Shown here piece by piece: positions 1 through 64,000 of a stretch of DNA of 64,000 nucleotides. The translations under genes were made by a program, and so were the position numbers. Each line of letters opens with the position of its first letter. The first letter of the stretch is position 1. The notes below the pieces were generated by a model. It did not search any database and had not been told where the DNA came from. It saw nothing but the letters and a program-made list of their open reading frames with translations. Source of the DNA: Naegleria gruberi (taxonomy: Eukaryota). The stretch lies in the NCBI GenBank assembly GCA_000004985.1, contig GG738872.1. One strand, given 5' to 3'.

Positions 1-1428
1 TGCATATTGAATGATGGTGGTAGCTGGGTTTTCTGGATTAGAAAAGACAGAAAAGCCTTCTCTACTATTTTCAGACTTTTTCTTCTTTGGTTTGTCTCTG
101 GTCAAGCCCTTATCTTGTTCTTGACTGCTCATAAGAAGTGTCACATCAGCCCTCCACAAATCATCACTGAATGCAATTTCATTTCTTTGAACCTTTGTCT
201 TGAGATCCTCCAAATTGATTGTCAAGTTGAGTTTTTCACTAACTTGACAGAAGGCTTCACCTTCCTTTTCCAGGATTGAGTTTCGTTGCCTTATCATGTT
301 GATGATTGTACTCACCAACATTCTGAACCTATCCAAGGAAACTTCAATTGACACTGTTAAAGGAGTCTTTTTCCTATTAGAAACTGATTTACCACCAATT
401 ACAGTTTCAGGAATTGTATCGTCCATTATTTTCAAAACTGGAATTAATTGCATGAGACAATTCGACCAAATTTGAACATTTGTAATACCACCATTCACAA
501 TCACCTGTTGCACAGCATGGATACCCTTGTCCAATGTTGGAAAGAATTGAGTGGTTGGAGGGGAAGCACTAGACCTCGAATTTGAGTCCCTGGTTGATGT
601 TTGTAATTGATTACTTGATGATGAGGATGAAATAGGAGTGCTGTTGGAGGTAGGGGCTGAGTTTGCATTGTATCCACCTGGCAAACCAGTCATGGTTGAA
701 ATCATGGCTCCAAAATTACTCAAAGCACTGCTACTATTAGCTGCTGATGATTGTTTCGATGATTGTTGTGGCAAACTGGCCATTCCCATATTATTATTAT
801 TATTGGAATTTTGTTTGTAAGCATTTTGTGGTTGTTGTTGCTGAGCTGTTGTTGCTTGCACAACACCATTCATAGCAGTTGGTACCTGTTGCCTACTGGT
901 AGAAACAAGTTGTGGTTGTTGTTGCTGTTGTTGCTGTTGGGTCATACTTGTTAAATAGCTTTGTAACAACTTGTTATGTTGGAGAACTGTATTGTGAGCA
1001 TTGTGAAGGAATTGATTATTGTTGGTGGCAAAGATTTGTTGAGGATTTGTACTTGATGATCCATTCGAATAGAGAGATGATGTATCAAAGTACATTTGAT
1101 TGTCATTCTTTGATTGTTGGTCATCCATATCTTCATCATTGAGGAATTCCTCAACTCCTAGATCAAATTGACTTTCAATTGATTGCAATGCATTCAAGGC
1201 TTGATTGTATTGGTTTAATTCTTCAGTACTATTCATGCTACTCTGAGTACCTGGCATGGCAAATAAATTACCCCTCTGCAATGATTGTCTCTGTAGCTGA
1301 TTCAACAATTGTTGTTGGTGATGATTGGCTGCTGATTGTGAGGTTGATGCAGATGAGACATTGTTCTGCTGCTGCTGATTGCTGTTACCCGAAGTGGTAA
1401 CTTTTAAAGTAGAAGCATCAAAAAACAT
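1..1428 (-). CDS. Partial gene (ATG at 1428..1426, open reading frame continues off the window start) encoding a Gln/Asn/Ser-rich low-complexity protein. It has poly-Q tracts and a more ordered C-terminal part (…FFPTLDKGIHAVQQVIVNGGITNVQIWSNCLMQLIPVLKIMDD…). Function unknown.
   Basis: By-eye translation of the minus strand from the ATG (rc of cat at 1426-1428) gives about 476 codons without a stop to position 1. The plus-strand ORFs in the track here (638..1400, poly-L/C-rich) are the antisense of CAA/CAG repeats. Not listed in the ORF track because no stop occurs inside the window. Confidence 0.4.
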   Translation of the reverse strand, partial: MFFDASTLKVTTSGNSNQQQQNNVSSASTSQSAANHHQQQLLNQLQRQSLQRGNLFAMPGTQSSMNSTEELNQYNQALNALQSIESQFDLGVEEFLNDEDMDDQQSKNDNQMYFDTSSLYSNGSSSTNPQQIFATNNNQFLHNAHNTVLQHNKLLQSYLTSMTQQQQQQQQPQLVSTSRQQVPTAMNGVVQATTAQQQQPQNAYKQNSNNNNNMGMASLPQQSSKQSSAANSSSALSNFGAMISTMTGLPGGYNANSAPTSNSTPISSSSSSNQLQTSTRDSNSRSSASPPTTQFFPTLDKGIHAVQQVIVNGGITNVQIWSNCLMQLIPVLKIMDDTIPETVIGGKSVSNRKKTPLTVSIEVSLDRFRMLVSTIINMIRQRNSILEKEGEAFCQVSEKLNLTINLEDLKTKVQRNEIAFSDDLWRADVTLLMSSQEQDKGLTRDKPKKKKSENSREGFSVFSNPENPATTIIQYA

Positions 1429-2201
1429 TCTCTAAATCTTCATATATGTTTGATGCTGCAATAAATGGATAGAAACCCTATGGTGAATAGTGGTATTGTG
1501 TGTAAAAAGATTGCGTTCCTTTTTTTCGCTCAGGAATTAGTGGGTAGTTGCAGGTCTTTGTTCCAAGATTAAAACTTCTTGATAGCTATCGACTTTACGT
1601 TTTTCCAACTTTTTTTCTGTGGTTGATTTTTCCACGTGTTGCTTCTCAAGAATGACGGTTGGAAATTTTTTTCAGTTTTCAAGATAAAATTTCCAAGGAA
1701 TTTTTGTGATGAGCGGAAATGAGTGCTACAAATTATTCCTACCTTAAAATTGGACTAATATTTGATAGGAGTTACTTCTAGATGTGTTGTCAATTATTAA
1801 TTTACAATGTCTAACTACAATTTATGCTAAGAACTGGAAAGAACAGTTGTGTAAGATTGAAGATGAGACAAGAGAGAAGTTGTTCAATTTTTTGTGCGTA
1901 TTTGCCTTCAACACTCTTTTCAAACAACCACAATCTTCTTTGATCATCATTCTCAAATCTCCCTGAAACCTAAATAGAAACATTTCCATGGCTGATTTAC
2001 AACTGGAAACGAATGTAATTCAACATTTTTGTCCGAGGTAAAAACGCGAAATTTTTACAATGAGCATTACTCCAGGCTGATCATTTTACAAAGATCAAGG
2101 TGAACAGATATTGTGGAAAATTTTCTTGATGAAACAATGTACGAAAGGAAAATTGAAATATGGTTTATTTACAGATTGTGATTTCAAACTATCAGTGATG
2201 G

Positions 2202-3586
2202 TTAGAAGGAAAAACTCAAATAACTCAAACTTCCAAGATCATAGAATCTCTCAATAACCTTAGAGGTCTTCTCTTCGTGTGTCATACCCATTGCTACAAA
2301 CAAAGGTACATAGTGTTCACTTCTTGGAACAGCAGCTCTTGCATTTGGTGCAAACCTTTCGTATGCAAATAATTCTTCTGTGTTCCACTTGGAAATTCTG
2401 TCAACTAACCAATCATCAAACTCTACTGCCCATGCATCTGGAGTCTTCTTTCCCCAATTAACTCTTCCAAGATTATGAACTGTACTGCCACTTCCAATCA
2501 CTAAAACTTGTTCATTGGCAAGAGGAGCTAATGCCTTTCCAATATTGTAATGAGTTTCTATTGAGCTTCTTGGATCGACTGAGCATTGAACTACAGGAAT
2601 TTTTGCACCAGGGAAGAGAGTTTGCAAAACAACCCATGTACCATGATCGAGGCCTCTTTTATATTCTCTTCTTGATTTGATATTATTCTGATTGAGTAAT
2701 TGTTCTATTCTTTGAGCAACTTGTGGAGCACCTAATTAATCAATTCATACATTTTCGTATTGGTACAGTTCACAAATGTCAATCAATACAATTCAGTCAA
2801 CTTACCTTTAGCTGGATACTTGATAGTATACATCTCATCAGGGAATCCATAAAAATCATAAATTGTATCATAAACAGTATTAGCATCATGGAAAGTAATA
2901 GCAACTCCATTATTTGCAATTGAATCTTCCCAATGAGCAGTAAACACAACCACTGCCTTCGGAGCATCTTGTCCTTTATATTGCTTGGAAAGCTTGTTTC
3001 CCAAAAACTTATTCATGGCATGATCCAATTCAATGGCCAAAGTAGGAGCTCCATGAGCAATAAACAATGGTGCAATTCTATTCATTTTTTTCTCTTGAGT
3101 TGTTTTAATTTTTCCATTCTTGGATGATGGTTTTATAGTGCTGGCTACATCTGCTTCCTTCTCTGTCTGTACTACCTCTTTATCCTTAGTATTCTTCGGG
3201 TTGAGAGATTTGGAGAGTTTGGTTGGGTGATCAGATGCGTGCGTATTTTTTTCGAGTCCTTCAGTGGCGGGTTTCTTGAGGTCTTGTTTAGAGTTTTCCT
3301 TAATTGGAGGAGATGCTTCCTGAGGAATGCTGTGATGATTGTCATCATCATTAATAATATTTGAAGATGATGAAGATGAAGAACGAGTAAAGATTACAAG
3401 TAGAAGAGCACAACAAAAGCCGAATATTAACAAGCTCATGATAATTTTCAAAGATGAACCAGTGGATTGATTTTTGGAGATTTTATCTTCGGGAATGGGT
3501 TGCTCTTGATGAATAGGTTGTTGATAGTGATATTCCTTTGTTGCTGCTATCCTTCTCAAATGAATATCGTTGTTGCTGATGGACAT
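2202..3586 (-). CDS. Extradiol ring-cleavage dioxygenase, class III (LigB / YgiD / DOPA 4,5-dioxygenase family). It has an N-terminal extension containing a predicted TM helix (LLIFGFCCALLLVIF) and a Ser-rich linker. Two exons: complement(2806..3586) and complement(2202..2741); 64-nt intron 2742..2805 (gtaagt…attaattag).
   Basis: Translation shows the family core APLFIAHGAPTLAIELDHAMNKFLG…VVVFTAHWE…YDFYGFPDEMY (exon 1) continuing in phase 1 into …HGTWVVLQTLFPGAKIPVVQCSVDP…LVIGSGSTVHNL…RSEHYVPLFVAMG (exon 2). Splice phase was verified by hand (AAAG|gtaagt … ag|GTGCTCCACAA gives PAKG-APQV). The first real ATG is at 3586; the track start 3592 is TTG. Confidence 0.7.
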
Positions 3587-3958
3587 TATCAATTTCTTTT
3601 CTTTTTTTAAAATTGTTTTTTCATTAAATTTTAATTTGAAAAAATCATTTATAATACCTAAAAACCCTCTCTTTAATTATACCGATATGAATTCATTACA
3701 ATGCAATTAATGTTAGTTTGATACAGCTAAGTCAAAACATTGTAATTTTTAATAAATATCCATAAAAGGACAATTCATAGATTTTTCTTCTATTATGAAG
3801 AAAATGCAAGAAAATGCATTTCAAAATCTTCTAAATTCAATCCAAACAATACTTAAACCCTAATTGACCTCTCAAGGAGTATGATTCACAATTTCCTTAT
3901 TCGTTGTGATTTCAAACTTACTGTAATCCTTTCGGAGTTCTTTTCAAAATCCAAAAAA

Positions 3959-5703
3959 ATGATCCAACAACAAACTTTATTAACGAGACAAGTTGTGGTC
4001 ATCTTGTTATTGCTCGCTCTCATCTCTAGCCTAATTTCCGCAGCTAGTCTTGCTAATACTAATATTCCGTTCCCAAAGGATTTTAGATTTGGTGCTGCTA
4101 CTGCTGCCTATCAAATTGTATGTTTACAAATTGTTGTTAAAATAATTTGTTATAATAATGATCATCATGATGGTTATGTGTTTGATTAAATTATTATCAA
4201 ATTAAATTTATTATTGAATATAATATAATTAATTGGAATGTTACAATAATTTTATTATGATTGAATATTGAATATTGAATATTGATTATTGATTAATGAT
4301 TAATGATTTGGAAATGAATGTAGGAAGGAGCATATAAGGAAGATGGAAGAGGATTGAGTATTTGGGATACTTGGAGTCATATTCCTGGTAAAATTTATAA
4401 TAATCAAACAGGTGACATTGCTGATGATCACTATCATAAGGTAAAGGAAGATATTGCCCTGATGAAGAGTTTGGGAGTTAAGAATTATAGAATGTCAATT
4501 AGTTGGCCTCGTATTCTTCCAACTGGTCTTTTGAAACATGGTATTAATCAAAAAGGTATTGATTATTACAATATGGAAATTAATGAACTTGTTAGAAATG
4601 GAATTAATGTTGCAGTTACATTGTATCACTGGGATTTACCACAATATTTACAAGATACTTATGGAGGTTGGTTAAATTCTAAGGAAACTGTTCAAGCTTT
4701 TAGAGATTTTTCTGATATTTGTTTTGCTCATTTTGGAGATCGTGTTAAGGATTGGATTACTTTCAATGAACCATTCATTACATCTGTATTGGGACATGGT
4801 TGCAATGATTGGGCTCCAGGATTGGGTTGTGGATCAAGTCCTGCTGGAAATAGCTCAAATATGCCTTATATGGCTGCTCACTCTCAACTATTGGCCCATG
4901 CTCATGCTGTTAAGGTCTATCGTGACAAGTATCAACAAGACCAACAAGGTAGAATTGGTATTACCCTCAATTCCAATTTTTACTACCCTCTCACAAATAC
5001 CAAGGAAGATTATGAAGCTTGTGAAAGAGCTCTCTTATTTGGTTTTGGTTGGTTTGCTGATCCAGTTTTCTTTGGAGATTATCCTCAAGTAATGAAGGAT
5101 TTCGTTGAAGGAAATAGACTTCCACTTTTCACTGAGCAAGAAAAGAGATTATTGAAGGGTTCAGTTGACTTTATTGGACTTAACCATTATACTAGTAATT
5201 ATATTGGAAATAGAAAATCACCATTACCACCAGTTAATCAAAGAACTTTCAATGATGACCAAAGAACCGAAGGCTCTAGTTACAAGAATGGTGTTCCTAT
5301 TGGTCCAAAAGCTGAATCTGATTGGCTCTTTGTCTATCCACCAGGAATCAGATCCATGTTGAATTGGATTCAAAAGAGATATAATCCACAAATGATTTAT
5401 GTGACTGAGAATGGTGTTGATGCTCCAGGTGAAAGCTCAATGCCAATTAGTCAAGCTTTGAACGACACTTTTAGAGTTAACTATTTACATGACTATCTCA
5501 CAGAGGTATCCAATGCAGTGATGCAAGATGGTGTTAATGTTAAGGCCTACTTTGTTTGGTCAATGATGGATAACTTTGAATGGACCAATGGTTATAGTTG
5601 TCGTTTTGGTGTTGTCTTTGTTGACTATAATAGTCCTAATCTTACAAGATATGTCAAGAACTCTGCCAAGTGGTACAGTGAGTTGGTTAAACCATACAAC
5701 TAG
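3959..5703 (+). CDS. Secreted glycoside hydrolase family 1 beta-glucosidase. Exons 3959..4117 and 4324..5703; 206-nt AT-rich intron 4118..4323 (gtatgt…gaatgtag).
   Basis: N-terminal signal peptide (MIQQQTLLTRQVVVILLLLALISSLISAASLA). GH1 hallmarks FGAATAAYQI|EGAYKEDGRGLSIWDTWSH span the intron in phase 0. NEP acid/base motif (ITFNEPF) and TENG nucleophile motif (IYVTENGVD) are present. Ends with TAG at 5701-5703. Confidence 0.85.
4258..4308. repeat. Imperfect AT-rich microsatellite (gaatattga / tgattaatga units) inside the GH1 intron.
   Basis: Direct reading: ttgaatattgaatattgaatattgattattgattaatgattaatgatt. Confidence 0.5.
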
Positions 5704-6085
5704 ATCAATAAACAACACTAAAGGATTGTAAAGTGGTTTTCATCAGTGGAAGTTATTCATAAAGATTTATATCCTTTAAGGCAGGTTCCAAGGTTGATTT
5801 AAACATGAAGAATGCTTAAAGTATTCAAAATTGAGAAAGAAAACCGCAGGATGGAATGAATGGGAATTTTGCTCAAATGTAGCCAATGATTCAGTGAAAA
5901 GAGGAATTGATGCAATATTCTATTAGAAATTTATCAAATGGAAATTGTAAAATATCAATTTTCCTCTATTACTGTTCGTACTAACTCTGTAAAGTACTCT
6001 CCATAAAAATTTAAATAATGATTAGGAAATTAAACAAAATTGAACCGTGTCAGTTCTTCTTTGAATGATACTACTATTCAATATA

Positions 6086-7076
6086 TCATTCCTTTTTTAC
6101 TCCTTCTCTTTTAGTAACTAATACTTTCTGATTATTGGGTATATGCAGATTTGAATAAACCAATTGGGATGGATCACTCAAAAACCAACCATTTATCTGC
6201 TCTGCCAATTTACAATTATGAGTTTTAAATATTTTGGCAGTCATTGGAATAATTAATTGTTTTGTCCAATCTGGATCTCCTTCATTGACCATGAATGGCT
6301 CCTGTGAATTGGTTTTGAAAATAATTCCCTCACTTATTGATCCTTGTCCTCTCTAATATATTTGAGATGAGAGAAATAAATTACTTTCCACATTTCACAA
6401 AGCTACAGAGTAAACTTACCTCACAATCGAAAGGTTTCACCATGCTCAATCTCTTATAAATTTTCACACATTCTCCATATTGAATAGTCGAAGCAAGAAT
6501 TAAAGTGTTATCAAAATAAACATCAGGTTGATTGAGATATAAAACAGTCCTATCCTTCAAATATTCATTGCAATATTTCAAGAATATTGATCTATTAATC
6601 TCTTTTCCAATGTGGCGAATTTTAATCTTATTCGAAAATAATAATGACATGATATCTGAATCTAAACTATTGTCAATTTGAAGTAAATGATATTCCGAAA
6701 CTGATGGATTCAATAAATTCATCTGTATGCTCGTTAATAAATCAAGGAAAAACACATTATCTTTATCCGAAAGTCCAACAATTAATTGTGAAACAATCAC
6801 AACATTCGGTAATTCACTAATTTCATCATTTCTAATTAATTTCACAAATTCCAATTGTTGTTTTTGTGCTATTTTCATAAAATCACCATATTCATTCGAA
6901 TTATATAGCCTTTGTCTTGAAAATGGCACAGAATACGAAAGTGTCGATTCCTTTCGAATATCTTCAAAGACATGTTGTTTATCTTGCCTCATCACAAAAA
7001 GAAATTCTAATATCACAAGAAATAATATCCCCGAAGAAATTGCCATCACAAATCGCCTCTTTGTACTAATCGCCAT
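6086..7076 (-). CDS. Hypothetical type-II membrane protein (N-terminal TM anchor ISSGILFLVILEFLFV), function unknown. Two exons: complement(6420..7076) and complement(6086..6352); 67-nt intron 6353..6419 (gtaagt…tatattag).
   Basis: ORF-track ORFs 6381..7151 and 6086..6292 are joined in phase 0 by a consensus gtaagt donor directly after …KPFDCE and a tatattag acceptor. The first in-frame ATG (MAISTKRR…) is at about 7076; the track start is a TTG. No recognisable family motif. Coordinates near 7150 may be off by 1. Confidence 0.35.
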
Positions 7077-7159
7077 TTTTTTTTGAATTTTTTCAATCCT
7101 ATTCGAAACTTTATTACAATAAAATATATTATTGAAATAAACAACTTTCAATCCTCTAC

Positions 7160-7795
7160 TTAATTTCCATTCTCCACCACATTCGAAACCATTCTTCCAA
7201 TTTCTATCCTAATCTCTTCCCGTCTCATTTCCTCAATCTCCAACAATGCATCAGCCAACTCTTCCTGAACCCTCATCATTTTCTCATATAATTCCTGAAC
7301 CATCTCAAATGTAACCTCCTCCATGCACATTTCGACATCTCCTGCTGTTGTGGCTCCACCGCTCGATTTGAATTCTGAAATTTTACTGAAACAAAAATTT
7401 TTGAGATGTGTTGCATGTTGTGAGGTCTGGGAGAGAGTGGATAAAGTTTGAGTGAGTGGAAGGGAGTGGCTGGTTGATTGGTTCAGGGTGTGATGAGGAA
7501 CATGTGGGGCATGTGTTGGTGATGCATGTTGGGAAGTTTCGTTTGTGGAGTTTCGAATAAGTGAGGAGGTTGTGATGGTTAGATTGGAAAGAAGAGTGTT
7601 GAGTTCTGGAAGGGATGTAGTGTGGTTAGTTCGCATCTTTCTTCTCTTGGAAATTTTTGATGTTGGAGCTTTGTTCAATGGCATGTCTGAAGGTTTCGAA
7701 TAGATTATTGTTTGGTTGATTTTTTGTGTATTATTTACAATCAGTTTAGTTGTGGTTTTCTCATGTGTTTTGTGGGAAGAAACCATAGGAATCAT
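7160..7795 (-). CDS. Hypothetical protein: Thr/Ser/His/Pro-rich low-complexity N-terminal half and an acidic C-terminal helical region (…EVTFEMVQELYEKMMRVQEELADALLEIEEMRREEIRIEIGRM…).
   Basis: 211-aa ORF with a genuine ATG (rc of cat at 7793-7795). It lies directly upstream of, and on the same strand as, the 6086..7076 gene; a single larger gene cannot be excluded. Confidence 0.3.
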   Translation of the reverse strand: MIPMVSSHKTHEKTTTKLIVNNTQKINQTIIYSKPSDMPLNKAPTSKISKRRKMRTNHTTSLPELNTLLSNLTITTSSLIRNSTNETSQHASPTHAPHVPHHTLNQSTSHSLPLTQTLSTLSQTSQHATHLKNFCFSKISEFKSSGGATTAGDVEMCMEEVTFEMVQELYEKMMRVQEELADALLEIEEMRREEIRIEIGRMVSNVVENGN

Positions 7796-8645
7796 TGTTT
7801 TGGTTGAGAACTGTTATAATTATCCATGACATTCTGACACGATGAAAAACTGGATTTATAAGAAAGTGTCGTGAACTAGCAAATATACTAAACTGTACTA
7901 ATAGGTTAAATACGAAACGAAACTATTTAGTAACTCAAAATTCATTAAGGTGATAGATTCCCCACCATACTTACCAAATAGTTTAGTTTAGTTTTAAATT
8001 ATGACATTACATTCCACAACAAACAAATAAAATTTACTTTCGATTTTTTACGTATCTGCTGTCTATGTGAAAATTTGGCTCCTTACAAAAAAGTCACATT
8101 TCACAGTGATCCAAGGATCTATTGGGCAAACGAACGGATCTGCATTCTCGAAGGACAGTACTATTCTATCTTGTTTTGTTCATGGAAAAAAGTGTTGAGT
8201 ACTAAAGGTGATGATGTTAAGGAACGTGCTGTGGTTGAAACATAAAGTTTGGAGTGTAGGAAAAACGTGTGGTTGTTCTGATGAGTCCGATTCATGGTTT
8301 TTTTATCGATGAATCTCAAAAAAAGTCAAAATTGGCAAGATGGTTTTCTTATGTTAAAAAGCTCAAAAAGTTGAATGAGAATAATTGAACAAATTAATTT
8401 TTGAGCAAAAACGGAAAGGAAAGTGGAGAAATTTCAGTGGGGAATTGAGCTGCTCTTTAAAGTAAACGTCGACTAGGAAGATTCTTACAAAACTAATTTG
8501 CAATGGAATTTATCAAAAAAACACCTTAATAAGATTCAAAACAAAATATTGGCTCCATTATTCCTTATTGACTAAATTTCTAATAAAAATCTAAGTTAAC
8601 TTTGTCACAATTTAATAAAATTTAAATATTAAATTACAAAAAAAA

Positions 8646-9212
8646 ATGTTTAATCAACAACGTAATAATTACATGATGGGAGGAGGTTCAGGAAGTGGCC
8701 AAATACAACCCTCCTACATGTACAATGATATGATATCTCCATCCTCCTCATCAATGATGAGAAATAATTCTCCCTACATGAATTCCGATCCCTACTATAA
8801 TCCCATGTCGAATAGGAGAGGCTATTATGATAATTACATGATTGGTAATGAACCTCTCTATCATGAAGATAAATTATTTGATGAGGATTTATTAATGTAT
8901 GATCGACCAACATATCGTCCGAGTCGAATGATTGCCAATCCAGATTTTGGTAATTTTAATTATAAGAAGGGATATACGGCTGAGGTTTGGTTGAATGATG
9001 GAGAGACTGTTGTGTTGAGTGGAGATTCGAGAAAGAAAACCTATAGAACACATTATAGTCCAGAGTATTTGAGGAGTTTCTTTTTTGGATGGGTTGGAAG
9101 ATTGATTCGTTACTTGTGGATGGATCGATTGTTTGGACTTCATGTGGACACAGTTAAGGAGGTCAAGACGAAGAATTATATTTTCGTTACGGCTCAACTT
9201 CTTTCTGAATAG
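8646..9212 (+). CDS. Hypothetical protein with a prion-like N/Y/M/S-rich N-terminus and an ordered C-terminal domain (…YKKGYTAEVWLNDGETVVLSGDSRKKTYRTHYSPEYLRSFFFGWVGRLIRYLWMDRLFGLHVD…).
   Basis: 188-aa ORF with ATG at 8646. It is convergent with the downstream minus-strand golgin gene, with about 90 bp between the stops. Confidence 0.4.
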   Translation: MFNQQRNNYMMGGGSGSGQIQPSYMYNDMISPSSSSMMRNNSPYMNSDPYYNPMSNRRGYYDNYMIGNEPLYHEDKLFDEDLLMYDRPTYRPSRMIANPDFGNFNYKKGYTAEVWLNDGETVVLSGDSRKKTYRTHYSPEYLRSFFFGWVGRLIRYLWMDRLFGLHVDTVKEVKTKNYIFVTAQLLSE

Positions 9213-9301
9213 TAGTTTTTTGGAATATGATAATATGTATTTCATATTGAGAATATTACGAAATATTACGAAAGAAGATTTGGAAAAAGAAAATGTTATT
9301 T

Positions 9302-11324
9302 TCATGTTTTGAGTGTTTCAATTTCTTTCAAAAGAGATGAGATTTGAGTCCTAAAAGTTTCCTTGACATATTTGAATTCTTCTTGAATGGTTTGGAGCGC
9401 TTCTTCCTTTTCACCAATTAAATCTAAAGCTGCCTCGTATCTAAACTTGAGATCATTAAATTGTTTCAGAGTGAGTTCCTTTTCATTAATTTCATTGGCA
9501 AGTGTTTGATTGGTTTGCTTGTACATGGCCAATCGTTCAGATAAATCTTCCTTAATTTCTTCCAAATCTCTAATCTGTACAAAGAGTGTTTTGATCTTGT
9601 TATTCTTCTTTTCTATAATTTCTAAAAGCTCGCTATTAGTTAAATTTATCATCTCTGTTTCATTTTCTGTGGCTTGTTCTGTTTCGTCTGATGTCATTTG
9701 AGGGGTGGATTGATTTGAAGCTGCATGTTCAGAGGATGTTGTTTCATATGGTACAGTGTGATGGTTGGTATTACTATTCGAGGAGTTCTTTTCCAATTCA
9801 GCATTCAATTTCCTTATTGTTTCATGGAGTTCATTAATTTGTTGTTCCAAATAGTGATTGTCTTCTTGTGATCTTTTGAGTGATGTTTTAATTGCAGAGA
9901 CAGAGGTTTCAATTTCTACTCTCTTGGATCGTTCTTGCTCAGTTTTTTGCCTTTCTGTATTCAAAATTTCTTTCATTTGTTGAATATCACCTTCCAGCTC
10001 TTGATTATTTTGTTTTAATCGTTCTGTAAGCTTTGTCAATCTGGTAACCTCCTGCTCAGTTAGTTTGAGATTATTCTCTGCAATTTGTAACTTGGTTTGG
10101 AACTTTTTCTCCTTCTCTGATGAGAGATTGGCCTTTGTCGTTGTCGATTGTTCCAAAGATTGAATCTGTTCCAATAATGGTTTAGTAGCATCAGGAATGA
10201 GAGACATTATTTCTTGAGATTTATCCTCCAAGTCTCTGTGCTTCTTCATCCATAGTTCAACATCCTTCTTTAGAGTTTCTACCTTTTCGTCTGCAGAGGA
10301 GTTCGCATTGGAAACTGTCTCTCTGAGTTGATCAATAGTTTGTTGGAGTTCCAATAATTCCGCCTCATGTTTTCTATTCAGCTCATTAATCTTGACCTCC
10401 AATTCGAAACTGTACTCCTTTCTCAATGATGCAATTGTGGTCTTGTTTTGCTCATTTTCATTTTTAACTTGTGTAAGATTACCCTCCAAAGTTTCAATTT
10501 GTTTCTTGTAAGAGTCAATTTGTGTATTTTGTTGTTCAAGTTTGTCCTCAACTCGTTTTTGTTCCATTTCCTTGATTTGAGCTTCAAACTTTTCCTTCAA
10601 TTGTTTGAGAGATTCCTTTTCTTGTGTTTCCTTAGCTAGTTGTTCATTCAATTCACTAATAGTCTTTTCCTTTGCCTGCACTTCCTTCTTTAATTGTTCC
10701 TTATCTCTTCTGAGTGCTGCTGTTTTATTTTCCTCCTTTCCTAATCTTGTACTAAATTCCTCCTTCAATGTATCAAATTGTTTTGCCTTTTCCCTTGTTT
10801 CCATAGTCAAGTCATCGTGCAATGTTTGAACTTTAGATTTTTCCTTTTCCAATTGTTTGATTTTGCTCAAATGCTCTTCAATTGTTTTAGCTTGTTCATC
10901 CTGTTGTTCCAAATGATGTTTGGTAGCTTTTTCAAGTCTATTGTGACATTAGCATTTCATCAAATTAAACGTAAACAACAACTGATTGAAAAACCTACGC
11001 CTCTATTTGTTCCCTCAATTCTGTAACAATTGGTTGTTCTTTACTTCCATCATAAAGTACCACTTTAATTGATGGCGTTTTCTCTTTACTAGAATCTACA
11101 GCCAAAGTTGATGCTGCTGTTGTTGATAAATTATTACTACTGCTACTAGTTTTGATGATCGATGGAGAATTTATTTTGCTTTCCGATGTACTTTTCGATG
11201 GTGTGCTAGCAACAGAGGTTGAAGATTTACTACTCTTCTTCTCATCCTTCTTTTCCTCTCCTTCTGTAGAGAGGGCCTTGTCGATGGTACTCTCAATGTG
11301 AGAGAGGAAGGAAGCAAAATTCAT
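9302..11324 (-). CDS. TMF/ARA160-like Golgi coiled-coil protein (TATA element modulatory factor family). Two exons: complement(10999..11324) and complement(9302..10937); 61-nt intron 10938..10998 (gtaggt…cacaatag).
   Basis: Long uninterrupted coiled coil (heptad-rich E/K/Q/L sequence). The C-terminus FRYEAALDLIGEKEEALQTIQEEFKYVKETFRTQISSLLKEIE matches the conserved TMF C-terminal (TMF_TATA_bd-type) pattern RY.A.L.L.GEK.E……VK..Y..QI..LL. The track start at 10912 is a TTG. The ORF is open upstream and joins the ATG-initiated 10995..11324 ORF through a phase-2 GC|gtaggt donor and cacaatag|A acceptor, checked by hand. Confidence 0.6.
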
Positions 11325-11551
11325 TTTTTTAACCTGTTTTGCTTGGTTTCAAATCCACTGTATCGATGATGTAATGAAGATGTCTTTCATGATGATGATA
11401 AATATCATGCCAAGTTGTTATTGTAAATAAATTTCATTCCAAATAGTAATACTAATAATATAAATATAATATTATTATTAAATTAATATAATTGTTTTTT
11501 TAATTGATGTGTGTAAGTGGCCCAAAACCATCATTGTTGTACATTTTCTAT

Positions 11552-12022
11552 TTACCATTCTTCTTCTTCCTTTCTGTACTTGAATTTATCAGAATAACTC
11601 TTTCCACCCAAATCTTCAAGGTTCTTTGAATCTTCTGGATCTTCAATTTCATAAATATAACCATGTCTCTTGCAATAATCGATGGCATCTTCCTTTGAAT
11701 TGAAAAAGACATAGGTAGTCAACAATGGGTCATTACTAGCGTTCCAACCCATCAAAGGATCATGCCAGAATTCACCGTGAACAGATTGTTTCTTCCATTC
11801 CAATTTCCACTTGAGAGTATTAGAAATACCTTGTTGAGTAACAACTTTAGTTGGCTTATAAATTCTAACAGTTCTAGACATTTGTTCCTTTGGAACACCA
11901 GAAATTAAACTTCCGAAGCCGGATGGCTTTTCTGAAGAATAAAAACGTGTTGTTGATGATGAAGAAATCTTGTTCAAAGAAGATTTGCTCAACAACTTGG
12001 AGAGTGAGTTGAAGCTGCGCAT
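11552..12022 (-). CDS. NDUFS4: NADH:ubiquinone oxidoreductase (complex I) 18-kDa subunit NDUFS4 (AQDQ), with mitochondrial presequence.
   Basis: 156-aa single-exon ORF with ATG at 12022. Arg/Ser-rich presequence MRSFNSLSKLLSKSSLNK…RFYSS, then the family signature …WKLEWKKQSVHGEFWHDPLMGWNASNDPLLTTYVFFNSKEDAIDYCKRHGYIYEIEDP (compare NDUFS4 W.NPLMGW.S..DPL…F.SKEDA..FA.K.GW.Y.I). Confidence 0.85.
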   Translation of the reverse strand: MRSFNSLSKLLSKSSLNKISSSSTTRFYSSEKPSGFGSLISGVPKEQMSRTVRIYKPTKVVTQQGISNTLKWKLEWKKQSVHGEFWHDPLMGWNASNDPLLTTYVFFNSKEDAIDYCKRHGYIYEIEDPEDSKNLEDLGGKSYSDKFKYRKEEEEW

Positions 12023-12444
12023 ATTTTTTAAACGTAATTAAAAATTTATTAAAAATAATAAAAATATTTTATTTAAATATGTTATTGTTGTTCATTGTGA
12101 TTGAGAGTTAATAGAGTTTGATTGAAAATGAACATCAAATTGAAACAAATGATAACCTCAATGTCAGTACGTATCATTCGGGTATTTTTGAAAGTAGGGA
12201 CTGAATCTGGAAGAGGAAAATGGATAACAAGCTTCAATCCAATCAATGATGATACTCAATTAAAGCCTAGCAAGATAACCACCCAATTGTTCTGTCACTC
12301 TGATTTCATTAGAACAAAGCTTACAAAACCTTACAAAGAAATATCGTGTTTCATGATAATTCTTCAAATCTGGATTTGAATTGCAATTTACCACAAAATC
12401 AAGCTGATCAAGTTATTAATAATCAATTCCATTATTACTAAAAA
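12023..12444. promoter_or_regulatory. Divergent intergenic region, presumably a bidirectional promoter, between NDUFS4 (minus) and the Nudix gene (plus).
   Basis: Inference from head-to-head arrangement of two ATG-initiated genes 422 bp apart. The region is very AT-rich. No specific motif verified. Confidence 0.2.
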
Positions 12445-13059
12445 ATGTCACAACAAAAAGCTAATTCGGGATCATCTTCCAACACCAATGCAAATATCAA
12501 AAAAACAAATTCCAAAGAGAATCGCCACGTATTCCTCACAGAAAAGGAACAACTCGAACAATATGGAAGAATTGTTGAACATGAAGAAATATCATGTGGT
12601 ATTTTGCTTTTTAGAAAATTGACCTCTAAATATGATTTCCTTTTAATGAAACATAGTCGTAGACTTGATTTACCAAAAGGAAGAATGGAACCTGGTGAAA
12701 CATTTATTGAAACTGCAAAGAGAGAATTCAATGAAGAGACTTCTATTCCATTGGATCTGATTGGGATTCATCCAGATTTTCTATTCGAAGAAAAGTATGC
12801 TTACTTTTCCAAATCAAAATCTATTCAAGTTGGAAAAACTCTAAAAATGTATATTGCATTTGCCAAGGACAGTTCCAAGCTGAATATTAAATTGACAGAG
12901 CATGGTGATTGTAAATGGACTCAATTCAAGGAAAAGGAAGCCATGACCATTCAGAATAATACAATTGATCCTCTCTTGAAAAGTATTCAGGACTATATGA
13001 ATGAGAAGGGATTGGATTTGGAAGCATTGGAAAAGACCAGTTTATCATCAAATATTTAA
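12445..13059 (+). CDS. Nudix hydrolase.
   Basis: 204-aa ORF with ATG at 12445. Canonical Nudix box GRMEPGETFIETAKREFNEETSI (G-x5-E-x7-REUxEExGU). Substrate specificity not determinable from sequence. Confidence 0.8.
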   Translation: MSQQKANSGSSSNTNANIKKTNSKENRHVFLTEKEQLEQYGRIVEHEEISCGILLFRKLTSKYDFLLMKHSRRLDLPKGRMEPGETFIETAKREFNEETSIPLDLIGIHPDFLFEEKYAYFSKSKSIQVGKTLKMYIAFAKDSSKLNIKLTEHGDCKWTQFKEKEAMTIQNNTIDPLLKSIQDYMNEKGLDLEALEKTSLSSNI

Positions 13060-13869
13060 ATAATATTTCCTCAATATTATTAAACATAACCGACTTTATT
13101 TCACTCATCTGCAATGCACATTACAATTAAGAAAAGTTGATTATCTAGTAAAAAATTGAAAATAAACAAGTCAAAAATATCTTTTATAGGGCTGTCGGTG
13201 AAGGATTCTATTCAATCAAAAAAACAATCAACACCCATCACGCAACGCAACGACATTTTTCAAAGCTCAAAAACTGTAGATTGGCACTTTCACTTTACAG
13301 TTTTCATTTGATCAACCTTTGTTGTAAGTTCAAGTCCAGATAAGTAAGTGCTCACTTTAGCTTGTCATGCAATAACGATATTCATGGTGTTAATAATAGT
13401 TTATGGTTGTCTTCTCCCAATTAAACAATCTCTTTTACAAAAAGCCAACTCATTGATTGATCTGTGAATTGTTGATCAATTTCTCCACCAAGAACACAAA
13501 TAGACTTGTTAAAAAAATCATCACCCATACAACTAGAAGTGGAAAATTAGATATTATTAATAGTAGTTGTGTTGTAATATTTAACAAATAGTAGTAAAAA
13601 ACAACAAGAGAATCAGTCGATTATCAGTAAAACACAACAAAGAACCAAGAAACTAACTGATATTATCATCAACATCAAGTGCATTCTCCAGATCGCCATC
13701 CACTCTACAAAATAAGTAACCACAGTTACCGCCACTTTTTCTAATAATACTTCCCCATTAATAATCATCATCAGAACGAGAGTACCAACCATAGCATTGA
13801 ACCCGGACCTCTCATCACAACAAACACCTTGGGCAATTTAGAAAAACCGTTGCAAAAATCAAAAAACAA

Positions 13870-14895
13870 ATGCCAAAACAGCTAGTGTGTCAAAATAGAG
13901 AAGAATCTGCCGTTGGAACTACTTTATCAATGGATAGAGTCGCAATCAACCAATCTTCTCAAAGACCAAATAGTAAACCAGCAACAGCATCACATAGATT
14001 GGGATCCTTTGCATTTCAACCTTATCAATTGTTCAATCCGACTCCCTATGCAACAAAACACAAGGCAACTGATTGTTGTGATGATGTTATCAGTAACGGA
14101 TCCAATCATTCAAAATCTTCCGATTCTAAGGAACTACCAATCAATTTGATGACTAGTAACAACAAGGTGGAGAGAATGTCTATCTGTAACGTATCATCTG
14201 AAACTAGGCAATTACCAAACAGCAAACCATTGTCTCCTCCATCATCGTCATCATCATTAGCAGTTCAAAAGACTTGTCATCCACCAATTACAACTATTAC
14301 TCATGTACCATCACCTGTAACAACTAATGTTGCATTATCTCGTTCTACCCACCACCTAGGCTCTAGTCAACCAAACAGTGTTGTACCACAAATCAAACTA
14401 CCACCTACCTCAATGTATCCATATTCCAAACAACAAACATCAATTGATAATATCTCCCCACCAACTCATATTATACAACCACTCCCACCACTTCCTTCAA
14501 TCAATTCAATGAGATCTTTGGTTGCTCAATCACCAAAAGTTCATAAACAAGGTTTTGCTTCTCCAAAGACCAAGGCCAAGAAGGGGTTGACAGCTCACTT
14601 GACAACCAACAATTTTTCTGCCGTTGTAAACTCTGGATCAAACACAAAATCCTTTGGTTCTTCAACCAGTACAACTCAAAACTTTTATGCTTCTCCAATG
14701 AAATCAGTTGACAATAGTAACCCATACACTATTTCTTCATTAACAACCAGCTCCACTACCCAAAATGAAAATGTCGACCGTACTAACATTATGAATAACA
14801 CTACTCCTAACCAAACACCAGAAAAGAAAGAAGCTCCACCTACAGTCAAACCAATTCCAAAACTTCCTTTTGGTACTCTCTCACTAATGAACTGA
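13870..14895 (+). CDS. Hypothetical Ser/Thr/Pro/Asn-rich low-complexity protein (341 aa), function unknown.
   Basis: ATG-initiated ORF. Composition is typical of intrinsically disordered protein; no domain motif recognised. Confidence 0.35.
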   Translation: MPKQLVCQNREESAVGTTLSMDRVAINQSSQRPNSKPATASHRLGSFAFQPYQLFNPTPYATKHKATDCCDDVISNGSNHSKSSDSKELPINLMTSNNKVERMSICNVSSETRQLPNSKPLSPPSSSSSLAVQKTCHPPITTITHVPSPVTTNVALSRSTHHLGSSQPNSVVPQIKLPPTSMYPYSKQQTSIDNISPPTHIIQPLPPLPSINSMRSLVAQSPKVHKQGFASPKTKAKKGLTAHLTTNNFSAVVNSGSNTKSFGSSTSTTQNFYASPMKSVDNSNPYTISSLTTSSTTQNENVDRTNIMNNTTPNQTPEKKEAPPTVKPIPKLPFGTLSLMN

Positions 14896-15241
14896 TATAG
14901 ATATATCCTTTGCAACAATTAATTGACTATTGTGAATATTTAACTCCCTTTTGATCTTTACCAACCACCAAACAATTTTTTCCTTGCTCAACTTACAACT
15001 GCTGATAATTTGAGGTTGAAACTGAAAACCATCACCCAAGTTGTGTTCCAAGAAGAGAATCACAACAGTTGCATGTTGTTTTCAATTTTCCTTATTTCAA
15101 AAACGTTGAAAGAAGAATAAGAAAAAAATTCACAACGCTCACCCCGCTACAACCTTTTTTATTAACTTATTTATTGTTAAATAGTTTTTGTACATTCTCC
15201 TGTAAATAGATAACTTGATCACCACTACACACAGCTTCATC

Positions 15242-15412
15242 ATGCGACCATTATTCGGACCTCTTGTAGATACTAAACTCTCACGACTCTATACAAAGGG
15301 TAACAATCCCGAAGAGAATAAGAAGAATCTAGAGTCTACCACGAAAAAGACTTATGCTTTTGTTCTCTTTTGTGTTGTTGCCACTTCTGTGGGTTTGTTC
15401 TTTAAAGAATAA
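15242..15412 (+). CDS. Possible small tail-anchored membrane protein (about 56 aa; C-terminal TM YAFVLFCVVATSVGLFF).
   Basis: Short ATG-initiated ORF in an otherwise gene-free 700-bp gap. No family assignment. Confidence 0.2.
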   Translation: MRPLFGPLVDTKLSRLYTKGNNPEENKKNLESTTKKTYAFVLFCVVATSVGLFFKE

Positions 15413-15639
15413 AATCTAACTTCCGATCAATTACTTCATTGTGTCTTTTATTATCCAGATTACAGAGGCTTAGGTTTTGCTGCCGTTTGAACTGAATTAA
15501 TGATGACTTACAACCAAAGTTTGTTGGCCAGTTCAAAGAATGCAGATTGCACTTGATGAATAGTTTGTAAAATGTGAGCTCACTTTTTTCTTAATAAATC
15601 AGTTTCAATGTCATTATTTTAATACAATTATTTGTAAAT

Positions 15640-18600
15640 TTATTGTTGAATGGTTGAGTTTGGTCTATTTTCCTTATCACCCAATTGTCTATATTTTTGC
15701 TTGATAGATTCCAAGTCGATGGAACTACTATATCTATTGGTAGCACTATTGGCCTTGATATTGGCAAATCTTTCTCTGAGACTATCAATATTGTTGGTAG
15801 AGGAGAGAGCACTCGAGTAGGTAGAACCATTAATATTGGACAAGCTTCTCATCTTTCTATAATCCTCAATTGATTTTGGTTTGGTATCAAATTGAGAAAT
15901 GGTGGCACTATTTACACTGCTGTAACGAGATAAGATGTTTTGGGAGAGGCTGGAAGTGGCAGGGGTTGTTGTTGGAATTTCCTTGAGAACTGGTCTAACT
16001 TCCTCTGGAGGAGAACTGAATGGCATTTGGTTGACTGAATGATTGACTGTAATGGTTGGAGTTTGTTGTGTAGATTCGAGGGCGACCTTCTTCGATTGTT
16101 CATGAGCAGCAATCTTGGCAACAGATCCAATAATGTACTCTTGGAAAATCTTACCAAATGATGTAGTTCCAAGGAATTCGTTGATTTTAAATTCAGGATG
16201 TTGCACTTGGAATTTGTAAAGCTTATATAATCCAGATCTTGTGGTTTCCTTATTTCCAATTAATGTACAAATTTCCTTGAGTTGATCACTCTCTGATTCA
16301 AACAAGCTGTTGGTGCTATCAGAGGATGTAAAGGTGTTAGTGTTGGTGGAAGAACTAGAAAGAGAGAGGACGTTCAACTCGTGTTCAATGTGAGAAATCA
16401 TAACCTTATTGAGTGTTGTGAGATAGGTTCTCAAAGAGTTTCCTTTCAGCTTGACAAGAGTTTGGATAATAGTCTTGATCATTCTCAAAGGGCTATCATC
16501 CTTGCCTTCAAAGAATGTTGGAGGATTGCTAGAGAGGAAGCTTTGAATATCCAACAATACTGAACCAATTTCAATGATACCAATTGTCTTTTCCAAAGTC
16601 TTAGTGAGCTTGGAGAGACACTTGATAAGTACCTTGGTAAAGCTGGTTGGTTCCTTTTCATGATCGAGGCAGGACTTTTCCAATAAAGTAATCAAGCAAC
16701 TGTAAGCAGTGGTTCTGGAACAATTTTCAAGAATACGAAGAATGAGAGTATTGAGAGCAGCAACCATCTTTTCACCATATTCAATAGTTGGTAACTTGTC
16801 ATTGAGTAAAAGTCTGAGTAAGACTTCTAAAAGATTGAGGAGAGTCTTCTTTTGTACCAATGAGGAAAAGTTTCTAGATTCAAACAAACCCATCATGGTA
16901 TTGATCATAATCTTACAAATTCTTGGACCAGAGAGACCAATAATGACAGAGTCAAAAGCAACCTCAAAGAAGATGGAAAGGGAGTAAACCAATTGTTCTC
17001 TATTCATGGAAATACCCATATCTTGGTATTCAACATGCTTATCAAGAGTCTTCATGGCATTCATAGCATTTTCAAAGTTACTGATTTTAGTGTTAGTGAG
17101 AACTCTAATGATTTGTTCGACAGACATTTGTACATCCTTAGATTGTGGAACAATATTAATCTTCTTTGGAGTTAACAAGGTGGTTGGTGACAATAATAAT
17201 TCTTCAGTAGCAAGCTTTGAGAATTTGAGCTTCTTTGGTGTAGTAAAGACACTATCCTTGACTGTTGAAATGCTTCTCTTTCCTGGAGTAGAAGGAGGAG
17301 ACATTGGACATTCGATTGGTTTTGGGAAGTCCATTTTGAACAAGGAGGATTGAACAAGAGTTTTTCTTGAGCTCTTATCATCTTCAATGACTGGTTGGAC
17401 TGGAGTAGGTTGTGTAACTGTTTTAGATTGGTTTTGCTTTTTCATTTCTCCAATAGTGAGGGAAGAGGAGGATCTTTGCAAAGTTGAAGCAGCTGGTTGG
17501 GTTTGTGGTTGTTGGGCAGGCTTAGTTGGTGGTTGTTCAGCTTTGACTGGTTGAACTTGTTGGACAGTTTGTTGGGCTGCTGCTGTTGGTTGATATTGGT
17601 TTTCATACTTGGAAATAACAGCAATGATGCTACTCTTGGAAGCATTGTTGAGATCTTGACAGAAACTCTTGATAAAATCAGCACCAGTTGTTCTGATAAC
17701 CTTTTCCAAAACTGTTTCAGCAAGTTTTCTTGTGCATGCCTTTGGGTCTTGCAAGCAGTTAATGAGAGGCTTGGCGAGGTGTTGGAGAGTATCCCTAGAT
17801 TTGTTCTTGACTTCCAAAATGTAAGTGTCAATGAATTGGAGAGCATCTCTTCTTCCTTCAGGATGGCCCTTCTCATTGTTCAAAGGCTTGTCCATATACT
17901 TGATAATGTTATCCATATTGAGAGATTTAACAAGTCCTTCTAAAGTTTGGTAAGTAGCAGTTCTGATCACCTTATTGTTGTGAGTGAATTTGGTCACCAA
18001 ATTTTGTAAAATGACTGGACTGAACTTTTCAAATCCACTACCAGCAGCTTCACCAATGAAAACATAAAGTTCCATTGTTGTACTGAGAATCTTGACATTA
18101 GCATCTTCCATTCTCTTCTTCAGAGCTTGAATGAGATTATTAAGATTTGGAGTAATTCTCTTATTAGCTTCAGTGATTATATTCTTGATTTCTTCCAAAG
18201 CTTCCAATCTAGTCTTCCAAGCTTTGTCCTCCAATTCTCCAAGAATCTTTGATGTAATCTTGCCAGAGATATCAGTTCTTGGCAGTAAATCATCAAAAGA
18301 TGGAGCACTACCTGGTTCACCAGACTTACTACTTGTACTAACATTCATACCTCTGACAAACTTGGTTTGTGTAGGTGGAGCATCTGTGAATTTTTGGAAT
18401 TCCTTCTTGATGGAATCCAACAATGCAGGCTTGACATCATTCAAATAATTCAAAAGTCCATCTCCCATAAACTTTTTCATGGAACAGAGAATTTCTGTAG
18501 CGCCAGTCTTGACAGGAGGCTTAGCATTACCCAAACAAACCTTTGAAAAATCAATAATTGACTTGACATCAATAGTTTGCATGGCAAAGTGTTCGATTGT

Positions 18601-19629
18601 AGCAGCCATCCATCCAAGAGTTTCACCAGCAATCTTTGGATTCTTGTGATCCTTAATAATTGGGTAGAGTTGATTAAAGACGAATTGAGGAGAGTACATT
18701 TCAGCAAGCTTGGAAAGACATTGAGTGCAAGGATCTTTCAATTTGGCAGTAGCAATCTTTTCAACAAGTCCTTCAATAACTGTTACAGCAGGCCCAGTTG
18801 AAAGAGTTGAGCAACTGTCCACAATTAACATTACCATTTCAATAACTTTTGACAAATTTTGAACATTTGATTCCTTCCAGCCAGGCTTTGAGTTAAGAGT
18901 TACGACAATAACATCAGCATTACTAGCCATAACATCCTTATCCATTTCTGTTAGGGATTTAGAGAGAGATTCAATTGCTTCCATACGTTCCTTCAATTTA
19001 GAAGAAGATAATGCCTCAACAATGGATGCATCAATAATTTCTGCAATTCTACTTTGAGCCTCCTCAAGGGACACTGTATTTCTAATACTGTTATCAATAG
19101 GTTTGGAAAGTTCCTTCCCACCAGCAGCTTTCTTTTTTGCAGGTGCAGCAGAAGAAGCACCATCTGATTTTCTCTTCTGTGAAGGATTTGGTCTTGAGAG
19201 GGCTGGCTTTTTAAGAGGAGGACGACTAGTTGTTTTTGGTGGTGATGTTGTTATTGTTGTTGTTGACTCGGTAATAGTATCGGCATCAACAGCAGATTCT
19301 TCCTCTGCTATTGTTGCTTCTGTTGTTGTTTTAGATGGTGTTGAAGTTATTGTTGTTTGTGATGATTCCTCCTCTGTATTTGATGATGATGATGATGTTG
19401 TTGCTGCAGTAGTGCTTCGTTTGAATGGACGAGCCTTGTGTTTACGTTGTGGTGGAGGTCGATTGGTTCTTGTGGTTTGGGAAATTCCTCCTGTGGATCC
19501 TTCTTGTTGTAAGGCTTGCTCTAACATTTTTTGGAAGAGAGCATTCGAGTCCAATACATCTACATTTTCGCCATTATCATCGGTGGCTTGATTATTGTTT
19601 GATGTTGTAGGGATTGGCTTGTCTTCCAT
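15640..19629 (-). CDS. Large (about 1329 aa) HEAT/TOG-repeat protein, possibly an XMAP215/Dis1/CLASP-family microtubule regulator, with long Ser/Thr/Pro/Gln-rich linkers.
   Basis: Single long ORF; first ATG (MEDKPIP…) at 19629, the track start 19665 is TTG. The N-terminal ordered region (…LKDPCTQCLSKLAEMYSPQFVFNQLYPIIKDHKNPKIAGETLGWMAATIEHFAMQTIDVKSIIDFSKVCLGNAKPPVKTGATEILCSMKKFMGDGLLNYLNDVKPALLDSIKKEF…) resembles TOG-domain HEAT repeats (…NPKI……KPAL…). Family assignment is tentative. Confidence 0.5.
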   Translation of the reverse strand: MEDKPIPTTSNNNQATDDNGENVDVLDSNALFQKMLEQALQQEGSTGGISQTTRTNRPPPQRKHKARPFKRSTTAATTSSSSSNTEEESSQTTITSTPSKTTTEATIAEEESAVDADTITESTTTITTSPPKTTSRPPLKKPALSRPNPSQKRKSDGASSAAPAKKKAAGGKELSKPIDNSIRNTVSLEEAQSRIAEIIDASIVEALSSSKLKERMEAIESLSKSLTEMDKDVMASNADVIVVTLNSKPGWKESNVQNLSKVIEMVMLIVDSCSTLSTGPAVTVIEGLVEKIATAKLKDPCTQCLSKLAEMYSPQFVFNQLYPIIKDHKNPKIAGETLGWMAATIEHFAMQTIDVKSIIDFSKVCLGNAKPPVKTGATEILCSMKKFMGDGLLNYLNDVKPALLDSIKKEFQKFTDAPPTQTKFVRGMNVSTSSKSGEPGSAPSFDDLLPRTDISGKITSKILGELEDKAWKTRLEALEEIKNIITEANKRITPNLNNLIQALKKRMEDANVKILSTTMELYVFIGEAAGSGFEKFSPVILQNLVTKFTHNNKVIRTATYQTLEGLVKSLNMDNIIKYMDKPLNNEKGHPEGRRDALQFIDTYILEVKNKSRDTLQHLAKPLINCLQDPKACTRKLAETVLEKVIRTTGADFIKSFCQDLNNASKSSIIAVISKYENQYQPTAAAQQTVQQVQPVKAEQPPTKPAQQPQTQPAASTLQRSSSSLTIGEMKKQNQSKTVTQPTPVQPVIEDDKSSRKTLVQSSLFKMDFPKPIECPMSPPSTPGKRSISTVKDSVFTTPKKLKFSKLATEELLLSPTTLLTPKKINIVPQSKDVQMSVEQIIRVLTNTKISNFENAMNAMKTLDKHVEYQDMGISMNREQLVYSLSIFFEVAFDSVIIGLSGPRICKIMINTMMGLFESRNFSSLVQKKTLLNLLEVLLRLLLNDKLPTIEYGEKMVAALNTLILRILENCSRTTAYSCLITLLEKSCLDHEKEPTSFTKVLIKCLSKLTKTLEKTIGIIEIGSVLLDIQSFLSSNPPTFFEGKDDSPLRMIKTIIQTLVKLKGNSLRTYLTTLNKVMISHIEHELNVLSLSSSSTNTNTFTSSDSTNSLFESESDQLKEICTLIGNKETTRSGLYKLYKFQVQHPEFKINEFLGTTSFGKIFQEYIIGSVAKIAAHEQSKKVALESTQQTPTITVNHSVNQMPFSSPPEEVRPVLKEIPTTTPATSSLSQNILSRYSSVNSATISQFDTKPKSIEDYRKMRSLSNINGSTYSSALSSTNNIDSLRERFANIKANSATNRYSSSIDLESIKQKYRQLGDKENRPNSTIQQ

Positions 19630-20369
19630 TTTTTTTGAATTTGTTTGTGGATTGTTTAACACCAACTAACGATCAATTTTTTTAAATTTTGGCGCCATTT
19701 AATTTTGGCGGGCAAACAACTAAAATCTACCAGTCAACTGAATTAATTCTTTCACTTGACAATCAAATAGTGTTATTGGTAATACCTCTCACAAATAATA
19801 TGTAATACAAAACCCATCTCAATAACAAATATTTCGAAATCAATACAGTCAAATGTTATCACTCTACAATTTTTTCACAAGTTATTTCCGCCCAATTTAA
19901 CGATATTCATCAATTTGGCACTCTCTTTCCCCTCTGTGAATTTTCCATTTAAAAGGCATTACTCATTTTTAACTGAATTTTCTGTAAAAGAAGAGAGGAA
20001 TGTTTTTTTGGAGGTTGTGCCGTAAGTACAGTTGGTTCATGGATGATTTGAAGAAAGGGCAGACAAATAACTTGTTGTAAAGACGCACACTAGAGAGTTT
20101 TAACAAGTTAAAAAACAGTGTCAATTGGTTGCTCTCTCTGATCCTCTTTTACTTTCGATTGGTTTCGTATATCGTAGTTATTGGACTAAGAGTATCGACG
20201 ATAGTGGAAGATTTTAAAGGATTTTGGGTAATAATTATTTTATGGGGTAGGTTTTACTTGTCAACGTTCTAGTTCACCTTCTTGCCTGTCAAAAATACAA
20301 AAAAAGGACGAAATATTATCTCTTAAAGTTTTGATGAGAATTGAATAATCAATCAATAGAAAATTATAA
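19630..20369. promoter_or_regulatory. Divergent intergenic region between the TOG-like gene (minus) and the kinase-NACHT gene (plus).
   Basis: Inference from gene arrangement only. Confidence 0.2.
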
Positions 20370-23300
20370 AATGTTAACCCAAAAGTATAATCCCAAGATG
20401 AAACTTGGTAGTGGAGCAGAAGGATTAGTTTATTTAGGTTCGTATACCTATTCGAAATATATATTGACATTAGGAAACATATTATTTCATCATCATCATT
20501 TTCAATAATAATAACAATAATAACAATAATTATCATCATCATCATCGTGATCACAACTCCAGTCGAGGAAAAATCCACCAACAAACTATTCGCCATCAAG
20601 ATGATTACTCTCTTTGAGGAAGAAAATTTTGAAAAGATTAAAAAGGAAGTCGATTTGGTTCGGAAGTTTCATGAACACAACAATATTGTGAGGTATTTTG
20701 ATTATTTTGAGGAGAGAACCATTGATGCTTTTGCAGGTGTTGAATTGAGACTCTTCTTTGTTATGGAATATTGGTAAGTAATTTATATATTTGATTTGTT
20801 ATATATTCAATAATAATAATATTATATTCAAATTTGCTATTATTATTATGTGTTTTTTCAATATCCATTCATCAATGTTATCTTCATATGAAATTGTTAC
20901 TTTACTATGATGATTATGATGATTATATACATATGAAACTCTGATCAATATATTGAACATCATCATCAACATTGATACAATGCATCTCTAATGGATCAAA
21001 TCAATAATAATGCTAATAACATTAACATGATCACCAAATTCTTCAATTCTACAACTGTGATTTTTCTTCATCATATTTGCACATCATCCAATATCCAATT
21101 ATTATCAATTAATAACACTAATAATACTAACAATAACAACAACTACTATAACAACATTCATATAAATAGTGATAAGGGAAGTTTAGAAACCATCATTCAA
21201 GAATATCTCAAGGAAGGACAACATAAGAATAGTGGAAGTGAGGATTTGGCAGCTGATAAGCATCTACCCTTCTCTTTTATAATATCAACTATAAAACAAT
21301 TGACGAGTGTTTTAGTATATATACATAATCAACAAATAGTACATAGAGATGTAAGTCTAGTCCATTAATTTCAAATAGTTGATCATCTTTTTCGAAATGA
21401 TAATGACATAATATGAAACTATAGTTAAAACCTGCCAATTTACTATTCAAAGCTGTATCATCAACAAATATATCCATCACAGAGACAAGTAATGAATCAA
21501 CAACAACAACAACAACAGCTGTTTCCACATCAAAGGAACAACATTCAACAAGTTGTACTTCTATATCAGAAAATGATAATATTATTGAAAATTGTAAAAA
21601 AGAAGCATATAATGATTGGGTACTCAAATTGAGTGATTTTGGATTCACCAAACAAATGAAAGATAATATGGCCCAAAGTTTTGTTGGAACAATCCAATAC
21701 ATGTCACCTGAATTGTTCAGTTCAAAGAAATATGATGCAGGTACTGATATTTGGTCATTTGGTGTTTGTATTTTAAGAATGTTTGCATTTCTGGATGAAA
21801 CCAAAGTTCCAGATCTGAGACATGAAATTAAGAAGGATTCAGAGTTTGTATGTAAATTATGCAAAAAGTATAAGGCTCCTAAGGTGGTTGAGGAGATTGT
21901 CTATGCCTGTCTGTTATTGGATCCAACCGATCGTCCAACAGCTGCAGAGATTTCACAATTTTTGGAAGAGTTTGAGAAGAGTGGAGGAACTGTTTCTCTG
22001 TTAAAGAAGGTTAAATTCACACCACCACCTTCATCACAAAATTTAAATGATCAGAATGGAATGTTGGATGTTTCTATAACGATGGATGATGAATTGTCCT
22101 CCTCTTCATCCTCTGATGGAAGTCTTCCATTGGAAAAGATTATCAATGATAAGGCACGAGAATTTTGGAAGCAACATTCTTGGGAGAGAAGAGTCAATTG
22201 GATGGATTTCAGAGAGGCCTACATTAATCTGATTCAACAATTGAAAATCGAAGAAAAGAAGAATGAAAATAATGAAATTACAACTGAGTCTCCTGGGATT
22301 AATATTAGTTATACAGGAATTTCAATGACTGATTTCATGAGAGGCCTAAAGACTGGCGTATGTAACAAGTATTTCGACACTGTATCAATAGAAGATTTGA
22401 ATGAATTGACAAAGCAAGCTGGTTTCCCGTTCAATCCTGAATATGTGATAAATCTTGCTGCTTACGAGATAACTGACGACAAGGAGGTTGATATTGAAGA
22501 TGTAACAATGGATACTGAAACTTTCATGAGGGCGCAATCCAAATATTTGGAAACTATTCTGACTTGTGATAAGGTATTCATTGATCCAATATCTCAGGAA
22601 CCTCTCCAGATTGATCAACATTTGGCTCCTCTGGAATTGGTTGAAACCAATGAATGGAATGATCTTTTGAAAACCGAACAAGAAATTGAAGAAGACGATG
22701 AAAAGAAAACCAAAGTCGAACGAGGATCGAGTCAATACTATGAAGATGCAGTTGATTTCCTCTCGAGTACCAGTGATAGACCTCTCAAATATCTCATTTT
22801 GGGTTCTGCTGCTTGTGGTAAGACTTGTATGATGAAACGATTGTGCTACAAGGCAGCTCAATCTGCTTACAAGAGGGCTGGTGATACAAATTCATTCGAT
22901 TTGGTTCCACTCATGGTTCCAGTAGCAAATATTCCAGTAGAAGAGCACGACAATATCCCATTCAAACTCAAGTGTATCAGAGCATCGGCTGACACCTTCA
23001 ACAAGGGTCTCAAATATTCTGCAGATGTGGAAAAGTTCCTCTTAAATGTTTGGCAATGTGGACGATTACTCTTATTATTGGATGGCCTTGATGAGGGTGG
23101 AGAGAATAGAGCCAAATTGGAAAAGCAAATTTGCAAGCTCAATTTCAGAGAGTTGGGAGGCATTCTCACCACCAGTAGAGTCAGTGGTTTCGAACAGGAA
23201 GAGGCCAAGAATGTTTTTGATAGTTTCAAGATTGCAAGAATCAAACCACTCACTTATCAAATTCAAAAGCAAGTTGCCTTGAGTAGAGGTCTCAAAGATC

Positions 23301-26179
23301 CAAAATTCTTCCAATCCCTCCAAAAGTATAAGGAATTAGCAAAGATTCCACTACTTTTGAGTTTAATGATTCAAGAATACAAGCAAAATAAGGAATTACC
23401 AGATATTAGATCAGTTCTGTATGACCATGCTTGTGAAACAATGATTTCAGTCTATATCGATAAGGTCAGACCACATACTACCAAACAAGAGAGAAGAGAT
23501 TTATTCGAAATGCTCTATGCTGTTGCAAGTATTTTACACGACAATACTAAACGTTACTTTACGAGTGCCTATATTGAAAAGCACCTCCAGGAAATTACTA
23601 CCATCGTAGACTTGGAGGCCTCAGCCAACAATAGTGTAACAAATGGAAGTCAACCACCACTCTCCTCTCAGTCAATTACCAATGCAAACAATCTTACAGC
23701 TAACGAATCTGGTACAAACTTTTCATCAAGTTCCAGTGAACCAAGTAGAAATGTATACGAAACTTGGAAGACTTTCCATCAAGATATCGATGATGGACAT
23801 TTCCCGCTCATTATTCGATTGGGTAACAATTATTCATTTGCCCACTTGTCATTCCAGGAATATTTCGTTGCCAAAGTGTGGAGTGATGCTAGGAGAGTTT
23901 CAAGAATTAGAGAACAAAAGAAGGGTCGTTTGAATTTCTTCTCGAGAAAGAAGGAAAATCTTCCAATCGTATTTTCCTCAGAAACTAAGAAATTAATTAT
24001 TGATCCATGGTTCAGAGAAACTTTCTTAATCTGTGCTGGATCAATGTCTAGAGATGATTTCAATGAATTTATCAATTACTTGTCTGAAAACTTTAAAAAG
24101 AGTTCTGCCATTGATAATTTACTTCTCCAAATGATTAGAACTGAAAGACCAAGTGATGAGAGGGATCAATACAGTGAAATTGAAAAGAATATTACAACAC
24201 AAAAGAAGTTGAAGAATATGATTTTGGAGGGTTTGATTCACGACTCTTCAGTTTTGAGAGAAATGACAACCAAGAGAGTTGCTCTCTATGAGAGTGACTT
24301 GACCAATGTTATTGCATACTTGTTGAAAGTTGTGACCAAGAATAAGGATAAGACCAAATCAGCCACCCACAGCTTGCTAGATATCTTCCAACAATTGAAA
24401 GACGATAAGGAATTCAGATATAGAACTACCAAACGATTGATTGAATCACTTGCTGACAAACAGTGGAAGATTGGAGAGCAATCAGTCATTGCACTCTTAG
24501 CAATTGCTGAGAAGGAAGATACGAGAATTACTAAAAAGTTGTGGACTCTCATGACCAAGCCACCAATTGAAGTACAAGTCAGAGCATGTTATGCCATTTC
24601 AGTCTTGGCTAAGAGGGGAGACTCCAAGTTTATTAACAAGTTTATGGAGATTTTACTCTCAGAGACAATCAAGGAAGGTCGATATATGGACAAGATGATT
24701 GAGAGCTTGACAAATATTTGTGTCAGGGCAGATGAAATTGTCCTCTCACAAATCAGATCCAACATTAAACAAGCCCAGAACAAGCTCATTCGACACGGAT
24801 TGATTACTGCCCTAGGAAAGATCTCAGCTCCAGGTGATAAGCAAACAATCAAGTTACTCGTTCAAATTCTTTCAAAGGAAAAGTCATCCGATACACTAAC
24901 CTTTGTTGTAGATGCTCTCAAGATGGTTTGTGAAGCGAGAGAAACAACCAACTTGTCCATTGCAATCAAACTCCTCAAGGATCACATTGCATACAGACCA
25001 GATAAGTCTCTACGTGAGGAATACGAAGAATACGAATTTAGTTTCAATGATTTGAATCAAAAGATTATGGAACTCATTCAAGCACTATTGTTGGGCAGAG
25101 AATACTCCAAAAGAGATACCAAAGATATGAGCTTATATGTGAAAGGATTGACTGAACAATTGAATAAGGATAGTAATTTTAAGAAACTTGTTTATGAGCT
25201 CTATGACACCATGTTCACTTTGGCAATTACTGGAGATTCTCAAATAAGAAAGACAACTGTATCTACATTCTCAGCTATGGTTGACCATAATGATGAAGAA
25301 TTGCTAACCTTTATTTTTGACAAGATCAAAAACGACCTTCTCAAGAATATCATGACTGAAGACAAATCTATGGAAATCACAACAGTTATTTTCCTTTTGG
25401 GTGTTGTATTTGCCAATACAGCCAATTCTCAGGCCATTAATGTACTTTTAGAATTGTTAGAATCAAACAGTTCGAATGCTTACTTACTTGGAGAGATTTT
25501 CACAGCCATGGGTAATGTTGCTCCACGCAACGATACCTTCCTTATTGAGATGATGACCAAATATTTGGAAATGGAAAAGGATGCCCACATGCAAGAGAAG
25601 GAATTGTGGAAACTCAAATCGAGAATCATCTCTGCCTTGGAAAATATTTGTCTGAGGGAGGAGAATAATGAAAGACTAGTTACCAAGATGCTCCAATTGT
25701 TGGAAGTGTGTCCTCAAAAATTTTCACATACATTCAAACCAACTTGTATCAAGGCAATTGGAAGACTCTTAAAGAAGGGAGAAAAAGATGCCATCAACAA
25801 ATTGGGACCTTTGGCAGCTGATAAGGATAGTTTCATTAGAAAAGCAGTTGCTTATACTTTGGGATTGATTTCAGATAAGGCCAATAAGAATGCAGTTAGA
25901 GTATTGAAAGATATGTTAGAAGATGAAAATGCAGAAGTTAGACAAGAAGTTATTGAAAGTTTGGGTAAAGTAGCAGATTTAGAGCAGTTGGTGACTTCAC
26001 TCAAGGCCAACATTTCTGAAACTATTAGAACAGCACTTTTCCAAATGATTATCTATCAAATTAGAGAATCGAGACAAGAAAATCCAAAGTTTTCACTTCC
26101 TTCCAAGCAAGTGAAACATTTAGAAAGTTTGAATTGCACAGAAGCCAGATTCATTCTGTTGGAGAATTACAGCGTGTGA
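20370..26179 (+). CDS. Multi-exon gene encoding a tripartite protein of about 1738 aa: N-terminal Ser/Thr protein kinase, central NACHT (STAND P-loop) NTPase, C-terminal HEAT/ARM repeats. Exons 20370..20436, 20563..20773, 21170..21350, 21425..26179; introns of 126, 396 and 74 nt.
   Basis: Kinase motifs are distributed over the four exons in correct order and phase: GSGAEGLVYL|V…AIK, …FFVMEY|CDKGSL, …QQIVHRD|LKPANLLF…LSDFGFTKQ…GTIQYMSPE…DIWSFGVCI. NACHT motifs: Walker A LILGSAACGKTCMMKRL (about 22795-22840), Walker B RLLLLLDGLDEGG (about 23065-23100), ILTTSRVSGFE, IPLLLSLM. C-terminal repeats of the form …AEVRQEVIESLGKVAD… / …IRKAVAYTLGLISDKANKNAV… are HEAT/PBS-lyase-like. All donors are gtaagt/gttcgt and acceptors ag; phases were checked by hand. 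Confidence 0.7.
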
Positions 26180-26272
26180 CGAGTGAAATAAACACCTATG
26201 TCATTTCCTAGGTGGTTTCCAACAAGTGCTTCCAACAAATAAACTTAAAATTTACATCAACAAATTTATAAA

Positions 26273-28473
26273 TTATGGATTTTCTTCCAAGTCCTTCAAT
26301 ATTGTTGTGATTGAGTCGTATGTTTCTTTTGTGAGTAATTGTGCTTTGGATTGGTAGATCACAAAGGCCTTTAGGGCAATAATTAGAGAAATGAAAGAGT
26401 TTTCAGGAAGGTCTTTCTTAATGGATTCCCTGTTAGCTTCGTGATCCTTGCACAAACAACCAATAAGAATTGCCAAATAAGAAGTGATGATATTATCTTC
26501 CGTATGTTTAAGACTGCTTCTCAAATCACCCTTCTTTTCATTTTCTTTCTTTTCAGTCGAAACTAAATCCACAATCTCCGCAGCTGCATTGTCACTTCTT
26601 TGGGAATCAGTTGTTGCTTGCTCTGCTACATTAACTGTTTCATCCTCATCTTTGTAGTCTTGTTTGGCATAATATTCCTTGAATAAATCTATTAAAAATT
26701 GTAATAATTTCTTAGTCTTTCCTCTAAATTCAAACTCTTTTGGAATAGGGTAAGAAAAACGTTTTCTCAATACTTACTGAAATTTCTTATTAGCTCTCGA
26801 TTAGTCCAGCTACTATCTGTCATGTTTGAAAGTAAGGCCAAAGACATTGTGAGAATGTCGAAATGTTGTGTATAACTTGAGGCTAAAACAGAACACACTC
26901 CAGAAATACCATTTTCTTCGGCAATTTTGTTGCAAATATCATTATTACAATTGCTGATATTTGTCAAAAAACGTAAAGTGATGAGGGTGCAATCCAACAC
27001 TGGATGGCCATCTTTAAGCTCGCTCAATAAAGATTTGTCTATTTGAAAATGGTAAACCACAAATAATATTCCAAGATCCACTTACTGATTGGTGTCAGAC
27101 AATTCAATAATCTAATAAGAGCAGGTAAGAAATAGTTCCAAGCCTCAGCATTCTTACTTGGGTCTGAAGAGGCATACTTTGTCACAATTCCATTCTTTTC
27201 CAGCATTTTAATACAGTTACACATATCACCAGATATTAGATCATCTCGTTCTTGTTCTAATATTGCCAATAGGCAAGGTACTAATCGCTCTATTGTTTCT
27301 ATACTATTCGATTTAACAAATAACAGGGTTGGTTTGTTCTTGGTTATAAATTCTTCCTTATTGGATGATTGGTGATACTTCAATTCAAAGTTGTAATGCT
27401 CGTAATTTACAATATTTACCATGGCAGATAGAGCCAAGGAAATGGTGGTCTTCTCGAATGTTTTAATGTTGGCATCCTCATCTACTACCTTTTCTTGCTC
27501 TTTTTGAGCTTTCTTTGGTGAGCCTGCTTTGAGAGCTGCCATTCTTGTTCGTTTGGTTCTTTTGATGGAATCCAAGTTTGAAGTTTGTTGCCACTTTAAC
27601 ACATGGTGCTGTTTGATAATTTCATGGAGTGTGACGAATGAGGTTTCAGTTGCATATTCAGCATTCAGAGGATCTTTAAGGAGAATCCCTATAATTTGAG
27701 CAGCTGTCAATGAAAGTAATTGTTGCTTTTCAAAATCAATGACTGTGCATAGAGTTTCAACCATAGACTTAACCATGGAGTGACTAGGGACATTATTGAA
27801 TAAATAATGAAACAAATTCTTATCAAACTTACGCTCTGAGGAAAATTCCCAAATCATTTCCTTCCTGTGAAAACATTTGTGCAAGTGAGCTAGCACTTGA
27901 ACATTTAATATCCAAAGATCTAGAATTGAGTCCACCTAAATAGTTTAAAATACTCTCCTTCTTATCCAACTCCTTTCCTGAAACCTTAATTGAAGTTGAT
28001 GACATTCTCTTTTGTTTTTTGAGTGCTCTAATTTCCTTTTCTCCATATTCATCTTCTGATGAAGAATAATCAAAAACGTCATCAAAAAGATCATCGGAGA
28101 AGAAGTTATCCTCAGCAGATGATGATTTCTTTCCTGGTGATTTTGAATTTGGTGTTTTTGGAGTTTTTGGTGTGCCAACTTTTGGACTCTTGCTTGGTGT
28201 TGATTTTGATGAAGATGGTTTCGGACTCTTCTTTGGAGTTGATGGTAATTTTGATTGTGATGATGAATCAAGGCTTGAACGTTTCTTTGTCTTTTCCTTC
28301 AAAGTTTCATCAAATACATTCTCACCGAAAATGTCATCATCACTCTTTCTTCTGGTACGTTTCTTCTTCTTTTCATCATCACTGTTAATATCATTGAAGA
28401 GGGAGACTTTTTTCGAGTTGGGTGAACTCTCCACTTTGACAAGCACTGGATTCTTCTTTTTAAACGTCCTCAT
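26273..28473 (-). CDS. WAPL: WAPL (wings apart-like) cohesin release factor ortholog. Four exons: complement(27833..28473), complement(27086..27783), complement(26778..27038), complement(26273..26736); very short introns of 49, 47 and 41 nt.
   Basis: Lys-rich disordered N-terminus, then conserved WAPL-domain blocks that align with animal WAPL: ESILNYLGGLNSRSLDIKCSSASSLAQMF…FLRA|HSMVKSMVETLCTV (human DDVVYLLDGL…LSVISLATKC…HLRAHGMVAMV), HPVLDCTLITLRFLTNISNCNNDIC (human [20 protein letters not shown]), TSYLAILIGCLCKDHEANRESIKKDLPENSFISL (human [34 protein letters not shown]). The four ORF-track fragments (27829..28473, 27039..27935, 26767..27081, 26273..26770) are joined by gtaagt donors with consistent phases. 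Confidence 0.7.
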
Positions 28474-28704
28474 CTTTTTTACAATATTAAATTAAATTAA
28501 TTCTTGTTGTTAAATATTTCTTCCGAAAATGTTGATTGATCCGATTCGAGAAGCTATGCAGAAGAATTATTGTTATTTTTTTCTATATTTTTTGGGAATC
28601 GACGAGTTTTGGCGCCAAACATTTTTAAATATTTTTGTAAACATTAAAGATTATAATAGCATTAATACAACATCATTCAAACATCAAGGAACAACATTAA
28701 AAAA

Positions 28705-30309
28705 ATGCAACAAACTTCATCTCCTTCTGCCTTCACCCAACATCACCACTATTCCCTTCAATCGGTTCAAGTTTCTTCCTTTGATTTATCCAAGAGAGCC
28801 GTCGAAAGTGGTCGAATGGATCCCGAGAAATTTGACCAAGAATTTTCTTCAAATCCTTCATCAGCTTCATCTTTAAATGAATCAAATGATTTGATTGGAC
28901 AATCAATTCCAATTTTTGAAACTTCCTTCCGAAGGGATCGTTATCAGAAAATTGTTGAACAAAAAGGATCGAGTTTGAATTTGTGGCCAAATTTTGCAAA
29001 GTGTATGTTTTTTAGAATCGAGTGATGAGGAATTTAATATTTGTGTCGATTCGGATGATGTGATGGAATTTGTATTAATATGAATTTTTAATCGAATGGA
29101 AAATTTGTTGGTGGGTTTTTTAGTTTATCAAGCAAGAGATTTTAAAGCTGGAGAATATAAAACGAGTAAGTTTTAGGAATTAATGATGTAGGAATGGCTA
29201 ATGGATGAAATAGTTATTGAAATTGATTGTAAAACTTCAGAAAGTGTAAGTGTGATTTGGTAGTTTATTCTGATTGACTGATTGTTTCGAATAGCCATCA
29301 TCATTCTTAATGTATTTCATGTCTAGATTCAATTCATACTCTCATAAATATGTAGTTCCAATCCTAGACACATACATTACAAAGAATTCCTGTTGTATTG
29401 TTACTCCTTACTACACTCAGGGAAGTATGCTTCGTTTACTCAAGACAAGATTGGAAAAGCAGAAATTCCTCAAAATTCAACAAATTTTGTGCTATTTTTC
29501 TCAATTATTGGAAGCTATTAATTATATTCATACTAATTTAAAGACAACTGTATGTATTGGAATGATTGAAAAATATGTAACCAATTTTTTATCCATATTT
29601 ATTCGAATTGGATGGCATAATACACTGAATCAACATAAAGATGTATGGTGGAATTTCCTTAGATAACATTTTTATGGATGAAACTCTGGAGAATATTTCC
29701 TTGGGTTATGTTGGAATTCACATTCATACCATGAATTTATATCTGAACAATTATTTCAACAAGTCAGAATTGTCCATGCTTGGTGGAGCCAACTTGTTGC
29801 AATCAAAATCAGAAACGACCTATAATTCCAATAACTCTTCTGATGATCTCGATGAAAAGCAAGTTGATAATCCAGAACAGCTCACTAAAAACGATGAAAT
29901 TAAGGAAATTATTTCCAAATCCTCAACTACAAATGAAGAACTAGCTGGATGGCAATATTTGGATGTTTATGCTTGTGCCATTTCAATTTATCAATTAGTG
30001 ACACTCTCCCTTGATATGTCCTCTGAGGAATCTCAAAATATTGACAAGAACTCAATTCAAGCCTCTTATACCTATCAATTAGTAAGAACTTTGCAACAAC
30101 AGCAACAATTATCAGAAGAAGAATTATCATATTGGAAGGAATATATCAAAAATAAGATTGGAAGAGTATATCACAATAAGAAACTCATCAATTTATTAAC
30201 TGAAATGCTCAATATCAGTCAATCCAAATTAACAGCTCAAATGTGCATCAAATTACTGAAAGAAATTCCACCAGAAGACGATGACGATGAAGAAAATGCT
30301 CACTACTAG
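28705..30309 (+). CDS. Protein-kinase-like gene, predicted pseudokinase (catalytic-loop HRD replaced by HTN). Five exons: 28705..29002, 29124..29165, 29214..29245, 29295..29549, 29641..30309.
   Basis: Kinase-fold landmarks in order: strand-3-like …FYQARDFKAGEYKTIIEIDCK…; subdomain IV-V …KYVVPILDTYITKNSCCIVTPYYTQGSMLRLL; VIa …QQILCYFSQLLEAINYIHTNLK (where HRDLK is expected); VIb-like ISLDNIFMDE; IX DVYACAISIYQLVTLSL. No DFG or APE recognised. Introns all have gtatgt/gtaagt donors. The exon 2/3 micro-exons (42 and 32 nt) are less certain. Confidence 0.5.
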
Positions 30310-30561
30310 ATATTTTCCAATTCAATATTCGATTCCTTCATATGTAACAATTCTTTGATTTGAATTTAACACAAAAATCTTGTAAATATATTAAATCTGC
30401 TGCTGCCTGCTGCTCTGTGTCTCGACCAATTATTCTCACTAAATGAACAAATCGGTTCATCATTAAAATTGCAACCTCACCAAACACTTTTATTGTAAAC
30501 TTCATCATTTCATGCTAAAAGTAGAACATTGAAAAGTTCCAACAAACAAACACAAATAAAA

Positions 30562-32547
30562 ATGAGCGATTACGATGATGAAGACTTGGAATTTGCCATT
30601 GATGATGAGGAAATTGAAATGACGCCAGGTAAGTGGGAGAATTGTTTGCTAATGTGTTTGTGTTTGTCGGTTATTAAAAGGTACTGGACAATCCTATCGA
30701 TTTGATGAAGATGATGCCTTCATGATCGATGATGAAGATGGTACAGCCTACGATGGACAAGAGTTTGATGCAAAGGATGTTGAATATGTAATTCTCACCC
30801 AGGAAGAAATTGTTCAAGAACAAGAGAAGGAAATTGCTCGTATTGTGGAGATTGTTGGAGTGACTGATACATCGGCAAAAGTCTTGTTGAGAAAGTGTGG
30901 TTGTAAGTTTCTTCAAGTTTGATATTATTCATCAAAATGATCAATCTTATAATAATACTAATCAATAATACAATTAAATAGGGAAGGCAGAAAGAGTAAG
31001 TTAACAATATCTAGGAATAATAGTAGTCATAGTATTATAATAATAATTATTTACAATTTGATCATCAATATTAGGTTTTAAATATTTTCTTCGAGAATGG
31101 AAAGGAAGGTCTTTTGAAAGCAGCAGGTTTGAGTGAGAATGATCTTCGTGATGCTGACAGTTTGAAAGTATCGGGATGTGAAACATTTGAATGTCCACTC
31201 TGTTATGATGATGTACCTGCTGATCAATGTACAAAATTACCAGCTTGTTCTCATGCTTTTTGTAATAATTGTTGGAAGGCACACATTGAAAGTAAGATCA
31301 AGGAAGGAAAATTACAAATTCTTTGTCCTGAACTTGGATGTGCTTGTATTGTTGATGATGATCTTATTAGTCAATTTGCTAGTTCTCAAAATAAGAAGAA
31401 ATTTGATGCTAAATTTATTGAATCCTATGTTGAAGACAATGTTAGTATTAAGTGGTGTCCATCTGCACCTTGTTGTGGAAGATGTGTCCGAGTTAATGTA
31501 CCTCACACTACACCACTTGAAATTGATTGCAAATGTGGATGTTCATTCTGTTTCAATTGTTTGAAATTCCCACACTTACCAGCTACTTGTAATATGATGA
31601 CTGCTTGGACTGTAAAATGTCAAAATGATAGTGAAACATTTAACTGGTTGGCTGTAAATACAAAAGATTGTCCAAAATGTCACACTCCAATTGAAAAGAA
31701 TGGTGGTTGTAACCATATGCATTGTCATAAATGTCAACACCACTTTTGTTGGGTTTGTTTATGTGATTTCAATCACACAACATACCAACACTCTTGCGGA
31801 AGATTTGAAGAAAAGAATACTGAAAATGCCAGAGTCTCTTTGGAAAGATATTTGCACTACTATAACAGATATAAAGCTCACGAAGATTCAAGAACTAGAG
31901 AAGAAAAGACCAGAGAAGTAATCAAGAAAAAGATGGTTGAAATGTTTGAATTGAGGCCAAACTCTGCTTGGATTGAAGTTCAATGGGTTGAACAAGCCAT
32001 GTTGACACTTTTCAATTGTAGAAAGGGCCTTCAATTCTGTTATGTATTCTCATACTACATGTTTGACCCTACTGCTTGTGCAGATAAGAAGATTTTAGAA
32101 GGTTGTAAAGAGATGATTAATGAAAAGATTAGACAAAGTGCCAGAAACGTGACTGAAGATAATATTGAAATGCTTGAAAATGCTACTGAAAAACTTTCTA
32201 ATTTATTGGAAAAGCCAGTCAAGGACTTCTTTAATGAGAATGTTAAACAAGATGTTATGGGATGTACAGTATTGTGTGATAGTAGACTTCAATCTGTATT
32301 CAATGTAGTAAGGGAGGATCTTATGATTTCTGGCGAGTTTGGCTGTCCAAGACCAAAATCAACTGTTACAACAAGAGCTACAGCTATTAAATCAGGTCAA
32401 TCAATGCTCTCACGTATGATGGAAGAAGCAGAGATTTTAAAAAACAAAAAGCAAGAACTTGAAAAGCAAAAACAATTAGCTGGTACCATTGGTACAGACT
32501 TGGATGATATCGAGTTACAAAAGGCAATTTTAGAGTCCATGAAATAA
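30562..32547 (+). CDS. ARIH1: Ariadne-family RBR (RING-between-RING) E3 ubiquitin ligase, ARIH1/HHARI ortholog. Four exons: 30562..30628, 30681..30902, a 14-nt micro-exon 30982..30995, and 31075..32547.
   Basis: Acidic N-terminus and UBA-like region …YVILTQEEIVQEQEKEIARIVEIVGVTDTSAKVLLRKCG|WKAER|VLNIFFENGKEGLL (human …[22 protein letters not shown]). RING1 CPLCYDDV…CSHAFCNNCW; IBR …WCPSAPCCGRCVRV…CKCGCSFCFNC; RING2 CPKCHTPIEKNGGCNHMHCHKCQHHFCWVC; Ariadne-type C-terminal helical domain. The micro-exon is required to restore phase between exon 2 (ends …TGTGGTT|gtaagt, phase 1) and exon 4 (phase 0 after ttag at 31073-74). Confidence 0.8.
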
Positions 32548-32549
32548 AT

Positions 32550-33729
32550 CTACATGGTTGTGTATTTATTCATTTGTGGTGATTGATAGGATGATGAAGG
32601 GAATTGAGATTTTTGATTTACCAACATGTCTAATGATTGTTCAAAACTTCTATCTGTTAATAATAGGACTTCCTTAATATCCTTATCTGAAAAGTGCATT
32701 TCTGATAATTGTCTATACTTGTCACAAAAGTCAAATACTTTCAATTGATCCCCTCTGTATGCCTCTGTTGCAAATCTTGCTAATTCACTCGAAAATCCTG
32801 GATATTTGTAAACTTCCAAAACATTATAGTAGCACTCTACTTCTTCATCTGTCGAGAAACCAAGTAATGGGTTTGGATCCATTGTTGGAATAGCTGTGTA
32901 AGTTGGTTGTGCTTGATAGGAGTCAACCCCAGCCACTGGTGGCGCATAGGAAGAGTGTCTATAATTATTAGTTGAATTGTAATTATTGTTTGGTGATACA
33001 TTGGTATTAATACCATTGATAATACTATTAGTATTACTATTATTATTATATGGAGATATTGTTCTGCCAGTATTATTTACATTTTCAATAGAAGAAGAGA
33101 ATGGAATATTTACAAGTTGATTAATTGATTGTGTAAGACTTGGTGGTGGATTGGTAGTGTTAATTATTATTGATCATGAAATTATTTTGTGGAATAACTT
33201 CCTTGTTAATCTTACTATTAGTGTTATTATTGCTGCTACTTGTAGTCAATGAATCATTATTTCCTTTTGTTGAATTTAATTCTTCCAACAGGGCAATAAA
33301 CTTTGCCTTCCTAGTTTTTTCCTCTTCTTCCTCTCTCTTCATCAATTCTTCAGTTCGTTTAATGTATTCCTTCTCAAAGTCTGGTCTGAAATTGTACTCG
33401 ACCACCAATTCAACACTTCGTCTATTATTTAATGATGATGGTACAGTATTATTAACTTCCTCTTTCCGATCAGAATTTCCATCCATCACCACAGGAGAAA
33501 TCAAACTCAACGATAATCGATTCGTAGCTGTTGATAATATCCCACTATATTGTTGTGTTTGATTATTATTATTAATAATTGATTGCCCACCTCCGGCATT
33601 GCTCGTCATCGACGGAGGTAAACTCTTCCTATTTGTCCTGCTCACAACGTTCACCAATTCAAAATCATCTTCAACGCTTTTTTCCTCATAGCGGAAAGGT
33701 CTGGCTGGAGCATTGTATTGTTGTTGCAT
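32550..33729 (-). CDS. Hypothetical Asn-rich protein present as two consecutive ORFs in different frames (33160..33729, then 32550..about 33157). Either a frameshifted/pseudogenised gene, an assembly indel, or an unrecognised intron. The C-terminal part has a compact helical UBA/CUE-like domain.
   Basis: Upstream ORF starts at ATG 33729 (MQQQYNAPARPFRYEEKSVEDDFELVNVV…) and stops at 33160 within …QNNFMINNN*. Immediately downstream a second frame is open from about 33157 to 32550 (…SIIINTTNPPPSL…NNYNSTNNYRHSSYAPPVAGVDSYQAQPTYTAIPTMDPNPLLGFSTDEEVECYYNVLEVYKYPGFSSELARFATEAYRGDQLKVFDFCDKYRQLSEMHFSDKDIKEVLLLTDRSFEQSLDMLVNQ…). No convincing GT…AG intron joins them. Confidence 0.3.
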
Positions 33730-33809
33730 TTTTTGTTTTGTGAAAAGGAAAAAGTAAAGATAAGAATAGAATAAAAACACGTGTTCTATTTGGGTTCTAA
33801 ACTGGTAAA

Positions 33810-36800
33810 CTAAGGTTCTAACAAATCGATTTCATCATTTTCAGAGACCTCTTCGTCTTCATCATCAGTATTGTCTTCTTCCTGTTGAGTAGATTGTTCT
33901 TCAATACTAGCCCACAAATCATCATCGAGAAATTCAATTTGTGAATCGGAGGAACATTTTCGTTTCTTTTTTGGTTGTTGTTCTACTGGAGTGGAGGATG
34001 TTGAGCTATCTTCTTTAACTTTTACATGGCATACTTCGATGGAACATCCAGCTTTCGTGAGTAGATCAATCCAAATAATTTGTTTTTCACTGAGTTTGTC
34101 TCCTGGTCCTTTGATTTCACTGAGGAGATGTTCGTGTTTTCCATCTTGCTGAATTTTCCATAATATTAAATCAGGCATTCCACTTCTATTTTCCTTAATG
34201 TCTTCTGCTAGAGTTTGGAGAATTGTTGTGGTGACCTTGATTGGAAAACATTCGGCAATAGCTAGGAGAGCTTCCAATTTTTCATTTTCCTTATTTTCGG
34301 TTTGGCTACTCGAATCATCATCATCTTGGATTTCCATTGTCATTTCCTCATCTCCATCTTCCTCTGTTGGTTCAGTAAAGGCTCTCCAATTACAACAAAC
34401 AGCATTAACGCCATAATTTTCATTCCAACATGTCTTGATTTGCTCTTTCAAATATTGAGCACCTTTTTCTTCAATTTCTTCCAGTCGTTTCTTGAACTTG
34501 TCTCTCCTACGTATGTAGAATGCATCAGTCATGAAATCAAGAGGGCACGATTGGTACTTGTTCTGGAATACATATGGTATTGATGAGTCAAAAACAATAT
34601 TCCACATTACTAGCATAAACATCATGGCCCACAAAGATCCTTCAGAGTGTGCTCCTTGCATACAATTCTTCATTTCATAATGTTCCATAGCAAAATCTTC
34701 CACACTCACAATTGTTTCGTTGTCCTTATGTGAAATAAAGTGGTGTTTCTTTTCTCTATATTTTCTATTTTCTAACTTTTTTGTTTTCCCTTGAATGTAT
34801 ACTAATTTGGGTGGTTTAACATTGGTGGAGATGAATTTATCAATTACTGAGCTTTCTTTGGATAGGGAAGAATATAGTTTCGAATTGATCTTTTCCAACT
34901 TTTTACAAATTCTAAAGTAGCGTTTTTCAAGAGCATACAACTTGTTAGGCGGCAAACTAATACTCCTAGCAAATACAGAACCAGTCTCATTGAAAATTCC
35001 AGCCTTACAAGATTGAAGAGCATTCTTATAGGACTCTTCAGTTTTCAAATGTTCATAATCGAGTGCTAGTCTATTATAGAACTCTCCTCTTTTACCTATC
35101 ATGAATGGTGACTCTATTATTTGCTTGGTATATTGTATGGCCAATTCATAATTCTTATTTCTCTCTAACACCTTAACACAGAACCACAAGAGTCTTCCAT
35201 AAATGTATCCACATCTAAATCTTAATAAATAATAATCCATCGTGAAATCTGAATTGGATTCCTCGTACATTTTCTTCAAAATTGAGGTATCTTGCTCCAA
35301 TCTTGATGCGATATCTTTTGCAAAATTATTGAATTTTTCAACAATTCCATCTACATTACTCTTTTGAATCATATCCAATCTCATTTCTATGGTTGAAAGA
35401 AGTGCATCTTGTGAGTTTTGTGCATCTTGGCCATTCTGTTTGTTAGGAGTTGGATCAGGAACGTCAATCGAATCCATCCATGTATTGGCGATATCAAATG
35501 CTTCTTCGTATTTGATAAAATCCTCTCGAGAACTGAACAAGCTCTTTTGTTCTTGAATTTCATATTTTGGGAAGATTGCAATCTTCTTTTGTTCTAAAAT
35601 CATAATGGTTGCGTTATCAGCTGATTGTGAAAGAAAATAGAGGTGATGAATACGTTTGAAAATAGTTTTCCCATATGATCCTAATCTATAGTACATTGAT
35701 TCAATTTCCTTGCTAGAAGTTGATGCTTTTGCAATAAGTTTCAGGATGTCAGATGGTCTCATTATTGTTGGATCTGAATCTTTGGCACTATCATCTAGTG
35801 GTTTTGATTCGGTCGGCTCCTTCTTTTTGAGAAAGGTAAGCTTCTTTTGTTGTTTCCCATCGCTTCCAACAGAGTTCAATGACTCTGGTTTGGTAATTAT
35901 TGTTTTGATAAGGTCTTGTTTTGGAGAATCTGTTGTCTTTTTGGATTTTTCTTTTTTTACAATATTACTGAGATTCTTCTTGTCTATAATTGCTTTCAAT
36001 TGCTTGTTTGTAAATTCAGATAGCAAGCTTTTCAAATCGTCAATATTCCACTCAGTTGATGATTGTTCCCTATCCACAATAGATAAGCTGTCAACCAGCT
36101 GTACACTACCAAGATGTGAGAGTGCCTCTTTCACACTCTTGCAACATATCACTTGATTTTTCTTTCTCTCCTCGCTATCCTCTTCATTAATATCTATGGT
36201 TTTTTCCAACTCTTTCTTATATTTATCCAACTCGGTTTTTGTGAAATATTTCTGTTTTCTATTAAACATTCTAATATACAATCGTTGAGATGCTGTACAA
36301 AGATTTTTAAAATTACTGATATACTGCTTTTCTTCATCGATAAATAGATGGCCATCTCTCTTCATGACAGTATCCAAAATTTCCAAAAAGTGAAACAAGT
36401 AATAGCTTCTCACTCCATCAAATGAATCCTCTTCATTCAATCCCTGTGAGTCTAAGTTACCAAATCGTTGCTGACTATCCTGCTTGACCAAATCTGTAAG
36501 AGGTGAATTATCAAGAATGGTCACAACATGTGAATCGTGATCTTTTCCACCATCAATATCAATAATTGCTGATGAGAATAATTTACCACCATCGGAAGAG
36601 GAAGGAGTTCTGTTGACCATTTCACCAACAAGATTGTCATCATCATCGAGAATAATCAGGGCATCCTCTGCAGTATTTCCCTGTGAATCTACCTCCGAAA
36701 TACTTCTCTTCTTCGGAGTCACAGAAGAAGAATTATTATTACCTTTCGAAGGCTGGAAGAAGGAAAGAATTGAAGCTGATTTAACTCCAGGAGAAATTGA

Positions 36801-36971
36801 TTTCTTTTTTGATGACAGACTACTACTTGTACCAGGTGTTGATGATGAAGATTTCTTGCTACTTGCACTTCCACCACTTTGGCTTTTACTTGACGAAGGT
36901 GTCTTTGGTGATGGTGTGATGGAGTTTGCACCCTTCTTGTGTTTGCTGGAAGTGGGTGTTTTTGGAGGCAT
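33810..36971 (-). CDS. FAN1: FAN1 (FANCD2/FANCI-associated nuclease 1) ortholog with C-terminal VRR-NUC nuclease domain; single exon, 1053 aa.
   Basis: Blocks aligning with human FAN1: VRSYYLFHFLEILDTVMKRDGHLFIDEEKQYISNFKNLCTASQRLYIRMFNRK (human [53 protein letters not shown]); EGSLWAMMFMLVMWNIVFDSSIPYVFQNKYQSCPLDFMTDAFYIRRR (human [47 protein letters not shown]); VRR-NUC motif GMPDLILWKIQQDGKHEHLLSEIKGPGDKLSEKQIIWIDLLTKAGCSIEVCHVK (human GLPDLVVWN……[21 protein letters not shown]…GAEVEVCHV). ATG at 36971. Confidence 0.8.
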   Translation of the reverse strand: MPPKTPTSSKHKKGANSITPSPKTPSSSKSQSGGSASSKKSSSSTPGTSSSLSSKKKSISPGVKSASILSFFQPSKGNNNSSSVTPKKRSISEVDSQGNTAEDALIILDDDDNLVGEMVNRTPSSSDGGKLFSSAIIDIDGGKDHDSHVVTILDNSPLTDLVKQDSQQRFGNLDSQGLNEEDSFDGVRSYYLFHFLEILDTVMKRDGHLFIDEEKQYISNFKNLCTASQRLYIRMFNRKQKYFTKTELDKYKKELEKTIDINEEDSEERKKNQVICCKSVKEALSHLGSVQLVDSLSIVDREQSSTEWNIDDLKSLLSEFTNKQLKAIIDKKNLSNIVKKEKSKKTTDSPKQDLIKTIITKPESLNSVGSDGKQQKKLTFLKKKEPTESKPLDDSAKDSDPTIMRPSDILKLIAKASTSSKEIESMYYRLGSYGKTIFKRIHHLYFLSQSADNATIMILEQKKIAIFPKYEIQEQKSLFSSREDFIKYEEAFDIANTWMDSIDVPDPTPNKQNGQDAQNSQDALLSTIEMRLDMIQKSNVDGIVEKFNNFAKDIASRLEQDTSILKKMYEESNSDFTMDYYLLRFRCGYIYGRLLWFCVKVLERNKNYELAIQYTKQIIESPFMIGKRGEFYNRLALDYEHLKTEESYKNALQSCKAGIFNETGSVFARSISLPPNKLYALEKRYFRICKKLEKINSKLYSSLSKESSVIDKFISTNVKPPKLVYIQGKTKKLENRKYREKKHHFISHKDNETIVSVEDFAMEHYEMKNCMQGAHSEGSLWAMMFMLVMWNIVFDSSIPYVFQNKYQSCPLDFMTDAFYIRRRDKFKKRLEEIEEKGAQYLKEQIKTCWNENYGVNAVCCNWRAFTEPTEEDGDEEMTMEIQDDDDSSSQTENKENEKLEALLAIAECFPIKVTTTILQTLAEDIKENRSGMPDLILWKIQQDGKHEHLLSEIKGPGDKLSEKQIIWIDLLTKAGCSIEVCHVKVKEDSSTSSTPVEQQPKKKRKCSSDSQIEFLDDDLWASIEEQSTQQEEDNTDDEDEEVSENDEIDLLEP

Positions 36972-37214
36972 TTTTTTGGCGGTATTTTATGAATATGCTC
37001 TAAAGTTGAAATTCTTTATGTTGAAAAGATTACAATGAACAAGTATTTCATTTTGAAAATTACTCAATTTAACCAAATGGTTCCCTCATGCCTCTAATAG
37101 GAACTGGCTTTATATTGAATATGTTCTTAGATTTCATACACTGTTGAGATTGTTTTATCAATTTGTTTTTTCGCGCCAAAAATGAACGTTTAAAAAATTA
37201 ACAACATAAAAAAA

Positions 37215-38414
37215 ATGCCTCACAATGAAAGCATAATGTTCTCACCACCTCCACCAATGAGAGACTCACTCTTAACTGGTGGTCTGAGTTTAATAACCGA
37301 TCATCATGGATCATCACTCCTTGGTGATAATAGTCGCATGATGGACCAATCCGAAATGACATCAGAATTAATTATTGGCAATGATTTTGAAAATAACAAG
37401 AAGTTAACCTTCCTCCACTTACACGACACGGCACAAAACAAATTGGAAGATGAAGAAAGTGAAGGCTCCGTGATGAAAAGCCAACTCAAAAAGCTCTTGT
37501 TTTTGTACCAAGAATTGTGTACTAAAAAGATGAGCATGGAAAGATTAGAACATTTGGATGAGAGTGGAAATGTGGTGGATCGTTTTAAGGGATCGATGAA
37601 TTTTGATGAGAGCCACATTCAACAGGAAAAGAAGGAATACAAGCAAAAGAAGAAGGAAACCAACATGTTATCGGAAGAGTTGGAAACCAAGACTAAGATT
37701 TTACATGAAAAGTTTGCTCATCTCAAGAGTTTGAAACAAAGATATGAGGAAATGTTTGAAAAGTTGGAGAATCCAGACCTTTTAGAAGATAGCACATCAC
37801 TAATTGATATTATGACAGATAATACACCTGCAGTTGAAGAACAACAAATAGTAGATAACCATTCTCAAGATGCTGATAGTCAAGACAATCAAGGAGGTAT
37901 GACTGTCGTCGATGAAGAAGATGAAATTGGGAAAGAGCCAAAAACACTTGATGAATATCTGGGAGATACCAGAAAACGTCTCTCATTCTCTGATGTTGGA
38001 GCAGAAGAAGATATTGAAGAAGAAGAGGACGAGGACGAAGAAGAAAGAATTATTCCAGTTCAACCTCCAAAGCCAATTGAAAACTTGACCATCCTGTCTG
38101 CTGTGAATGAATTCAAATTCCTCAAATGGTGTAACAATATTGAAATTATAGACTGTAGAGAATTCCATTCGAAACAAGTAGTAGAAGTTGAATTGAAGAT
38201 ACCTCTTTCAGCAGATCAAGTTACCAAACTGGATGTAGTCCTCTCATTCAACAAACATTACAAAGAACCTGCTTTAATTTCAGTAACATGTGCTCAACCA
38301 ATTTCATCGCAGAGAATTGACTTTTCTGACATTATTCAGCGAGCCATTTACCTTAACGACGTACCTTATTTATTCTCTGCAATCTCTAGTAGAGTTCGCA
38401 GCTCGAAGAAATAA
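37215..38414 (+). CDS. Hypothetical acidic coiled-coil protein (399 aa), possibly a kinetochore/centromere-type protein with a C-terminal RWD-like region. Function unknown.
   Basis: ATG-initiated ORF. Central heptad-rich region (…LEHLDESGNVVDRFKG…KTKILHEKFAHLKSLKQRYEEMFEKLEN…), acidic stretch, ordered C-terminus (…FKFLKWCNNIEIIDCREFHSKQVVEVELKIPLSADQVTKLDVVLSFNKHYKEPALISVTCAQP…). No firm family call. Confidence 0.4.
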   Translation: MPHNESIMFSPPPPMRDSLLTGGLSLITDHHGSSLLGDNSRMMDQSEMTSELIIGNDFENNKKLTFLHLHDTAQNKLEDEESEGSVMKSQLKKLLFLYQELCTKKMSMERLEHLDESGNVVDRFKGSMNFDESHIQQEKKEYKQKKKETNMLSEELETKTKILHEKFAHLKSLKQRYEEMFEKLENPDLLEDSTSLIDIMTDNTPAVEEQQIVDNHSQDADSQDNQGGMTVVDEEDEIGKEPKTLDEYLGDTRKRLSFSDVGAEEDIEEEEDEDEEERIIPVQPPKPIENLTILSAVNEFKFLKWCNNIEIIDCREFHSKQVVEVELKIPLSADQVTKLDVVLSFNKHYKEPALISVTCAQPISSQRIDFSDIIQRAIYLNDVPYLFSAISSRVRSSKK

Positions 38415-38595
38415 TCTCTTGTAAATATAACCAAATAAACCTAGGACTTATTTATTAATGTTATAATATTGAATTATTTGAAGGATTACAATTTCCTTGT
38501 TTTACCTTCTTTTTAAAAGTTACCGTTACACAATTTTGATTGTTATTTAAAATTTTAATGTGATCAAATAGCAATTAAATCAAAAAAAAGGCAGA

Positions 38596-39615
38596 ATGAC
38601 ACAAGTGATATCCGCTCTCGAGATTCACTCCCAACTCCACGCCAAGAAAGTTGGTGACACCATCACTGTCAATTCACAATCCTATCCTATTCGCCTTCGC
38701 TCATCAAACAAATGCAAATTTGTTCATGTGGAAAACATTTGTTTTATTGAACAAAATGAAAAATCCAACTCAAAATATGGAGAGAGAGCTCGCGATGGTG
38801 AAAAGATCACATGGATTGTTACTGGTTCAAAATGGGGATTAATTTGTGACGATTCAGTGGAAGAAACATGTAGTGTTTTGAATGAAGATGGAGAGTTGAC
38901 TTGTGGTACTTTTGTCAAGTTGGATAAGAAGACTCTAGTTGATATTCATGGCGCCCTCCATGATTCCTCTCAAAAATCCATTACAATTCAAGGAAAAACA
39001 TTCAAGAAAACATGCAAGAATAAGTGTAATTTATTTGAAATTAATTCCAGTCAATTCATTGAACAAAACAAGACAAAGAACAGTGATTATGCAAAGAAAG
39101 CAAAGAAGGGTGATAAGATTACTTGGGTTATGGTTTCAAATGTGAGTGGATTCAATGCTCATAAATCATGGGGACTCATCATGAATGGAGAAATAGAGAA
39201 GGATTGTCTCCTCTTCCAAGAAGAGGATGATGATAATGAACAAGCTCAAGTTGTGGAACCAACAGAAGAAGAGGATAAACAACAAGAATCCAATAAGGAA
39301 AACAGCACTCCAAAAATTCTCTATGAATCTGTTTCAGCTATTTCATCAGAAAAGAAAAATGAAAAGCTCAGATATGCCACCCCAGTCAAGAAACTCCAAC
39401 ACAAAAGAAGTCTTGATAAGAGCTCTCCTTCTCTCTTCTCTTCTCCTGCCTCAAGTGAGAAATTGATTCCATCTACACCTCCTTCAATAGTGAAATGTTC
39501 ACCTCTAGAACAAGTTTTGGAAATTCCAGTACGTTCGAGAACGACTCGTAGAAAGAAAAACAAGAAAGACTCCTCTCCGTTGTCTAAGAACTTTGCCCCT
39601 GTTGTAAATCAATAA
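38596..39615 (+). CDS. Hypothetical protein with an internal tandem duplication of a domain of about 60 aa, followed by an acidic and Ser/Pro-rich tail.
   Basis: Repeat 1 …FIEQNEKSNSKYGERARDGEKITWIVTGSKWGLICDDSVEE…; repeat 2 …FIEQNKTKNSDYAKKAKKGDKITWVMVSNVSGFNAHKSWGLIMNGEIEKD… (same order of FIEQN, K.S.Y, KITW, WGLI). ATG at 38596. Confidence 0.45.
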   Translation: MTQVISALEIHSQLHAKKVGDTITVNSQSYPIRLRSSNKCKFVHVENICFIEQNEKSNSKYGERARDGEKITWIVTGSKWGLICDDSVEETCSVLNEDGELTCGTFVKLDKKTLVDIHGALHDSSQKSITIQGKTFKKTCKNKCNLFEINSSQFIEQNKTKNSDYAKKAKKGDKITWVMVSNVSGFNAHKSWGLIMNGEIEKDCLLFQEEDDDNEQAQVVEPTEEEDKQQESNKENSTPKILYESVSAISSEKKNEKLRYATPVKKLQHKRSLDKSSPSLFSSPASSEKLIPSTPPSIVKCSPLEQVLEIPVRSRTTRRKKNKKDSSPLSKNFAPVVNQ

Positions 39616-39658
39616 TAAGCACGTTTGGAACTTGTTTAAATAAATTTATAACTTATAT

Positions 39659-40934
39659 CTAAAAGTAAGGTGCAACAACAGTTTTCTTTGGTTTTTGAAT
39701 TGCATGACTGAAATGAACAGATGTCAAATTAGGTTCCCCTGCCTGAACTTTGAAATAATAATAAGCAAGTGCACCAATAATAAAAATGTAACAGCACCCA
39801 GACACAACAAGACCAAAGCCAACTGTAGTGACAACTATCACTACAATGGTTGTAGGTGTATCAATACTAGTGTTTGTTTTTCCTTGAGATTCAGATAATA
39901 TTTCCATTGTCTCCCAATTCAAAGAGTGTATGAAAATCTTGTCTTTGGATTTGATAACTTTCAATCTCTTATTTGATGAAACCCAATTAAGCTCCTTCTT
40001 AAGTTGAATCTCTTCATTATTCAAGTCAAGTTTCTTCACTTGATTGTCAAGGGTGGTAATGAACAAGTTGTTCCGGGAACATTGCATGGAAGACACCGAA
40101 TTTCCAATTTCATAAACAGTACTCCTTCCACCTTCCTTATTAATTGCTGTCAATACCCAACTCGCCTCCATTCTTGCTGTCTTTGCCAAGAGGTACAGGT
40201 TTCCAGAGCAAAATTTCATTTTCATGTCATCAGCTCTCTCAGTCCAAGAATAGAAGATACTTGAGCCACCAGTCTCTGCTTCCACTTTCTTAATAATATT
40301 ATTATCTTTTTTATAATCAAAGAGGTCGATAAGATTTCAAGCAATAACTTACCTCGATCAGCCATGTAAATATCATTTGTCTTTGAATCAACAGTAATTG
40401 ATGAAATATGATTCATATTCAAGTCCATTCTCACAATATTAGAAATATTTCTTGTTGTCATGTCCAGCACTTTAATATTGTTACCAGATTCTATCCATAT
40501 TAAATTTCCTTTCCACATGTTCAATTCTCTAATGTTCCCAACTGCTTCAAGGTTGTTTGGGCAATTAGCATCATCTCCCTTACCCACCTTTGAATAATAA
40601 ATAAGGACAGCAAATATTTGCTATTACATACCATTAATGTGCTGATCATTCCATTCGTTAACTCCACTTTCCTTATTGTATTATTCTCAACAAAGAATAG
40701 GACATTATTCTCTTCATCAAAATAAGAATTGTAAGCCTCTATTGTTAATTCATAACTGTTCTCCTCTCCATCACCACTGCCAACAACAGTACACTGTTCA
40801 TGTGCTGCTTTCGAGATGTTCCAATTTGATTTGGAGCTCACAATAACCGCTATGACTATCAAGCTGACTAACAAAATTATATAACCAGCAACCAATTTTC
40901 TATTTCCTATACACAAATTGTTCTTCCTCATCAT
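39659..40934 (-). CDS. Membrane protein with YWTD/LDL-receptor-class-B-like beta-propeller repeats, an N-terminal signal anchor and a C-terminal TM helix. Three exons: complement(40632..40934), complement(40353..40587), complement(39659..40284); introns of 44 and 68 nt.
   Basis: Repeat signatures: LIWIESGNNIKVLDMTTRNISNIV, TNDIYMADR, SSIFYSWTERADDMKMKFCSGNLYLLAKT (YWTD-like blades). N-terminal hydrophobic segment YIILLVSLIVIAVIV. C-terminal TM IVVIVVTTVGFGLVVSGCCYIFIIGALAYYYF. Junctions …ISTLM|gtatgt…caaag|VGKGDD (phase 0) and …YMADR(G)|gtaagt…aagaaag|TGGAAG (phase 1), checked by hand. Confidence 0.55.
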
Positions 40935-41351
40935 GAATGATACGTTCGAACGTCTTTGCTTTCGAGGGTTCCTCTACTACAGTTTTTTATTTGGAATGCT
41001 ATCATTCAAAAGAGTGCGCTCTGGTTTGCAATTACAACCCCACGAAACACCTTAAATATTTTTGGCACCCTTAGATTTGGAAAAATAAAATTCTTTACCA
41101 ACCCTGACAAATGGTTGTAAAGAGCAGCGAATAATAGATGATTTCTTAATTATCTTTACATGGATTGTTATCATCATTATCTTATACAATGGTTGCTTAA
41201 GTATCAATCTTGTAATAATGAACATACATCGAGGAAGATATTCATATTATCACAGCTCCGAAAAAATGCCTGAATTCGAGTGGTAGGTTATCTGATAAAA
41301 GATTTTTTCATTAAATTTATTTATTTTACTCTCCGATTTGAACATATCATC

Positions 41352-44300
41352 ATGTTAACAACAACAATAATGATGATACTAATAATAACATATTTATTTG
41401 GATATAGGAAACCAAAACTTCGTAATTATAAAGCAGAGAATACCGATATTGATACTCTCTACTCGAATGGATTGATCAAGTTGGGATCTGCTCAATCAGC
41501 TGATCATCCACTCTCAAAGAAGAAGACCGTCAATGCCACAAAGGTTGTTGTTGTATCAGAAAATCCTCTCTCCGTAGATCCTTTGAGTGGTGGTGCCAGT
41601 CAATTCCTTGATCCTCTGTCAACAGCTAATAATAATGATAACCAACCTTCCCTCATCATCTCAGGACAACTCAATAGACAAATTGGTTCCAGACAAAAAG
41701 TTGGATATTTAAACTGGGCCTTCAAGAGACAAAAGTACTTAAAGAAGTACACAACAGATAAAAACATTCCGATCATATCGGTATGTAGTCATCACAAAAT
41801 ATTTAAATTTAAATTAATTAATATTTAGAATATTATGGAAGAAGAAGAAGGCAGAGTTATTAAACTCGAGGACAGATTAAAGATGAGATTAGATGAATTG
41901 GATAAGGAAGAAAAAGAACAAGATACACAATATATGGCTCAAAAGGATTATCTTCGCCATTTGGAAAAGTTAAACGATGAATTGAAAGATGCTTGGAACA
42001 TACATAATGATCGTGTTAAATCTTTAAAGATTGTCATTAAATGTTCTAAAATTCTCGGAAAAAGCACTGTTCCTCAATTTTACCCAAGTATGTTTGTATT
42101 GGTCAGTGAAGTTTTGGATACTTTTGGAAAATTGGTTTATAACAGAATTAAGGAGAAGGCTAACCGTACTGATCCTATCACTGGTAAAATTATTTCCAAA
42201 TTACCAAAGGAATTTTCCTTACATGATGTTACTGAAGATGCTAAAGAAGTTTGTAGAAATTGGCATTATAAGGTTGCTTCTATTCGTGAACTTTTAGGTA
42301 GACTTTATTTGGAAATGACAATTTTGTCTAGTTATAGATTTATTTATGATGGAGATGTCAGACTCAAGAAAGATTTTGTTAGAATTGCAAAGGAAATTAG
42401 AGGTATTGGTGATCCACTTATTGCCAACTATGCTCGTTGCTATTTAGCAAGAAAAGGGTTTGAATTGATTCCAGATGAAAAGGAATATTTAATGATCTTG
42501 TTCGATGATTTTGTCTATACACAACAACAAATGGAAGAAGAGCACTTTACCAAATTCCTCAACAAGGTTGGTATCAATAAGGGTCAATACTTTGATCTTT
42601 TAGCTCCTGCTCTCGATTGGATTTTGGAAGTTTTGGGTAAGGATGCTGGAGAACCACTTTTCCACAAAGTTTTAGATAGATATCAAAAAGAAGGAAAATC
42701 AAGTGCCATCTTCTTGAACAGTATCATCAATTCATTTGAAGCTCACTTGGTTGCTCAAGCTGCCTCCATTCTTATTTATGAAATTAAGAATTGTGACGAT
42801 TCTCTCCCTAGACATATTCTTTTCAAATCTTTGGGAGAACAATTTTGCGTTTGTCCACCAGATGACAAGAACAAATTGGAACTCTTGAACGAAATTTGGA
42901 AATTTGTTACAACCATGAAGGAAATTGTTGATTATACATCAGTTGTTGAAGTCTTTATTGAATTTGTCTGTAAATCATTTTCTCTCAAGGAAGTTGGTAT
43001 TTTACTCAGAGACTTGCTTCAACACTTGAAGAATAGTGGTATGACAACATTTGAAATTGTGGAAGCTGACATTCAAAATATTCTCTTGACAATTTTGGAA
43101 AATACTGATGATTTTATCAAGGCATTCAATCTGCAACAATTCTTGCCACTTTTTGACATGCTTTCGAATATTAGAAGAGTTGAAGTCAGTAAGGGAATGT
43201 TGAAGGCATTTGCAAAGAGAAAGAGCACAACAGCAGCTGATCCTGTTGTTATTAGCTCCTTGTTCGATCTTGCACAAACTGTCCAAAACTCTGTAAATGA
43301 ACTCTCACAAGATTTTGAAAAGGAAGAAGTTTGTGAAGCTCTCGTTGGCTTTGTAAATGGCATTGACTTTGGTATGGCATTGGAAAAACAACTCAACTTT
43401 TTCGTTGATTGCAGAAAATCATTCTCAATGTTTGATAGCATTAATGAAGCATTAATCACCAAGACATTGAATATGATTGCTAAAACTTACAAATTTGTGA
43501 AGGCTCAACACTCTACCAAGACAAGTTCCTTTGTCAAGGCATGTATTTCCTTCTGTCACATTACAATTCCTTCCCTCTCTAATCTTTTCAAGAGAACCAA
43601 ACTTTATGTTTTGAGTGGGCAATATGCAGTCATGAACAATTTACTTCCTCAAGCAAATTCATTATTCAAGCTTGCCATTGAAACAATTAACAGTATTCCA
43701 AGAATTGAAACACTCGCTGATAATACAGTTATAGATAATACTGAAGATTTGGTTTCATTGATTTGTTTCATTTCCAGTTGCTTTGTTTCAGTTCCAGGTC
43801 ACCCTGAACAAGGTCCATTCTATCTTATGAGAGGTTTATTGAACTTGATTCAGGAATATGATTGGGGAGTTGGATCAGATGCCAAGATTCGTCTCTTCAT
43901 CTACACCTTATCAACATTAAGTGCCTTAGCTCAAGAAAACCTTCCATACACTTACACAGGTGTGAGCAGTAATGATGAATTGTTCATGGAAGATGACGAT
44001 TACAAACAACAAATTATTGCTATTGGTAACACTATAATTGGAAAGACTGTAGAGGAAATAATGTCGCTAGGTAAAGATGAAGATTTCTCCTCGAAGAGGA
44101 AGCAAGCATTGTGCGCAGCAGAATTGCTCAACTCTATTGTATTTATATCAGCATTTAATAATCAATTGTTAGGACTTGTTGGAGATTTGTACAAATTAGC
44201 TCAAAATGATGACCAAGCACGTAAGATTGTAAACAACATTAAGAATAATGTCAATTATCTTGCCACCTCAGATCGTCTCAATGTTATTGGTTACTCCTCC

Positions 44301-44381
44301 AAAGAACCAATCATGAAAAAACAATTCAAATTGGACAAGCAACAATTTACCGTTTTACAATCTAAAGTTTTCTCTCAATAA
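41352..44381 (+). CDS. VPS35L: VPS35L (VPS35 endosomal sorting factor-like; C16orf62; retriever complex subunit) ortholog. Two exons: 41352..41780 and 41829..44381; 48-nt intron 41781..41828.
   Basis: Blocks aligning with human VPS35L: …KLRNYKAENTDIDTL…ADHPLSKKKTVNATKVVVVSENPLSVDPLSGGASQFLDPLS (human …[43 protein letters not shown]…VVDPLSSVLDGTDPLS) and [42 protein letters not shown] (human [42 protein letters not shown]). Donor ATATCG|gtatgt, acceptor atatttag|AATATTATGGAAG, phase 0. Start ATG choice (41352) is approximate. Confidence 0.8.
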
Positions 44382-44800
44382 TAAATTTATTCTATTTTAA
44401 CAAATTTCTAGAAATAATATTTAATAATAATAGAAATAATAAATAATAATATTAAAAATTAACAAATCTGATCCATTGATCCTGAATAGATAATATTATC
44501 TCCAATAATTAACATTTAATTTACTAGAATACTATCTACCATTTAAACACCTCAATAAATTTTCTAAAACCAAACTCAAAGGTCCCACAATGGAAAACTG
44601 ATCGTTCCTTGATTACTCCTACACTTCTCCAATCAGCCAATCAATAAAACAGTTCGGATTGTAAAAACATCCGTCAGTTGTTTTTTAACCTTCAAGCAAT
44701 GTCAAACTCACTATCACAGCAGCGATGTTTCACTTTGCGCAACAGAATTTTTTCACACCTTCTTTTGATACTCAGCCTCTTGAATTGACCATTAAAAAAA

Positions 44801-45667
44801 ATGAAGTCAATTATCTGTGTCACACTTTTGCTCATTGCATCAGTTTGTTTCGTCAGTGCTGCTCAACACTGTCTCAGCAATCAATTCACTGCTTCCATCT
44901 TGTTGATGGATCCAAAGAAGGTTTGTGTTTGTACTTTCGAATAATATTTTTTATTCTAATTTCTAATGCGATTTTCTTTCATACAACAATCACTTGTGCT
45001 TTTTAACAATATGATAATTTTTACAATATCGATTCCATGATATTCGAAATATTTGCAATATAACAACAAATTTTAAACTATACGATCAATCACATTTGAA
45101 TAATAATCTAAATAATTCATCTATCACAACAAAAAACAGCGTTACGACGACTTCCACAAGGTCTACTTTGATGAATATTCCCAACAACAAAGAATTGATA
45201 TTCACGAATTGGATCCTAATGATAAGCACGTTTCCATCTTTTTGAAGCACAACATTGCCAAGATGTACATTTATGATCAAACTGCCAACACTTGTACTTC
45301 TCACCCACTCGAAGGTAAATTGCCAGCCTTCTGTTTGGCTAACAATGCTACCAAGGTTGATCAAATCACTATTGGTGGTTCCTTGAAGGCTGATGTCTGG
45401 GAAGAAAAGGTCTTTGGTTGGACTTCTCGTTTGATCTTGGCTGCTGATTCCTACATTCCAATTAACATCTTGTCCAAGGGTGGTCATTTGAATAATCATA
45501 TTTTCGAAGAGTGGTTGGACGTAAAGAACACCATTGAATCACCAGCTGTTTTCCAATTGCCAACTGCTTGTTTGAATGTTCAAGATAACAAGAGAAATGC
45601 TGCTGCTCCAGAAGCCTTGTTGAATCAAGTTGCCAGACTCAATGCTCCATTCACTAAGAAGCTCTAA
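44801..45667 (+). CDS. Secreted ependymin-related protein (EPDR family). Two exons: 44801..44920 and 45140..45667; 219-nt intron.
   Basis: Exon 1 encodes a signal peptide MKSIICVTLLLIASVCFVSA… Exon 2 carries the family pattern …ITIGGSLKADVWEEKVFGWTSRLILAADSYIPINILSKGGHLNNHIFEEWLDVKNTIESPAVFQLPTAC… (compare EPDR1 …SIGG…V.EW……W……DCYP………FDI.LGIKDPSVFTPPSTC), including the conserved Cys positions. Junction AAGAAG|gtttgt … aaaaacag|CGTTACGAC in phase 0. Confidence 0.65.
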
Positions 45668-45939
45668 ATGATAATGATTGAATGTTAATCATTTTAAATA
45701 AAGCTTTTTGAAAGAGTATTTTCAATTTGAAGTATATATGTATTGATTGTTAATTTATGAAATTCTTAATGCTTAAAAGTGAGAAAATTATTGAATTGTA
45801 AATAGATGACAATACAGCATTTGATCATCACAAAAATAAGTATTTAAAAAATTCAAACAAATAATTTTTAAAAATTTAAAAAAACAAGTTGAAGGAGAAC
45901 CTTCCGATATCAAAATTATCATCAACATAATAGTAAAAT

Positions 45940-46467
45940 ATGAGTGAATTAAAAGATGCTCTCGATTTAAATGTCATGGTACGATATCTGAGATTTTCAA
46001 CATCTTTGGGAAGCTTTGATGTCGAACTCTATACACACCATGTTCCTATGGGTTGTAAATACTTTTCCGATCTTGCTTTAAGTGGATACTACAATGATAC
46101 ATTGATTCATACCATACAACCTAACCATGTTTTTATTGGTGGAGATCCAACAAATACAGGAAGAGGAGGAAAGGAATGGAATGGATATTTACAGGAAATT
46201 CCTACAAGTAAATTGAAACATACAGGAGCTGGAATTATTGGACTTTGTGAGAATTCACAATTTTACGTGACATTGTCTCCTTCACCTTGGAATGATGGAA
46301 AATATTTACCAATTGGAAGAATTTGTAAAAATATGAAAACGATAAAGAGTATTTCACTTGTTCCTGTTGGAGGAGGAAGTAATGGTGAAGAGGATTCGAC
46401 AACACCACTTGAGGAAATAATGATTTATTCCATTCAAGAAATTGAATCTATTGCAGAAGAAGAATAA
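45940..46467 (+). CDS. Cyclophilin-like domain protein of the CWC27/PPIL subfamily (divergent; probably not a canonical PPIase).
   Basis: …LGSFDVELYTHHVPMGCKYFSDLALSGYYNDTLIHTIQPNHVFIGGDPTNTGRGGKEW… parallels CWC27 …AGDIDIELWSKEAPKACRNFIQLCLEAYYDNTIFHRVVPGFIVQGGDPTGTGSGGESIY… The catalytic Arg/Phe of FHR is replaced (IHT). ATG at 45940. Confidence 0.65.
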   Translation: MSELKDALDLNVMVRYLRFSTSLGSFDVELYTHHVPMGCKYFSDLALSGYYNDTLIHTIQPNHVFIGGDPTNTGRGGKEWNGYLQEIPTSKLKHTGAGIIGLCENSQFYVTLSPSPWNDGKYLPIGRICKNMKTIKSISLVPVGGGSNGEEDSTTPLEEIMIYSIQEIESIAEEE

Positions 46468-46612
46468 ATTTAATTTTTGAAATTTAATTTCAAATTAAAT
46501 TCATTCTTTAATAATTAATATTAATATTAGCATAGTCATAGTACCTTATTTAAGGAGGATTAATTTTAAATATTATGAAATAATTAATTAATATTTCACT
46601 ATTTAAAAAAAA

Positions 46613-47578
46613 ATGACTCGATTCATTATCAATCTACCTGATGAAATTATTTTTGAAATACTCATGATGGTTTCGAATTCAATTCCTTCCATGATGAATT
46701 TAGGAATGTCTTGTTCATCATTTTGGGAATTAATAACTCAACGAGGAACACTATTATGGACTAGTGTATTGGAAAATATGGCTGATCAAGATCCGAGCCG
46801 TTTTAAAAGGAAAACAATTTCCCTGTTGTATGTACCAATGTTGCCAACAGACAAGTGCCAGAAACTATTAAGAGTTATTAGACACCAATATCGATTTGAA
46901 CTCAAAAAGAAAATTGTCTCAGCAGCAAAACAACTTGAATATCAAGATAAGGTTCTCTTTGTGGAAACTGTAAAATTTAATGATGAGATTACTATGAAAT
47001 TGGTTAATTCAGTCATTGGATCTATAAAATCCTATTATTCACCAGAAAATTTCGTTAACAAATTTGGTGGGTCTATGGGGGTATTATGTGATTTTCTAAG
47101 GCAGCACCAAATGGCAAATTTTACAATAGGAGAAGTAATAGATCATTTCTATAAAAAAAAGAATGCACACAAACATTTAAATCCAAAAGTCAGAGATGAA
47201 ATTTCAGAATTGTACAAAGAATTTACTATGAAACATGTTGCACAAGGTATATACAGTGTTTTACCACTGTTGGGATTTGCAAAGAATGCAGATGATGCTC
47301 TCCTTCTATTAACGTTTATTTATCTTGAATGTCCAATATATGAAACACTAAATCCTAATAATACTTATTTTCCAATGGAAACATTTACAGGATTCGAGTT
47401 GGATCAGAAGAAAGTTTTATTGGGAAAACCTTTTTTGGATATTATTCAAAATCATCTGACAAAAGTTTCTTTATGCTCAAAAAAATTGGATAATATTACA
47501 ACTATTCAACAAGCCATCTCTCAATTCAATGATCAAGTTTATGGACCAACCAAAGTACTTCACTTTGAAATTTTGTAA
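46613..47578 (+). CDS. F-box-like protein (N-terminal F-box-like motif, unique helical C-terminal region).
   Basis: N-terminus …INLPDEIIFEILMMVSNSIPSMMNLGMSCSSFWELI… fits the F-box consensus (LP.EI…I……L……VCK.W). 321-aa ATG-initiated ORF. Confidence 0.45.
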   Translation: MTRFIINLPDEIIFEILMMVSNSIPSMMNLGMSCSSFWELITQRGTLLWTSVLENMADQDPSRFKRKTISLLYVPMLPTDKCQKLLRVIRHQYRFELKKKIVSAAKQLEYQDKVLFVETVKFNDEITMKLVNSVIGSIKSYYSPENFVNKFGGSMGVLCDFLRQHQMANFTIGEVIDHFYKKKNAHKHLNPKVRDEISELYKEFTMKHVAQGIYSVLPLLGFAKNADDALLLLTFIYLECPIYETLNPNNTYFPMETFTGFELDQKKVLLGKPFLDIIQNHLTKVSLCSKKLDNITTIQQAISQFNDQVYGPTKVLHFEIL

Positions 47579-47922
47579 ACTTTGTAACCGTATTTCAAAA
47601 ATGTTCCTCAACGAATTTTCCTTTTCACCAAGCACCAAAAACAAGCTGTTTCGTATTAAGCATCTAACGGTTATTTATCATACCTATCACTACAATAAAA
47701 ATCTTCCACAGTTGTCAAGTTGGCTTTTTTGAGCGCTCGCATGAAAAAGCTCAATTATAAAACATTCAAAAAAATAGGAAAACTTCAAATTTATCCACCA
47801 TCACATTGTTTTGAAAGATTTTCATCATTACTGTTAATTTGGTAGGTTGAAAGATTTAGGATAACGTGTTGATTATAACTTTTATCCGTGTGATGATCAT
47901 AAAATCATTTTAATTTCATAAA

Positions 47923-49009
47923 ATGTTTAGTAGTATAAAGATGACATCGGAAAGTGTAGTAGACTCAAAGATTGAGCATCATCATAATTGTAAAGATCAT
48001 CATCACCATCATGGTGATGATTGTTGCAAAAGGTCCAATGATCATAAAGAGTGCCATCACGATAATACCAATACAAAGCATATTCATCATCAAAATCCAA
48101 AAAGGAAGAGAAATGGATGTGCTATTTGTGGGTTAATGCAAATTATGAATCCATTCCCTGCAACTGGTAATGTTGATGATTATGAACCAACTAAATTTGA
48201 GGAAGCAATGAATGTATTGACTCATTTGTTGCCAATAGCCATTTTTACATACTTTTCGAATAGAATGTTTGTGGAAAATTTGGTCAACTCATCAGAAGAA
48301 ATGTTTGTGGCATTGGTTTTTTGTATTGGGATGTGTATTTTGTTTCTAGTTTCGAGTACTTATCATTTTGTTTGTCTAATTTATGGAAAAAATCACCCAA
48401 ATGTTGATTTTTTCAGATCTATGGATTATGCCACTATTTATGTGAGTATTTTCTAGTATTATTCTTTACTAATTTATGGAATATTTTGTCAAGATTTTCA
48501 TTGGTGCCTCCTATACACCATGGTTGGCTCTGGTTCCACTTGGAGAGGATGGAACGTTTGGAAAAGGTTTTGCAGTTTTGGTGTGGAGTATTGCAGTTAT
48601 TGGACTCATCAAATCTTACAATACCAAATTCTTACCTCAAATTGAAAGTGTTGTCTTGTTGAATTTGATGGGTTGGGTTGCTATTATAATTATTCCACCA
48701 GCTCTATTTACACACGTTCCAATTGAGGCTTTTATTTTCTTATTGATTGGAGGTATTTTCTATTCGGGAGGATGTTTCATTCTCAAATATGGAGATGGTA
48801 GAATACCAGCAGCTCATGCCATTTGGCACATGTTAGTGAACTGTGGAGTGTTATTCCATTTCCTAGTAATGGAAGTTTATTTGATTAAATTGGATACACA
48901 TTTTAGACCTGGTGATGAAATGCCACTCATGGTCTATGAACAAGTGATTGAGGCATGGAATTCGAATAGAACTTGGCACTTCCCAGCCTTTAATGTTTTG
49001 TATAGATAA
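47923..49009 (+). CDS. PAQR / hemolysin-III family seven-transmembrane protein with an unusual His/Cys-rich N-terminal extension. Two exons: 47923..48441 and 48494..49009; 52-nt intron.
   Basis: Family motifs: N..TH (AMNVLTHLLP), S.YH (SSTYH), D….I (DYATIY|IFIGASYTP across the splice), HxxxH (HAIWHML). Seven hydrophobic segments. N-terminus …KIEHHHNCKDHHHHHGDDCCKRSNDHKECHHDNTNTKHIHHQNP… Junction TTTAT|gtgagt…ttgtcaag|ATTTTC in phase 0. Confidence 0.7.
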
Positions 49010-49157
49010 ATTAAGTATTTTGGTACCTAAATTTGTTGGAAGACATTCCAAGGAAAGTAGTCTAATATTTCATTCTCAAGGCCATTCATATCATTAATTC
49101 TCAATATTGTAAACATTGAACTAACATTTAAAAAAGTTCATACAAGATTATAAAAAA

Positions 49158-50067
49158 ATGCAACACAACTATCCTTTCCGCAAGTCGCTTAGAATTTTCC
49201 TCCTCTCCCTCATTTTAATCTTCATTGGTGTTATAGTTGTGAAAAGTTCAACTGTGTGGATAAGCGTAGTGACGAAATTCTACAATTCCTCCGTTATGAA
49301 ACTGATAGGAATTTGTGGTGTTTGGTACGTTAATGTTCCTATGTAAATAATTATTCTTTACTTCCATTTGTTAAATATATTTAATGATTGAAATTAAAAG
49401 CTCAATTCCTGAAGGAAGAAATCCATCACAAATTTACGATAATTTCATAGTGAATAGCATGGAACAGAATATAAATGTACATTACTTTGCATTGAGTGAG
49501 AATCAGGCCCCATTGGTAACAACGAATACTGATCAACAATTACAAGTGATAATCGATCAGGTGGTGAGTAAGCAAACTATAATTGTCATTTCGAGTGAAT
49601 CCTACACGACGAATATTCTCTTTTCTATCACTGACAAGTACTCAATAGTGAAGAGTAACTTCCTTGCCAATATTCAATATATTTTGGTTAATTCAAAATT
49701 TAAGGCAACTTTCAAGTTTAAGGATGAAAGTCTTTCTTCTCAGATAACTGTTAAATACTATTGTGATGATTTGTGTGGAGCTAATACATTTATTTCAACT
49801 AAGGATGCTTATATTTGGAATAGTGGAGGATCAACTATGGAATTGGAAATGAGACAAAGAATTGGAGCTAATTATACTACATACATTGGGTGTGACAAAT
49901 CTTCCAGTTTTACATTTATGAATCCAATTAATGAGTGTGAAAATGGTGACACTAATTTAATCATTACTGTAGTGTTATCTGTAGTTTTAGGTAGTTGTTG
50001 TTTGGCATGCCTTTGTACGTGCTTATTTTCTATCCTAGGTTGTTTAATTAAGTTGGCCCTTAATTAA
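49158..50067 (+). CDS. Hypothetical secreted/membrane-anchored Cys-containing protein. Probably two exons: 49158..49324 and 49401..50067.
   Basis: Exon 1 is an ATG-initiated signal/anchor sequence (…IFLLSLILIFIGVIVV…). Exon 2 is the 49384..50067 ORF body, ending with a Cys-rich hydrophobic C-terminus (…IITVVLSVVLGSCCLACLCTCLFSILGCLIKLALN). Proposed junction TG|gtacgt … ttaaaag|C in phase 2. The splice model is tentative. Confidence 0.35.
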
Positions 50068-50127
50068 TAAAAGGAATCAAATTACGGATATGGATTATCA
50101 GAACATTATTTTCATAATGAATGTGCT

Positions 50128-50198
50128 CGTCTCGTGGTGTAATGGTAGCATAGTGGACTTTGAATCCATTGACGGAGGTTCGATTCCTCCCGAGACGG
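50128..50198 (+). tRNA. tRNA-Gln (anticodon UUG).
   Basis: Folded by hand. Acceptor CGTCTCG/CGAGACG (7 bp), D-arm GTGT-AATGGTA-GCAT, anticodon stem GTGGA/TCCAT with loop CTTTGAA (anticodon TTG), T-arm GGAGG-TTCGATT-CCTCC, discriminator G. The core TGGTGTAATGGT.AGCA…GGACTTTGAATCC is nearly identical to canonical eukaryotic tRNA-Gln(UUG). Confidence 0.8.
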
Positions 50199-50351
50199 TA
50201 ACGTGGCGAGCCATAAGTTTTACATCTTAGGTATTTACGTTTATCTCCTCAAAAATTCCAAACTTGCGATTGAGAGGATTCTATTCTTTTCCTGCTTGAT
50301 GAATTACAATAATTACTACATGAATTTCTTGGTATTTAAGGTAGTTCTAGT

Positions 50352-50408
50352 TGTAGATTTATAATATTAAATTCCATTCAAGCTCACTTCTCTGCAGAAT
50401 ATTTCTTG
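50352..50408. repeat. Left arm of an inverted-repeat pair; 33-bp perfect core at 50376..50408 (attcaagctcacttctctgcagaatatttcttg).
   Basis: Exact reverse complement of 57091..57123. Flanking about 25 bp (gatttataatattaaattcc) matches the other arm (ggatttaatattttaaatcc) with indels. Confidence 0.6.
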
Positions 50409-51015
50409 CTTCACACTCAATGATGAAATTGGAGAGAAAGGAGATTTATCTCCTCAATCTTATTATAAACTTACGCTTAAGTGGGGTAATTATTAAGGTG
50501 TTGGCAATTTGGCTTGAGAAGATTGAAGGACTTGAACATGGTTGTCAATTCTTATTAGATACCAGCTCTGCTCAACCAACCTTGCACATTTCTTTCACAA
50601 ATGTTGTTGCTGCTGTTAATCCTCAAAATGGGCAAATAATGAGAACAACAACTTTCAATTTAGGCTTTAATCTTTCTCATCAATCATTTTTGACTGTGGG
50701 AAGAGATTTCTTGGCGATTCCACTTGCCAATTCAGTTGTTATTCTTGACAAACTTACTTTCAGATTCATTTGGTTGGAAGAAAGGGAAATATATTTCATA
50801 ATACTCAATGTCTTCATGTTCAAACTTGATATCAAGAGATACCAATTCATTCTTCTTGACATGTAGGAATTATGACGGATCATACACAGCATTAAGATAT
50901 GACGTTTCAAACACCAAAGTTAATACCAATTCAATGCTTGGCATTCCACGTGTTTGTTCCAATTAAATTCCTGTAGATGTTTATGATTCACATTTTGGTA
51001 ATGATGCTACGATCT

Positions 51016-51065
51016 NNNNNNNNNNNNNNNNNNNNNNNNNNNNNNNNNNNNNNNNNNNNNNNNNN
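51016..51065. other. Assembly/scaffold gap (50 N).
   Basis: Run of n characters in the sequence. Confidence 0.95.
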
Positions 51066-51268
51066 TTCACAAGCATTCCAACCTTCAGATTGTCTTAAAT
51101 GTTTACTTCATTATGGTATAATTCTTTTTTAAAAGAATAGCCACCTCTGAAATGGAAACTGTTAGGAACTTATACTGAACTTTGTTAATTACTGGGCTGT
51201 CTAATTACTAGTAAATTATAATACGTTTTTTGTAATCTATCTAGTAGTTTGTTAAATTCACGAAAAAA

Positions 51269-52732
51269 ATGGCATCCACACTTCCCTCGCGTCTTGATCA
51301 TTTGCCGCATGAGATTCTGTTCACCATCTTTCAATATGGCTTGGATCCGTACACATTATTCAAGCAAATTATTACCTTTCGACATGTAAATAAAACTTTT
51401 TACGAAATGACCAATGATCAAGACTTTTACAAGGTGCTTTTTGCTGATTTGAGACCTAAAGATACAACATTTGATTATTTTCCTACACATGCCTTCATCG
51501 ATCGATTATTGTTCCGAACCCATAGGGACACTTTTAAAGATTGGACTTGTGAGGAATCATGCAAACCTGCCTATGAAACTCTTAACGGAGAGTTGATTAG
51601 CTATGAATATGAAGATGATGGCAAGGAAAATTTATTTGAAAAGTTTTCAGAGTGGTTGAATCAGGCCTATTCAAATTGTGACAATGTTCTATTGAAAATG
51701 TTGATTCAACTGTGTTTGGGAAGAGAGATGATTTCTCATTTGGGAATTAGCAAAGTTGGAGTGTTGATTGAATTGTTTTTTGAAAAGTTGTTGCAACCTG
51801 CTATTGAGTTGGTCAATTCATGGAATGAAACACCGAAAGAAATGGAATGGAGAGAGGATTTGGTGTTTAATATGAATTTATTGCAAGTGATTGGAACAGA
51901 GAGTTTATTTGGAGAGGATATTGCAGTCTGTTGGAGTGAACTAGATGGAATTGCTTCGTGTATTCCAAGAAAATACTTGTTATTCATTGCTGAAAAGTTT
52001 AGAGACATTGAATTGTTGATGAATGATTCGACTAGAACATGCATGGTTACTCAAATCATGAAAATATTGAGAGATTGTGGAATTAAAGTTGAAAGAATGA
52101 GATTTAGTGATATTGGCATGCATGTGAATTATCAGAGAACTGATGCAACGGATAGAATGATCCCAAAAATAGCAAAGAGCTTTTACTTGCAACATTTAGC
52201 AGTTTGGATTAATAGTCCATCATTGCTGGAGTGGTGTTTAACTGTTGGTATTACATCAGATACCAATCTTAAACATCTTTCCAATAATCCGTATTTGGAT
52301 ATTTCACTTCAAGCTCATGTGAATACATACATTCACGATGCATGTGGCTTGACAGCTCTTCATTATGCTGTTCATAGTGGAAATGTAGAAATATCAAACT
52401 TGCTGATCAAGAAATATTTGGCAAACCCATTTGTGGAATCAAGAATTTCGCATTGGGGAAACCTTACACCATGCATACTTGCACAACTTGGTGAATCTGA
52501 TTCAACAATACAAATGATTTTCAAATCACTTGAAGAAAAATATGGAGATATCAAAGTAACTTTCGATAGAGACGATGAAATTGCCAAGGATGTTGAACAA
52601 TCAAATGATTCTCACAAACTTTCTCTTGAGAAAATGCGCGCAGATGTTTGGTATGAATGTGGAGATGATTATTCTTCTTCTGTTAGAGAGAGAAGGAAGA
52701 AACAGTTTATAATAATGAATTCAAAATGGTAG
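51269..52732 (+). CDS. F-box-like plus ankyrin-repeat protein.
   Basis: N-terminus LDHLPHEILFTIFQYGLDPYTLFKQIITFRHVNKTFYEM (F-box-like). Ankyrin repeats, e.g. GLTALHYAVHSGNVEISNLLIKKY. ATG at 51269. The stop TAG overlaps the ATG of the next ORF (AATGGTAGAG). Confidence 0.5.
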   Translation: MASTLPSRLDHLPHEILFTIFQYGLDPYTLFKQIITFRHVNKTFYEMTNDQDFYKVLFADLRPKDTTFDYFPTHAFIDRLLFRTHRDTFKDWTCEESCKPAYETLNGELISYEYEDDGKENLFEKFSEWLNQAYSNCDNVLLKMLIQLCLGREMISHLGISKVGVLIELFFEKLLQPAIELVNSWNETPKEMEWREDLVFNMNLLQVIGTESLFGEDIAVCWSELDGIASCIPRKYLLFIAEKFRDIELLMNDSTRTCMVTQIMKILRDCGIKVERMRFSDIGMHVNYQRTDATDRMIPKIAKSFYLQHLAVWINSPSLLEWCLTVGITSDTNLKHLSNNPYLDISLQAHVNTYIHDACGLTALHYAVHSGNVEISNLLIKKYLANPFVESRISHWGNLTPCILAQLGESDSTIQMIFKSLEEKYGDIKVTFDRDDEIAKDVEQSNDSHKLSLEKMRADVWYECGDDYSSSVRERRKKQFIIMNSKW

Positions 52733-54033
52733 AGACTCTAAACGGTTTCGATTATGAATTTGAGGAAGTTATGGAAGATATTTCAGATGAGTCAGACAAT
52801 GAATATGGATTGTCTTACGAATGGATCAAAAGTCAAGTTCAAGACCAAAGTTCTTTGAAACGTAAGAGAAATTCAAATCATGATTACTACCTGCATAATG
52901 AGAGCTTGAGAAAAATGAGAAAACCTATTGAAGAATTCGAGAAGGTTCAATGGAATTCTTCTCAAGTTGAATTTCTACATGAAACTGATCAAGCCAGTCG
53001 GAGTGATGAATATGATTATAAGCATTGGCCCTTTATTAAAATTATGAAAAGAAAACCAAACTCCATTGAGGGAAATGAAGAGGAACGCGAGGAAGGACAT
53101 ACCGCGGATGAAACAGAGGGAAAAGATGAAAATGAAGAAGAAATAGACGAAAAAGAAGAAGAAAATGAAACTCAACAAGACGAAAAAGAAGTGCTGAATA
53201 TTGGTCCTGAGTTCATTTTGAGAAAAGATTTAACAGTTCCCAAGGAAAAAATGGATTTACTTATCAATGAAGTTCTAAGCAGTTACAAAAGTGGATCATT
53301 CATCATACCGAACGCTAAAATGATGATTCAACAAGCTGCTGAGAACATTGTCTCGTATAATTTCACAATTTCTCAAGATATCTCTCAATTTTGTGGTAGA
53401 GATTATGTTACTAGAAATGATGTAGCCTTGGCTGGTTATTTAGTTTCTTCCAAAACAAACCCTAAAATCCATCATTTCTATTTTGGCAACAGAACGAAAA
53501 CACTCAAATCACACAGAGATGAATTTGTTGAAAATCTGAATATTAGCTCAAAACATATAACAGATCAACTTGGTAAATTAATCCATGACGAATCAATTTT
53601 GAATGCAATAGTGGAAATAATTTCTGAACAATTTGAAAATACCTATTTAACTGAAATACAAGACGAGAAGATTGATCCAAATTATGATGGACTAAGTAGT
53701 GACTCTTCTGAAGGTACAAATTATAGTGAAGATAGTATGCTTTCTAATGTGTGTTTTGAGGAGACTTGTTATGGATTTGAGGTTAATAATTTTGATTTAT
53801 GTTATTCATCCATAAGTGCAAAAGACTTACTCAATGAGAGAAAGGCATGTATCATTGTTGAAAATGATGACTATTTCACAGTACATGAAACTGAAGGACG
53901 TACTGTTTATGAGAATGAGGAAGTAGATTTGAGAACTCGAGTGATTTACACAACTGATAGAGACGAAGCTCTCAATTGGATTGATAATGCTTCAGGTTTT
54001 CACTTCCCTCCAGATGAGGAATATTTAGATTGA
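52726..54033 (+). CDS. Hypothetical acidic protein (435 aa) with a possible histone-fold-like helical segment. Starts 7 nt inside the end of the preceding F-box/ankyrin ORF.
   Basis: Glu-rich low-complexity stretch, then …MDLLINEVLSSYKSGSFIIPNAKMMIQQAAENIVSYNFTISQDISQFCGRDYVTRNDVALAGYL… (helix-strand-helix pattern reminiscent of histone-fold/TAF pairs; weak). Whether it is an independent gene or a frameshifted continuation of 51269..52732 is unresolved. Confidence 0.35.
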   Translation: MVETLNGFDYEFEEVMEDISDESDNEYGLSYEWIKSQVQDQSSLKRKRNSNHDYYLHNESLRKMRKPIEEFEKVQWNSSQVEFLHETDQASRSDEYDYKHWPFIKIMKRKPNSIEGNEEEREEGHTADETEGKDENEEEIDEKEEENETQQDEKEVLNIGPEFILRKDLTVPKEKMDLLINEVLSSYKSGSFIIPNAKMMIQQAAENIVSYNFTISQDISQFCGRDYVTRNDVALAGYLVSSKTNPKIHHFYFGNRTKTLKSHRDEFVENLNISSKHITDQLGKLIHDESILNAIVEIISEQFENTYLTEIQDEKIDPNYDGLSSDSSEGTNYSEDSMLSNVCFEETCYGFEVNNFDLCYSSISAKDLLNERKACIIVENDDYFTVHETEGRTVYENEEVDLRTRVIYTTDRDEALNWIDNASGFHFPPDEEYLD

Positions 54034-54340
54034 TCATCAAGATTTTTGTTAATTGTTTCAATTTACTGATTAATTTGGCTCACGAATGTTGGTGTCATTA
54101 ATTGCCAGATCGGTTAGAGACACTCCTTGAGGCTGTAATTGAGCACTTGTGGCCAATCCACCATCTCCACTATGTAACTATGTACAGGTGTTCCAGCACC
54201 ACTGTTGAGATGTCCATTAGGTTGGACCTTTGAGATTTTTCTATTTTGATAATATGTCATCGTTGGAATTGACAACAACAACCTTAGGACTTCTTAATTG
54301 TGAATTAAAGTTTTCATCATATTCAAGTTAGAGATTATTA

Positions 54341-55810
54341 TTACCACTCTAAATCTTCGCTGTCATCAATTTCCTCTTCTTCACTTTCTTCTTCATCATC
54401 ATTTTCCTCTTCTGATGACGAAGGTTCACTGCTCTTTGAGATAGTGATTTGTTCCTTAAACTTGGACTTTACTTTCTGAATGGATTTTCTAGAGCACGAA
54501 CTATTGACCAGTATAAGCTCCATAATCTTGTTGATACCATTTTCCAGAATATACTCAATGCCCTGTTCGCTCACGTTATTGGAGCCAAGATTTAGAAATT
54601 TCAAAGTACTTCTCAGGTTAACACTTTCGAGAATGGAGATGAGACCCTCATCTGAAATACTATTACCGTACAGACTTAAATGTTCCAATTTAGTGAGGGT
54701 TTTTGAATTTGAAATATAGCAACATCCAACAGTAGATATTCCAGACATGTCCAAGCTCAGATTTGTTAAATTTGCAAGATTACAGTTGGCAATTTCCAAA
54801 CATCCCTCGTCTCCAATAGTTGAAGATATTTTCAGAGTGTGAAGATTGGGATGAATTGCACCTTGAAAGTATTGAGAGCATATTTCCTCTGAAAATGATT
54901 TAACCCAACCCAAATTCAAATATGAAAGAGTTTTGATTTTTTGAATCATTATCAAGCTTTCGCCAGAGATAGCTTGATTTTTAAGTTTTAGTTTCTCTAG
55001 CTGATGAAATTTGGCAAAATCTAATATACAGTCATCAATTCTGTTATAACTAAGATCCAAAGATTTCAAATTGAACATTACATTTCTCTTAATGGGTTGA
55101 AAATGTCTTATCAAGTTTTGGGAGAGATTGAGTGTTTCTATTGATATACCCTTTGTTATCAAAAAATCGAATAAATATTTCATTGCACCTTCACTAATTA
55201 AATTAATCGACAGATCCAGTTCCACCAATGAAATTTCAGAAGGAATGTTATAACACAACAACTGACACAATGAGTTATCCAAATTACACGAAGAAAGTAC
55301 AAGTTTTTTCATGTTGGAAAATATTGTTGCATTTCTAATCCAGGGAAGTAATTTGAAATCTTTGGTGGATTGTTTTGTAATTACCAATGATTGAATATTA
55401 ATTTTAGTAGAATTGTACATGCTTGGATTTTTGTACGATTCGAAACTATATTCCATATCATTGTGTAAATTGTCCTCCTGCTTTTGTTTAGTCCCAAATT
55501 CAAGGAATTTATATTGCCAATTTTCCTCAATGGTAACATGAAGAGTTGTCCTGCAAGACTCCTCATAAAATTGTTTTGAAACCCGAATCATATTTTCCAT
55601 AATTACTTCCCAATCAAGAAATGATAATATAATTCCAATCATTTCATCGGGAAGAGAAAATGTTTCTTCATGATCAGAATCTTTAGTCTTTTTCTTCTTG
55701 TTTGGTGAAAATTTTACATCAACTAGAGATAATTCGGAATCCCTGATCATCATTCTAGAATCACAAAGATGATTTAAATCGTCCACCTCCTCCAGTAGTG
55801 ATCGTTTCAT
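54341..55810 (-). CDS. F-box plus leucine-rich-repeat (RNI-like) protein with an acidic C-terminal tail.
   Basis: F-box LPDEMIGIILSFLDWEVIMENMIRVSKQFYEES. Multiple LRRs of RNI type (…LKSLDLSYNRIDDCILDFAKFHQLEKLKLKNQAISGESL…, …LTNLSLDMSGISTVGCCYISNSKTLTKLEHLSLYGNSISDEGL…). First ATG (MKRSLLEE…) at 55810; the track start 55834 is TTG. Confidence 0.55.
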   Translation of the reverse strand: MKRSLLEEVDDLNHLCDSRMMIRDSELSLVDVKFSPNKKKKTKDSDHEETFSLPDEMIGIILSFLDWEVIMENMIRVSKQFYEESCRTTLHVTIEENWQYKFLEFGTKQKQEDNLHNDMEYSFESYKNPSMYNSTKINIQSLVITKQSTKDFKLLPWIRNATIFSNMKKLVLSSCNLDNSLCQLLCYNIPSEISLVELDLSINLISEGAMKYLFDFLITKGISIETLNLSQNLIRHFQPIKRNVMFNLKSLDLSYNRIDDCILDFAKFHQLEKLKLKNQAISGESLIMIQKIKTLSYLNLGWVKSFSEEICSQYFQGAIHPNLHTLKISSTIGDEGCLEIANCNLANLTNLSLDMSGISTVGCCYISNSKTLTKLEHLSLYGNSISDEGLISILESVNLRSTLKFLNLGSNNVSEQGIEYILENGINKIMELILVNSSCSRKSIQKVKSKFKEQITISKSSEPSSSEEENDDEEESEEEEIDDSEDLEW

Positions 55811-55963
55811 TTTTTTTAAAATTTTAAATTCCAAAAATTAAGGGATTTAGAATTGGTTTTTGCGCCAGAGCTTAATATGTTAAAATTTATGGAGAGCTTG
55901 ACTAACTCATGTGGAATATATGGTATCTAACTCTAGTTACATCATACAATCTTTCGAATTTAT

Positions 55964-56851
55964 TTAATCGTCTGCTGAATATTCAAAGAAGATACATTTT
56001 CCACTATTGGTAATAAACACCACAGCCAATGAGCCAATAACGCCAACATAACACTCCTTATATTCAGCAACAATTGGACATTCTTTCTTAATGAAAGCAA
56101 GCAATTCTTCTAATTTGGAGATTTCTTCGAGGCACTCCTCTCCTCCAATCACTTTTTTCAAAAAGTCAAACAAGTTGTTGTCAAATTCCTGCTTGACATC
56201 CTCAAATGTTCTGTCCAAATAAATTTGTGGATAGAATGAATCTCTTTCACAATTTGTAAAATACTCAAATTTGTCCTTAATATTACTCTCCAAGGAAATA
56301 CTCTGGTATTGGTAATAGTAATTGTTTTGAGGAATTGAACTGGCCACAACGCCAATGATTTTCTTCATCAAATCTGAAAATAATTCTCCAATTTTCTCAT
56401 CATGTTTGATCATTCTTTTCAAAAAGTGAATTCCAAACACACTGGCATTGAAATTAAAATCGAATGTTCTTGCACATCCACCACTGCCATAATTGAGACC
56501 ATTCATTCCATGATATGTAACAGTTTTGTAACCGTTAGAAAATTCTTGTGGAATGATATTTTGAGCAAAAAATCTTCTCATGTCAATCTTCTCGGTCAAT
56601 TGATAGAGAAGGGAGTGCTTTTCAGCAAGTACTTTCCACAATCTCAAGTTTGTACTTGGAGTTGCTTCAATTTGCCAATTTAACATCTGGTACCATTCTT
56701 TGCAAACCAAGGAACAGTTTACCAAAGTTTCGAATTGCCATGGCTCGTTTAAACCATCAAACAGATTTATAAAAATTTCAATCCACAATTCTGGGAGGAT
56801 TAGTTTCATTTTTTTAACTTTATCTTTGCTAACTTTTTTAGCACGAATCAT
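55964..56851 (-). CDS. F-box-like protein (unique C-terminal domain).
   Basis: …LILPELWIEIFINLFDGLNEPWQFETLVNCSLVCKEWYQMLN… matches the F-box consensus well (LP.E.W..IF..L……LV.CSLVCK.W). First ATGs at about 56851 or 56809; the track start is TTG. Confidence 0.4.
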   Translation of the reverse strand: MIRAKKVSKDKVKKMKLILPELWIEIFINLFDGLNEPWQFETLVNCSLVCKEWYQMLNWQIEATPSTNLRLWKVLAEKHSLLYQLTEKIDMRRFFAQNIIPQEFSNGYKTVTYHGMNGLNYGSGGCARTFDFNFNASVFGIHFLKRMIKHDEKIGELFSDLMKKIIGVVASSIPQNNYYYQYQSISLESNIKDKFEYFTNCERDSFYPQIYLDRTFEDVKQEFDNNLFDFLKKVIGGEECLEEISKLEELLAFIKKECPIVAEYKECYVGVIGSLAVVFITNSGKCIFFEYSADD

Positions 56852-57090
56852 TGCTATGTTAAATACTTTTGTCCAAGTCCCAATTAGAACTTTTACAATG
56901 GTTTCTGTAGCTCCCAATAAACTTTCTAAGAATAAAATGTAACCTTGTATTAAACTGGGCAATGTCAAACCTAATTAAGTGTCTTAAACTTGTATACCCA
57001 GGTCAGCACTCTTTTACAATTGAAATTCATCGCTCAACTCCACTTGTTTAGATTTGGAGATGGATCATGGACCACCTCTTCTGAATTGAA

Positions 57091-57160
57091 CAAGAAATAT
57101 TCTGCAGAGAAGTGAGCTTGAATTGATATGAGTTGGTTTTGGATTTAATATTTTAAATCC
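57091..57160. repeat. Right arm of the inverted-repeat pair; 33-bp perfect core at 57091..57123.
   Basis: caagaaatattctgcagagaagtgagcttgaat is the reverse complement of 50376..50408. The outer about 35 bp is imperfectly similar to 50352..50375. Confidence 0.6.
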
Positions 57161-57840
57161 AAAACTATTTAAAGAAGCACCTTAAACATCAAGAAATACG
57201 ATAGAAGTTAGTTTTCAATAATTTTGCTATTATTCATCAAGCAACCCCTCTCAATCTCAATACCAAGTGAAGAGGTACATCTTTTTGAATAGTATAATCA
57301 TTGATTGTTCTACCGTCTTCCTTAGTGAAATTTATTTATGAACTCTATCTACAATTTTCTAAACTACTTGAAATAGAACGTCTTACAAGAGCTGTTCTAA
57401 TGTTTCAGGAATGAGAACAAAAAGTGCCTTTCGTAAGATTGAAACTTGTACCCATTAGAAACAAAAGGAGTACAATTTCCAATACAGTGTTTGCTGTAGT
57501 TCTTTACAGTCCATATAAAGATCAAAAAGGAATAGATAGGAAAATTGAAAGAATCATTTAGTCCTACTTTCAACATTGGAAATTTATTCATTCCAATGGA
57601 TTCCACGCCATGGTGCTCAATCCAACCATTGAAGTTCTTTCATTCTGTTCTTGTTCAATTCTCCGCACTGAATAACAAAGACCAAATGTACAATGTCCAA
57701 AATCTGTGGCTACTCTTTTTTTGGAAAATCATTAATCTTCAATCATACCAAAAAAATCAATATACTAATCAAACTATTCTTTTCAAATCTTTAAAACTGG
57801 AACATTGTTTCACTTCTCAAACACAATCAAAAAACAAAAA

Positions 57841-58245
57841 ATGAAAAGATTCGTTTCAATCTTATTGATTGCATTGACTTTGGCAATTCTTGCACTTTCC
57901 TTCACTTCAGGAGTTTCTGCTGAAGAATCAGCTGCCTCAACACTTTCCTTGTATATTAGAAAGAATAATAACAAGAAGAGAAATCTCAAGAGATTCAGAC
58001 TCAAGAAGAGAAAGAACAATAGAAAGCTCAACAAGTACATTGACACCTATGGAAGAAAGAGAAGAGGATGGAAGAGATATGGAAAGAAGAGAATTATCAG
58101 AAAGAAGATTGATGTTTATGGAAAGAAGAGAAGATTTAACAAGAAGAGAAGAATCGACACCTACAGAAAGAAGAATAGAAAGAATAGAAAGAACAGAAGA
58201 GGTGGAAAGAAGAATAAGAAAGTTGACCTTTACAAGCGTAAATAA
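57841..58245 (+). CDS. Small secreted, extremely basic tandem-repeat protein (signal peptide plus Lys/Arg-rich repeats). Candidate antimicrobial/histone-like or nucleic-acid-binding secreted peptide.
   Basis: ATG at 57841. Signal peptide MKRFVSILLIALTLAILALSFTSGVSA. Mature part is over 50% K/R with recurring units (I/V)D(T/V)Y(G/R)(K/R)KRR: KYIDTYGRKRRGWKRYGKKR / KIDVYGKKRRFNKKRR / IDTYRKKNRKNRKNRRGGKKNKK / VDLYKRK. Ends TAA at 58243-45. Confidence 0.5.
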   Translation: MKRFVSILLIALTLAILALSFTSGVSAEESAASTLSLYIRKNNNKKRNLKRFRLKKRKNNRKLNKYIDTYGRKRRGWKRYGKKRIIRKKIDVYGKKRRFNKKRRIDTYRKKNRKNRKNRRGGKKNKKVDLYKRK

Positions 58246-58452
58246 TTGAAAGATTGAATCAATTATTCCTTAAAGCACAAATTTTGAATCAATTTTGCTC
58301 TTAAATATAAAATATAACTTGTGAGTCTCTCGACCGAATTCAATCTTTTTTTCCTTCATCATTTCATGAGCTCATTCAAATCTTGTGGCAACTTGGAAAA
58401 CTGTTTTTCACTTCTTTTTAAAAAAAGCACTTCAAATAAAACTTCGAAAAAA

Positions 58453-59929
58453 ATGTCTGATCATCAAACACCTAGCGTTTCACCAGCAACAACAACATCG
58501 GGGGAAATTGTTCATGAGCAACAACCAGCTGCTACTGTTGCTGCTGTAGAAAATACAACAACAATTCAAGAACCAACTTCAAGTGAAGTAAATTTAGTGT
58601 CAACATCGGAAACAAGTAATAGTGGGAATGATGATAAAAAGAGAAAGAATCCACCTTCCGAATCATCAAATGACAAGAAGAAGAGAAAGGAAAATTATAA
58701 GAAGGGAGGTAAAGGAACAGCTTCTGCCAAGAGAGATAATGATTGGGGTCCAAGAGAACCTAAAGAAAAAAAGGAAGGAGAAGAAAAATTCCAAAAAAGA
58801 AGAGTTGCAATTTTCATTGGGTATTTGGGAACAAATTATAATGGTTCACAAACTTCGTATGTGTTTAAAATTATTATATCTAATATTGAAATTATTTAGA
58901 AATTTTACCAATCCTAATGTCAAGACTGTAGAAGAAACTGTGTTTAAAGCTCTTTGTCAAGCAGGAGGTGTTTCTGGTGACAATAGTACTGACATGAATA
59001 AGGTTCATTTTCACAGAAGTTCAAGAACTGACAAGGGTGTTCATGCTGCCTCAAATGTTTTGGAAATGAAACTTTTAATGAAACCAGGATTGGAAGAAGA
59101 AATGAGAAAACTTTTACCTGAGGATATTGTTTTTTATGGATACAAAAAGGTATCTAAATCATTCAATGCTAAGGAACATTGTACAGCTCGTACCTATGAA
59201 TATTTATTACCTGCTTTTGCATTATCACCAGATCCAAAAGCAGCAACATGGTTTGGACAAATTAATATTGACAAGATTACCAAGGAGGATGTGGAAAGTG
59301 AAAATTTGAATGATATTTACAATTATGATCCAACAGATGAACAAATTGAAAAGGCTAATCGTGTTTTGAAAAACTTTGTTGGAACCAATAGTTTCCATAA
59401 TTATACTCAACTCACAAAAGCCAAGCCAAACTCTTTCAATAGACACATTACCAAGTTTGAATGTTCTAAAGCTTTTGAAATTGATGGAATGAAAGTTGTC
59501 AAGCTCACTGTCACTGGTTCTTCATTCATTTATAACCAAATCAGAAAAATGGTTGGTTTCATGATTGCTGTCATGCGTGGTTCCCTCAATGAAAGTGATT
59601 TCAGTACCTCTGTTGATAAGGAAGTTACTGCCAACGTTCCACTTGCTCCAGCCAATGGATTATTATTATGTGAACAAGAATTCAAGAGATATAATGCTAA
59701 ACAAGGAGCCAAAGTTAATGGTCACGTCACTCCTTCCGATTATTACAAGGAGATGGAAGAATTCAAGAAGAGAATCTATTCCCACATGTTGAAACTTGAA
59801 AAGGAAGAAGGTATCATTGCTAAATTCCTTTTACATTCTAGGGGGTGGAGATTATCGAAGGGATCTAAAGGAGAACCAATTAACAATGTCGAGGAACCAG
59901 TATTAGAATCAATCGAAGAAGATGAATAA
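58453..59929 (+). CDS. PUS1: tRNA pseudouridine synthase, PUS1/TruA family. Two exons: 58453..58856 and 58900..59929; 43-nt intron.
   Basis: Ser/Thr/Lys-rich N-terminus, then RVAIFIGYLGTNYNGSQ… and the catalytic-Asp motif RTDKGVHA, …ARTYEYLLP…, …NSFHNYT…, …GSSFIYNQIRKMVG… Junction ACTTC|gtatgt…atttag|A in phase 2 (gives …GSQTS-NFTNPNVKTVEE…). Confidence 0.8.
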
Positions 59930-60009
59930 ATAGCTTAGGTTTATTGAATGATTGATAATTAAAACAATCATTAATAATATTTAGAAAACTATACACCTCG
60001 GAAGTAAAA

Positions 60010-60468
60010 TTACCATTCAATTTGGAAAGTAGTAACTCTTGGCTTGTCGTTCAAAGTTCTAACCAACTTTTCAACAATTGGCTTCGATGGAGGAGCTTCT
60101 TGGAGTTCCTTATCAGTATATTGGTTAGAAACAAAGTAACCAACTTGAGAGAACAATTGATTATTGTAGGAAACCTTCAACAAGAGGACAGTACAATCCA
60201 ACAAGTCGGAAGCAGAAATCTTTTCAACATTTGGAGCAGGAGCAGTGACAACAAACTTGTTTGTACCAACCTTGACTGGACCAACGGAAACAGATTCCAA
60301 AACTTGATCTTCATCGGCAGAAGCACTGCTACCAACATAGACAAGTTCCAAATCCAAATCAGATGAGATTTCTTCCATACATTCGAGGGTAACATCTAAT
60401 TCAATATTATCGGTAAATTTGGTTGGGTTGTTCTTAACTTCAACGTTGGTGAGTTTAACCTTGGTCAT
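60010..60468 (-). CDS. ASF1: Histone chaperone ASF1 (anti-silencing function 1) core domain.
   Basis: 152-aa ORF with ATG at 60468. MTKVKLTNVEVKNNPTKFTDNIELDVTLECMEEISSDLDLELVYVGSSASADEDQVLESVSVGPVKVGTNKFVVTAPAPN…LLDCTVLLLKVSYNNQLFSQVGYFVSNQYTDKEL…KPRVTTFQIEW aligns along its whole length with ASF1 (…VLNNPAKFTDPYEFEITFECLE…LEWKLTYVGSS…VGPVPVGVNKFVF…VGYYVNNEY…KPRVTRFNI.W). Confidence 0.85.
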   Translation of the reverse strand: MTKVKLTNVEVKNNPTKFTDNIELDVTLECMEEISSDLDLELVYVGSSASADEDQVLESVSVGPVKVGTNKFVVTAPAPNVEKISASDLLDCTVLLLKVSYNNQLFSQVGYFVSNQYTDKELQEAPPSKPIVEKLVRTLNDKPRVTTFQIEW

Positions 60469-60817
60469 TTTAATCTAGAGTTGTTGTGTGTATTTTTTTT
60501 AGAGAGTGGTTTGATTAAAATCCAATTTATTTAAATTTTTTAAAAAGAAAACAACCGTTAAAGAAAATTGGAGGGAATTTTTATTTGTGGCGCCAACCTG
60601 ATTCCGTTACAACACAGGTTCCGAAATTATTTGACAACAACGTAAACTCTTGTAATTTCATTGATTGAATCAATAACTCTTCCTAATATTAATCCAAACA
60701 ATAAATTTCCAAGTTATAATTGCAAATACGATAACAATTTGCTTCTCCAATTACATTGTAATTTGGCGCCATTTTATTTTTGTAGTTTGAATATTTTGCA
60801 CCAACAAACACAAAGAA

Positions 60818-63800
60818 ATGCCTTATTCACCCCGTTCTGATTCAATAACACATACAAAATCAATGCCGTCTCTCAGTCAGCCCTACGAATATCAACATCA
60901 CGGAACTGATTATGATGCTGCCATGAATGTTGTAGATGATTACGAGTATCACCCTTCTGAAGATTATGAAGCTGTTGTTAGAAAAACAAAGAAATCTTCA
61001 TCATCATCGAGGAGAGAATTTCAAAATTATGATGGCTCTTATTCACCAGCATTGTCATATTCTTCAGTGAGCAGTGGACGTTCTTCAAATAGTGGAAGGA
61101 GGAAAGATGTTCTGGAAGAATTATCGGAAGAAGATATGAGAAGGAAAATGTATAAAAAGTATAAGGATAAGGGTGTGATTGGACTTTTAAAAACTCAATT
61201 GAGAAGCGTAATTTATGATGACTTGACAAAGAGAGCACCAGCTAAGGAACCAAATATTTCAGTTTTTGGATCTCGATCGGAAATTCAAAGAGCATGTGTA
61301 AGTAATTATGTCACAAACTCATACCCACAAACTTTCAGGATGGAATTGTTTTGGATCACCTGAAAAAAAATGGTTATTCATTCACCACGAGTATCTTTAC
61401 TTCCGAAGCCAACATTAAAGAAGTACCCAAGAATTCAGAATATGATGTTTATCATTTAATTGGACTTAAAATGTATAATTTGGATGTTGTCAAAGATACA
61501 GACTCTCATGAATTGTTGGACTATGATCCAAATAATCAACTTACTAAACTTTTATCAGAAATGTACTACAGCACAAACTGGAAAGGAGAGAGTATTCTGA
61601 CGAAATTCTTGTCAGTCATAAAAAAGCTAGGCGATAAGCAAACTCGAGTTGGGATGTGTCAAACAGATCCACTCACAGAGGACCAACCTGTAGATAGTAA
61701 ATTAAAAATGATTGATGAAGAATTTATAACTCAATTGGAAAATGAAAAGAAAACCCAGACTCAATCCTTGGAACAGAAATATCTCGAATATCAAAGAGAA
61801 TGTGAAAAAAGAGCCAATGAAGAACTCAAGTCTAGACTGAAAATGTTTGAAGAGACAACAATTAGTGCTATGAGATTGGAAGAAAGTGCCAAATACAGAG
61901 AAAGAATAGCTAGAGAAATAGAAGAAATGGAAAAATCCCACATGAGAAAAATGGAACGTCTCATGGAGAGGGAAAGAGAAATTTCAGCTCGACTCGAAAA
62001 GAAAGAAAAGGATTTGGAAAAGCAATCATTCGAGCACAGACAGAAAATGTACAAAGAAATTGAAGATCTTCAACGTAGAAATCAAGGTCTTGCAAGAGAA
62101 AAAAACAATTTGGAGATGAGAAAAACAGAGTTGGAAGAAAAGGCAAGACGATTGGACGTATTGGCTGCTCAAACAACTGTTGATGTCAAATCTGAAATGT
62201 CTTTAATGAGAGCAAACTTGGAGAGAGAAAACATTGCAAATATGAGAAGAATTGAAGAGGAAAGGAGAAAGTTGGAATTGGAAAAGGAACAAGTTGCAGA
62301 ACAATTAAAAAAACATAGTGCGGCCATTCACCTGGAAGAAACAATTAAACAATATCAGGGCTCTCTTGACATTGTAAAGAGCGAGTTGAATGAATCTAGA
62401 AAGAGAATTAGAGACTTGGAAGAAATGAATGATCAGCTAAGAATGCAGCTAGGTATGATAAAGGAGCAAGCTGAACAACAAACAAATACTTCCAATGAAA
62501 AGCCAGCCACACCTGCCATTATTCACATTCCATCAATTGATCCTGTCAGAGAAAATTCCCTCAATAGAGAAATTGAAAATCTTAAATTGCAATTAAGAGA
62601 TAAGGAACGTGAGTTCTCCAACTTACAAGACAGAATTCTTGTCTATGAAAGAAATGAGAGAGCTCTACGATCGAACGTTGAAGACAATGAAAGAGAAAAG
62701 AAGAGACTCATGGATGAATGTAGGAAGGAACTCATAGAAGAAAAACAAAAAGCCAAAAAGGCTCTCCTACATTGGCAATCAGCAGAAAGGGCTTCCATGA
62801 GTGAAAAATTACAAAAAGATCGAGTACGATCAGAGAGAATGCAAAGAGATTTAGAGGAACAATATCTTCAGAATAGAACGCTTCAACATGAAATTGATCG
62901 TTTGAGGAATTTATTGGAATTACCAAGGGTGTCTGGAGGAGAACTGAAAAAGACAAGTTTTTCTGATATTGGATCTAAGGGATCAATGCCAGAAATTTCA
63001 TATCCATCCTCTTTGAGGGATGATAATCTTTATGCTAAACTCTCCGATTATCCTGAGATTTCTATTCATGAAAAATTGAATGAAATAGACAAGTTGGGGT
63101 ATTCGTTCAGCAAAGATTTTGGAGATTTGAAAGAAAGCAAACAGCCATCTCCTTCTTTGGGACAACCTACAAAGGAAAAAACAAATGACTTTTTCGAGAG
63201 TTTAGGGCTTGGATCATTTTCAAATAATTACATGATGGAAGATATTAAACCATCATCTTACTATGGTTTACCTAATCCTGAACGTCAAACAACATCCACC
63301 AACAACAACTACTCGAGTAGTATTAATTCTTTCAACACCAGAGGAGATGATTATCAATCAACAACAAATCTACCTCCAATAAGCTCCTCTATCAGTGGAA
63401 TTCCATCAACTAAATCCCCTACTTCTAGAAACTCACCTCCAAAGAAGACTCTTGACGAGCCATCGACTTTCACAACATCCTACAAACCAATTTCCCCTAA
63501 GAATTATCAATATGATACCAAACCTTCAACCACCTCCTCAATTGATTTCACACAACATCATCCAACTCAGCAAATTAAAGCACCACAACAACAGCAACCA
63601 GTTGAGGAGCAAACAACCAGATTTATTGGTTCTACCTCCCCTAGCATTACTTCAACAAACAATCCTCCTCCAACCATTGAAGTTTCCACTCCCTCCACAT
63701 TTTCCTCTTCCTCTGTGTTTGATATGAAGAATAACAATTATGAAACTGAGAGAATAGTAGAAAAGCAACCTGAACCAATTTATCAAAAGCCTCCATCCCC

Positions 63801-64000
63801 AAAGAAGACTATTATTGTTGAACAACCACCACAGCCAACAACAATTGTAGAACAACCAACAACTCAATTCGTGAGAGAAGTGGAAAAGAAGATTGAATCA
63901 CCTCCTCGCCAAACAACAATAATCAAGGAAGAGCCACCAGCAAGAATTGAGAATAACCCAATTCCCGAGCAAAAACCATCTAGCATTGAAGAGTATAAAC
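60818..64000 (+). CDS. OFD1: OFD1-like (oral-facial-digital syndrome 1) LisH-domain centriole/basal-body coiled-coil protein; 3' partial (open to the window end). Exon 1 60818..61297; 41-nt intron; exon 2 61339..>64000.
   Basis: N-terminus …EEDMRRKMYKKYKDKGVIGLLKTQLRSVIYDDLTK… (human OFD1 [35 protein letters not shown]) and LisH …DGIVLDHLKKNGYSFTTSIFTSEA… (human [24 protein letters not shown]). Then about 450 aa of coiled coil and a Ser/Thr/Pro/Gln-rich tail, with no stop before 64000. Junction GCATGT|gtaagt…ctttcag|GATGGA in phase 0. Not in the ORF track because it has no in-window stop. Confidence 0.6.

Follow-up and report, generated by a model that had tools for sequence, protein, structure and literature searches.

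In ROCO kinases such as LRRK2 and Dictyostelium Roco, a Ser/Thr kinase, a nucleotide-switch domain and ARM/HEAT-type solenoids lie in one polypeptide, and the kinase is controlled by the nucleotide state and by self-association, an outline like that of the Naegleria gruberi protein described here. HEAT repeats are included in the definitions of STAND proteins, and NACHT/HEAT proteins occur in fungi and Rickettsiales (PMC4986451, PMC12258605) and have also been described in bacteria (bioRxiv 10.1101/2022.07.19.500537). Among fungal NLRs, HEAT repeats are well known at the C-terminus, and Pkinase figures among the N-terminal domains in rare forms (PMC4986451, PMC12258605); fungi carry large, variable sets of these proteins, in which near-identical repeats are often under diversifying selection (PMC4986451). 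In some fungal and plant NLRs, a kinase at the C-terminus has been proposed to serve as an integrated decoy (for the fungal case, PMC12258605), and Kibby et al. proposed repeated NACHT transfers from bacteria to eukaryotes.

The window analysed here, a stretch of 64,000 nucleotides of N. gruberi contig GG738872.1, contains a gene whose predicted product is a four-part STAND protein composed of a Ser/Thr kinase, an EF-hand-like domain, a NACHT NTPase and a HEAT solenoid of ~670 aa with a conserved tail. Judged from its domains, the layout is the effector-NOD-repeat one of NLRs, in an AT-rich protist. The gene is organized as follows:

20371..20437, plus strand: exon 1, with the start codon and the Gly-rich loop of the kinase (GSGAEG, residues 13-18)
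20438..20562, plus strand: intron 1, 125 nt, GT..AG, phase 1
20563..20773, plus strand: exon 2, kinase N-lobe with FAIK (K35) and the alphaC Glu region, through MEY
20774..21169, plus strand: intron 2, 396 nt, GTAAGT..AG, phase 2
21170..21350, plus strand: exon 3, kinase hinge to catalytic loop, last residues HRD (D153)
21351..21424, plus strand: intron 3, 74 nt, GTAAGT..AG, phase 0, splitting HRD/LKPANL
21425..26179, plus strand: exon 4, single open frame for the kinase C-lobe, the linker, the EF-hand-like domain, the NACHT module and the HEAT solenoid, closed by the stop codon

The four exons, separated by three GT..AG introns, give a spliced CDS of 5214 nt encoding 1737 aa plus the stop, and the translation matches the deposited 'predicted protein [Naegleria gruberi]' from end to end (100% identity, 100% coverage); the deposited records are computational predictions. 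The first ATG is at 20371, with an in-frame stop upstream of 20341, and the N. lovaniensis protein begins at the equivalent position; this orthologue is 69% identical, in a 1:1 relationship, and has all three introns at matching codon positions. Reading through intron 1 leads to stops, the position of intron 2 is common to the two species while its sequence is not conserved, the VMEY/CDKGSLE motif at the junction of exons 2 and 3 is kept in four proteins, and a 282-nt intron (GTAAGT..CAG) occupies the place of intron 3 in N. lovaniensis. Exon 4 is open along 4755 nt, and residues 154-1737 are recovered as a single tblastn HSP. The locus is a real, intact gene encoding one protein of 1737 residues. 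The original prediction of a single gene with four exons and three introns, in which kinase and NACHT-HEAT regions form one coding unit, is therefore upheld by the deposited protein, the shared intron positions and the common exon 4; two of its coordinates were off by one, since the ATG had been placed at 20370 and the start of intron 1 at 20437.

The N-terminal domain has the sequence of an intact, active-looking eukaryotic Ser/Thr kinase, scoring 149.9 bits against the Pfam Pkinase model (cut-off 31.7; E 1.1e-43), and two of its segments lie in exon 4:

21449..21619, plus strand: T/S/N-rich low-complexity insert, residues 162-218, between catalytic loop and DFG, Naegleria-specific
21635..21970, plus strand: kinase C-lobe with DFG (224-226), activation loop, SPE (247-249), DIWSFG and DRPTA, the domain ending at about residue 335

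Every kinase motif quoted beforehand is found, including HRDLKPANL at residues 151-159; K35, D153, N158, D224 and SPE are present and conserved, and the catalytic residues are complete in every family member examined. The kinase is RD-type, with Ser/Thr residues in its activation loop. The insert, likewise anticipated, is real, being open in frame through 57 codons (P ~0.005 at the stop-codon density of the gene's own introns); N. lovaniensis has a shorter version, and Acrasis and P0038 have none.

The original prediction counted three parts, and neither the conserved C-terminal tail nor the domain between kinase and NACHT, which brings the conserved parts to four, was mentioned in it:

22121..22480, plus strand: middle domain, EF-hand-pair-like, residues 386-505, with invariant FW..W..W.DF..AY and GFPF (ten-member alignment)

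Its AF2 model contains two helix-strand-helix units (pLDDT 73-94); weak Cbl_N2 (EF-hand-like) matches recur in six of ten members, the best at E 0.0054, and CBL chains are matched at E ~0.6 in the PDB profile search. These weak matches (E 0.005-0.6), together with the predicted secondary-structure pattern, suggest a conserved EF-hand-like domain.

The central region is confirmed as a true NACHT-type STAND NTPase with NBD, HD1, WHD and HD2:

22508..24160, plus strand: NACHT module, residues 515-1065, pre-NBD strand, NBD, HD1, WHD and HD2
22802..22825, plus strand: Walker A GSAACGKT, residues 613-620, K619; G..GK invariant in 28 sequences
23066..23095, plus strand: Walker B LLLLLDGLDE, residues 701-710, with D706, tiny G707, D709 and E710
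23168..23179, plus strand: sensor-1 TTSR, residues 735-738; Arg (R738) invariant in 28 sequences
23348..23368, plus strand: HD1 helix motif PLLLSLM, residues 795-801; P.LL invariant in 28 sequences
23606..23740, plus strand: S/N-rich low-complexity insert in the WHD region, residues 881-925, pLDDT <50
23837..23863, plus strand: winged-helix motif FAHLSFQEY with H960, the NLR-type nucleotide-sensing His motif

All four NACHT motifs named in advance (Walker A, Walker B, TTSR and PLLLSLM) are in place. The Walker B motif carries the NACHT-type signature, with DG.DE invariant in the same 28 sequences, in which FAHLSFQEY is near-invariant, its winged-helix pattern F.H..QEY being invariant or nearly so; the motif aligns with KYKFFHKSFQEY of NLRC4. 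The WHD-region insert varies in length, and its identity between N. gruberi and N. lovaniensis is 43%. The N. gruberi sequence alone scores 22.1 bits against the Pfam NACHT model, below the cut-off of 26.7, but the N. lovaniensis and Acrasis sequences exceed it (PF05729; 27.4 and 27.9 bits), all 24 of 24 remote sequence matches are NACHT proteins and the fold is closest to that of animal immune NLRs; the predicted identity thus stands despite the sub-cut-off score. Searches of PDB sequences gave no significant match.

The C-terminal part consists of repeats followed by a short tail:

24161..26176, plus strand: HEAT-repeat alpha-solenoid, residues 1066-1737, 36 helices
26141..26176, plus strand: conserved C-terminal tail EARFILLENYSV, with E1726, F1729, I1730 and E1733 invariant in the family (nine-member alignment)

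The HEAT_2 model of Pfam is matched at 67.1 bits (cut-off 27.7), the AF2 model has a pLDDT of 87.8 and a pTM of 0.77, and its Foldseek matches are SF3B1, the PP2A A subunit, importin-beta family members, Rpn2 and CAND1. HEAT/ARM repeats are therefore present as foreseen, but the solenoid as modelled measures 672 aa and not the more than 700 aa proposed; nor is a HEAT arm unusual for a NACHT protein, since the combination was already known. The repeats are old and diverged.

The kinase/middle domain/NACHT/HEAT layout is also found in two Willaertia magna proteins, in N. fowleri FDP41_004050 and on eukaryote-like metagenome contigs, while in Acrasis kona it is split across two partial records; these proteins represent at least two or three paralogue lineages of old origin. 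The expanded paralogue family for which a survey had been suggested was not seen: the family appears small, and tblastn detects no paralogue elsewhere in the 64-kb window. Between N. gruberi and N. lovaniensis, dN is 0.10-0.28 per domain, far below a dS that is saturated, so that dN/dS is qualitative only; these values point to purifying selection along the whole protein and conservative evolution, and the gene belongs to a small, slowly evolving heterolobosean family.

By analogy with NLRC4, NLRP3, NOD2 and STAND proteins generally, the protein is reasonably likely to be a ligand-gated, nucleotide-dependent oligomerising kinase. At rest, the NACHT module would be held closed and ADP-bound by the folded-back HEAT arm, and R738 and the winged-helix H960 would touch the nucleotide; once the HEAT arm has bound a ligand or partner, this form would be released, ADP would be swapped for ATP and the NACHT modules would oligomerise. 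The oligomer could then gather the kinases for trans-autophosphorylation and subsequent phosphorylation of downstream targets, as a cis-fused counterpart of NOD1/2 recruiting RIPK2. The slow evolution of the sensor arm and the small size of the family make it probable that the signal is not a fast-changing pathogen effector; most likely it is a conserved one, be it an endogenous state or a microbial molecule that is itself conserved. On the same grounds, the protein resembles a conserved switch in signalling more than an immune receptor under rapid evolution.

Naegleria encounters many intracellular microbes, and an arms-race receptor for innate immunity or regulated cell death, whose HEAT arm recognises molecules of intracellular bacteria or giant viruses and whose kinase triggers defence or death, would agree with the tripartite NLR layout, with the fold nearest to animal immune NLRs and with the defensive role of NACHT proteins in bacteria, fungi and animals (bioRxiv 10.1101/2022.07.19.500537; PMC4986451). 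This reading is nevertheless unlikely, as the putative sensor shows no sign of diversifying: the first HEAT block is 81% identical between Naegleria species against 84% for the kinase C-lobe, and between Naegleria and Willaertia the HEAT region (42%) is more conserved than the NACHT region (32%). In addition, neither near-identical internal repeats nor repeat homogenisation was found, the small, old family has no lineage-specific expansion, the window holds no paralogue cluster and the PADLOC defence NACHT (bNACHT) models are not matched. With a 1:1 orthologue and low dN besides, the immune or cell-death role first proposed is without direct support and its usual evolutionary hallmarks are absent; it is possible but unsupported. 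NOD1 and NOD2 are likewise conserved, and slow evolution is compatible with an immune role.

The strong purifying selection along the whole length and the conserved orthologues would suit a constitutive scaffold, in which NACHT and HEAT mainly give structural support to a housekeeping kinase that works, for instance, in the cytoskeleton, the cell cycle or amoeba-to-flagellate differentiation, with regulated oligomerisation of secondary importance. HEAT solenoids are typically scaffolds, as in PP2A-A and importins, and the kinase loosely resembles NEK, PAK and STE20 kinases; however, very distant relatives keep all the residues that a working nucleotide switch requires (Lys of Walker A, Asp and the DE pair of Walker B, Arg of sensor-1 and His of the winged helix), which argues that the switch is in use and makes a constitutive scaffold improbable. 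Kinase decoys described in fungal NLRs (PMC12258605) offer a precedent for a kinase acting as integrated decoy or sensor, a very improbable role here, as the domain occupies the N-terminal effector position, keeps all catalytic residues in each family member examined and is the sole candidate output domain; no close stand-alone paralogue occurs among the database matches, the best non-family kinases being ~23-28% identical. Two merged neighbouring genes or a decaying pseudogene, which the computational origin of the deposited records might suggest, are effectively refuted: kinase C-lobe, NACHT and HEAT are encoded by one exon without interruption, which rules out a fusion created by annotation, and the same layout recurs with shared intron positions in N. 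lovaniensis and again in Willaertia, N. fowleri and the metagenome contigs, with dN far below dS. The preferred reading is accordingly the conserved, nucleotide-dependent kinase switch.

With respect to known systems, animal NACHT NLRs such as NOD1/NOD2, which act via RIPK2, are ~12-16% identical to the Naegleria protein and have an LRR instead of a HEAT arm; the Naegleria protein has no CARD or PYD adaptor domain because its kinase is fused in cis, contains an additional EF-hand-like domain, and its immune role is putative. Fungal NLRs share the effector-NACHT-repeat layout, whereas the Naegleria family is small, its repeats are old and diverged, and selection is purifying. The remote matches are annotated NACHT NTPases, mostly from metagenome contigs and seemingly bacterial, some with HEAT_2 arms (e.g., P0050) like the HEAT_2-matching Naegleria repeats, and the repeats of the Willaertia paralogue P0066 also match the PBS-lyase (HEAT_PBS) model; in contrast to bacterial NACHT proteins, to which identity is 17-22% and whose PADLOC models find no match, the Naegleria gene contains spliceosomal introns and encodes a eukaryotic kinase, and a bacterial origin of its NACHT-HEAT part is only a hypothesis. 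In ROCO kinases the switch is a Roc-COR GTPase rather than NACHT and the domain order differs; ROCO membership was rejected, the Roc match (E 0.22) covering the P-loop only. The nearest named NACHT relative outside Heterolobosea is P0104 of the dinoflagellate Durusdinium trenchii (CAK9092772.1; E 1.5e-19), which is 3765 aa long, carries a second STAND module (NPHP3_N) and a kinase-like domain from another family, and is ~24% identical in NACHT, but likewise combines a kinase-like domain (TCAD9/APH) with NACHT and HEAT_2.

The gene under study encodes a protein kinase, a putatively EF-hand-like middle domain, a NACHT module and a HEAT arm in a single chain of 1737 aa and, as far as sequence comparison can tell, defines a new conserved four-part family of deep-branching eukaryotes that is under constraint. 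The window is AT-rich (30-38% G+C), the introns are short and of the GT..AG type, and the features of the gene are the following:

20371-20437 (+), exon 1, followed by intron 1 (125 nt, 5' end GTTCGT)
20563-20773 (+), exon 2, followed by intron 2 (396 nt, 5' end GTAAGT)
21170-21350 (+), exon 3, followed by intron 3 (74 nt, 5' end GTAAGT)
21425-26179 (+), exon 4
22121-22480 (+), middle domain (residues 386-505), between kinase and NACHT
23606-23740 (+), second S/N-rich low-complexity insert (residues 881-925), inside the winged-helix region of NACHT
26141-26176 (+), C-terminal tail EARFILLENYSV (residues 1726-1737)

The joined coding sequence is 5214 nt long (1737 codons plus the stop), and its translation is identical over the full length to the deposited "predicted protein [Naegleria gruberi]" (P0001), so that the gene model agrees with the public annotation. 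Exon 4 is one open frame of 4755 nt that runs from the LKPANL of the kinase catalytic loop through DFG and SPE, the NACHT motifs and the HEAT repeats to the stop; the kinase and the NACHT-HEAT part are therefore not two merged genes. The orthologue in N. lovaniensis (P0002, 1695 aa) is 69% identical and colinear end to end, and its genomic locus (L001) also contains four exons with introns at the same three codon positions (the Gly-loop region, MEY/C and HRD/LKP), even if the introns differ in length between the two species and have no similarity in sequence. Stops are met on reading through introns 1 and 2, and the splice-junction peptides complete canonical kinase subdomains and are themselves kept, in the alignment, in more distant relatives. 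The single four-exon gene of the original prediction is thus borne out by the identity with P0001, the intron positions of L001 and the open exon 4; its coordinates were right within one base, the ATG being located at 20371 and the start of intron 1 at 20438. No paralogue or similar sequence was found elsewhere in the window.

The kinase domain had been described as a complete eukaryotic one, and this description holds, given a match to Pfam PF00069 (Pkinase) that, at 149.9 bits (E 1.1e-43), exceeds the cut-off of 31.7, and the presence of all the catalytic residues (GSGAEG 13-18, K35, D153, N158, D224 and SPE 247-249), which are conserved in relatives. The best kinase matches in the PDB (CDPK, PAK5/6, NEK2, IKK and STE20-type, E 1e-25 to 1e-21) have no clear winner; membership of the NEK family, which is the label of the Acrasis record, is not favoured, since no kinase family stands out among them. 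The Pfam match is split in two by a T/S/N-rich insert (residues 162-218) between the catalytic loop and DFG, for which an unrecognised intron was considered. The insert comprises 57 codons without an in-frame stop (P ~0.005 if stops were as frequent as in the introns of this gene), no in-frame GT..AG pair was found in it by inspection, and N. lovaniensis has at the same site a shorter Ser-rich segment, also in frame; the lack of a stop and the different length of the N. lovaniensis insert led to the rejection of the intron, and the segment is coding, as had been proposed. It is absent in the aligned Acrasis and other relatives and is thus a Naegleria-specific low-complexity loop.

The middle domain between kinase and NACHT lies outside the original finding and had been missed. 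It is found in all the lineages of the family, carries invariant FW..W..W.DF..AY and GFPF motifs and, in the model, is predicted to form helix-strand-helix twice. With the profile of the EF-hand-like domain of Cbl (Cbl_N2), six out of ten members give weak but recurrent matches, none of which reaches the cut-off (best E 0.0054), and CBL weakly matches this region in a PDB profile search (E about 0.6); by eye, the loops are without the canonical Ca-binding residues.

The central region had been assigned to the NACHT-type STAND NTPases on the basis of its motifs, and profile searches were the check proposed for it. In N. gruberi the Pfam PF05729 (NACHT) match of 22.1 bits (E 1.5e-4) remains below the curated cut-off of 26.7, which is passed by P0002 (27.4 bits) and by the partial Acrasis kona record P0037 (27.9 bits). 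Among the remote sequence matches to residues 534-1125, 24 out of 24 carry PF05729. Walker A (GSAACGKT, 613-620) and Walker B (LLLLLDGLDE, 701-710) are both invariant in an alignment of 28 sequences, where the sensor-1 TTSR (735-738), PLLLSLM (795-801) and the winged-helix FAHLSFQEY (958-966), which aligns with the corresponding NLRC4 motif, are conserved; in fact, the invariant or near-invariant columns are the landmarks of NACHT, i.e., G..GK, DG.DE, the sensor-1 Arg, P.LL and F.H..QEY..A. The combination of Walker A with a DGxDE-type Walker B was reportedly described as a diagnostic NACHT signature by Koonin and Aravind in 2000 and by Leipe in 2004.

PDB sequence searches with this region, either as a single sequence or as a four-sequence profile, returned nothing significant (best NLRC4, E 0.46), so that a comparison of folds was needed. 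Residues 380-1130 were modelled with AlphaFold (pLDDT 76.6) and compared with the PDB by Foldseek; the top 35 matches are animal NLRs (NLRC4, NLRP3, NOD2, other NLRPs and NAIP5-NLRC4, E 1e-9 to 3e-6), followed by Apaf-1 (E 1e-5), and the NBD-HD1-WHD-HD2 fold is closer to NACHT proteins than to NB-ARC, other STAND or AAA+ proteins. Because PF05729 is present in all the remote matches, the conserved columns are NACHT landmarks and the folds matched are those of NLRs, the central region is, at the level of sequence and predicted structure, a genuine NACHT module with all the switch residues intact, in agreement with the assignment. The segment FIDPISQEPLQID was considered as a U-box-like motif and rejected, since the model shows it as the strand immediately upstream of the P-loop domain; such a segment occurs in many NACHT proteins. 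The insert at residues 881-925 is disordered in the model and, like the kinase insert, varies between the two Naegleria species.

The C-terminal part had been read as HEAT/ARM-like repeats in place of an LRR sensor, and both points are confirmed. PF13646 (HEAT_2) and PF02985 (HEAT) both exceed their cut-offs, with 67.1 against 27.7 bits and 30 against 23.5 bits, and residues 1066-1737 are confidently modelled (pLDDT 87.8) as a solenoid of two-helix repeats with 36 helices, whose structural matches include SF3B1, the PP2A A subunit, members of the importin-beta family, Rpn2 and CAND1. Pfam gave no LRR match, and the C-terminus is a HEAT solenoid, so that the protein is without the LRRs of an NLR in the strict sense and membership of the LRR-type NLRs was rejected. 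No homogenised tandem repeats were found in the HEAT-coding DNA. Another feature missed by the original prediction is the C-terminal tail, which is conserved in every family member with the pattern E..FIL.EN.. and is preceded by an IR..R..N motif conserved across most of the family; the HEAT repeats around it are only about 22% identical to those of distant members. The tail may represent a docking or autoinhibitory peptide.

The genes and similarities around this locus are:

15640-19665 (-), upstream neighbour, a microtubule regulator whose open frame of 1341 aa contains TOG domains of the XMAP215/CLASP type (E 2e-20)
26273-28500 (-), downstream multi-exon gene, conserved and syntenic with L001 16025-18260 of N. 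lovaniensis; neither of the two ORF pieces searched matches Pfam
29286-29799, about 70% protein-level similarity with an N. lovaniensis protein-kinase gene, L001 25287-25770

Upstream of the N. lovaniensis orthologue, COG3 takes the place of the TOG-domain gene, so synteny is lost on this side. The kinase gene of L001 is located about 9 kb downstream of the orthologue, and the similarity at 29286-29799 suggests that the two neighbourhoods are related, with rearrangement.

A word-index homologue search with the HEAT region gave no hits, and one with the NACHT region missed the protein itself; the hits of all three such searches had about the length of the query, so that long relatives had probably been filtered out. 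These were recovered when the NACHT module was used as a profile in an exhaustive search of 1.84 billion representatives, which retrieved 19 clusters at E<1e-30, below which a continuum of about 10,000 NACHT proteins is found; the expanded family that had been envisaged is not borne out by this number. Most of the best-scoring full-length members have the same order of parts, in particular:

Willaertia magna ABK040_000099, 1738 aa, same architecture
Willaertia magna ABK040_007994, 2009 aa, same architecture
N. fowleri FDP41_004050, 1948 aa, same architecture
Acrasis kona, two partial records (P0037 and P0075), same architecture, split
L002 2635-7270 and L003 5270-9876, among several eukaryote-like metagenome/SRA contigs, same gene fragmented by a prokaryotic gene caller

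In L003 the kinase N-lobe is again interrupted by introns and followed by one long exon, and in L002 the gene calls join the kinase C-lobe to NACHT and assign the HEAT part to the following gene; these contigs suggest that further uncultured heterolobosean-like organisms host the family. At least three lineages come apart in a rough neighbour-joining tree, two of which contain Willaertia, one together with N. gruberi and N. lovaniensis and the other with N. fowleri, so that within Heterolobosea the family appears to be both old and small. The next named relative belongs to a dinoflagellate, Durusdinium trenchii (P0104, CAK9092772.1, 3765 aa), and differs in that a kinase-like TCAD9/APH domain is combined with NACHT and HEAT_2. 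This protein also carries a second STAND module (NPHP3_N), and the combination of a kinase-like domain, NACHT and HEAT hence occurs in an unrelated protist.

The layout had suggested a receptor of the innate-immunity or cell-death type. The best-known role of NACHT/STAND proteins is that of switches for immunity and cell death, in animals, fungi, plants (NB-ARC) and bacteria alike. The hallmarks of immune receptors are lineage-specific expansion and a diversifying sensor, and what is found here is low dN, no homogenised repeats and few close clusters. Between N. gruberi and N. lovaniensis, amino acid identity is 84% in the kinase C-lobe, 65% in the middle domain, 76% in the NBD, 85% in HD1-WHD and 81, 69 and 63% in HEAT blocks 1, 3 and 2, respectively; the individual segments have a dN of 0.10-0.28, while for most of them dS is saturated (above 1.4) or undefined, so that dN/dS is not quantifiable. 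Between Naegleria and Willaertia the HEAT arm is 42% identical, against 32% for the NACHT region. Low dN, a HEAT arm more conserved than NACHT and the lack of homogenised repeats are not what a diversifying immune sensor would show, and the suggestion of such a receptor is not upheld. The family is instead a counter-example to the habit of taking any NLR-like layout for a sign of an arms-race immune receptor, as the sensor arm is among the best-conserved parts.

Given its slow evolution, the protein would have a conserved signal as its input, to which the sequence comparison points. An immune role of another kind has been considered, although we regard it as rather improbable: an old, self-contained heterolobosean module in which a NACHT-HEAT receptor for some conserved danger or microbial signal and its own output kinase are directly joined, as a single-chain counterpart of NOD-RIPK2, the NACHT-HEAT part being perhaps of bacterial origin and joined to a eukaryotic kinase and the EF-hand-like domain before the split of Naegleria, Willaertia and Acrasis. 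If this were true, NLR-to-kinase innate signalling would have arisen independently in Discoba, which is among the deepest branches of the eukaryotes.

For the constrained kinase-NACHT-HEAT protein, whose architecture, conserved catalytic and switch residues and NLR-type fold are established on sequence and model, a working cycle can be proposed on the analogy of the STAND paradigm and of NLRs with solved structures. The HEAT arm would keep NACHT closed, with ADP bound; once a ligand or partner is attached to this arm, nucleotide exchange and oligomerisation would be permitted, and the N-terminal RD-type kinases would cluster, trans-autophosphorylate and start signalling. Since the output kinase is fused in cis and its activity is a direct read-out, the induced-proximity STAND model would be unusually easy to test here.

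To our knowledge, almost nothing is on record about NACHT/STAND proteins in Discoba; our literature search found no paper linking NACHT proteins with Naegleria or Heterolobosea in substance, and there is no mention of NLR or NB-ARC in the genome paper on Acrasis, where "stand", "heat" and "innate immun" occur in unrelated contexts. The present gene encodes a complete effector-NACHT-repeat protein in Naegleria, with all the parts conserved across Naegleria, Willaertia and Acrasis. A record of this uncharacterised protein had already been deposited, and each pairwise combination of its domains has precedent elsewhere, so that the practical value is modest. HEAT is counted among the repeat types of STAND proteins, and Pkinase is found, though rarely, at the N-terminus of fungal NLRs (PMC4986451); combinations of NACHT with HEAT are on record from fungi and Rickettsiales (PMC12258605). 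Bacterial NACHT proteins can have HEAT, LRR or TPR sensors, and their repeated transfer to eukaryotes was proposed (bioRxiv 10.1101/2022.07.19.500537); moreover, Ser/Thr/Tyr kinases are effectors in vWA-based NTP-dependent bacterial conflict systems, some with STAND NTPases (PMC7159879).

Membership of the bacterial defence NACHT group (bNACHT) of PADLOC was rejected, as HEAT-ARM_XIII was the only model matched (E 1.6e-7) and no NACHT model was, and so was membership of the ROCO/LRRK2 proteins, the Roc match having E 0.22 and covering 30 P-loop residues only, with no COR. By analogy, the proposed working would resemble LRRK2 in outline and NOD1/2 with RIPK2, here on one chain.

Follow-up and report, generated by a model that had tools for sequence, protein, structure and literature searches.

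Is a 14-nt segment of a Naegleria gruberi ubiquitin ligase gene an exon, or is it part of an intron? The question arises at positions 30903-31074 of the stretch of N. gruberi NEG-M reference DNA that we analyzed (64,000 nt; the window). There, the coding sequence of an Ariadne-type ligase is interrupted for 172 nt, and a TAG at 31072-74 stands in the frame of the exon that follows. The initial annotation had proposed that the upstream exon ends in phase 1 and that a 14-nt micro-exon lies between the two larger exons. The phase, the segment, and the TAG were all found in the sequence where it had placed them (Table 1). The upstream exon ends AGA AAG TGT GGT T/gtaagt, with the final T as the first base of a Trp codon. 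Immediately before the segment stands aaatag, whose AG occupies 30980-81, and immediately after it gtaagt (30996-31001), which gives the segment canonical AG and GT bounds.

Table 1. Features of the ligase gene, in window positions; all belong to the predicted four-exon model except the alternative donor
Feature	Position	Strand	Description
Exon 1	30562..30628	+	ATG to CCA G/gtaagt, phase 1; encodes MSDYDDEDLEFAIDDEEIEMTP(G)
Intron 1	30629..30680	+	52 nt, gtaagt...taaaag, phase 1
Exon 2	30681..30902	+	222 nt; acidic region and first two-thirds of UBA-like domain; ends ...LLRKCG plus T
Intron 2	30903..30981	+	79 nt, gtaagt...aaatag, phase 1; splits T/GG of Trp97
Alternative donor	30917..30922	+	CAA/gtttga, in the public model XP_002676359 / NAEGRDRAFT_34212
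Micro-exon	30982..30995	+	14 nt, GGAAGGCAGAAAGA; with the preceding T encodes W-K-A-E-R, residues 97-101
Intron 3	30996..31074	+	79 nt, gtaagt...tattag, phase 0
Exon 4	31075..32547	+	1473 nt including stop; starts tattag/GTT TTA AAT

A four-exon model and the deposited gene model

Splicing the four exons together produces a 1776-nt open reading frame of 591 amino acids. Around the micro-exon its translation is LLRKCGWKAERVLNIFFENGKEG (...AKVLLRKCG-WKAER-VLNIFFENGKEG...), and the predicted mRNA would read GTGGTT-GGAAGGCAGAAAGA-GTTTTAAA. If the 172 nt were removed whole, omitting the micro-exon, then the junction of 30902 to 31075 would read GTGTGGTT-GTTTTAAATA. This shifts the frame, and a stop follows about 20 codons on. 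We put the probability at roughly 0.9 that the 14-nt exon is real and conserved, that it belongs to a four-exon gene for a 591-amino-acid ARIH1-like RBR ligase, and that the public model of this gene is wrong. We infer inclusion of the exon in N. gruberi mRNA from homology, conservation, and the annotations of sister species.

The public model is a "predicted protein [Naegleria gruberi]" deposited as XP_002676359 / EFC43615 / NAEGRDRAFT_34212 / D2VHM7. It is 99% identical to the 591-amino-acid model, which also matches proteins of N. fowleri (70%) and Willaertia magna (61%). However, XP_002676359 reads ...LLRKCG-CKFLQ-VLNIFF..., with CKFLQ where the micro-exon model has WKAER. These residues arise because exon 2 is prolonged by 14 nt to 30916 (TGT AAG TTT CTT CAA) and then spliced from the donor at 30917 to 31075, so that the junction joins TTTCTTCAA to GTTTTAAAT (also written TTTCTTCAA-GTTTTAAATATT). 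Both exon choices add 14 nt, and so the two proteins have the same length here and differ in five residues. The deposited protein also starts at Met36, without exon 1 and without the first 36 residues. Its sequence coincides exactly with the alternative-donor translation of the window from 36 residues in to the end. Neither the exact 591-amino-acid product nor a version of it starting at Met36 was found in the protein collection, and the spliced-junction 28-mer GTGGTTGGAAGGCAGAAAGAGTTTTAAA had 0 exact matches in JGI metagenome contigs.

The initial annotation had called the micro-exon required to keep the frame, and it had named another frame-keeping donor as the finding that would tell against it. 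The first claim holds in part. The micro-exon does restore both the frame and a conserved motif, but splicing from 30917 to 31075 also keeps the frame. Thus, a donor of the kind it had named does exist, in silico and in XP_002676359. Its use costs invariant residues, however, and it is lacking in the sister species (see below).

The encoded ligase and tests of the micro-exon

Pfam and structure matches identify the product as an ARIH1/HHARI-like Ariadne-subfamily RBR ubiquitin ligase. In the 591-amino-acid model, the Ariadne, IBR, IBR_1, IBR_2, and UBA_ARI1 families all exceeded their curated cut-offs, while matches to RING1 were weak and below cut-off. The acidic N terminus encoded by exons 1 and 2 is followed by a UBA-like domain with a conserved Trp. 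Exon 4 then completes the UBA-like domain and supplies RING1, the IBR, and RING2, followed by the Ariadne domain and a tail at the C terminus. The RING2 motif GGCNHMHC aligned to human GGCNHMVC, the site of the catalytic Cys. The match to PF19422 (Ariadne) scored 104.4 bits (cut-off 23.5) and covered residues 346-562, which correspond to the C-terminal autoinhibitory domain.

Human ARIH1 structures (5UDH, 4KBL, and 7B5L) were matched with E values in the range 1e-74 to 1e-77 (8e-77 among them), and there was no gap at either micro-exon junction. Overall identity to human ARIH1 is about 35-40% (by eye), and the C-terminal tail is longer in N. gruberi. In these alignments Trp97 of the Naegleria model pairs with W140 of HHARI (query residue 97 with chain residue 140), and the micro-exon residues fall in the UBA-like domain's third helix region. 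The human UBA-like domain is needed for binding neddylated cullins, and W140 is within a mutated triad, V123A/I124A/W140A, that caused the HHARI interaction with neddylated CUL1 to be lost or significantly reduced (PMC3817463). In TRIAD1, W100A weakened CUL5 binding, and the ligase activity of the human proteins is switched on by neddylated cullin-RING complexes (PMC3817463). Since W97 corresponds to a residue implicated in neddylated-cullin binding, the micro-exon residues, by analogy with the human protein, belong to the surface or fold through which Ariadne ligases are coupled to neddylated cullins.

We scored the competing gene models with a profile HMM built from fetched homologs, leaving out the Naegleria orthologs and the Willaertia protein P0003. 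The micro-exon model scored 527.6 bits and the public model 513.4, an advantage of 14.2 bits over five residues. We also enumerated every GT...AG configuration with one or two introns between 30800 and 31140 that stayed in frame and free of stops (n = 972). The micro-exon model ranked first among the 972, and the configurations in ranks 2 and 3 also include the micro-exon. The best configuration with a single intron was the public model.

Chance was assessed with 3,000 dinucleotide-preserving shuffles of 30903-31074 that retained the outer splice hexamers. Some AG..GT mini-exon that restored the frame was present in 71% of them. However, none of the 3,000 matched 527.6 bits; the best reached 526.6, and 35 reached 520. 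The profile advantage depends on only 5 residues, and those 35 of 3,000 shuffles came within about 8 bits of the real score.

The residues themselves are strongly conserved. In a 120-sequence alignment, all 119 aligned homologs have W at the Trp97 position. Of the 120, 117 carry E or D at position 100, and 110 carry R or K at position 101. With the micro-exon, Pfam PF21235 (UBA_ARI1) matched over its full profile, 1-41, at 31.9 bits (cut-off 26.9). With the public model it scored 18.3 bits, and the match ended at profile position 27 of 41. Therefore, the UBA-like domain with its conserved Trp is complete only with the micro-exon. The initial reading of the gene as an ARIH1-like RBR ligase with a restored W-x-x-E-[KR] motif is thus borne out by the ungapped alignment to human ARIH1, the full-length UBA_ARI1 match, the invariant Trp, and an equivalent exon in sister species.

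We also compared the two candidate donors. The window contains more GTAAGT than expected (36 occurrences versus 21.3 +/- 4.5), whereas GTTTGA is not enriched (80 observed versus 75 expected). Following at least 50 open codons, the frame closes within 25 codons at 17 of 21 GTAAGT sites, about 5 of these 17 closures being trivial because the hexamer's own TAA ends the frame; for GTTTGA the figure is 35%. In the three Naegleria orthologs, each of the 18 mapped introns carries a purine at position +3, whereas the alternative donor at 30917 has a T there.

Other readings of the interval were sought as well. Open reading frames on both strands of the interval were short and unremarkable, and no other reading was found. 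Its predicted RNA fold was no stabler than that of shuffles (z = 0.26). The sole Rfam match at the locus was sR5, inside exon 1, at 17.4 bits against a threshold of 40. Introns 2 and 3 have the same length, and we checked them as possible duplicates, but their alignment was gapped, AT-rich, and unconvincing. By eye, a branch-point-like TACTAAT lies about 20 nt upstream of the intron 2 acceptor.

Relatives and the history of the introns

We fetched the orthologous loci and used the deposited proteins to map their splice junctions exactly. In N. fowleri, FDP41_002440 (XP_044563333 / KAF0978620, with an identical protein under the additional accession CAG4710361.1) has a 14-nt exon, GGAATTCTGAGAAG, encoding WNSEK. 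It lies between a phase 1 intron at 3447-3502 and a phase 0 intron at 3517-3568 of the fetched locus (L001). The N. lovaniensis gene, C9374_012509 (XP_044554151), has the same 14-nt exon, GGAATTCTGAGAAG, between introns at 3434-3486 and 3501-3544 (L003). In both species the exon shares with that of N. gruberi its position (G/E^W...[KR]^[VL]), its length of 14 nt, intron phases of 1 and then 0, the T/GG split, and GT-AG introns.

There are also differences. The sister exons are GGAATTCTGAGAAG (WNSEK) and that of N. gruberi is GGAAGGCAGAAAGA (WKAER), and the introns on either side measure 44-56 nt in the two sister species, compared with 79 and 79 nt in N. gruberi. The genes of those two species have 4-5 extra downstream introns that N. 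gruberi lacks. Furthermore, both of them have the 14-nt exon in their annotations, whereas that of N. gruberi omits it. The gene models of N. fowleri and N. lovaniensis were made by BRAKER1 with RNA-seq (PMC6831594, PMC6125883), and from this annotation method we infer RNA-seq support for the micro-exon in the sister species.

The same maps bear on the rest of the model. Intron 1 (TPG^T, phase 1) is common to all three Naegleria species, and its shared position and phase support exon 1, which the public model omits. By contrast, the bypass used by the public model is not conserved. Reading through the corresponding donor in N. fowleri gives TGT AGG TAT TTT CTT TTG TTT TTG ATC TAA, with no codon-initial GT before the stop.

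Willaertia magna has a different arrangement. Its TGG AAG GCT GAA AAG is fused to the upstream exon, and the phase 0 intron alone is kept (3298-3357 of locus L002). No intron occurs at either micro-exon boundary in the N. lovaniensis and Willaertia paralogs or in a 12-intron Acanthamoeba homolog. On this evidence, both introns are confined to this ortholog lineage. Judged from these gene structures, the phase 0 intron is older than the split of Naegleria and Willaertia. The phase 1 intron, to which the micro-exon owes its existence, either arose in the Naegleria stem or disappeared from Willaertia. If it was gained, 14 nt upstream of the older intron, then the locus would record a dated birth of a micro-exon by intron gain in Discoba.

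Splicing, alternatives, and significance

How might so short an exon be spliced? A 3' splice-site complex and a U1 complex cannot bridge an exon of just 14 nt. Because exon-definition complexes could not span it, each short flanking intron would be recognized as a unit, across itself (intron definition), and the two would be removed one after the other. Perfect GTAAGT donors on both sides would favor efficient inclusion, and use of the exon is probably constitutive. Skipping would be nonproductive, given the frameshift and the early stop.

The exon might instead be real but regulated. Skipping, with its early stop and likely decay, or use of the 30917 donor, which gives a protein without the Trp that contacts cullin/NEDD8, would then set the amount or type of active ligase. 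Both outcomes are possible with GT-AG sites, and exons of very small size tend by their nature to be skipped, which counts for regulation. However, two perfect GTAAGT donors and short introns favor efficient intron-defined splicing, and the exon has been held at 14 nt in three species without a conserved in-frame bypass. We consider regulated use improbable. A somewhat broader proposal, that the locus carries a splicing switch on the Ariadne ligase (by regulated skipping or the 30917 donor) or else marks the birth of a micro-exon by intron gain in the Naegleria stem, is a little less so but still unlikely. If it were true, a switch operating, for example, at the amoeba-to-flagellate transition would tune Ariadne activity or uncouple it from neddylated cullins.

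It is very improbable that the public JGI/NCBI model is correct, with exon 2 running to 30916, a single 158-nt intron at 30917-31074 (gtttga...tattag), and the 14-nt segment purely intronic. That model keeps the frame without meeting a stop, and no other is deposited for N. gruberi. A gtttgt donor is also annotated in Willaertia, so GTTTG-type donors are not impossible in the group. Even so, the public model ignores a perfect GTAAGT, has C, L, and Q in place of the invariant Trp, the conserved Glu, and the conserved Arg/Lys, falls 14.2 bits short on the homolog profile, and pushes UBA_ARI1 under its cut-off. That exon 1 is missing as well suggests a model predicted ab initio and unsupported by transcripts at this locus. 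On sequence grounds, XP_002676359 / D2VHM7 is a mis-annotation in which exon 1 was missed and the micro-exon was swapped for 14 nt of intron 2.

It is scarcely credible that the gene is a decaying pseudogene in which the micro-exon is a chance match within a disrupted region, because although no single open reading frame crosses 30903-31074, the 1473-nt downstream frame is intact, every RBR zinc ligand is aligned, as is the catalytic Cys, no shuffle reproduced the match, and two other species have the identical interruption architecture.

Micro-exons are familiar from other organisms. Animal neuronal microexons are 3-27 nt long and typically multiples of 3, depend on SRRM4, undergo tissue-specific alternative inclusion, and have long introns and dedicated enhancers. 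The Naegleria exon resembles them as a very short internal coding exon, but its 14 nt mean that skipping shifts the frame, its introns are 79 nt, and its use is probably constitutive. Plants have conserved coding microexons of at most 15 nt that are pervasively misannotated (Yu et al. 2022, PMC8831610). The likeness to these is closer in size class, location in a conserved domain, conservation between species, and absence from the reference annotation. Unlike them, the present exon has a heterolobosean (Discoba) host with about 0.7 introns per gene, and here it is known from the genomic sequence of one gene.

A literature search on Naegleria microexons returned incidental mentions only. What is new here is the finding of errors in the N. 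gruberi reference model, at the micro-exon and at its 5' end; exons of this kind were already known in plants, and this one is already annotated in sister species. The initial annotation was right that the genome has few introns, since N. gruberi NEG-M averages 1.7 exons per gene (PMC8296547). Because of that average, a gene of four exons, one of them only 14 nt long, is unusual for this genome, but it is ordinary biology.

The error falls in a functionally important place, because the public sequence XP_002676359 / D2VHM7 lacks the invariant UBA-like Trp equivalent to HHARI W140. Alignments, structure predictions, or domain censuses based on D2VHM7 would lead to the conclusion that the Naegleria Ariadne ligase has a degenerate UBA-like domain. 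More broadly, exons of at most 15 nt occur, and go unannotated, in an intron-poor heterolobosean reference genome that dates from 2010. Systematic re-annotation that is aware of homology or RNA-seq would probably reveal more of them. The upstream neighbor of the ligase gene also has several short exons.

Intron number and position among the orthologs

The orthologs of the Ariadne RBR ligase gene differ sharply in how many introns they carry: three in N. gruberi (window 30562-32547), seven in N. fowleri (L001), eight in N. lovaniensis (L003), and one in Willaertia (L002). All three N. gruberi introns fall in the first ~510 nt of the gene. This pattern, in which only 5' introns are kept, resembles 3'-biased intron loss.

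The introns on either side of the 14-nt micro-exon (window 30903-30981 and 30996-31074) are each exactly 79 nt long, and each begins with GTAAGTT. A mutual alignment of the two was gapped and AT-rich and gave no convincing sign that they originated by duplication.

Another very short exon, of 23 nt, occurs in this gene family, in the N. lovaniensis ortholog (see the table). Of the two introns around it, N. fowleri has the first only and N. gruberi has none.

GTAAGT sites in the window

The donor hexamer GTAAGT was enriched across the whole window (36 observed versus 21.3 ± 4.5 expected from shuffles). Most of these sites are points where a long open frame ends, one clear exception being a site at 18329 (-) within a very long ORF. 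A pair of GTAAGT sites 20 nt apart was also seen at 13324-13349 (+), in a region without an obvious coding frame.

Neighboring genes

The downstream neighbor contains long AAT/ATT-rich stretches at ~32950-33250 (Asn-rich and of low complexity), and its ORF is interrupted near 33160-33180. This break may be a further intron or a low-complexity linker. In a provisional model of the upstream neighbor, two GTAAGT donors each close a short apparent exon, and a kinase-like exon (…VTPYYTQGSMLRLLK…QLLEAINYIH) comes next.

Features of the neighboring genes and of the N. lovaniensis ortholog
Feature	Location	Strand	Remarks
Upstream neighbor	window 28705-30309	+	several apparent introns and short exons
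Apparent exon, ~42 nt	window 29124-29165	+	GTAAGT donor at 29166; read by eye
Apparent exon, ~32 nt	window 29214-29245	+	GTAAGT donor at 29246; read by eye
Downstream neighbor	window 32550-36971	-	opposite strand
Intron before 23-nt exon	L003 4284-4345		phase 1
23-nt exon GATGTAACCACATGCACTGTCAG	L003 4346-4368		codes for (G)CNHMHCQ, the RING2 catalytic-Cys motif
Intron after 23-nt exon	L003 4369-4427		phase 0

Follow-up and report, generated by a model that had tools for sequence, protein, structure and literature searches.

A lineage-restricted family of strongly basic, putatively secreted small proteins with recurrent phi-D-x-Y motifs in Naegleria gruberi

Natural polycations, such as protamines, histone H1 tails, histone-derived peptides, epsilon-polylysine and the secreted eosinophil proteins MBP and ECP, are expected to act through multivalent electrostatic binding to nucleic acids, LPS and membranes. 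A conserved signal joined to a faster-evolving mature region, in a multi-copy family with indels, is typical of host-defence and effector gene families. In Naegleria gruberi, exogenous highly cationic peptides are trafficked to the food vacuoles and can kill eukaryotic cells; cathelicidin-type peptides enter these vacuoles, and one of them, PR-39, kills the amoebae (preprint 10.64898/2026.08.23.746575). Short repeated cores between dibasic sites characterise the fungal KEX2-processed repeat proteins (KEPs), for which the published criteria comprise a signal peptide, at least three repeats and repeats that are clustered, have regular units and occupy at least 15% of the length, and in tetrapeptide RiPPs a conserved Tyr is essential (PMC6339444). 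A furin-type P-domain has been inferred in Excavata (PMC2770060).

The locus described here lies in a 64,000-nucleotide stretch of N. gruberi DNA (contig GG738872.1; hereafter the window), on a 413,107-bp scaffold. The genes around it in the window are F-box-like, LRR, pseudouridine synthase and ASF1 genes; since neighbouring proteins match those of the N. gruberi reference at 100% identity, the window belongs to that reference genome. A single-exon ORF runs from ATG to TAA without interruption (134 codons plus TAA) and encodes 134 aa, and the hyper-basic mini-protein gene proposed in the first-pass annotation is thereby confirmed at its exact coordinates (Table 1). The reference annotation of N. 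gruberi lacks this gene and the ORF product is absent from protein collections; an assembly index look-up with the exact product of the ORF, and with those of the paralogues P0001, P0002, P0003 and P0008, returned no match. Because its product is missing from the protein collections, the ORF is, as judged by homology, an unannotated sixth paralogue of a family of N. gruberi "predicted proteins" consisting of NAEGRDRAFT_71365 (XP_002673524), _71069, _68008, _68479 and the N-terminal 132 aa of _50395. In BLASTP against these five paralogues, E-values range from 5.5e-60 to 8.5e-13, with 100% query coverage in four of the five and 74-86% identity for the four closest; in the MAFFT alignment, P0001-P0003 are 78-91% identical to the ORF product. 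That the ORF might be part of a longer spliced, non-secreted gene is contradicted by the start, stop and collinearity common to P0001-P0003 and the metagenomic relatives L003-L005, a comparison in which the gene models of P0004 and P0008 are aberrant.

DNA-level comparisons were made with relatives on the metagenome contigs L001-L005. L001 carries a near-identical copy of the gene, 99.2% identical in DNA and identical in encoded protein. Against the paralogue L004, the ORF shows a dN/dS of 0.14 (22.5 synonymous versus 15.5 non-synonymous differences, dS 0.35); against the distant L003 and L005 the ratio is 0.42-0.49, with dS near saturation there. Within the gene span, frame 0 alone stays open in the window as well as in L003; the other frames contain 3-13 stops in the window and 5-10 in L003. 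All indels between relatives are in-frame. Codon use is strongly biased as well: Lys codons are AAG rather than AAA at 27:3, whereas the ratio is 521:514 when 24 other long ORFs of the window are counted (p = 8e-6), AGA accounts for 22 of the 23 Arg codons, C-ending codons are enriched, and the longest A-run is at most 4 nt. Because of the low dN/dS, the single conserved open frame and the AAG/AGA bias, the ORF is, on comparative grounds, a translated coding sequence under purifying selection. An apparent omega of 3.4 between L003 and L005 (1 synonymous versus 14 non-synonymous differences) was not taken as positive selection, since the changes are too few (about p = 0.19 versus neutrality, calculated by hand) and clustered in the indel-prone NRK/GKK zone.

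These data bear directly on the view that the locus makes no functional secreted protein at all, being either an ORF that arose by chance in purine-rich DNA of low complexity or a gene for a nuclear/nucleolar nucleic-acid-binding protein with a merely signal-like N-terminus. We regard this as very improbable. AAG/AGA-rich DNA does have several frames without stops, the +1 frame of the window likewise containing an ORF of 119 aa, the gene was not called by the reference annotation, and K/R-rich proteins are usually nuclear. However, the prevalence of synonymous over non-synonymous changes, the stops in alternative frames and the codon bias argue otherwise, as do the start, stop and hydrophobic N-terminus kept in relatives at 56-59% alignment identity, the five paralogues independently called as genes, and the lack of a Pfam match to histone or ribosomal families. 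Chance origin in low-complexity DNA is ruled out by dN/dS, frame conservation and codon bias, and this alternative as a whole is already largely refuted.

The five annotated paralogues lie on five other scaffolds, are uncharacterised and belong to no Pfam family. In an exhaustive HMM search of 1.84 billion representative proteins, only the N. gruberi paralogues and one metagenomic cluster were matched, and a second profile search, built from seven sequences, revealed no further members among the matches listed, which did not extend to P0008. Relatives were found neither in JGI metagenome contigs, by a peptide-pattern scan and a scan with a degenerate signal-peptide DNA pattern, nor in viral contigs, by one scan. 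On this distribution, the family is a lineage-restricted orphan of six members that, a few metagenomic relatives apart, has been seen in the N. gruberi clade alone. The statement that the protein has no obvious homolog signature is thus valid for Pfam and PDB, whereas five paralogues exist in the same genome, and the paralogues of variable repeat number that had been suggested as a check are present, with six paralogues in N. gruberi and relatives bearing 2, 4 or 5 motif copies. Members share a net charge of +32 to +45, a K/R/N-rich region of about 90-110 residues without predicted fold, and the motif [KR][KR]-phi-D-x-Y-[G/K/R][KR][KR] in 2-5 copies. The C-terminus is (V/F)DxYK(R/K)K in all but P0008, where the gene model runs by splicing into the gene next to it; the true ORF of L003 ends in VDFYKKK at a TAG, and its database version is a read-through. 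The model of _68479 lacks the signal and that of _50395 joins it to a NOT-box protein; these two anomalies are probably annotation artefacts. No paper mentions the four locus tags of the family that were searched in the literature, and a search on the N. gruberi "secretome" returned only unrelated papers. The UniProt IDs of the five paralogues are absent from the supplements of the N. gruberi whole-cell proteome (PMC9035749) and of a chromatin proteome preprint, which is weak evidence because in silico trypsin digestion leaves just three peptides of at least 6 aa.

The surrounding DNA was compared in the same way. A region upstream of the ORF is common to L004, the gene neighbourhood of which differs from that of the window, and may represent a family promoter/5'UTR; it contains conserved blocks at about -230 to -80, among them AAAGACCAAATGTACAATGTC, which is unique within the window, plus the A-rich leader ACAAAAAATG. 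Similarity between paralogues stops 3 nt past the stop codon. A tandem heptamer pair, located 35-52 nt past the last base of the stop codon, is kept in all four family genes with available DNA (window, L004, L003 and L005); it occurs once in the 64-kb window, where 0.21 occurrences are expected by chance and 19 of 100 shuffles contained at least one match. The ORF had also been placed immediately outside the right arm of an inverted repeat, and this does not hold: no inverted repeat of at least 60 nt was found with a 14-nt seed, and a long inverted repeat was rejected in favour of just a weak pair with arms of about 110 bp that are 72% identical (50324-50413 / 57087-57197), each arm lying just upstream of another gene and the right one ending 644 bp upstream of the ATG.

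Table 1. Features of the locus, with coordinates in the window
Feature	Coordinates	Strand	Basis
Candidate family promoter/5'UTR, upstream region common to paralogue L004	57614..57840	+	window-L004 comparison
Complete CDS of the hyper-basic mini-protein	57841..58245	+	ORF, family alignment, dN/dS, open frame, codon bias
Signal-peptide-like segment, aa 1-27, MKRFVSILLIALTLAILALSFTSGVSA, predicted cleavage VSA|EE	57841..57921	+	rule-based, conservation
Conserved block at the predicted mature N-terminus, aa 28-40, EESAASTLSLYIR	57922..57960	+	family alignment
Motif copy 1, IDTY, aa 67-70, context NKY-IDTY-GRKRR	58039..58050	+	translation, motif scan
Motif copy 2, IDVY, aa 90-93, context RKK-IDVY-GKKRR	58108..58119	+	translation, motif scan
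Motif copy 3, IDTY, aa 105-108, context KRR-IDTY-RKK (IDTYRKKNR)	58153..58164	+	alignment
9-nt x3.1 micro-repeat AAGAATAGA, encoding KNR-KNR-KNR	58171..58198	+	TRF
Motif copy 4, VDLY, aa 128-131, then KRK and stop	58222..58233	+	alignment
3'UTR tandem heptamer AATTTTG-AATC-AATTTTG	58280..58297	+	DNA of four family genes

The N-terminus consists of an n-region (MKR), an 18-residue hydrophobic core (F4-F21) and a TSGVSA|EE stretch; the predicted cut, with Val three residues and Ala one residue before it, conforms to the (-3,-1) rule. All relatives have Val at -3 and a small residue (A/G/C) at -1, and the nearby residues are variable. The signal segment, MKR(F/I)(V/I)SILLIALTL..., is 27/27 identical to that of P0003 and shares 16-18 of 26-27 residues with the most distant members; across the family, its identity is 59-100%, compared to 42-93% for the basic region. 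The product carries every sequence hallmark of secretory-pathway entry. The "clean" signal peptide of the first-pass annotation is borne out in its n/h/c regions and -3/-1 pattern, which are assigned by rules, but the Kyte-Doolittle 19-residue maximum of 2.55 would also suit a signal anchor. At 18 residues and 2.55, the hydrophobic segment is long enough for such an anchor, an observation that weighs against a freely released polycation. A type II membrane protein, whose uncleaved helix tethers the polybasic domain to the luminal/extracellular face, for instance as a receptor capturing anionic bacteria, seems improbable to us all the same. The canonical c-region, with its helix breaker and small -3/-1 residues, is kept in all members as its flanks vary, which is expected only with signal-peptidase cleavage; this has to be set against an 18-residue h-region with a 19-window mean in the transmembrane range, a conservation of the h-region (59-100% across the family) that is unusual for a signal peptide, and an AlphaFold model in which residues 2-22 form one helix.

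In the predicted mature part of 107 aa, Lys (29) and Arg (22) make up 48% of the 106 residues from E29 onward; it also has 12 Asn, no Cys and a net charge of +45, and the pI of the whole protein is 11.8. The earlier description of this part as mostly Lys/Arg is slightly generous. Its comparison to defensins does not stand, however, because neither the window protein nor six of its seven relatives contain any Cys, the single one in P0005 being located just before the predicted signal-peptide cleavage site; a defensin or other cysteine-stabilised peptide is ruled out by the absence of a framework of 6-8 cysteines. No Pfam family was matched at E ≤ 0.01, a profile search found no PDB relative (the best hit, a designed repeat protein, had E = 3.6), and AlphaFold gave no confident fold, only long low-confidence helices (pLDDT 62, pTM 0.23). 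These results and the signal-like N-terminus led us to reject a histone, protamine or ribosomal protein, in accordance with the earlier view that the protein resembles neither histones nor ribosomal proteins. No amphipathic segment stands out in the mature chain, which is unlike most membrane-active antimicrobial peptides and counts against the polyanion-binding polycation favoured below. The block at the mature N-terminus is the only acidic, non-basic stretch of the protein and its only good tryptic peptide; every member whose N-terminus is reliable keeps its pattern EE..(A/V/T)STLS(L/T)YI, even where alignment identity is down to 56-59%.

Four copies of phi-D-x-Y are scattered through the basic region, and the only four Asp of the protein stand within them. 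The motif is non-random, as none of 200,000 composition-preserving shuffles contained three or more copies. In copy 3, D106, T107 and Y108 are invariant in all seven sequences of the alignment (A5), and copy 4 forms the conserved C-terminus, (V/F)D(L/I/F)YK(R/K)K-stop. The copies are 23, 15 and 23 aa apart, so that the regular spacing claimed earlier for Tyr and Asp does not hold. The tandem-repeat label is likewise overstated: besides the motif copies, the DNA contains dispersed degenerate repeats of 31-48 nt with 71-81% identity, but no clean tandem array of head-to-tail units of constant length is visible in it, the KNR micro-repeat being the only array detected by TRF. The KNR zone is also the site of in-frame indels between paralogues, seen as alignment gaps.

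Polyanion binding is the natural physico-chemical reading of the product because secretory hallmarks are followed by an extreme polycationic region. We tentatively favour the view that the product is a disordered polycation of the secretory pathway with polyanions as its targets, those on the surfaces of bacterial prey being the most plausible, and hold this reading with less than even confidence. The conservation of the n/h/c regions and the -3/-1 positions speaks for secretory entry. The faster evolution of the basic part behind a conserved signal, the multi-copy organisation with indels and the fate of exogenous cationic peptides in N. gruberi are also in its favour. The signal peptide would bring the protein into the ER and be cleaved after VSA, and the mature, disordered 107-aa chain would then follow a secretory or endolysosomal route and bind polyanions electrostatically in a multivalent manner. 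Since the amoeba feeds on bacteria, the likeliest targets would be prey or competitor surfaces that bear LPS, teichoic acid or nucleic acid, in food vacuoles or extracellularly, and the outcome could be protamine- or polylysine-like agglutination or permeabilisation. The sparse phi-D-x-Y "stickers" may provide the sole specific/aromatic contacts or serve as modification sites. The whole chain, rather than small excisable peptides, is taken as the active entity, because the polycationic character is the most widely conserved feature and persists at two motif copies, as in P0005 and P0007, whose polybasic region still extends over about 110 aa with a net charge of +44. The choice of target polyanion is guesswork, and polysaccharide of the cyst wall or glycocalyx, polyphosphate and granule cargo would fit just as well.

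Strict Asp/Tyr conservation, dibasic flanks and the frequent Gly that follows are left unexplained by charge binding and would fit a substrate for processing or modification, which leads to the main rival, a pro-peptide precursor. In this scheme, which we judge unlikely, a kexin/furin-type convertase would cut at KR/RR/KK, a carboxypeptidase would trim the ends, and the resulting peptides, not the polycation, would act as signals or toxins. The products, no less doubtful, would be the Tyr-terminated (LNKY)IDTY, IDVY, IDTY and VDLY, those followed by Gly being amidated or Tyr-modified. In every member, basic clusters lie on both sides of every motif copy save the first, where a single Lys precedes by two residues (KY-phi-D-x-Y), and the last, which is followed by K(R/K)K-stop only. 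The sequence GRKRR fits the PCSK consensus R-X-K/R-R (PMC2770060). Motifs 1 and 2 and an additional RYGKKR have Gly after Tyr, motifs 3 and 4 do not, and the ratio varies between paralogues; the presence of Gly in two of four copies here plus RYGKKR, and in three of five in P0008, resembles the X-Gly-dibasic signature that classically marks amidation. Members have between 2 and 5 copies of the motif, and phi-D-x-Y(G) is the sole recurrent product of an in silico dibasic digest. Formally, the protein also has the KEP features of a signal peptide, assigned by rules, and more than the required three repeats with KR/RR/KK between them, its four copies being separated by [KR]{2,} runs. However, the irregularly spaced 4-aa core makes up 12% of the protein, less than the 15% required of KEPs, or 24% once two residues on either flank are included, and the spacers are almost pure K/R/N and conserved between paralogues as much as the motifs, whereas known precursors have single dibasic sites and neutral or acidic spacers. 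P0005 and P0007, moreover, keep the full polybasic length with two motifs only. Literature searches turned up no report of a convertase, PAM/PHM or Tyr-modifying enzyme in Naegleria, and genes for modifying enzymes are absent from the neighbourhood, where the four gene types named above are found.

A structural or packaging role can also be considered, and we think it rather unlikely. A polycation of this type would neutralise and condense an acidic partner (polysaccharide of the cyst wall or glycocalyx, polyphosphate or granule cargo) or help the amoeba to adhere to negatively charged substrates, with Tyr as oxidative cross-link/DOPA sites; extensins, oocyst-wall Tyr-rich proteins and the cements of mussels and sandcastle worms may be regarded, with comparable reserve, as its analogues. 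The secretory signal and polycation features fit it equally, Tyr is invariant in every motif and joined by extra conserved Tyr/Phe (RYG/KFG, KY), the lack of a fold would suit a coacervate or matrix component, and the codon bias suggests high expression. On the other hand, Tyr makes up about 6.5% of the mature chain (7 in 106 residues, 6.6%), compared to 20-30% in adhesive foot proteins, Gly/Pro/Ser-rich structural repeats are absent, and the invariant Asp is unexplained. A mussel-foot-type DOPA adhesive, defined by about 20-30 mol% Tyr and a Gly/Lys-rich composition, was rejected on the same Tyr count.

If the secreted polycation is real, Naegleria would possess a lineage-specific secreted family of extreme positive charge, that is, a new and very simple kind of effector for the extracellular and food-vacuole biology of heteroloboseans, a little-known subject in a group that includes the pathogen N. 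fowleri. Such a family could bear on the killing or handling of bacteria, on adhesion or on cyst-wall building by amoebae. In its boldest form, which we offer as speculation with only a slim chance of being correct, the protein would be either an independently evolved, protist-encoded secreted "killer polycation" that penetrates cells or condenses bacteria, a counterpart of the cationic killer peptides of animals, or the first non-fungal, non-animal convertase-processed precursor of Tyr-terminated, partly amidated phi-D-x-Y tetrapeptides, serving as toxins or in signalling, for example as encystment/differentiation cues. Whether it is a binding "sticker" or a site of processing or of modification, the conserved phi-D-x-Y motif in its K/R background lends itself well to experimental testing. 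In practical terms, at least one family member is missing from the N. gruberi reference annotation and two others are mis-modelled, and proteomics with trypsin can hardly see such proteins. The scope remains narrow, namely one small orphan family in one clade.

Among known systems, the natural polycations are like the product in K/R content and disorder. Protamines and H1 are nuclear and lack signal peptides, whereas the product has a signal-like segment; MBP and ECP have folded lectin/RNase domains, whereas the product has no predicted fold; and the group as a whole lacks the phi-D-x-Y motif and any sequence relationship to the product. Cathelicidins (PR-39, LL-37) and the amphibian prepro-AMP families share with it a secretory precursor, a conserved signal, a faster-evolving cationic mature part and a multigene organisation. 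Cationic host-defence peptides are, however, 12-40 aa long, released from an anionic/cathelin pro-piece and usually amphipathic or Pro/Arg-rich, in contrast to a non-amphipathic chain of 107 aa without pro-domain or Cys. KEPs, including yeast alpha-factor and the ustiloxin/phomopsin RiPP precursors (PMC6339444, PMC7329392), correspond in the predicted signal, the short cores between KR/RR/KK, the variable copy number and the Tyr in a tetrapeptide-sized core, but they are a fungal class with spacers that are not polybasic, and the heterolobosean product has a 4-aa core share of 12% and no gene cluster. Amidated neuropeptide and hormone precursors of animals and green algae resemble it in X-Gly-(K/R)(K/R) after Tyr (IDTYG-RKRR, RYG-KKR, IDVYG-KKRR) and in multiple short peptides behind a signal; their spacers are acidic, whereas those of the product are basic and two of its four motif copies lack Gly. 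Finally, the Lys/Tyr-rich adhesive and wall proteins (mussel mfp-3/5, sandcastle-worm Pc and extensins) are small, secreted, very basic and disordered, with Tyr placed by Lys, much as predicted for the product, and differ in their 20-30% Tyr and Gly/Ser/Hyp repeats from a product that is low in Tyr, lacks such repeats and is rich in Arg and Asn.

The ORF singled out in the first-pass annotation is confirmed as a real, constrained coding gene, as judged from DNA comparisons with one paralogue (L004) and two distant relatives (L003 and L005) on metagenome contigs. Between the window and L004, 22.5 synonymous and 15.5 non-synonymous differences are found (dS 0.35, dN 0.051, omega 0.14), and the comparisons with L003 and L005, in which dS is close to saturation, give omega values of 0.42-0.49. 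The metagenome of L004 also contains L001, a near-identical version of the window locus (99.2% DNA identity) whose protein is the same. The proposed frame alone is open in the window as well as in L003; an E/R-rich ORF of 119 aa in the window's +1 frame was put down to the purine richness of the DNA. The codon usage is read in the light of the established stalling of ribosomes on poly(A): the AAG:AAA ratio of Lys codons is 27:3 in the ORF compared to 521:514 in 24 other long window ORFs (Fisher p = 8e-6), AGA accounts for 22 of the 23 Arg codons, codons with a final C are enriched, and A-runs reach at most 4 nt. This pattern would be expected of a translated Lys-rich message, reflecting poly(A)-tract avoidance, high expression, or both. 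Together with the conserved flanks described below, selection, frame and codon use largely refute a non-functional ORF or a nuclear protein, which we regard as very improbable. The exact product is absent from a 15-billion-protein collection and from the gene-position index, and no longer gene model containing the ORF is present among the homology-search matches; the gene is therefore unannotated in the N. gruberi reference.

The similarity to L004 begins ~227 bp upstream of the ATG and stops 3 nt past the stop codon. The upstream blocks are conserved from about -230 to -80 and less so from -80 to -10, and include TCAATCCAA.C.TTGAAGTTCTTT.ATTCTGTTCTT, AAAGACCAAATG.ACAATGTC.AAAATC, and ACTCTTTTTTTGG.AAA; the shared region is a promoter candidate that would co-regulate the family. 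Downstream of the stop, a tandem heptamer is found in all four family genes with DNA (window, L004, L003, and L005), including relatives at 56-58% alignment identity. Its single occurrence in the 64-kb window indicates a family-specific 3' element rather than a general signal. Given the conserved upstream blocks, the end of similarity just after the stop and the conserved 3' element, the unit has the appearance of a compact gene of one exon that carries conserved promoter and 3'UTR elements of its own, so that the earlier concern that the ORF might be part of a longer spliced gene finds no support.

Features of the hyper-basic gene, its neighbourhood and its metagenomic relatives (window coordinates unless a contig is named)
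Feature	Position	Strand	Description
tRNA-Gln (anticodon TTG)	50127-50199	+	Rfam 68.8 bits; ~125 bp left of left inverted-repeat arm
Weak inverted repeat pair	50324-50413 / 57087-57197		~110 bp, 72% identity; 36-nt core 97%
ORF beside left repeat arm	50420-50866	+
F-box-like ORF beside right repeat arm	55964-56968	-
Candidate shared promoter	57614-57840		Conserved with L004 paralogue
Hyper-basic ORF	ATG 57841 to TAA 58243-58245	+	Uninterrupted, 134 aa
9-nt x3.1 array	58171-58198		DNA-level repeat within ORF, KNR-KNR-KNR
Tandem heptamer	58280-58297		AATTTTG-(N2-4)-AATTTTG, then (C/T)TTG(T/C)GAG; 35-52 nt downstream of stop
Pus1-type pseudouridine synthase gene	58454-59929	+	MSDHQTPS... in ORF 58321-58899; catalytic part in 58622-59929
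Metagenomic relatives' ORFs	L003 110-529; L005 127-549 (approx.)		139 and 140 aa by standard code

The surrounding window (34% GC) contains eukaryotic genes for LRR, F-box-like, Pus1-type pseudouridine synthase and ASF1 proteins. N. gruberi NAEGRDRAFT_68398 matches its ASF1 ORF exactly, a fast-evolving LRR neighbour is identical to an N. gruberi protein at 489/489 aa, and the N. gruberi counterparts of both share one 413,107-bp scaffold, which identifies the window as sequence of the N. gruberi reference. The hyper-basic gene had been placed immediately outside the right arm of an inverted repeat, but 644 bp separate the end of that arm from the ATG downstream of it. The two arms directly precede two other genes, each in the same orientation relative to its gene, so that no link is seen between the repeat and the hyper-basic ORF; these two otherwise dissimilar genes possibly have a 5' exon, UTR or promoter element in common here. 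A tRNA-Gln gene lies to the left of the left arm. The downstream Pus1-type gene is split over two reading frames, which implies a short intron or a frame change near 58.7-58.9 kb, and the N-terminal region of its product is K/E-rich too.

The ORF product consists of MKRFVSILLIALTLAILALSFTSGVSA followed, beyond the predicted signal cleavage, by EESAASTLSLYIRKNNNKKRNLKRFRLKKRKNNRKLNKYIDTYGRKRRGWKRYGKKRIIRKKIDVYGKKRRFNKKRRIDTYRKKNRKNRKNRRGGKKNKKVDLYKRK, and the whole protein has a pI of 11.8. At the N-terminus, the basic n-region MKR leads into a hydrophobic core of 18 residues and then the c-region TSGVSA, whose rule-based cleavage site has Val at -3 and Ala at -1. On hydrophobicity alone, the length of the hydrophobic stretch may also be compatible with a signal anchor. 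Val at -3 and a small residue at -1 are kept in every family member while adjacent residues vary, which argues for signal cleavage, and a signal-anchored surface protein is considered improbable. The mature chain of 107 aa has a net charge of +45 (29 Lys, 22 Arg, 12 Asn, 7 Tyr, 4 Asp, and 0 Cys) and contains no N-glycosylation sequon. All four Asp reside within (I/V)-D-(T/V/L)-Y, at aa 67, 90, 105, and 128; these phi-D-x-Y motifs, where phi is hydrophobic, are flanked by K/R runs, and none of 200,000 shuffles of the mature sequence had at least three of them. Successive motifs are separated by 23, 15, and 23 residues, and the DNA-level repeats within the ORF are limited to the 9-nt array and degenerate 31-48-nt repeats. 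The protein is thus internally repetitive, as the first-pass annotation had stated, without forming the clean tandem array that it had described. AlphaFold2 with the family alignment (mean pLDDT 62, pTM 0.23) yielded only long low-confidence helices without a globular fold, and hydrophobic-moment scans revealed no outstanding amphipathic segment; the mature chain is treated here as a putatively disordered or extended polycation.

A homology search picked up four N. gruberi 'predicted proteins', at E = 5.5e-60 to 1.6e-27 and BLASTP identities of 74-86%, and a single metagenomic cluster (47% by BLASTP, 56-58% in alignments). An HMM run exhaustively against 1.84 billion representative proteins contributed just one more, NAEGRDRAFT_50395, the fifth from N. 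gruberi. Its first ~132 aa make up a family member that has five copies of the motif and is joined to a NOT-box (CCR4-NOT-like) protein, so that the model is probably a merged one, with the family part cut before the expected ...KKVDxYKRK end. Another probable annotation error is NAEGRDRAFT_68479, in which MVMGFRHTQTQTQTHTQ..., resembling a microsatellite translation, stands in place of the signal peptide. Each annotated paralogue is on a different scaffold, five in all, and the window's scaffold is not among them. No further members were among the matches listed for a wider seven-sequence profile, scans of JGI metagenome contigs and viral contigs found no relatives, and the ORF product has no Pfam family or PDB relative. 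Where the gene model is reliable, every member has the signal segment, an EE..(A/V/T)STLS(L/T)YI block and a K/R/N-rich body with 2, 4 or 5 motifs; the C-terminus (V/F)D(L/I/F)YK(R/K)K-stop is also common, except in the NAEGRDRAFT_50395 model, which is spliced into the next gene earlier. The database versions of the metagenomic relatives P0005 (on L003, 163 aa) and P0007 (on L005, 164 aa) read through an in-frame TAG directly after VDFYKKK / VDLYKKK, the gene caller having evidently used an alternative code. L003 and L005, from two metagenomes and 92% identical in DNA, differ by 14 non-synonymous and 1 synonymous changes (omega about 3.4) clustered close to the C-terminus in the NRK/GKK repeats, which hints at diversifying change or replication-slippage turnover in numbers too small for significance. 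L001 and L004 derive from an environmental metagenome (ENA ERZ929261 / run ERR1078381, project PRJEB11402), whose N. gruberi-like amoeba carries the window paralogue and a NAEGRDRAFT_71365-like paralogue adjoining an RCC1/WD40-like gene. The family is apparently restricted to the N. gruberi clade. Since five members are already in databases as uncharacterised 'predicted proteins', the newness is limited to an unannotated sixth copy, the family architecture, motif and regulatory elements, and the apparent clade restriction.

We tentatively favour a secreted polycation. The protein would enter the ER co-translationally via its signal segment, be cleaved after VSA, and be sent to the cell exterior or endolysosomal compartments as a disordered +45 chain that would bind polyanions multivalently; for a bacterivorous amoeba these are most plausibly the surfaces of prey or competitors, and nucleic acids. 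With several scattered paralogues, indels that stay in frame, and a signal segment conserved at 59-69%, compared to 42-59% for the mature part in distant comparisons, the family shows a pattern that matches host-defence/effector genes and would fit this prey-directed reading. P0005 and P0007 keep the polycationic length and charge (net +44) where the motif copies fall to two, which suggests the whole chain as the active entity. The potency of highly cationic peptides in N. gruberi itself would fit as well: exogenous cathelicidins reach its food vacuoles, and PR-39 makes the amoebae encyst and die (preprint 10.64898/2026.08.23.746575). A polycation that serves the amoeba itself, in structure, packaging or adhesion and with cross-links through Tyr, is considered unlikely.

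The motifs could alternatively be released as phi-D-x-Y peptides from a processed precursor. Basic clusters flank nearly every motif, the exception being the first copy, with one Lys on its upstream side. About half of the copies have Gly after Tyr, as in an X-Gly-dibasic amidation signature, and an in-silico dibasic digest gives phi-D-x-Y(G) as the sole recurrent product. Formally, three of the four criteria for KEX2-processed repeat proteins (KEPs) apply, the signal one by rule, and Tyr is the key residue of fungal tetrapeptide RiPPs (PMC6339444). However, the spacers between motifs are themselves conserved and polybasic, the four-residue cores amount to 12% of the length, and the processing enzymes are undocumented for Naegleria in the literature searched, making a precursor unlikely.

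By sequence membership, the protein is assigned only to an unnamed N. gruberi family. The absence of Cys rules out a defensin, and with it the earlier defensin-like label. Histones, protamines and ribosomal proteins were rejected by the lack of a profile match and the presence of a signal segment, a mfp-type adhesive by a Tyr content of only 6.6%, and a strict tandem-repeat protein was likewise ruled out. KEPs and neuropeptide precursors have a similar layout, but not all of their criteria apply to the ORF product. Although narrow in scope, the family is a clean, experimentally tractable orphan of extreme composition, and in its presumed mode of action it is most alike to natural polycations and cationic host-defence proteins.
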